A DNA stretch of 32,000 nt from contig JAIZWK010000001.1 in the NCBI GenBank assembly GCA_021498095.1, forward strand, positions 330,001-362,000, in the 5' to 3' direction. The DNA is from Candidatus Harpocratesius repetitus (GTDB lineage: Archaea > Asgardarchaeota > Lokiarchaeia > Sigyniarchaeales > Promethearchaeaceae). The position numbers were made by a program, and so were the translations under genes. A model generated the notes under the pieces. It ran no database searches. It was not told where the DNA came from and was given only the letters and a program-made list of their open reading frames with translations. Of the stretch, positions 1-32,000 are shown piece after piece (positions within the stretch are counted from its first letter, which is position 1; each line of letters begins with the position of its first letter).

Positions 1-2269
1 CAAACAAATTCGTATCCCATGGAAATCCTTCATAAAAACCTTTATCAAAAATCATTTTAATTATCTGCAATCCTGCTTCAACCCGTCCCAGATATATGGC
101 TTCAAAGGCTTGATATGAAATGGACTGCCATACATAATTACCCATATATTTCTCACCTTGAAGATGACCGTAAACTTGCTCAATTCCTTTAATATTGGCT
201 TCTAAATAGGGAAGTGGCATTGTTGCTTGTTTTTTAAAGTAACTAAACTTATGAGAATCTACTAAAGTCTGAGTTTGCAATTGACTCATTTTCAGACTTT
301 TTTCAAATTCAAGTACAGGTTTTAATCCAGAATAGCGGGAAAACCAATCGCCTGCCAAAGCACCGGTAAAAATAGTATCTTTATCAAATGAAGTTCGAAA
401 ATATCCTTTTTCATTCCATAAATCATACTCAATTTTTGTCAAAACTTTTGAGTATAGATTGTATATATCTTTTGCAGTTTCTTGATGGTGAATTAAGTTC
501 TCTGTGTCAAATTTCTGCATTTTTAAAGCAAGTTGATGAAGCATTTGTAGAGTACTAAGATATAATATTGCACTGTAAATGAATCCACGACCAAATTCCA
601 TCACATCATAGGTAGTAATTCCTTCTGGAATATTATCAATTGAAACGCGCTGAAGATATTTCCACATGGTTAAAAAACGCTTCCAATATTTTTTCAGATA
701 ATCAGTTTTACCTTCATTTAAAATCCAACGCCCCATTTGTAAAATTTGACTCATTGTTAAATCCACCCATTCCCTCTTGCCCTTATTAATTATTTTTATG
801 GGACGACCATAAGGAACTTCAGCCGTACCCAAAGCAATATCACAATTACCATTTCCATGAGGAACTTTCCCATTTTCAGTTAATTCTAAAAATGTAAGGA
901 CTTCAGATTCATTCAAGGATGGAAAAAATATAGAAAGAAATATATGACTGGATAAACGTTGATCGTTGGTTCCTGTCAAACCACCAAATGGCCAATCCCA
1001 AGGCACACCCTCAATTGTGTAAAATTTACCTTCTTTCGTGAATACTGAATTAGTTATTATAGCATCCATAGAATTAAGTAAATAATTTTGCAACCAAACA
1101 GGTAAATTAGAATCGGTTAAAATATATTCGAGTGATAAAGATTCAGTATAGAGCATATCGTGGTTATTTACAATATATTTTGATAATTGATCAACAGTTT
1201 GAAAATGATTTAAATAATAATGTCCATAATCAATACCCCAATGTTGGTTAATTAATTTTCGGATTCGTTGCTTTTTTTCAATGACATGCTCCGGCATCCA
1301 CCAAACGACATAAAAATCAACCAAAATATTTGATTCAGGTTCAACCATGAATTTGACAGCAAAAGCTCCACTTTTACCAGTCGAATCTGTCTGCTCATCT
1401 ATTGTTCCATCTACAGAAAACTGCTCCAAAATTGAAGCACGCTCAGCAGATTCATCCCATTGTAGACACTTGGTAATATATAACCGAGATTGAGTTCGAA
1501 TATCTGGTGTATGACAGAATACGTAATAACTCCCTACCACACGGCGCATTGGATCAATTTTTGAGGGATTTAATTTAGTTCCATACATTAAGCCTGAACC
1601 AAAATCTTGTTCTAAATTTTGAATGAAATTATCATTAGATTTATTATATTTTACAGGACCATCAAATGGAACAAGATATTTTGATCCTCCGCTCCCTCCA
1701 ATTCCTAAAATGTTTTGAAAACTAAAAAGTATGGAAGTAAAAATTGGATTATATGTAGGATTTGATATTTTAAACCGAAATACAGATACGGGTAAGGAGG
1801 AATCCTTAGGATTATGAGGTATGAAAGGTGTAAATCCATTCAATTCAATTTTTAAAGGAATGTTAGAATCACCATATAAAATCTGAAAACGGGGAAATTT
1901 TCCTTCAAAAAGAACATTTTCGATTGGATCTATGTTTTTATACTCGGAATTTACTAAAGAATTTTCATAAGATCGCCTTAAAATCCGTGTCGCCATAGTT
2001 TCATCTTGCTTCATCCAAAGTGCGAAAAATGTACCTTTAGTCTCTTTTACTGGTTGAAACCAATTATGATTTGTTTGCCAATTTCCAAATCCACCATCGG
2101 TAAATATCCGAAATCCCCCTGTTCCAATTCCACCTAAAGGAAATCCTTTGGATGTTCGGTAGTTTGCATAACGGTTAGTATCTGGGTCATAATTGGCACG
2201 TAAGTGCGGATGATTTGGATCATATGCACTATTAGCTTGACTTTTAACACCGTCCGAATGTGATTTCAT
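1..2269 (-). CDS. GH116 family glycoside hydrolase (non-lysosomal glucosylceramidase/GBA2-like), 3'-partial, runs off the window start
   Basis: Absent from the ORF track. Manual translation from ATG 2269 gives MKSHSDG...KGFPLGGIGTGGFRIFTDGGFGNWQ, the GH116 N-terminal motif. The same frame at positions 2-31 reads EGFPWDTNLF. TTG 2278 is an alternative start. Confidence 0.85.
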   Translation of the reverse strand, partial: MKSHSDGVKSQANSAYDPNHPHLRANYDPDTNRYANYRTSKGFPLGGIGTGGFRIFTDGGFGNWQTNHNWFQPVKETKGTFFALWMKQDETMATRILRRSYENSLVNSEYKNIDPIENVLFEGKFPRFQILYGDSNIPLKIELNGFTPFIPHNPKDSSLPVSVFRFKISNPTYNPIFTSILFSFQNILGIGGSGGSKYLVPFDGPVKYNKSNDNFIQNLEQDFGSGLMYGTKLNPSKIDPMRRVVGSYYVFCHTPDIRTQSRLYITKCLQWDESAERASILEQFSVDGTIDEQTDSTGKSGAFAVKFMVEPESNILVDFYVVWWMPEHVIEKKQRIRKLINQHWGIDYGHYYLNHFQTVDQLSKYIVNNHDMLYTESLSLEYILTDSNLPVWLQNYLLNSMDAIITNSVFTKEGKFYTIEGVPWDWPFGGLTGTNDQRLSSHIFLSIFFPSLNESEVLTFLELTENGKVPHGNGNCDIALGTAEVPYGRPIKIINKGKREWVDLTMSQILQMGRWILNEGKTDYLKKYWKRFLTMWKYLQRVSIDNIPEGITTYDVMEFGRGFIYSAILYLSTLQMLHQLALKMQKFDTENLIHHQETAKDIYNLYSKVLTKIEYDLWNEKGYFRTSFDKDTIFTGALAGDWFSRYSGLKPVLEFEKSLKMSQLQTQTLVDSHKFSYFKKQATMPLPYLEANIKGIEQVYGHLQGEKYMGNYVWQSISYQAFEAIYLGRVEAGLQIIKMIFDKGFYEGFPWDTNLF

Positions 2270-2419
2270 TGCGCTCAATACATTATTCTTTTCGATTATT
2301 ATAAGCTTTATTTATTTTGCAATGCAAAAACATTCATATGACATTTACTTTTTTGATTTTTTTTTGTCATAATATTTAATTCCAAATATGAAAAAGAAGT
2401 GAAAAAAATTCGAAGATTT

Positions 2420-2875
2420 TTATGGATCGAACATGTTAGATCCGCAATTAGAACAAAATCGGGCATCAATTGGGTTTAAAGCCCCGCACATACTGCAAGT
2501 CTTCTGTTTTGGAACACCAGAAGTTGGACGATAAGTTGATTGTGAAGATTCCCTTGTAGAACTACTCGAAGAACCATCAGGTTGACCATATAAATTGGTT
2601 GAATCTGGTTGTCCATATCCTGAATAGGAAGATGATGAAAACCCAGGTTCACCTCCAATTGGAGCCAATGGGGGATGACTTGAGCGAACTATTAAGTATA
2701 CCACCCCTCCAATACACCACCCACAGCAACAAGTTAGGATTACATAACCAGTTGGTTCTATTCCTCTAGTTCTTGCATCCTTTGCAATTATATATGCAAC
2801 AATAATTGTTATTATTGTACTGAAAATTAATCCTGAAGTACTTATTGAAAAATCATAATCATATTGAAAGAGCAT
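2420..2875 (-). CDS. Membrane protein with two N-terminal TM helices, an S/G/Q/Y-rich linker and a C-terminal zinc ribbon
   Basis: Hydrophobic segments at about aa 16-30 and 45-63; linker containing YGQPD twice; CSMCGALNPIDARFCSNCG zinc-ribbon motif. Confidence 0.75.
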   Translation of the reverse strand: MLFQYDYDFSISTSGLIFSTIITIIVAYIIAKDARTRGIEPTGYVILTCCCGWCIGGVVYLIVRSSHPPLAPIGGEPGFSSSSYSGYGQPDSTNLYGQPDGSSSSSTRESSQSTYRPTSGVPKQKTCSMCGALNPIDARFCSNCGSNMFDP

Positions 2876-2948
2876 AATAGTATTATTGGTTATATATTTA
2901 TAAATTTATAATGTAATTTAAAAGTGAGAAGAATTTACCTTATATAGA

Positions 2949-3779
2949 ATGGGTAAAGATGAGAATCCATCAAAAATGAAAGTCTTAGAAAATATTCCAA
3001 TAAATTATTCTCAATTAAATTCTACCAGATTGAATAATCAATCAAACATTATAGAAAAAACAATTAATATCAATCAATCAAATATTATAAAACAATCAGA
3101 TATTATCGAACAGTTAAATATTAATGAACAATTTAATATCAATAAACAATCAAAGAATAAAAATAACATAAAGCATTCCAAAAATCTAAGAATAAAAGCA
3201 TATTTACAAAAAAATTGGATTTCACTTTTCTCACATCATCCTCCATGTTCTCATTTTCAAGATCATACATTCAGAATAGGCAAATATCATTTTTGTATTG
3301 GTTGTTATATAGGATATCCTGCAGGATTTCTTGGGATTTTATTAGGCAATATTATTCTTCTGCAAAATTGGCTGTTAAATATAGTTTTATTAATTTTTGG
3401 ATTAATAGGCTTTGTTTTAGGATATATTCCAAGCTTTTTTCATTGGATTCATAGAAAACCGCTAAAAATGCTGCAAAAATTTATTATAGGCATATCTGGA
3501 GGCATTTTACTGTTTTCTATTTATAAAATTCTTCCAGTTTCTCCTTTTTTCAAGTTTTTAAATACATTTTTCGCTTTTAATATCATAATGGCACCAGTTT
3601 TTTTAAAGCATTACTTCAGTATGCGCAATATTTGTGATACCTGTCCCGACAAGTGGAATCCAGAAAAATGTCCTGTGAAATTTTGTTTGGCTAAGCGTCC
3701 TTCTTCCTTTTCCAATTCTTCAAATTTCTCAAACTCTTTTCACAATTCTCATACTTCAGATTCTTCAGATTCTTCATAA
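2949..3779 (+). CDS. DUF2085-like Cys/His membrane protein with low-complexity N- and C-terminal extensions
   Basis: HHPPCSH...FRIGKYHFCIGCYIGY resembles the DUF2085 CxxCxGxYxG motif; about four TM segments follow; extra C-terminal CDTC...C. Confidence 0.55.
   Translation: MGKDENPSKMKVLENIPINYSQLNSTRLNNQSNIIEKTININQSNIIKQSDIIEQLNINEQFNINKQSKNKNNIKHSKNLRIKAYLQKNWISLFSHHPPCSHFQDHTFRIGKYHFCIGCYIGYPAGFLGILLGNIILLQNWLLNIVLLIFGLIGFVLGYIPSFFHWIHRKPLKMLQKFIIGISGGILLFSIYKILPVSPFFKFLNTFFAFNIIMAPVFLKHYFSMRNICDTCPDKWNPEKCPVKFCLAKRPSSFSNSSNFSNSFHNSHTSDSSDSS
3039..3164 (+). repeat. Degenerate 18-bp in-frame tandem repeat (about 7 units)
   Basis: Units encode QSNIIE / KTININ / QSNIIK / QSDIIE / QLNINE / QFNINK / QSKNKN. 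Confidence 0.7.
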
Positions 3780-3837
3780 TCAAAATGTTTTAAACACTTT
3801 TGTAATATTTTTATAATACTTTTGAAATATAACTATC

Positions 3838-4722
3838 TTACATTATCAATTCATAACCGCTTTTCAATTTAAACTTAGGCCGAAAGTTTTTTGCCCACCT
3901 TATATATTCCTTTCGCAGTTCTTTTTCTGGAATCTGTTCGGCAGCAATTAAAGCATAATCCATAAATTTAATCCGCTCAGCAGTCCATGTAGTTTCAAAC
4001 CCGTATTCTTCAAAAAATAGCTTCTCCCACTCCTTATAACGCTCGATATTCTCCTGCTTTCGGGGATGGATGAACGAATCAAAAATCAGCATAAAATTTT
4101 CGCTGTTTTCAAACTGGGTGCAGTCCCAGAACTCAATCGGCAGAAATGAAATGTGAGGTATATGAGGAAGATTTGAAATATTAATCCATAGTTCAGGATT
4201 ATGGGTAAATTCAATCGGAATCTCTTTTAATTCCCGCAAACTCCTAAATTTCAATTTTTCTAATGAAATACAGAATGCCCAATTTATGGGAACCTGCTTC
4301 ATGCGGTGCTTTCCATCGTTTTTGGGCGGCAGCGTTATTTTTTCACCATCGAACATTTTTTCATGCCACTCGCAAAGAAAGTCTTCACCGATTGAAATTT
4401 CCCGCAGGCGATAGCAGTGGGCGAAATCTATGTTGTAGTCGTCTAAAACGGCAGCAATAGTTTCAAATTTTTGCAAATATTGGTATTGGTCGCATTTAAG
4501 CGGAATTTTTATATTATTAAAAAAAGAAATACGTATATTTTTTATTTTTGGCGGCCATTTAACCACCCGCAGCTGATCTTTTCCAGTTATTACAATTTCT
4601 TTGCAGTTGATGAAGGCTGAAAAATCTGCTTCATTATTGGGAAAATTACAATAACCAACATGAAGCTTATACACTTTATCTATATCTTTCCATTTTTTAA
4701 CATTAAAATCTTGCCTTACCAA
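3838..4722 (-). CDS. Hypothetical protein with degenerate leucine-rich-repeat-like units
   Basis: 294-aa ORF with recurring units DFSAFINCKEIVI, DFAHCYRLREISI, NWAFCISLEKLKFRSLRELKEIP. Confidence 0.55.
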   Translation of the reverse strand: MVRQDFNVKKWKDIDKVYKLHVGYCNFPNNEADFSAFINCKEIVITGKDQLRVVKWPPKIKNIRISFFNNIKIPLKCDQYQYLQKFETIAAVLDDYNIDFAHCYRLREISIGEDFLCEWHEKMFDGEKITLPPKNDGKHRMKQVPINWAFCISLEKLKFRSLRELKEIPIEFTHNPELWINISNLPHIPHISFLPIEFWDCTQFENSENFMLIFDSFIHPRKQENIERYKEWEKLFFEEYGFETTWTAERIKFMDYALIAAEQIPEKELRKEYIRWAKNFRPKFKLKSGYELIM

Positions 4723-4894
4723 TATTAATTCTAATTTATCGTTATAAACTTGAATATATTCAACATATTTAGGTTTTTTATGCTACATTACATCTCATCC
4801 ACTTTTTTTTTCCATTTACTTTATTTTCTTATCCAATGTATATTAAAAAAAAACGATATTAAAAAATTAACCTACTCTCGGGCAGACCAACCTT

Positions 4895-6256
4895 CTATCC
4901 GACAAATCCCTCAATCGCATCCAAATATGCATCAAAATTGTTCATGGCACTTTCATCGGCATATTCTTCGTAGTATAAGCGCATTTCGTTCTTGTATTTC
5001 AGATAGTATGCGAAACACTGCTTCAGCATCATTAACTGCGAATTTGAATTGAAGATGCTCACGGGATTTTCTATCTGGGCATACCACCGGTCGAGTCGGG
5101 AGTCAAATTGAATGTTGCCGTTCTCATCTAAAGTGGGAACGAAGTATTCGATTAATTTACCATCATTTGTTTTGTAGGTTTTAATTTCACCTTTAACGCC
5201 GAATGCCTTGATGATACCCTCGAGTCGGTTCCATGTGGCAATGTATGCATTTCTATTACCACCTTTTGATTTCATCATCAACTTAATATCGTTGTAAAAC
5301 CTTTTCTTTTTTAAATATGAATCTTTCAAATCCTGCTCGGATGAATGCAGCGTATACTGCTCATAAACCCACTTTGCCAGCACGGATACTGAGTCTCGGA
5401 TGCTGGACCCTTGAAATTCGGCGAGATTGCGGAGGTTGAAAAAGGCACGGGCATCTTCAAGTTCAATCAGCACCATTTTTTCAGGATGCCCATGAATTTC
5501 ATCTCTCATTATATCACTAAATGTTTTGATAGCTTCATAGGTCCCCAGAATATTAATCATTGATAAGCCATTCTGGAAGGCAGTCCAAATTTTACGGGTC
5601 TTCTTTGTATAATATTCGATATCCTCTGCATCCGCTCCATGCATTCCCACGCCGTAAATACCGGGATACCGCCAATTAACCGCACTGCCGTCCGCTCCAA
5701 ATAAATTCAGCATATTCTCAAATACCAGAAAATCCATAACGAAGCGCTCAATTCCATTATTTATATCGGGTTCGTTTGTTTTATAATATTCTCTTTTAAC
5801 AGGGTCCCACAAATCCATGGAAAACTGCGGAATTATCATGGAATAGGGCGAAGGCGTGGTAGGGACAATGTCTTTAACGGCATCTGAAATGGGGGTGCCG
5901 AGCTGGAAGAATTTGATTGTATGATCCTTATCATTTTGAATTTGACCAGCCATACTTTCGAAAACCAACACTTCTCTTCCCGAATCGATTACTTCGCTTT
6001 TAATCATTCCGAATTGTATGAAATTAGCAATAAAGGCGATTTTTTTGGCACCTATAATGATAATTGGGTCGGGAAGAGCGCTGGGGGGCATATAGTAGTG
6101 ATGATCATCGATTACTTTTTCGCTGAGATAGTTTTTAACTCTATCTTGATTTAGATATTCTAATTTGTTTTTAATCAGATAGTCAATTGTGGAACGGAGT
6201 GCCTCGATATTGGTAAAAAGGGATGCCAAAGAAATCCATGCTGCGTGCATCAGCAC
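4895..6256 (-). CDS. Hypothetical protein, probably the 3' part of a longer frameshifted gene
   Basis: 453-aa ORF with GTG start and no clear SD; the frame stays open upstream to 6373, overlapping the previous ORF across an A10 run. Confidence 0.7.
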   Translation of the reverse strand: MLMHAAWISLASLFTNIEALRSTIDYLIKNKLEYLNQDRVKNYLSEKVIDDHHYYMPPSALPDPIIIIGAKKIAFIANFIQFGMIKSEVIDSGREVLVFESMAGQIQNDKDHTIKFFQLGTPISDAVKDIVPTTPSPYSMIIPQFSMDLWDPVKREYYKTNEPDINNGIERFVMDFLVFENMLNLFGADGSAVNWRYPGIYGVGMHGADAEDIEYYTKKTRKIWTAFQNGLSMINILGTYEAIKTFSDIMRDEIHGHPEKMVLIELEDARAFFNLRNLAEFQGSSIRDSVSVLAKWVYEQYTLHSSEQDLKDSYLKKKRFYNDIKLMMKSKGGNRNAYIATWNRLEGIIKAFGVKGEIKTYKTNDGKLIEYFVPTLDENGNIQFDSRLDRWYAQIENPVSIFNSNSQLMMLKQCFAYYLKYKNEMRLYYEEYADESAMNNFDAYLDAIEGFVG

Positions 6257-6300
6257 CCATTCGTGAATTTGAGTGGCAGAATTTAAATTGTTGACCCTGT

Positions 6301-6780
6301 TTAATCTTTTTTTTTTATATATTGTAAATATTCGCTGTATCCTAATCTTTTCTGCAAAAATTGGGTCAAATAATCAGCAGCACCTCCAAGATTAACTGCA
6401 ATTTTATGATCAGTATAACCACCTGCATCTTGGGAAATTTTGCTGATTCTACTTAAAATATTTTCAATTCGCTTAATTCCCCAATAATTCCATACTAATG
6501 TTTTCAAATCGAGAAATGTTTTTATATTATGGACAATCCGCCAGTATTTACTTGCCTCATCTGCTTCAAACAATTCCTTTATTTCGCTGATATATTTCAA
6601 TCCATCTAAGGATTCATCGAAAAAGTGCTCTTTTAATTCTGTGCCGGCGCCGGGAAGGTCTTTATCCAAAGCGTTAAAATCAAAAAATAAGTCTTTAAGC
6701 TGCTCTGCAATATCGGGAACATTCTTATAAATATTTTTTAATGATGTTCTAATTCTTTGTAAGCCTGATTTAAAATTCAA
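6301..6780 (-). CDS. Hypothetical helical protein, probably an internal fragment
   Basis: 159-aa ORF with TTG start inside the upstream gene; frame open upstream to 6852; ends ...YIKKKD* at the A10 run. Confidence 0.6.
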   Translation of the reverse strand: MNFKSGLQRIRTSLKNIYKNVPDIAEQLKDLFFDFNALDKDLPGAGTELKEHFFDESLDGLKYISEIKELFEADEASKYWRIVHNIKTFLDLKTLVWNYWGIKRIENILSRISKISQDAGGYTDHKIAVNLGGAADYLTQFLQKRLGYSEYLQYIKKKD

Positions 6781-7978
6781 TTGAAGTTGATATTCGATGT
6801 GAACGCGCTTGGCTGAGATGCGTGAGTTGATAGATGAGATTGCGGTAAAACTTTATAGATTGAAAGCGAAAAGCACGATGAAAGGTTTGCAGTGTGAAAG
6901 TATAGGGAATGGAAATCTGTTCTGAATCCACATTTTGAATAATACTTGTCTGCAGGTTGGAATCATTTAAAACGGATTGTGGTGAAAAAAGAGTAAATAG
7001 TTCAAATGGTTTATGATGGTGGCGGATTAGAAACGATCTTCTAAGAAAATCTATTACTAAAATCATGCAGAAAAATCCAAAAAATATTCCTAAAAACCAA
7101 TTTCTCAGAAGCGATGCTTGAAAAGAATAAAAAGTTAACCCTATCCCTAATCCAATAATAAAGAAAAGCGAAGAAAGTGAACGAAAAATCCCAATCCATA
7201 AAAATCGGCTATTCCTAATCTCACAAATTGATTGCTGACCTGCATTACCTTGAATAACATTCATCAATCCTTCGAATGTAAGTGCTTCAAATCGGTAGTG
7301 GGGAAATTCAGCTTCGATTACCGACTGCAGTATTGTTAAAGCTTCATCGGTCTTTCGCAAAAGTTTCAGCATTTTCCCCCGATTGGGTGCATTTAACCTT
7401 TTAGTCACAACCAAATGATAAGAAAATTCCCGGGGTATCTTGCTTCCATCCAGTGAAATCCGTATGGTTAGTGGTATATTGTGCCACATTTGATATAATC
7501 TGCGCATCAAATCAGCAAAATTCGGTCGAATATGAACACTTGTGGCCGATAATCGAAATCCTGCATGAATAAAGCAGATCCCCGTTCTCAAATTCTGCAT
7601 AATGAGAAAAGAGTGAATAAAGTTGTATTCATCGAATTCTACAGGTGGTATTGTTCCGATAAGCAGGTGATCGGGGTGCATCAACTTTCGAGAGCCGTTA
7701 TAGAGGGTGGTACGAACATGTCGGGAATTATCATAAAACCAAAGCAGAAGCCACATGATTTCAGCACACAGCCAAGATATCAACATGCTTGAATCTTGAT
7801 TGATTGTGGCGGAGATTACGCCCATTACAATAAAGATAACAAATCCAATTAATGCGGTAATGGTATGGGTTCGCAGTTGGGGGCGGTTAATATCCGTGAA
7901 TACTCTAGGCGAGAATGGGATTATTTGAGGATTTTTTGCAGGCATATAATTGTGAATGATTGATGTATTTAAATCCAA
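6770..7978 (-). CDS. Hypothetical multi-pass membrane protein, possibly truncated or frameshifted at its 3' end
   Basis: 402-aa ORF with two pairs of hydrophobic helices (about aa 38-80 and 258-311) separated by a soluble domain; no Walker A motif. Confidence 0.7.
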   Translation of the reverse strand: MDLNTSIIHNYMPAKNPQIIPFSPRVFTDINRPQLRTHTITALIGFVIFIVMGVISATINQDSSMLISWLCAEIMWLLLWFYDNSRHVRTTLYNGSRKLMHPDHLLIGTIPPVEFDEYNFIHSFLIMQNLRTGICFIHAGFRLSATSVHIRPNFADLMRRLYQMWHNIPLTIRISLDGSKIPREFSYHLVVTKRLNAPNRGKMLKLLRKTDEALTILQSVIEAEFPHYRFEALTFEGLMNVIQGNAGQQSICEIRNSRFLWIGIFRSLSSLFFIIGLGIGLTFYSFQASLLRNWFLGIFFGFFCMILVIDFLRRSFLIRHHHKPFELFTLFSPQSVLNDSNLQTSIIQNVDSEQISIPYTFTLQTFHRAFRFQSIKFYRNLIYQLTHLSQARSHRISTSIEF

Positions 7979-8014
7979 AAATTAAAAAAAATAGAAAAAG
8001 GAAAAAATGCAATA

Positions 8015-8170
8015 CTATATTTTATAGGGTTTTCGTTTATTCTTGAAAAAAATTCGCAGTACAGCTAAAGAAAAAACAATCATCACTATTATGCTTGTAA
8101 ATGCTCCAAATACTATTCTGCATAATGTAACAAATTGCATAAATCGCTCATATAATCCTGGAATCATCAT
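8015..8170 (-). CDS. Small 51-aa membrane protein (below the ORF-track cutoff)
   Basis: Manual translation MMIPGLYERFMQFVTLCRIVFGAFTSIIVMIVFSLAVLRIFFKNKRKPYKI*: a long hydrophobic helix then a basic tail; ends 36 bp before the co-oriented membrane gene. Confidence 0.45.
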   Translation of the reverse strand: MMIPGLYERFMQFVTLCRIVFGAFTSIIVMIVFSLAVLRIFFKNKRKPYKI

Positions 8171-8209
8171 GTTATAAGAATGAAGAATAGTTATAAGAAT
8201 GAAGAATAG
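8171..8209. repeat. Exact 19-bp tandem duplication GTTATAAGAATGAAGAATA x2
   Basis: Read directly at 8171-8189 and 8190-8208, plus a trailing G. Confidence 0.9.
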
Positions 8210-8250
8210 ATATTTATAATTGGACCAAGAATTTTTACGATATTAGCCCC

Positions 8251-8628
8251 TTGTTATTCAAATTTTTATATCGAATGGCATTCAAGGGCATCAAGGATAC
8301 TGAATCGAACGCATATTGCAGGCATAATATTTTAATTCATGCAATAAAAAATAACCACAGTCAGAAAGATTGGATTAAATGTTTCGAAGATTTACAAGAT
8401 ATCTTAGATAAGAACACCAATGGCACTCATATTCCGATGCAAGCTTATGAACAATCCGTTGGTTCTGTTGATGCACTGTTGATTGGAATGAATGTGGGCA
8501 GCATCAACTTTACAGAGATGATAGATGTTTATCCTCTTGTTGATATTGAAGATATGCAGATCATTGATTTTATTCCAGCCGATAAGAGCGACAAGTATCA
8601 CTTATATGAGGATCAATTTCTTTATTAA
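8251..8628 (+). CDS. Hypothetical protein
   Basis: 125-aa ORF, TTG start, acidic C-terminal half, no family recognised. Confidence 0.45.
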   Translation: MLFKFLYRMAFKGIKDTESNAYCRHNILIHAIKNNHSQKDWIKCFEDLQDILDKNTNGTHIPMQAYEQSVGSVDALLIGMNVGSINFTEMIDVYPLVDIEDMQIIDFIPADKSDKYHLYEDQFLY

Positions 8629-8814
8629 CCATCTTATTCATCTTTCTCTAATCGTTTTTTGCTTTATACTCGATTTTCCTACTGCCAATCTTTAATAATA
8701 TATTTTTCAATCCTTTTTTTACATGCTATACTATAGAATAAGAACAATCGAAAATGAAAGATAAATTAAGCCAAAAAAAAGAAGATAAAAACCGAGAAAA
8801 AAATTTTTTATTAA

Positions 8815-9138
8815 CTAACACCAGGATTTTACCGATTTAATCAACTCATCTTGATGCTCTTCCATATATTCGACCCATTCTTCATCAGTGAGCTTCATAC
8901 TCAATTCTTCATAACCGCCGATACTTTGCATTCTTTCAACCAACCAATTAAAGCGATTGTAAGAGCAGTAATAATCGAATGTGATTTTCAGCTCTTGTTT
9001 AGACAATTTTTCTTTTTTCAAATTTTTCAAATTTTTCAGGTATTCATTATATCTTTTTTTTACATCAGGTCGGGAAAAATATTCGAAAGGATTAAATGCT
9101 TCTTCTTTTTTGGGTTGTGCATCTGCCATGATAATCAA
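8815..9138 (-). CDS. Hypothetical small charged protein (likely start ATG 9129, MADAQP...)
   Basis: Protein-like charged helical composition; the opposite-strand ORFs here are F/I-rich shadows. Confidence 0.65.
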   Translation of the reverse strand: MIIMADAQPKKEEAFNPFEYFSRPDVKKRYNEYLKNLKNLKKEKLSKQELKITFDYYCSYNRFNWLVERMQSIGGYEELSMKLTDEEWVEYMEEHQDELIKSVKSWC

Positions 9139-9227
9139 ATATTTGATAAGCTGTTGTCAATTTAAGAATTGCACGATTTTGATTTGATAGATTATTAATC
9201 TCCACTCACCTTACAGCATAGAATAGC

Positions 9228-9239
9228 AAAAAAAAAAAA
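9228..9239 (-). terminator. T12 tract just downstream of tnpA (archaeal oligo-U terminator candidate)
   Basis: A12 on the + strand, 12 bp after the tnpA stop. Confidence 0.5.
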
Positions 9240-9251
9240 TTGAAAATTCAC

Positions 9252-9980
9252 CTAACAGCAAGAAGCGGCTAAATTCCTTGTCAACTTGCTCAATACCCTT
9301 TCCGAATCCCTCCTAACATACCTCTCGATAATGGAATCAATTCTCTCCCGCTCTTTCTCCTCTCTATCATAACCTTTCGCCTGAAGCGCCCGCAACTGAT
9401 ACAATTTGCCCGAAAACGATGCAATCAGCGCCATCAAATCCGTCACAAGCAGCTCCTCCAAAGAAGTGTTCAATCCACGCTCCACCTCGATAATCGGCAC
9501 ATCGCAAATCCCGCAAACATATTCCAGAAACGGAAATCCGAATCTTGTGAGCCGATCCTTGTAAGCAATCAGCACCCGTGCCACCTTCCTCTGCTCAATT
9601 TGCTTCAGCAGCCGCCACAACCCTCTGCGCATCGGATTCAGGCCTGAACCGTATTCTTTAATTACTTTGGCAGGTGATTCATCAGCAAAATGCTCTTTGT
9701 GATATTTTTTCAATCGTTCGACCTGTCTGTCAAGATTTCCATCCTTTTTCTGTTTGGCGGATGAGACTCTGGCATAAATATAGGTCGATTTTACCGTTTC
9801 CTCCGCTTGTTGGCATGGTAGATTAACCGATTCGGGCAGAAAATCCGCCAACTGTTCCCATGAGTATCGGCGGTGATTTCCAAATGTCCTTTTAGGAACG
9901 AGGTGTCCTTTTTTATCCCATCTGCGCAGAGTTGCGGGAGTAACTCCAAGAAGGCGTGTAGTTTCGGAGATGGTCAGCAT
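9252..9980 (-). CDS. tnpA: IS607-family transposase TnpA (MerR-type HTH plus serine recombinase)
   Basis: N-terminal TISETTRLLGVTPATLRRWD...GNHRRY; catalytic YARVSS...LDRQ; DRLTRFG; DLMALIASFSGKLY. Confidence 0.92.
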   Translation of the reverse strand: MLTISETTRLLGVTPATLRRWDKKGHLVPKRTFGNHRRYSWEQLADFLPESVNLPCQQAEETVKSTYIYARVSSAKQKKDGNLDRQVERLKKYHKEHFADESPAKVIKEYGSGLNPMRRGLWRLLKQIEQRKVARVLIAYKDRLTRFGFPFLEYVCGICDVPIIEVERGLNTSLEELLVTDLMALIASFSGKLYQLRALQAKGYDREEKERERIDSIIERYVRRDSERVLSKLTRNLAASCC

Positions 9981-10040
9981 AGAATTAAATTTGGGGAAGA
10001 TATATATAAATTAGGCGATCAATGATCAAGTTTGATCAAA
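9252..10040 (-). mobile_element. IS607-like element lacking tnpB; ends not resolved
   Basis: tnpA with conspicuously GC-rich codons; GATCAA three times at 10017-10039 upstream of the gene may be a left end. Confidence 0.5.
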
Positions 10041-10196
10041 AACTTTTTTGCTGTTGATAAGTTTTAAATCAAAAAATAGAGGCAATGAAACACATTTTAA
10101 TAAAAAAATAAAAATTCAATGTTTCACTAATAAATTTAAGCTCATACTAGAGTAAAGTTCTACTAATACAAGTAGAACTCATTTGGTGTAAAGCAT

Positions 10197-11168
10197 ATGG
10201 CAGATGAAGAAATTAAGGTAATTGATGTGGATACCGAAACTGATGAAGAAAAAGAGAAAAAAGCAGCTTTGGAAGCCCGTAAAAAAGAGTTAGCGAACCA
10301 AACAGTTCAAAAGGGAGATATGGTATACGTTGATATATTAGGAAAAACCATTGAAGAAGATGAAAAACGAAATATGGTTTTTCAAGCAAGCAATCCAGAA
10401 GATGCAAAATTATTACCAAATTACGATCCTCAAAAAGCAGAGCAATATACTAATGAATTGGCAATAATTGGCGAAAAGGGATTTCTATTAGATAAAATCG
10501 ATGAAGCAATTGTAGAAGGAATAAAATTCTTTGAAGAAAAAGTGATTCAACTTGAGCCTGAAGAAGCATTTGGTGTGAGAGAAGGAAAGAAGATAGAAAA
10601 AGTCAATCAAAAGCAATTCATTAAAGATATGAACGGGGAAAAACCTTACCCAGGTGCAACTTACCATGACAAAAAGGGACGTACTGGAACAGTTCTTCGA
10701 GCAAATCAAGGTAGACTAATTGTCGATTTTAATCATCCTTTAGCGGGAAAAAAGATTGAATATCGCATAAAAGTGACTGAAAAAGTTGAAGGATTTGAGA
10801 ATAAAATAAAAGCTCTTTTAGTACGTCGATTAGGCGGTATGGAATCACTTAAAGATGAGTTTAAACTCAATCTTGATGAAGATACAAAAACATTAGAGAT
10901 CGAAATCCCTCAAATGCTCATGTTTCAATTAGCTCAACAACAAGGTGGAATTTATTTCAAGATGGGTGTTGCGATGGATATTCATGAATACTTTAAAAAT
11001 ATTGATACAGTAAAATTCAGTGATGTTTTTCCACGGACTCCAGCACCTACTCCAACATCTGAAGAACACACACATTCCCATGAACACGAACATACTCATG
11101 AACATGAACATACTCATGAAAATGAAAATAATAAAGAAAAACAAGAAGAAAAGGAACCAACTGAATAA
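10197..11168 (+). CDS. slyD: Long-type archaeal FKBP peptidyl-prolyl isomerase (SlyD/FKBP26-like) with a His-rich tail
   Basis: KGDMVYVDILGK, QLEPEEAFG, VDFNHPLAGKKIEYRIKV motifs; C-terminal (HX)9 tail. Confidence 0.92.
   Translation: MADEEIKVIDVDTETDEEKEKKAALEARKKELANQTVQKGDMVYVDILGKTIEEDEKRNMVFQASNPEDAKLLPNYDPQKAEQYTNELAIIGEKGFLLDKIDEAIVEGIKFFEEKVIQLEPEEAFGVREGKKIEKVNQKQFIKDMNGEKPYPGATYHDKKGRTGTVLRANQGRLIVDFNHPLAGKKIEYRIKVTEKVEGFENKIKALLVRRLGGMESLKDEFKLNLDEDTKTLEIEIPQMLMFQLAQQQGGIYFKMGVAMDIHEYFKNIDTVKFSDVFPRTPAPTPTSEEHTHSHEHEHTHEHEHTHENENNKEKQEEKEPTE
11079..11129 (+). repeat. 18-bp in-frame repeat encoding HEHEHT
   Basis: CATGAACACGAACATACT / CATGAACATGAACATACT / CATGAAAATGAAAAT. Confidence 0.85.
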
Positions 11169-11330
11169 AAAATAGTAAAAATTGTGCCAATTCTATTTTA
11201 AAAAGCACCATTTTCTTTATCTACCTTTTTTCAATTCTTTTTCATTCGATTCTCTTCTAATCGTGCGGATATTAACTTATTCAGAAAAAATAAGGATTAA
11301 CTGATATATCTATCGAAGATTTTTTTTATT

Positions 11331-12440
11331 ATGTTTGAATATCCCCCAAATATGGCTCAAAGTTGCGCAGAACTATATAAATTAAACCCAGCAAAATATC
11401 AAAGATTTCCTGAAGAAAATAATTGCTTTATGCGAGCATTATATGATTTGAAATTTCCTTCATTTGGATTAGATTTGGTTTCAAATATGACAAAATTAGT
11501 TGATTCAGGAGAACCTGGTTATTCACGATTAGATCTTGCACTTTATGCAGCCAGTTGGACAATTGATCAACATATGCCTTTTGCATCTAAATGGAATCCA
11601 AAACCATCAGATAATGATTATATTCCAAAAGAAGTGGTTCTTCGCCCACCAGATCCAATCCCACCCAATGAACTTACAAAATATGTTAAAAGAGCTGCAA
11701 AATTTTTCGGAGCGTGCGATGTGGGAATTACAAAGATAGATTATAATTGGATATTGAAAAATACAGCCAAAGTTGCAGGAACTAGCAATATCGATGGGAA
11801 GCAAATTGCAAAGATAAAAAAGTCACCAATTGAATTACCATCTGATGTTACAAATGCAATAATAATTGCAATTGAGATGGATCCTTCAGGAATTCAATGT
11901 GCGCCTAAATTTTTAGAAACGGCTTCAGTCGGGTGGGGTTATTCGCAAATGACTGCGATCAGTGTGACTATCGCACAGTTCATCCGAAATCTTGGTTATT
12001 TTGCAATTCCTTCTACTAATGATACAGGATTATCCATTCCTCTAGCAATTGATGCAGGTTTAGGAGCTCAAGGAAGAAATGGGTTACTAATAACTAAGAA
12101 ATGGGGACCGCGAGTTCGCTTGTGTAAAGTCTTTACGAATATGCCGCTAATTTATGATTCTCCAGATGTTGCGTTTCTAAAAAAAATTAACGCATACTGC
12201 AAAAGATGTCGACGATGTGCCGAAGCATGTGAAGCTGAAGCAATTTCATTTGATGATGAGCCATCAACTCAACCAAAATGCTCTTCTAACAATCCTGGTG
12301 TAAAAAAATGGTATGTAAATACTAATGCTTGTTATGGAATTTGGGTAAAACATTCCACCGATTGCGGTAACTGTATTCAGGTATGCCCCTTTTCAAAAAC
12401 CCCAGAAAAAATTAGTTCAGAAGATTTTTGGAATCTTTAA
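11331..12440 (+). CDS. rdhA: Reductive dehalogenase-like cobalamin / 2x[4Fe-4S] enzyme (RdhA family, no TAT signal)
   Basis: AGLGAQGRNGLLITKKWGPRVRLCKVFTNMPL; CKRCRRCAEACEA and C...DCGNCIQVCPF Fe-S motifs; no RRxFLK signal and no adjacent rdhB. Confidence 0.85.
   Translation: MFEYPPNMAQSCAELYKLNPAKYQRFPEENNCFMRALYDLKFPSFGLDLVSNMTKLVDSGEPGYSRLDLALYAASWTIDQHMPFASKWNPKPSDNDYIPKEVVLRPPDPIPPNELTKYVKRAAKFFGACDVGITKIDYNWILKNTAKVAGTSNIDGKQIAKIKKSPIELPSDVTNAIIIAIEMDPSGIQCAPKFLETASVGWGYSQMTAISVTIAQFIRNLGYFAIPSTNDTGLSIPLAIDAGLGAQGRNGLLITKKWGPRVRLCKVFTNMPLIYDSPDVAFLKKINAYCKRCRRCAEACEAEAISFDDEPSTQPKCSSNNPGVKKWYVNTNACYGIWVKHSTDCGNCIQVCPFSKTPEKISSEDFWNL
12390..12440 (+). repeat. Direct repeat copy 1 (last 51 bp of rdhA)
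   Basis: 48/51 identical to 14019-14069. Confidence 0.95.
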
Positions 12441-12790
12441 TAAACGTATCCGTAGCAAAAATTTTTTTTGATCATATATTATTACATATCATTTGATTTG
12501 TATAGATTTTTATCTTTATTAACCTCATGCTTATTATTTCATAAACTACCGCAATATTCAACGTTACACCTTGAATTTTGCTTGAATTACGACAGTAAAA
12601 ACGGCGACACCTTGTCCAATATTAATATAGTCGTAGTAATTTATATCAAATAATAACTAATCTTCATGATTTTATGCATGTCCTAATAGAAAAATAGTGA
12701 TATCTTAAAAATGACCCCTATTTGATAGGTAATTGCTTTTAGAATAACTTAATTTGAATGAATTTATATAATAACTATAGTGAGTATATA

Positions 12791-13018
12791 ATGTCTGATA
12801 AAACCACGATACAAATTAAAAAAACATCTTTGGAATTGCTTAAGCAACAAAAATCTCATCCTCGGGAAACTTATGATGAAGTAATTCGCCATTTAATTGC
12901 ATTTTATACAAATTCAAAAAAAAATAACCAATATGATGAATTTCTGCATAAAATCCAGCAGATGAAAATGAAAGAACTTTGGGATAATGATGAGGATGCC
13001 GCGTGGGAAAACTACTAA
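12791..13018 (+). CDS. Antitoxin (archaeal RHH-like N-terminus, acidic LWDNxED-type tail)
   Basis: TTIQIKKTSLELLKQQK...ETYDEVIRHL; MKELWDNDEDAAWENY; overlaps the toxin start. ATG 12791 preferred over the track start 12758. Confidence 0.7.
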   Translation: MSDKTTIQIKKTSLELLKQQKSHPRETYDEVIRHLIAFYTNSKKNNQYDEFLHKIQQMKMKELWDNDEDAAWENY

Positions 13019-13400
13019 AAAAAAAAGAAGTGATAACGATTCATTTTGCTCTGGGGATGTCATTTTAGCAACAATCCAATTTACAGATACCGCTGAAATA
13101 AAAATTCGACCTGCAGTTGTTCTTTTTGGAGAATTTGATAATTTAGTTATCGCTGGAATAACAAGTAATACAAATATGGAGGGGATTCCCTTGAGTATTG
13201 AAGAGGGTGCAATTAAACCAAGCGTTATTAAATTAAACTATATTTTTACTATTTCTACTATTATGGTACGGCGGAAGCTCTTTTCTCTTTCACGATCAAA
13301 AAAATTACAGATTTATAATGCCTTGCTTGAGAAACTTTCATCACTTTCACAAGTAAAAAAAAAGCAGATCTTAGTTAACAAGGAAGATATGGAAATCTAA
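12987..13400 (+). CDS. MazF/PemK-family endoribonuclease toxin
   Basis: GDVILATIQFTD...KIRPAVVL...VIAGITS...KPSVIKLNYIFTI matches the PemK pattern; start could be 12987, 12990 or 12996. Confidence 0.8.
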   Translation: MMRMPRGKTTKKKRSDNDSFCSGDVILATIQFTDTAEIKIRPAVVLFGEFDNLVIAGITSNTNMEGIPLSIEEGAIKPSVIKLNYIFTISTIMVRRKLFSLSRSKKLQIYNALLEKLSSLSQVKKKQILVNKEDMEI

Positions 13401-13661
13401 TTACACCACATTTTGGCGCTAGACAAAGATTGGAACCTATTTTTATCCAAGATAAGATTTTTGATAATACTGATTTTTGATTATACTGATGATGAAGAGC
13501 AAAATTGGATTGAGAATTATTGCGAAACTTGTGGATTATGCCAAAAATCCTGTTCTGCTCAAGTGATATATTCTCAAAAAATTGTTAAAATAGAGAATGT
13601 TGCTGGAATTGGATCTATACAAACTTGCGTTGATCATGATAAATATTTTCCATATGTGTAA
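13364..13661 (+). pseudogene. Decayed RdhA/QueG-family cobalamin-Fe-S gene fragment
   Basis: The frame from 13364 reads ADLS*QGRYGNLITPHFGARQRL (cf. AGLGAQGRNGLLITKKWGPRVRL in rdhA), stops at 13478, then shifts at a T run into YCETCGLCQKSCSAQ with eroded Cys/Pro positions. Confidence 0.75.
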
Positions 13662-13930
13662 GCATTATTGACCGTCTCGATGATTGCGGAAATTATTATC
13701 CGTCACATCTTGATGGAGTTCTTTCTTTCGGGGCTGTAGATTACAACCATAAACAATTGTATTCCAACGACTATCATGCATCAAATTACGGCAAAGATAT
13801 TTTTACCACAACGTACACTAATGACAAATACAGCACTTTTACGGATAAAAGTTATACTCATGACTTTGGAGAACGCGTGGGAATGATGGCGACTCCAATC
13901 CCAAAGATTGGGACTCGAAAGCATCCGTAG
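13643..13930 (+). pseudogene. Possible subtilase (S8)-like fragment without a start codon
   Basis: Open frame reads ...GNYYPSHLDGVLSFGAVD...SNYGKDIF...GMMATP, resembling subtilase YPA..V..VGAVD...SNYG...GTSMATP with the catalytic Ser motif degenerate. Confidence 0.4.
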
Positions 13931-14018
13931 GAATGTACCGAAACCTTTAACCCTCGATTGGTGTAGGGCGACCTAGTAAAATTCAAAGGCTAATTAACAT
14001 GAACTCGGGTTTGAAGCA

Positions 14019-14069
14019 TTTTCAAAAACTCCAGAGAAAATTACTTCAGAAGATTTTTGGAATCTTTAA
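14019..14069 (+). repeat. Direct repeat copy 2 (rdhA 3' end variant, FSKTPEKITSEDFWNL*)
   Basis: 48/51 identical to 12390-12440; two differences are synonymous and one is S to T. Confidence 0.95.
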
Positions 14070-14486
14070 GAAAATTAAAAAGATATTTCTATTTTGTGAT
14101 TTATTATATTGTAAACAAAAAGAATAAAAATGTAATGGGATGGTCTTTTTTTGTTATACTTTTAAAATATTATTTAAATTTTAGAAAATACATCTAAAAA
14201 TATGAATTTTACCTCGATCTAGCGAAAAATACCACATCTAATTGTAATTGGATTTAGAATAAAAAGCCTCCATAACATTTTTAAGTATAATAAAGAATAG
14301 ATTTCTTACATAATCAATTTCAGCAATCAGATTGATTTAGGAAACAAAATATGAAAATAAAGAATTATTTTGGAAAACTAAATAATATTTTTCAAAATTT
14401 TCAAGGTGATTTTGCTTCCCAATCATACCTTACACAAGTTTCATGATTGTTAAAACTTTATTGAATAATATAAAGAAGGAAGAATT

Positions 14487-14864
14487 TTGAGCCGCTTAGA
14501 AGAAGCTAAAAAAATTTTAGAAGAACTGCATGATCGAGCCCCTGATCTTGAAGAATTGGCTTTAGCACGAACAAATGGATTGATCATTGTTTCTTTGCGA
14601 AAATCTATAAATCAAGATAAAAAATCAGAACGGTTACTCGGTGCAATGGCATCTGCATTATTTAGTATATCAAAACGTGCAGCTGGAGAATTATTAAAAG
14701 GAAATTTCCAATCGATTAATGTTGAAATCGATAAAGGCAATATCTTTCTTATCTTTACAGGAAAAGTTATTTTAATAACGCTCACAAAACCAGAACCAAA
14801 TTTAGGATTAATTAGCTTAGAATTAGAAGATGCCGCTAAGAAATTAAATAAGATATTTTCATGA
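14487..14864 (+). CDS. Roadblock/LC7 (MglB-like) domain protein
   Basis: LALARTNGLIIVS...LLGAMASALFSISKRAAGEL..G.FQSINVEIDKGNIFL is a classic roadblock pattern. Confidence 0.9.
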   Translation: MSRLEEAKKILEELHDRAPDLEELALARTNGLIIVSLRKSINQDKKSERLLGAMASALFSISKRAAGELLKGNFQSINVEIDKGNIFLIFTGKVILITLTKPEPNLGLISLELEDAAKKLNKIFS

Positions 14865-14867
14865 GAT

Positions 14868-14873
14868 AGGTGA
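14868..14873 (+). promoter_or_regulatory. Shine-Dalgarno AGGTGA for the TTG start at 14880
   Basis: AGGTGA lies 6 nt before TTG. Confidence 0.6.
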
Positions 14874-14879
14874 TTTAAA

Positions 14880-15350
14880 TTGAGTAGAAAAAATAATCGA
14901 TTAAATCAATTAAAGTTCATCAGCAATATATTTCAAATGAGTTTGAAAGAAATAAAAGACACATTAGGATTTGAGACTTTAACAATGATTTTCCGTCGTG
15001 TTGGAGAAGCAGCTGCAGATTTAATGGTTCCAAAATTGGAAGGAAAATATTCAACAATGGATGAATTCGCAAATTTATTAATAACTTATATTGTTGAGCC
15101 TATTTTAGGACCAAATCAAGGAAAAATTCAAATTAATGAGAATAAAATTGATATCCAGCTGAATGCATGCCCTTACAAAAGAGCAGGGCATTTTCCAATT
15201 CAAGATATGGACTTTTTCTGCCATTATACAGAGGGTCTTTTTGATCAGGCATTTAAGCTGGCTTTTCCAGATAAAAATTTTGATATGGAAGCCAAAGAAC
15301 TTATAGCAAAAGGATGCAAACACTGCATCTTTGAAGCAGAATTTATTTAA
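14880..15350 (+). CDS. V4R / H-NOX-Bet3-like fold protein (methanogen output domain-like)
   Basis: IFRRVGEAAA...IQLNACPY...FFCHYTEGLFDQAF...LIAKGCKHCIFE with the V4R Cys pattern. Confidence 0.75.
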   Translation: MSRKNNRLNQLKFISNIFQMSLKEIKDTLGFETLTMIFRRVGEAAADLMVPKLEGKYSTMDEFANLLITYIVEPILGPNQGKIQINENKIDIQLNACPYKRAGHFPIQDMDFFCHYTEGLFDQAFKLAFPDKNFDMEAKELIAKGCKHCIFEAEFI

Positions 15351-15393
15351 AATTGAAATACAATTCTTTTTTTATTATAGTGAGGCAATTTTC

Positions 15394-15843
15394 ATGGGAA
15401 TTCTTTCAAGACTATTTCCAAAACAAGAACAAGAAGCGTTAAAGCGCTTGGAACAACAATTTGAAGATACATTAAATAAATCTAAGTCAAAATTTATTTG
15501 TTTAGTGGGAATTAAAGGTAAGATTAAAGGATTAGACATAATATATGTAAATGAATCAAAAATTGACTTTGATAAAAAAGAGATGCAGAAGATAAATGGC
15601 AGACTAGTAGAATTATATTTAAGATACCAAAGTTTAGCTTTTAGCCGCAATGAGGATTCATCTCCATTACAAACAATAATTTATTATTTTAATAAAAATG
15701 ATCAGATTTGTATTTTTTTAATCGAAGGTAATGATAAATTTATTATAACGGCTCAAACATCGAATCCTTCGAAGATTCTAAAGGATCTTATAAAGATTCG
15801 TATTGAATTATTCAAATTACGATTAGAGCGAGAGGGTTTTTGA
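15394..15843 (+). CDS. Divergent roadblock/profilin-like fold protein
   Basis: ATG 15394 follows GTGAGG; helix, FICLVG strand, helix, three strands, helix topology. The fold call is inferred. Confidence 0.6.
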   Translation: MGILSRLFPKQEQEALKRLEQQFEDTLNKSKSKFICLVGIKGKIKGLDIIYVNESKIDFDKKEMQKINGRLVELYLRYQSLAFSRNEDSSPLQTIIYYFNKNDQICIFLIEGNDKFIITAQTSNPSKILKDLIKIRIELFKLRLEREGF

Positions 15844-16601
15844 TGAAAAACTATTGTTTATATATTGTCCAAACTTCAGGAGTACCTATTTATTATCAGA
15901 ATTTTTCTGAGGAATTTCAAAACTCAGAATATCCTCTAGTTACATCTTTTTTTGGAGCAATAATGCAATTTTCGCAGCAGGTGATTAAAGAACAATTAAA
16001 TATTATTGAAATTGGCAAATATCGTATTTTTTTCCGATATCAACAAGATTTAATTTTTATTATTATCACAGAAAATACATCTTCTATTTTATTGATAAAT
16101 GAACGGTTAGATCGAATTGTATTAACACTTTATAATTATATCAATGTTGAAAAAGTAATAGAATCAAAGCAAATGCTTGAAAATCCAGAAATATCGGAGA
16201 AATTTTATAAAATAATGCACCTGCAAGATGATTATTCCGATTTAAAGACAGAAGTTATAAAAAATCTAGTTGAAAGTGAAATTGCATCAGGAGATGTGGA
16301 AGCGGGTGCATTATTATCACTAAAAGGTGAGATATTCTATTCATCATTACCTTTAGAAGAACTTCATATTGCATTACGAGAAATAGAAATTAGAACAATG
16401 GTTGGTTCACAAGATATTATTCATGGTGAGAAATTTATACGACAAAATGAAAATAATGCTATTTTTTCGAAAACTATTTTCATTCCTGCACTTTCAAGAC
16501 AAGTGTATATTGTTCTACTTTTTGATAATAGAGTTAATTTAGGGATGGCTGATTTCTTGTTAGATGAAATCTGTCAAAAATTAGAAAAAATTGATTTATA
16601 A
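15840..16601 (+). CDS. Longin plus roadblock-like two-domain protein
   Basis: N-terminal LYIVQTSGVPIYY...LVTSFFGAIMQFSQQV...IIEIGKYRIFF (longin); C-terminal VEAGALLSLKGEIFYSSLP (roadblock-like); 4-bp overlap with the upstream gene. Confidence 0.7.
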   Translation: MMKNYCLYIVQTSGVPIYYQNFSEEFQNSEYPLVTSFFGAIMQFSQQVIKEQLNIIEIGKYRIFFRYQQDLIFIIITENTSSILLINERLDRIVLTLYNYINVEKVIESKQMLENPEISEKFYKIMHLQDDYSDLKTEVIKNLVESEIASGDVEAGALLSLKGEIFYSSLPLEELHIALREIEIRTMVGSQDIIHGEKFIRQNENNAIFSKTIFIPALSRQVYIVLLFDNRVNLGMADFLLDEICQKLEKIDL

Positions 16602-26154: not shown

Positions 26155-27459
26155 ATGGCAATTTGTTCAAAAAAATGGGGTAATGATTCATATCTTATCG
26201 CTGATGAATCAGACGCTACATTACAAAAAGGAAAAGAAGAAATCGATCTAGCACTTAAAAAAATGCCTGTTGTCAGGCAGTTAATTGATCAATTTGGAAA
26301 AGAAAAACCACTACAAGGCATTAAAATAGCCGCTTGCTTACATGTAACTAAAGAAACGGCTAATTTATGCAGAGTACTTCAAGCAGGTGGAGCTGAAATC
26401 TATTTATGCGGCTCAAACCCTCTTTCTACTCAAGATTTTGTAGCAACAGCTTTAGCTGAAGAAGGAGTTCATGTTTTTGCATGGACTGGAAATACCGACG
26501 AAGAATTTTATGAATGTATTGATGCTTGTCTTAAGCCCCAACCAAATATTATTATAGATGATGGAGCAGATTTAATTGTTACAGCTCATAAGAATTATCC
26601 GGAATATTTTGATGAAAATGGTTGCATAATAGCATGCCAAGAAGAAACTACTACTGGTGTTCATCGATTTGAAGCGATGGATAAAGCTGGTGCATTGAAG
26701 TGTGCACTCTACCCAGTTAATGATGCCTCATGTAAAAACCAGTTTGATAATGAATTAGGCACTGGTCAAGGTATTGTTGCAGCTATTATAGGCATGCATG
26801 TATTATTTGCTGGAAAGACAGTTGTTGTTGCTGGATATGGTCATTGTTCCTCGGGAATGGCACTTCGAGCGCGTGGATTAGGAGCGCGCGTCATTGTTAC
26901 TGAAGTTGATCCCATCCAAGCATTAAAAGCAGCATTTTCAGGATATGAAGTCGGTAAAATGCATGATGTAATTCATAAAGCGGATATGATTTTTACCGCT
27001 ACGGGATGTAAGAACGTTGTAGCAAAAGAACATATCCCAAAATTAAAAGATGGAGTGATATTGGCAAATCTTGGACATTTTGATGTTGAAATTGTCGCTA
27101 AAGATCTGTACGAAGCTGCTGAAGGGCATATTAAAACAATCCGCCCAAATGTGGAAGAACTTGTTTTTCCATCAGGAAAGCGTGCATATCTACTTGCCGC
27201 GGGACGATTGGCAAACTTGGCTCTTGCAGAAGGTCATCCAAGTGAAGTAATGGATATGAGTTTTGGATTACAAGCTATGATGGCAGAGTATATTGCTAAA
27301 AATCGTGATACACTAAAAAATCGAGTTGGATTGTTTAAAGTTCCTGAAGAAATTAATGAAAAAGTCGCTTATGCTAAACTCGCATCGATGGGGATAACAA
27401 TTGATTCATGGACGGAAGAGCAGTACAAATACTGCACAGGATATGAAGAAGGAACATAA
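26155..27459 (+). CDS. ahcY: Adenosylhomocysteinase (SAH/SIH hydrolase family)
   Basis: CGSNPLSTQD, DDGAD, EETTTG, KNQFDN, GHFDVEI, EGHPSEVMDMSF. Confidence 0.96.
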   Translation: MAICSKKWGNDSYLIADESDATLQKGKEEIDLALKKMPVVRQLIDQFGKEKPLQGIKIAACLHVTKETANLCRVLQAGGAEIYLCGSNPLSTQDFVATALAEEGVHVFAWTGNTDEEFYECIDACLKPQPNIIIDDGADLIVTAHKNYPEYFDENGCIIACQEETTTGVHRFEAMDKAGALKCALYPVNDASCKNQFDNELGTGQGIVAAIIGMHVLFAGKTVVVAGYGHCSSGMALRARGLGARVIVTEVDPIQALKAAFSGYEVGKMHDVIHKADMIFTATGCKNVVAKEHIPKLKDGVILANLGHFDVEIVAKDLYEAAEGHIKTIRPNVEELVFPSGKRAYLLAAGRLANLALAEGHPSEVMDMSFGLQAMMAEYIAKNRDTLKNRVGLFKVPEEINEKVAYAKLASMGITIDSWTEEQYKYCTGYEEGT

Positions 27460-27806
27460 AAAATTTATTTAAAGTTTGATTTCCACTATCAAATTTTGAA
27501 AAATCCTTTTTTTTCACATCTTTTTCTTGATTTTACTTACATTTATTTATCCGATTATATATTATTCTTCACGTTTGCTTTTTATTGATATCAATTACTC
27601 ACGGATTGAAATGTGTTGATAAGTTTTGGAAATGATAAAGAAAGTAATCACTTTATTCATACTATATAATTAAGGATAGAAAGTAAGAGAATTTATTACA
27701 GAAAAAGAAAAAAAATAGGGACTAACCCCCTTTTGCGTAAATCTTGATCACTATTAATTACTTAATCATTTTTGTTCTTCCATCTAATAAAGAATGATTA
27801 AAATGA

Positions 27807-29030
27807 TTAGATTCCACTAGGTGAAGTTCCAATCGGTGAAGAAGACACGCAGAACTCTATATTGTAGCGACAGTCTCCGGCATCCCAATAATTCCAATAG
27901 AACCAACCTTGATCAACATAGTTTAGCATATTGCTTTCCCACCAGTTAAATACAGGATATTGGTCATCAGAATCTGGCCATGAATCGTCTTCCCAAGCTT
28001 CTACACGGATTTTTAATGGATGAGTTTTTGGGATTAATACATAAGCCATATTTTTCATCCAGTAAATATATCCTGCACCATTTCTAGAAACTGTTCCATA
28101 GAAGTTGTTTGTGATATATCCTGAACCTCCCCAGCCATCGCCAACGAACCACTTCAAGTACTCTTCACCGCTACCCTTTGGCCAAGGATCATAATCATTT
28201 TCGTAGTAGATTCCTACAATGTTAATTTTAACATAATAACAATCAGCAGGATCCCAATCTGCAGTTTCAACTTCATAAGTATCGGAATCATGGTACAAAT
28301 CGCTCGGAGAAACTCCATACGCAGTGGTCCAATCCCAAGAATCACCATCAGGGTCTAAATCAATACCAAATAAATCCTTATAGGCTGCCCACGCTAGTTC
28401 TGAACAGTAATATCCATCAACACCAGAAAGTCCATTTGTTCCATCAATTTGCTTACTAGTCCAACCCCAATCATAAGCAGGTCCAATTGGATAGCCATCT
28501 ACACCTCCATCCAATTTAGATTTCATCCAATTCACAGCTTGTTGTCTTTGTGCATCTGTTAATCCTGCAACACGGACTGCCACTGCATTTTCTGCGTGAT
28601 CATTTACCCCCTTAGCCCATGTTGAGTATCCAAGACCGTTTCCAGCATTGTCACTTTTTGTAGAATGAATTACATAAGGTGTTCCCGGTGCCATCCACTC
28701 ATGATTATCTCGATCCCATATCCATTCGCCAGATTGAACAAAACCGCAGAAGATTTCTGTATGAGAGAATTCTCCCGGAATTAAGTAATCAAATATAGTA
28801 TCATCTGTTCCTAAAAGAATAATATCTCCAGGAACTAAACCGACGTAGGATAAAGAATTTACCCCATCTCCGGCAAAGGCAGACTTAACAACTTCAGTAC
28901 TTGATGTTTGCCCCATTACAGATTGATCGATTGGATTCCGCTCCACACTTGCTGCGGGATTAATAAACATTGTTATTAATAGAATCCCAAAGCCAATCTT
29001 TAAAATTTTTGAATATTTCATACCCATCAC
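27807..29030 (-). CDS. Secreted permuted NlpC/P60 (YiiX/YebB-like) cysteine hydrolase with an acidic C-terminal beta domain
   Basis: Signal peptide; GDIIL...FSHTEIF...VIHS...YD...YYCSELAWAAY...SPSDL (His before Cys); C-terminal DYDP..G.GE.Y...EAWEDD..D.DD. Confidence 0.8.
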   Translation of the reverse strand: MMGMKYSKILKIGFGILLITMFINPAASVERNPIDQSVMGQTSSTEVVKSAFAGDGVNSLSYVGLVPGDIILLGTDDTIFDYLIPGEFSHTEIFCGFVQSGEWIWDRDNHEWMAPGTPYVIHSTKSDNAGNGLGYSTWAKGVNDHAENAVAVRVAGLTDAQRQQAVNWMKSKLDGGVDGYPIGPAYDWGWTSKQIDGTNGLSGVDGYYCSELAWAAYKDLFGIDLDPDGDSWDWTTAYGVSPSDLYHDSDTYEVETADWDPADCYYVKINIVGIYYENDYDPWPKGSGEEYLKWFVGDGWGGSGYITNNFYGTVSRNGAGYIYWMKNMAYVLIPKTHPLKIRVEAWEDDSWPDSDDQYPVFNWWESNMLNYVDQGWFYWNYWDAGDCRYNIEFCVSSSPIGTSPSGI

Positions 29031-29551
29031 TTTACGATCCCACGCTACAACCCCTAAGCATGGATAATCCTATTTTGATTCCAGTAAAGCAATTTTTCAT
29101 ATTACAAATTGGATTTGGATCAAATAGGATATAATTAAAGTTCACTCTAAAAAGTTAAAAAGCTTCTCTTCTTTCTCGAAACAAAGCCACCACAACTATG
29201 TATTCTACATATGGATTTTCACTGAGCGAATTGAAATTCCTTCATACACCATTTCAACAGATAAAAAATGGTTCTTTTTCTTATAATTATATAAAGAAAT
29301 GAAATATTCACTCATTTTTTTTCCATAATTAATAAAGTTTAAAATGGAAGATATTAAAAAATCATTAGAATTTTAATAAGATTTTAATAGGAATCCACAT
29401 TTCTTTCTTTTAACCCAACTGATCGTATAATACAATCAGCTGTTGATGATTGCGTGATTTTCACCATTTACCAGCGTGAAAAACACCTTTGATGGAAATA
29501 ATCCATCTTTCACCAGATTTGAATATGAAATGAATATAGAGGAATAATATA

Positions 29552-30166
29552 ATGAAATTTCCAACCAAAAATAAAGCCAGCACAGCAGTTCTATGCTTTT
29601 GTTTGGCAGGACTCGCCGCTTATGGCGGTACTCGACGTCGATACGGAAGAGACTTTAAAAAAGAAGATATTCTTGACCAAGGAACTAGATCAGCAATTTA
29701 TGAAACAATACTTAAGAATCCAGGGCTACATTTTCGTAGAATTTGTAGAGCATTAGAAAAAAAAATGGGCGTAGTTCAATATCACGTTTCAGTGCTTGAA
29801 AAGAACGGATTGATTCGGAGCATTCGCGATGGTCGTTATAAATGCTTTTTTGCAGAAGAATCGAACGATACTTTATCGCCTGATGAACGTCCTTCAGATG
29901 AAATGTTAGCCTTACGTGAGTCAATTATTACTTCTTTGCGACGACGAACACCACAGCTCTTGATTTCGTATTTAGCAAAAGAGAATACAGCAAGCCATCA
30001 GATACTTTCAAATATCGCTAATGTATCACCCCAAGCAATTACATTTCACACACAAAAGTTGCAGAAAGAGGGAATTATAGAATCAGAAAAGCAAGGGCGA
30101 CAGAAGTTTTATTCTCTGAGTGAACAAGCAAGAAAAATTACTGAGTCTTTAATAAAAGCTAATTAA
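29552..30166 (+). CDS. Double winged-helix transcriptional regulator (COG3398-like) with a short hydrophobic N-terminal segment
   Basis: RSAIYETILKNPGLHFRRICRAL....GVVQYHVSVLEKNGLIRS..DGRYKCFF; second HTH ITFHTQKLQKEGII....GRQKFY. Confidence 0.8.
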   Translation: MKFPTKNKASTAVLCFCLAGLAAYGGTRRRYGRDFKKEDILDQGTRSAIYETILKNPGLHFRRICRALEKKMGVVQYHVSVLEKNGLIRSIRDGRYKCFFAEESNDTLSPDERPSDEMLALRESIITSLRRRTPQLLISYLAKENTASHQILSNIANVSPQAITFHTQKLQKEGIIESEKQGRQKFYSLSEQARKITESLIKAN

Positions 30167-30197
30167 TGGTTGGGTTAATACATCCATTCTTTTTTTT
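30165..30197 (+). terminator. Weak hairpin plus T8 tract after the regulator
   Basis: AATGG...CCATT followed by T8 at 30190-30197. Confidence 0.4.
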
Positions 30198-31282
30198 CAA
30201 GTAGTTAATTTCAGTTAGTTAGGTGTTGATCAGTCGTATTTTTTTAATAATTATCAACAAATAATTCATATTAATTTATTAAAAGAAAATTCGGCTATTT
30301 TTAATTACGAAGGATCAATTCACTAATACCTCGGTTTGAATTTTTTTCCCCCATTTTTCGTTTGATTGAAATAATCGTTTAATTTCTGAATTATTCCACT
30401 CATTAAAGAGAATTTTTGGGCTAAATCGGTGTGGAACAATGGTATTTCCTAAGATTTCGTGTTAATTTGTGATTGTAATTTATGCCTGAAGTCGCTGTTC
30501 TAAACCCTCAGGTGTTTTAGGACCAGTTTAATGCACGCGAGTCTTAATCCTACTATAAATATTCTCCGCCAGATTATTTGATATAACTTTTGCCACAAAT
30601 AGTCTTGTATTTCCTTAATAATAACTGTAACTGATGAAAGCACATTTTTTGCCAGTTTGAGATTTTTATAAAAAAGACTATTTTTGCATATCCCTGCTTT
30701 TCATTTTCAAAAGCTTTAAAATGGTACACGCTTTGCTTAAAAATTTCAGAATAATTGCCAATAAATTTTTTTTGAATTAAAATTTTGAAATAATTTAAAA
30801 AATAAGGCTTTTCTTAATTGATCCTTCATTCTTAAAAATAGTCGAAAATTCAAAAATGTATAATTTAGTGAATTTTTATTCCATAATTTTAAAAGGAATT
30901 GAGAATTTCGGCGACTTGGTAAGGATTTTGTCGTTGAAGGAAGATCTTTCTTCCTTTATATACAAATTACATCCACCCAACTGATATAAACAATACAAGA
31001 TTCTACAGAAGCGACAATTACGCAAAATAAGATTCAATCTTTTCGAAATAGATTCTTTTTCGTGTATAATTGGTCTTTTTTCAAAAAGGACAGTAAAATA
31101 CAGTAAAAAAAGATATTTAAAAAAGCCGACAGAATCGAAAAAACCTAATCATCACAAAAAATAAAATCAAAATATATCAATATATCAGAAATAAACTTAA
31201 AGAAAAGGTTAGAAATGCAAAATTCACTTTATTTAAAATATATAATAGACTGTAAAGATGAAAAAATCAATTGGTGAGCAAA

Positions 31283-31825
31283 ATGGGTTTATTAGAAGTA
31301 GCAATAATGTTCGAGGAATCAATTTTATCTGAAAAAAAGTTTTATGAATATGAAAAAGCAGTCGTTTTGGATGAAAATATTCGGGATAAAATGTTATCGG
31401 CAGTAGTTGGTTTAGGTAAGAATGCATTTGACGATGAAATTCAAAATTTTGCTTTAAACAATTTTGTAATTATATTTCAAAATACCACTTTTCCTTCTAT
31501 TAAAAACCCAGAGAAGGATTGTGTGATTCGTATTTATGGGATTGTTACCAAAGATACGAATATAAAAATGCTTTCTAGTACATTAGATGATGCTTTATTT
31601 CAATTTGTTAATCGATATTCCCGAATAGACATTGAAAATAAAAATTTAGAGAAATTTACAGATTTCAATGAACGTTTTGAAAAGATTTTTAAAGATTTCA
31701 TTCAATCAAAAAAAGAAAAGAAAGATGCAATAAGAACAGCAGAGAAAATGAAAATGCAGGAACGAGCTCGTGAAAAGCACTTCGATCAGCATCGATATTC
31801 AATGGGTCATAATCGATTTACTTAA
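31283..31825 (+). CDS. Stand-alone longin-like domain protein with a charged C-terminal tail
   Basis: ATG 31283 after GGTGA; LLEVAIM...IRDKMLSAVVGLGKNAFDDEIQNFAL..FVIIF...IYGIV...LDDALFQF...FEKIF fits longin topology. Confidence 0.65.
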   Translation: MGLLEVAIMFEESILSEKKFYEYEKAVVLDENIRDKMLSAVVGLGKNAFDDEIQNFALNNFVIIFQNTTFPSIKNPEKDCVIRIYGIVTKDTNIKMLSSTLDDALFQFVNRYSRIDIENKNLEKFTDFNERFEKIFKDFIQSKKEKKDAIRTAEKMKMQERAREKHFDQHRYSMGHNRFT

Positions 31826-32000
31826 AAAAAAAAAGATGATAGATTTTGATAAATTTTGTTAGATTTCAATAGATTTCAACAGATTTAAACAATCATATCC
31901 TTTTTTTTCTTTACTTTTTCATTCTTATGCTTTATATCATAAAATACACTCAAAGTTGTTCAATTATTAAAATTATAACCGCAATAACTTCTAAAAGAAG

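Follow-up and report, generated by a model that had tools for sequence, protein, structure and literature searches.

Four tightly packed, co-directional genes at positions 14487-16601 of the window (the whole 32,000-nucleotide stretch of Candidatus Harpocratesius repetitus DNA analysed here) make up an accessory cassette whose gene linkage is kept across Asgard genomes. We regard the four genes as one co-inherited functional cassette, likeliest a hetero-oligomeric platform regulating a small GTPase, a reading to which we assign a probability of about one half. A roadblock domain occurs in it three times, in g1, in g3 and at the C-terminal end of g4; a longin domain forms the N-terminal part of g4, and g2 adds one V4R/MetOD1 protein. 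No published description of this roadblock-V4R-longin cassette was found.

Gene layout and domain composition

The ORF listing and direct reading of the sequence confirmed the run of four close-set genes described in an earlier note on this DNA. The features referred to below are as follows.

14074-14486: AT-rich non-coding stretch 5' of g1, GC 0.27, without an ORF of at least 50 aa
14487-14864, + strand: g1, Roadblock/LC7 protein, TTG start, 125 aa
14880-15350, + strand: g2, V4R/HNOB/MetOD1-superfamily protein, TTG start, 156 aa, with a four-Cys cluster
15168-15326, + strand: span of the g2 Cys cluster, C97 (15168), C114 (15219), C146 (15315) and C149 (15324)
15394-15843, + strand: g3, roadblock-fold protein, ATG start, 149 aa, without a Pfam family
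15394-15426, + strand: g3 N-terminal motif MGILSRLFPKQ, preceding the first roadblock helix
15840 (TTG) or 15843 (ATG) to 16601, + strand: g4, longin plus roadblock protein, 253 or 252 aa
15843-16232, + strand: g4 N-terminal longin domain, residues 1-130, numbered from the ATG at 15843
16242-16601, + strand: roadblock domain at the C-terminal end of g4, residues 134-252, with the stop codon included

The intergenic gaps of 15 bp (g1-g2) and 43 bp (g2-g3) agree with the earlier description. The g3/g4 junction reads TTGATG, and the overlap of 4 bp proposed there holds with the TTG start of g4 but amounts to 1 bp (TGATG) with the ATG start, which is favoured by the homologues and by the database protein. 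A longer g3 ORF with a TTG start at 15331 was discarded as unsupported, its homologues all beginning with MG. At its 3' end, g4 overlaps by 6 bp a convergent bPH_2 gene (16596-17885, - strand). The promoter of the cassette presumably lies in the 14074-14486 stretch. A sigma-70 promoter scan, of no relevance to an archaeon, returned fewer sites than shuffled sequence did. The 14074-14486 stretch begins right after the second of two 55-nt direct repeats, which closes a toxin-antitoxin cassette; that adjoining cassette is of the MazF type and is itself inserted, bracketed by the 55-nt repeats.

All four domain calls hold, namely Robl_LC7 for g1, the MetOD1/V4R superfamily for g2, roadblock for g3 and longin-roadblock for g4, with folds taken from AF2 models for g3 and g4 and from sequence families only for g2. 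The g1 product scores 30.6 bits (2.8e-7) against Pfam PF03259 (Robl_LC7), above the cut-off of 23, and therefore belongs to this family. Its family profile (A6) matches MK-D1 Roadblock3 (9jue) at 6e-17, a Thor roadblock (7f8m) at 7.5e-16 and MglB at ~1e-4.

No Pfam match was obtained for g3, and its assignment to the roadblock proteins is by predicted fold only. The AF2 model (m589e248e64ef; pLDDT 86.8, pTM 0.82) has the element order alpha-beta-beta-alpha-beta-beta-beta-alpha. Foldseek matched it to the C-terminal roadblock domain of RagA (2e-6) and also to MglB, and VIA-align gave MglB 3t1r_A at Z 14.7 (rmsd 2.5, 125 aligned), the Gtr C-terminal domain at Z 13.0, the C-terminal part of Mon1 (9rs7_A residues 363-518) at Z ~10 and GAF domains at Z 8-9.6.

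The 252-aa g4 protein is modelled as two domains (AF2 model m96d483e674cf; pLDDT 91). The first aligns in VIA-align with the TRAPP subunit Trs23 (3cue_A; Z 14.4, rmsd 2.6, 124 aligned), the VAMP7 longin (Z 14.2) and adaptin sigma/mu subunits (Z 12-13.5). Its best sequence family is Pfam Fuz_longin_1, at 24.3 bits and under the cut-off of 26.1, and three g4 relatives carry a precomputed PF19036 match; fold and near-cut-off sequence score together place residues 1-130 among the longin domains. A profile comparison with the first longin domain (LD1) of Mon1 reached ~1e-3, with Mon1 AGKPIF aligned to g4 SGVPIY. The second domain matches MP1/p14 (2zl1_B; Z 14.0), an MK-D1 roadblock (7yh1_D; Z 13.6) and MglB (Z 13.0), and its profile matches MK-D1 Roadblock3 at 2e-4. 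In line with this, the expectation that g3 and g4 adopt roadblock/longin folds is borne out by the AF2 models and the structural matches. With the whole g4 chain as query, every one of the top 20 Foldseek matches is a subunit of a tri-longin Rab GEF (E 4e-9 to 2e-5). The likeness to longin/roadblock GTPase regulators proposed earlier is therefore reasonable, given that Mon1/Ccz1, Fuzzy/Inturned and BLOC-3 provide the best structural matches over the full length of g4.

The signature of GAP-type longins consists of a GP motif and an arginine finger (PMC12290439). In this regard, G13 of g4 is invariant (40/40 sequences), and the protein has this invariant Gly and a G-x-P turn ahead of strand 2. 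The assignment of g4 to GAP-type longins was nevertheless rejected: P15 is present in only 16 of the 40 relatives, the turn aligns with the Mon1 motif as well, and R61 is replaced by K in 11/40, so that the g4 longin has no strict arginine finger.

The N-terminus of g3 follows the pattern MG(I/F)LS(K/R)(I/L)F. An MG start is found in 20 of the 28 family members, and a hydrophobic-hydrophobic-S/T-K/R-hydrophobic pattern is kept despite an overall identity of 20-30%. Genome-wide, one further ORF begins with the strict motif, a 102-aa TTG ORF of doubtful reality. The motif is modelled with a low pLDDT (59), and its description as a distinctive amphipathic helix failed, since 30% of shuffles, and the N-terminus of g1 too, equal its hydrophobic moment of 0.39. 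Sequence conservation is what stands of the evidence on this segment. LAMTOR1 is a lipidated anchor, of which the MG N-terminus of g3 is reminiscent. No evidence for lipidation of g3 was found, however; the sole match to an N-myristoyltransferase (NMT) in the genome, scoring below threshold, is a GNAT protein of 362 aa.

In the earlier note, g2 was taken for a V4R protein. Our results place it nearer to MetOD1, DUF6125 and ATC_hydrolase than to PF02830 or PF04051. The window protein matches Pfam MetOD1 at 1.7e-4, as do 18 of the 25 family members (best 1.5e-7), and 10/25 match ATC_hydrolase. Pfam scans of g2 and its 24 relatives returned neither PF02830 (V4R) nor PF04051 (TRAPP Bet3); a genome-wide PF04051 search, also without a match, is uninformative, the control likewise having matched nowhere. 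The nearest Atlas clusters are DUF6125, ATC_hydrolase, TRAPP and V4R, with a TRAPP-named cluster at rank 36 (score 0.89). A PDB sequence search with the g2 profile gave nothing meaningful, and hhalign matches to the V4R proteins of the host genome are weak (E 2e-4 and 7e-3), with the Cys positions aligned.

The g2 protein contains exactly four Cys, all in the conserved cluster. In alignment A5, C97 and C149 never vary and C114 hardly does, and the fourth Cys stands at 146, 147 or 148 depending on the clade. A Zn(Cys)4 site has been described for Thor-TRAPPC3 and PoxR (PMC10933270), and MetOD1 and V4R have a Cys cluster in common (PMC5847659). In view of these likenesses, the four Cys would most simply form a structural Zn site. 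Retention of the cluster had thus been correctly noted, but nothing indicates the redox or metal sensing that was attached to it.

Conservation and movement of the cassette

Within the order, 29 of 154 genomes carry the module, which also occurs in three further families of the class and, in a reduced form, in another class; both other genomes of the host's genus lack it. The g1-g2 pair was found at 36 loci from at least six families, with g1 always directly upstream of g2, a conservation that sets the adjacency beyond chance. The four families co-occur in 23 of the 25 loci first examined and in further orders. Two gene orders were observed: g1-g2-g3-g4 in the window, at L001-L003 and in genomes G137 (a single-contig genome), G130 and G282, and g1-g2-g4'-g3' in family f3 (18 loci) and in families f5-f7 (6 loci). 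In family f20, g1-g2 is accompanied by a convergent longin gene in 5/5 genomes. Gene linkage across Asgard genomes, a check set beforehand, was thereby upheld.

Two deep longin-roadblock paralogues are distinguished among the modules in the g4 tree. The window g4 groups with the paralogue that stands alone in family f3, and in genus g18 a second, separately placed copy of that paralogue lies inside the module. These placements show that longin-roadblock paralogues have been exchanged.

The cassette has moved as a unit. At L001, L002 and in G137 it has an FAD-oxidoreductase gene on one side and an S8 protease array on the other; in the host genome these two abut at 4.27 Mb, and the cassette is at 0.34 Mb. 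The five-gene array that the cassette precedes in relatives is kept 3.9 Mb off in the host genome. No convincing repeats flank the cassette as marks of a mobile element.

Likeness to GTPase regulators and alternative functions

The earlier note was right that the window holds no small GTPase gene: no Ras-family gene lies in it, the nearest match being ~33 kb away. Its view of this absence as unusual does not stand, since the GTPase genes of MK-D1 generally do not share an operon with genes for roadblock, longin or TRAPPC3 proteins (PMC10933270; Tran et al., 2024). Ras-family genes occur within ~5 kb of only 2 of the 40 loci (L072 and L083), where ~5 would be expected from the genome-wide density (53 per 4.36 Mb), so that there is no enrichment. 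By gene linkage, the cassette does not count as a Ragulator-like or MglB-like system; what constantly accompanies the roadblock gene is the V4R-like gene rather than one for a GTPase. The GTPases being unlinked, the connection with GTPase control rests on the fold families, on a longin-V4R ORF of the host genome (G000:1449416-1450276) and on published fusions, namely a Heimdall longin-TRAPPC3 protein (PMC10933270) and Asgard longin/roadblock-GTPase proteins (PMC10933270; Liu et al. preprint, 10.1101/2020.10.19.343400). A four-chain complex prediction with alignments scored g2 as a partner at 0.16 against a mark of 0.32, a value that, obtained without controls, is evidence neither way.

One comparison to be drawn is with the tri-longin Rab GEFs (Mon1-Ccz1, Fuzzy-Inturned/CPLANE and HPS1-HPS4/BLOC-3), which supply the best Foldseek matches of the whole g4 chain (E 4e-9 to 1e-6). 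The longin-then-roadblock arrangement of g4 resembles their LD1-LD2, and the commoner gene order g4'-g3' reads longin, roadblock, roadblock. However, tri-longin chains carry three tandem domains and g4 carries two, which leaves it outside this group; the third roadblock is here a separate gene, upstream of g4 in the window, and the domain-to-domain arrangement of g4 differs (whole-chain rmsd ~15-17 A). The cassette has neither a second tri-longin partner nor a linked Rab, and adds a further roadblock and a V4R-like subunit. A fused longin-roadblock-roadblock form was not found among related or longer proteins, which is weak evidence.

With the eukaryotic TRAPP core (Bet3-family proteins plus the longins Bet5, Trs23 and Trs20), the cassette has in common the combination of a V4R/Bet3-superfamily protein with a longin, and the four-Cys cluster of g2 resembles the Zn-site pattern of Thorarchaeal TRAPPC3 (PMC10933270); TRAPP, unlike the cassette, has no roadblock subunits. 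Several roadblock-fold subunits encoded together are, in turn, a feature of Ragulator (LAMTOR1-5) and MglB-MglA, and the structural matches of g3 and of the C-terminal domain of g4 include LAMTOR2/3, the C-terminal domains of Rag proteins and MglB (Z 12-14.7), whereas the cassette lacks a linked Rag or MglA gene and contains a longin and a V4R-like protein. An Asgard operon of a LAMTOR1-like roadblock, a Rab-like GTPase and a DENN protein has been read as a GTPase regulator (Liu et al. preprint, 10.1101/2020.10.19.343400). It is likewise a conserved Asgard neighbourhood of roadblock-superfamily proteins, but the cassette has neither the GTPase nor the DENN gene and adds a V4R-like protein and a longin-roadblock fusion.

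In the platform that we favour, roadblock and longin domains would pair edge to edge through their beta-sheets, in the manner of Ragulator, MglB dimers, Mon1-Ccz1 and TRAPP. For g2 we envisage one of two roles: a Bet3-like subunit that partners the longin domain structurally, or an input that binds a small molecule. The target would be one of the ~50 Ras-superfamily GTPases whose genes lie elsewhere in the genome; the platform would bind it and control it as a GEF, a GAP or a scaffold. The conserved g3 N-terminus may tether the assembly to a membrane or a partner. The mutual binding of the four proteins, the GTPase target and the role of the N-terminal motif are points that we only infer. A narrower and rather improbable version of this idea is a membrane-tethered hybrid GEF, in which a Mon1/Fuzzy-like unit in two pieces, the longin-roadblock protein and a roadblock of its own gene, would combine with a Bet3-superfamily subunit and a further roadblock, with the g3 N-terminus as anchor; such a complex would be a living relative of the stage before TRAPP, tri-longin GEFs and Ragulator split.

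A function unrelated to GTPases is possible, if somewhat unlikely. Here a small molecule, hydrophobic or containing sulfur, would be the ligand or the substrate of g2, and the roadblock/longin proteins would be generic profilin/GAF-like dimerising regulators that signal to a non-GTPase target, or would handle a membrane lipid. Such a sensing or ligand-handling module agrees with the invariant pairing of a roadblock with a V4R-like protein and never with a GTPase, with the GAF domains among the structural matches of g3 and with the ATC_hydrolase matches of g2 relatives. In addition, archaeal response regulators use MetOD1 as an output domain, and MetOD1 has a relative in the enzyme ATC hydrolase (PMC5847659); Asgard TRAPP/V4R proteins are probably ligand-binding according to Tran et al. 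(PMC10933270). Rab GEF subunits are nonetheless the closest whole-chain matches of g4, fusions of longin or roadblock domains with GTPases recur in Asgard archaea (PMC10933270; 10.1101/2020.10.19.343400), and at L083 a longin-Arf-like GTPase fusion divergently adjoins the module, all of which speaks against a function apart from GTPases.

That the cassette is an accessory conflict or defence-type module, in keeping with recent proposals that prokaryotic immune systems recruit V4R and profilin/longin-like domains, appears very unlikely. The patchy spread of the cassette and its absence from congeners, its relocation as a unit and the neighbouring inserted toxin-antitoxin cassette with its repeats would be in line with this notion, and a 2026 preprint ties V4R and profilin-longin-like domains to ParA-based immunity (10.64898/2026.10.19.760177). 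Against it, none of the 40 loci has an immune-type domain, whether an effector, a nuclease, ParA, wHTH or another, and PADLOC gave no meaningful match, its sole one being Cas2 at 0.006. Moreover, the flanks are ordinary metabolic genes that differ by lineage, and the sequences are well kept, unlike those of fast-evolving proteins (g1 45-50% and g2 31-38% identity across families). As for a fortuitous adjacency of four unrelated small genes, chance neighbours are conceivable in a genome rich in paralogues (at least 35 longin-like and ~9 roadblock-like ORFs), but synteny effectively refutes it: the four families stay together at loci that have no flanking family in common, g2 and g3 have no close paralogue in the host genome, and the genes moved as a block.

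Significance for Asgard biology

Asgard genomes encode dozens of longin, roadblock, V4R and small-GTPase genes that are rarely linked (PMC10933270; Liu et al., 10.1101/2020.10.19.343400), and for this reason their working partners cannot be told. The cassette described here is a conserved exception, in which four named proteins have been inherited, rearranged and moved together. It thus makes testable the question of whether Asgard longin, roadblock and V4R proteins build TRAPP-, Mon1-Ccz1- or Ragulator-like assemblies. If the four proteins form no GTPase regulator, they would counsel caution against reading GTPase control from folds alone; if the cassette is a true GTPase regulator, it would bear on the origin of eukaryotic trafficking regulators.

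Cassette layout, gene orders and relocation

The four cassette genes, g1 to g4, lie in the closed, 4.36-Mb genome of Candidatus Harpocratesius repetitus (G000), in surroundings with a GC content of 27-29%. The window corresponds to C1:330001-362000, and the organism is a Loki-type Asgard archaeon that NCBI taxonomy places in the family Promethearchaeaceae.

Features of the cassette and its flanks
12390-12444 and 14019-14073: 55-nt direct repeat, 93% identical, bracketing a 1.6-kb insert
14487-14864, + strand: g1, 125-aa ORF
14880-15350, + strand: g2, 156-aa ORF
15394-15843, + strand: g3, 149-aa ORF
15840 or 15843 to 16601, + strand: g4, 253- or 252-aa ORF
16596-18653, - strand: two consecutive bPH_2 (bacterial PH) membrane-protein genes, converging on the cassette

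The ORF listing and direct reading of the sequence bear out the coordinates and spacing that the earlier note had assigned to these genes, with gaps of 15 bp (g1/g2) and 43 bp (g2/g3). The g3/g4 junction reads TTGATG, giving a 4-bp overlap from the TTG start or a 1-bp overlap from the ATG start, the latter being favoured by g4 homologues. On one side the cassette is flanked by a MazF-type toxin-antitoxin insertion and on the other by the two convergent bPH_2 genes, the first of which runs 6 bp into the 3' end of g4. The 55-nt repeat duplicates the 3' end of a Fer4-containing gene (11331-12440), and within the insert a DUF7557-like gene accompanies one for a MazF/PemK-like toxin; the stretch 12390-14073 looks like an integrated toxin-antitoxin cassette directly upstream of the module.

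The order g1-g2-g3-g4 is found in the window, in three metagenomic or MAG contigs and in genomes G137, G130 and G282; G143 likewise keeps this order, plus an additional g2 copy upstream, and a short contig of G138 carries g3 and g4 only. A g3 profile search recovered the family in 29 of the 154 genomes of the order, spanning 17 of its 24 genera. Family f3 has the order g1-g2-g4'-g3' (primes denoting the counterparts of g4 and g3), with variants in which 2 kb are inserted between g2 and g4' or g4' is lost, and in its genus g18 an extra, inverted longin-roadblock gene sits between g2 and g3'. The swapped order recurs in families f5-f7 of the same class, where a g2 profile located the module in six of seven genomes; three of these loci (L119, L121 and L122, from G128, G124 and G125) carry a duplicated g1-g2 pair, the tandem layouts being g1-g2-g4'-g3'-g1-g2 or g1-g2-g1-g2-g4'-g3'. 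In another class, all five genomes of family f20 have g1-g2 with a convergent longin-only gene, and family f21 has g2 only. No flanking gene family is common to the different arrangements.

In two extracted loci (L001 and L002) and in G137, the cassette lies between an FAD-oxidoreductase gene and an array encoding an S8 protease, YdjM, a Complex1_49kDa-like protein and two large, paralogous proteins. In G000, these two neighbours have orthologues (at 80% and 33-72% identity) that are contiguous at 4,271,390-4,280,897, with neither space nor cassette between them, 3.9 Mb from the G000 cassette. The cassette moves as a unit. That the four genes constitute a discrete, co-inherited four-protein module is the best-supported statement of this analysis, and we hold it with high confidence.

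Protein families and predicted folds of the four products

The g1 product is a Roadblock/LC7 protein scoring above the Pfam cut-off, and its family profile matches solved roadblock proteins of MK-D1 (6e-17) and of Thorarchaeota (7.5e-16). For g2, the window protein matches Pfam MetOD1 at 1.7e-4, slightly below the cut-off; among 25 relatives, 18 match MetOD1 (best 1.5e-7) and 10 match ATC_hydrolase, and the nearest clusters in a language-model look-up are DUF6125, ATC_hydrolase, TRAPP and V4R. MetOD1 is related to HNOB, V4R and ATC hydrolase, and a conserved Cys cluster is common to MetOD1 and V4R (Galperin et al., PMC5847659). Exactly four Cys occur in g2, at the conserved positions 97, 114, 146 and 149. 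These sequence families and the Cys pattern point to g2 as a probable member of the V4R superfamily. In this regard, four Cys at the corresponding position form the Zn-binding site of Thor-TRAPPC3 and of PoxR (Tran et al., PMC10933270), and a structural Zn site is a simpler reading of the g2 cysteines than the redox or metal sensing formerly proposed, for which we found no specific support.

The predicted structure of g4 (pLDDT 91) has two domains, an N-terminal longin (Z 14.4 against TRAPP Trs23, 14.2 against the VAMP7 longin) and a C-terminal roadblock (Z 14.0 against MP1/p14, 13.6 against the MK-D1 roadblock). The best 20 whole-chain Foldseek matches are all tri-longin Rab GEF subunits (Mon1-Ccz1, Fuzzy-Inturned, BLOC-3), and the sequence profile reaches the first longin domain of Mon1 at ~1e-3. 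A quick, unrooted IQ-TREE maximum-likelihood tree (midpoint-rooted for drawing only) was built from 54 longin-roadblock proteins, namely all ORFs from the window, L001-3, L037, L010-33, L065-84 and L118-123 whose match extends over 190 or more of 250 profile positions; the set excludes L004-L009 and the f20 longin-only proteins. It divides deeply in two, at 100% SH-aLRT support. The g4' proteins encoded within the module in f3 and f5-f7 fall into one group; the other contains the window-type g4, the inverted g18 copies and a stand-alone gene that each of the 135 f3 genomes carries between GNAT and M48 protease genes. The longin-roadblock slot is therefore occupied by one or the other of two paralogues, depending on the lineage, and the window-type one adjoins g3 in two distinct settings; as the tree has no root, we claim no direction of change.

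No Pfam family matched g3. Its predicted fold, modelled from a 28-sequence alignment, is a roadblock sandwich (pLDDT 86.8), with MglB (Z 14.7), Rag/Gtr C-terminal domains and LAMTOR subunits as best structural matches. In 20 of 28 family members the initial MG is followed by a hydrophobic pair, S/T, K/R and one more hydrophobic residue (e.g. MGFLSKIFGKKE), a motif far better conserved than the remainder of the protein, of unremarkable hydrophobic moment, and found in strict form at only one other ORF start in the genome, that of a 102-aa TTG ORF of doubtful reality. The example given resembles Arf/Arl N-termini. A search of G000 gave no convincing N-myristoyltransferase candidate; a 362-aa GNAT-type protein (C1:4124428-4125516, L133:1429-2517) was rejected, its match to the N-terminal domain of that enzyme scoring 22-23 bits, below the cut-off of 25. 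The N-terminal helices of Asgard Arf proteins need no myristoylation to bind membranes (Zhu et al., PMC11914678), and a membrane- or partner-binding role for the g3 N-terminus is a reasonable, if putative, idea.

GTPases and the proposed role of the module

The G000 genome has 53 Ras-family matches, none inside the window and the nearest ~33 kb from g1. Across 40 related loci of ~10-12 kb each, a P-loop pattern scan, its hits backed by Pfam, found small GTPases in only two. L072 has two Ras-family genes 2.3-3.5 kb upstream. In L083 (7620-9165; G130, window-type module), two ORFs diverge from g1: one of 177 aa is longin-like, and the other, of 299 aa, fuses a longin to an Arf-like GTPase (Pfam Arf, 3.2e-16); this fusion is the sole GTPase directly adjoining the module among the loci scanned, and its closest G000 relative (35% identity, 2163604-2164518) is unlinked. 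Since genome-wide density predicts ~5 GTPase-bearing loci against the two observed, GTPases are not enriched near the module. The lack of a small GTPase, which the earlier note had considered unusual, is thus a genuine, conserved feature but an unsurprising one: in MK-D1, GTPase genes generally do not share operons with those for roadblock, longin or TRAPPC3 proteins (Tran et al., PMC10933270).

Outside the window, a 287-aa ORF (C1:1449416-1450276; L087:832-1692, +) joins an N-terminal longin-like part (profile match 1.9e-12) to a C-terminal V4R part (PF02830, 9.8e-6, below the cut-off), and published cases include a longin fused to TRAPPC3 in Heimdall, along with many fusions of longin or roadblock domains to GTPases (Tran et al., PMC10933270). 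Such fusions hint, independently, that these folds work together. Elsewhere in G000, and unrelated to the cassette, a stand-alone 158-aa V4R protein (PF02830, 35 bits; C1:2850229-2852226 region, L086) is encoded ~1.3 kb away from the gene of a Ras-family GTPase (2851738-2852226); a thioredoxin-like gene separates the two.

We infer the link to GTPase control from the fold families. The cassette proteins would form a roadblock/longin platform with a V4R-like subunit, acting on a GTPase encoded elsewhere, which we consider the most likely mechanism (probability about 0.5). A module that senses or handles a ligand independently of any GTPase is possible, at lower odds. An accessory role of conflict or defence type is improbable, given that an effector domain is absent and PADLOC returned no meaningful match, and adjacency of the four genes by mere chance is more improbable still.

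Individual protein families and other Asgard operons are covered in the literature searched, in which we found no description of this cassette. The cassette gives a specific set of candidate partner proteins with which a question of long standing can be tested.
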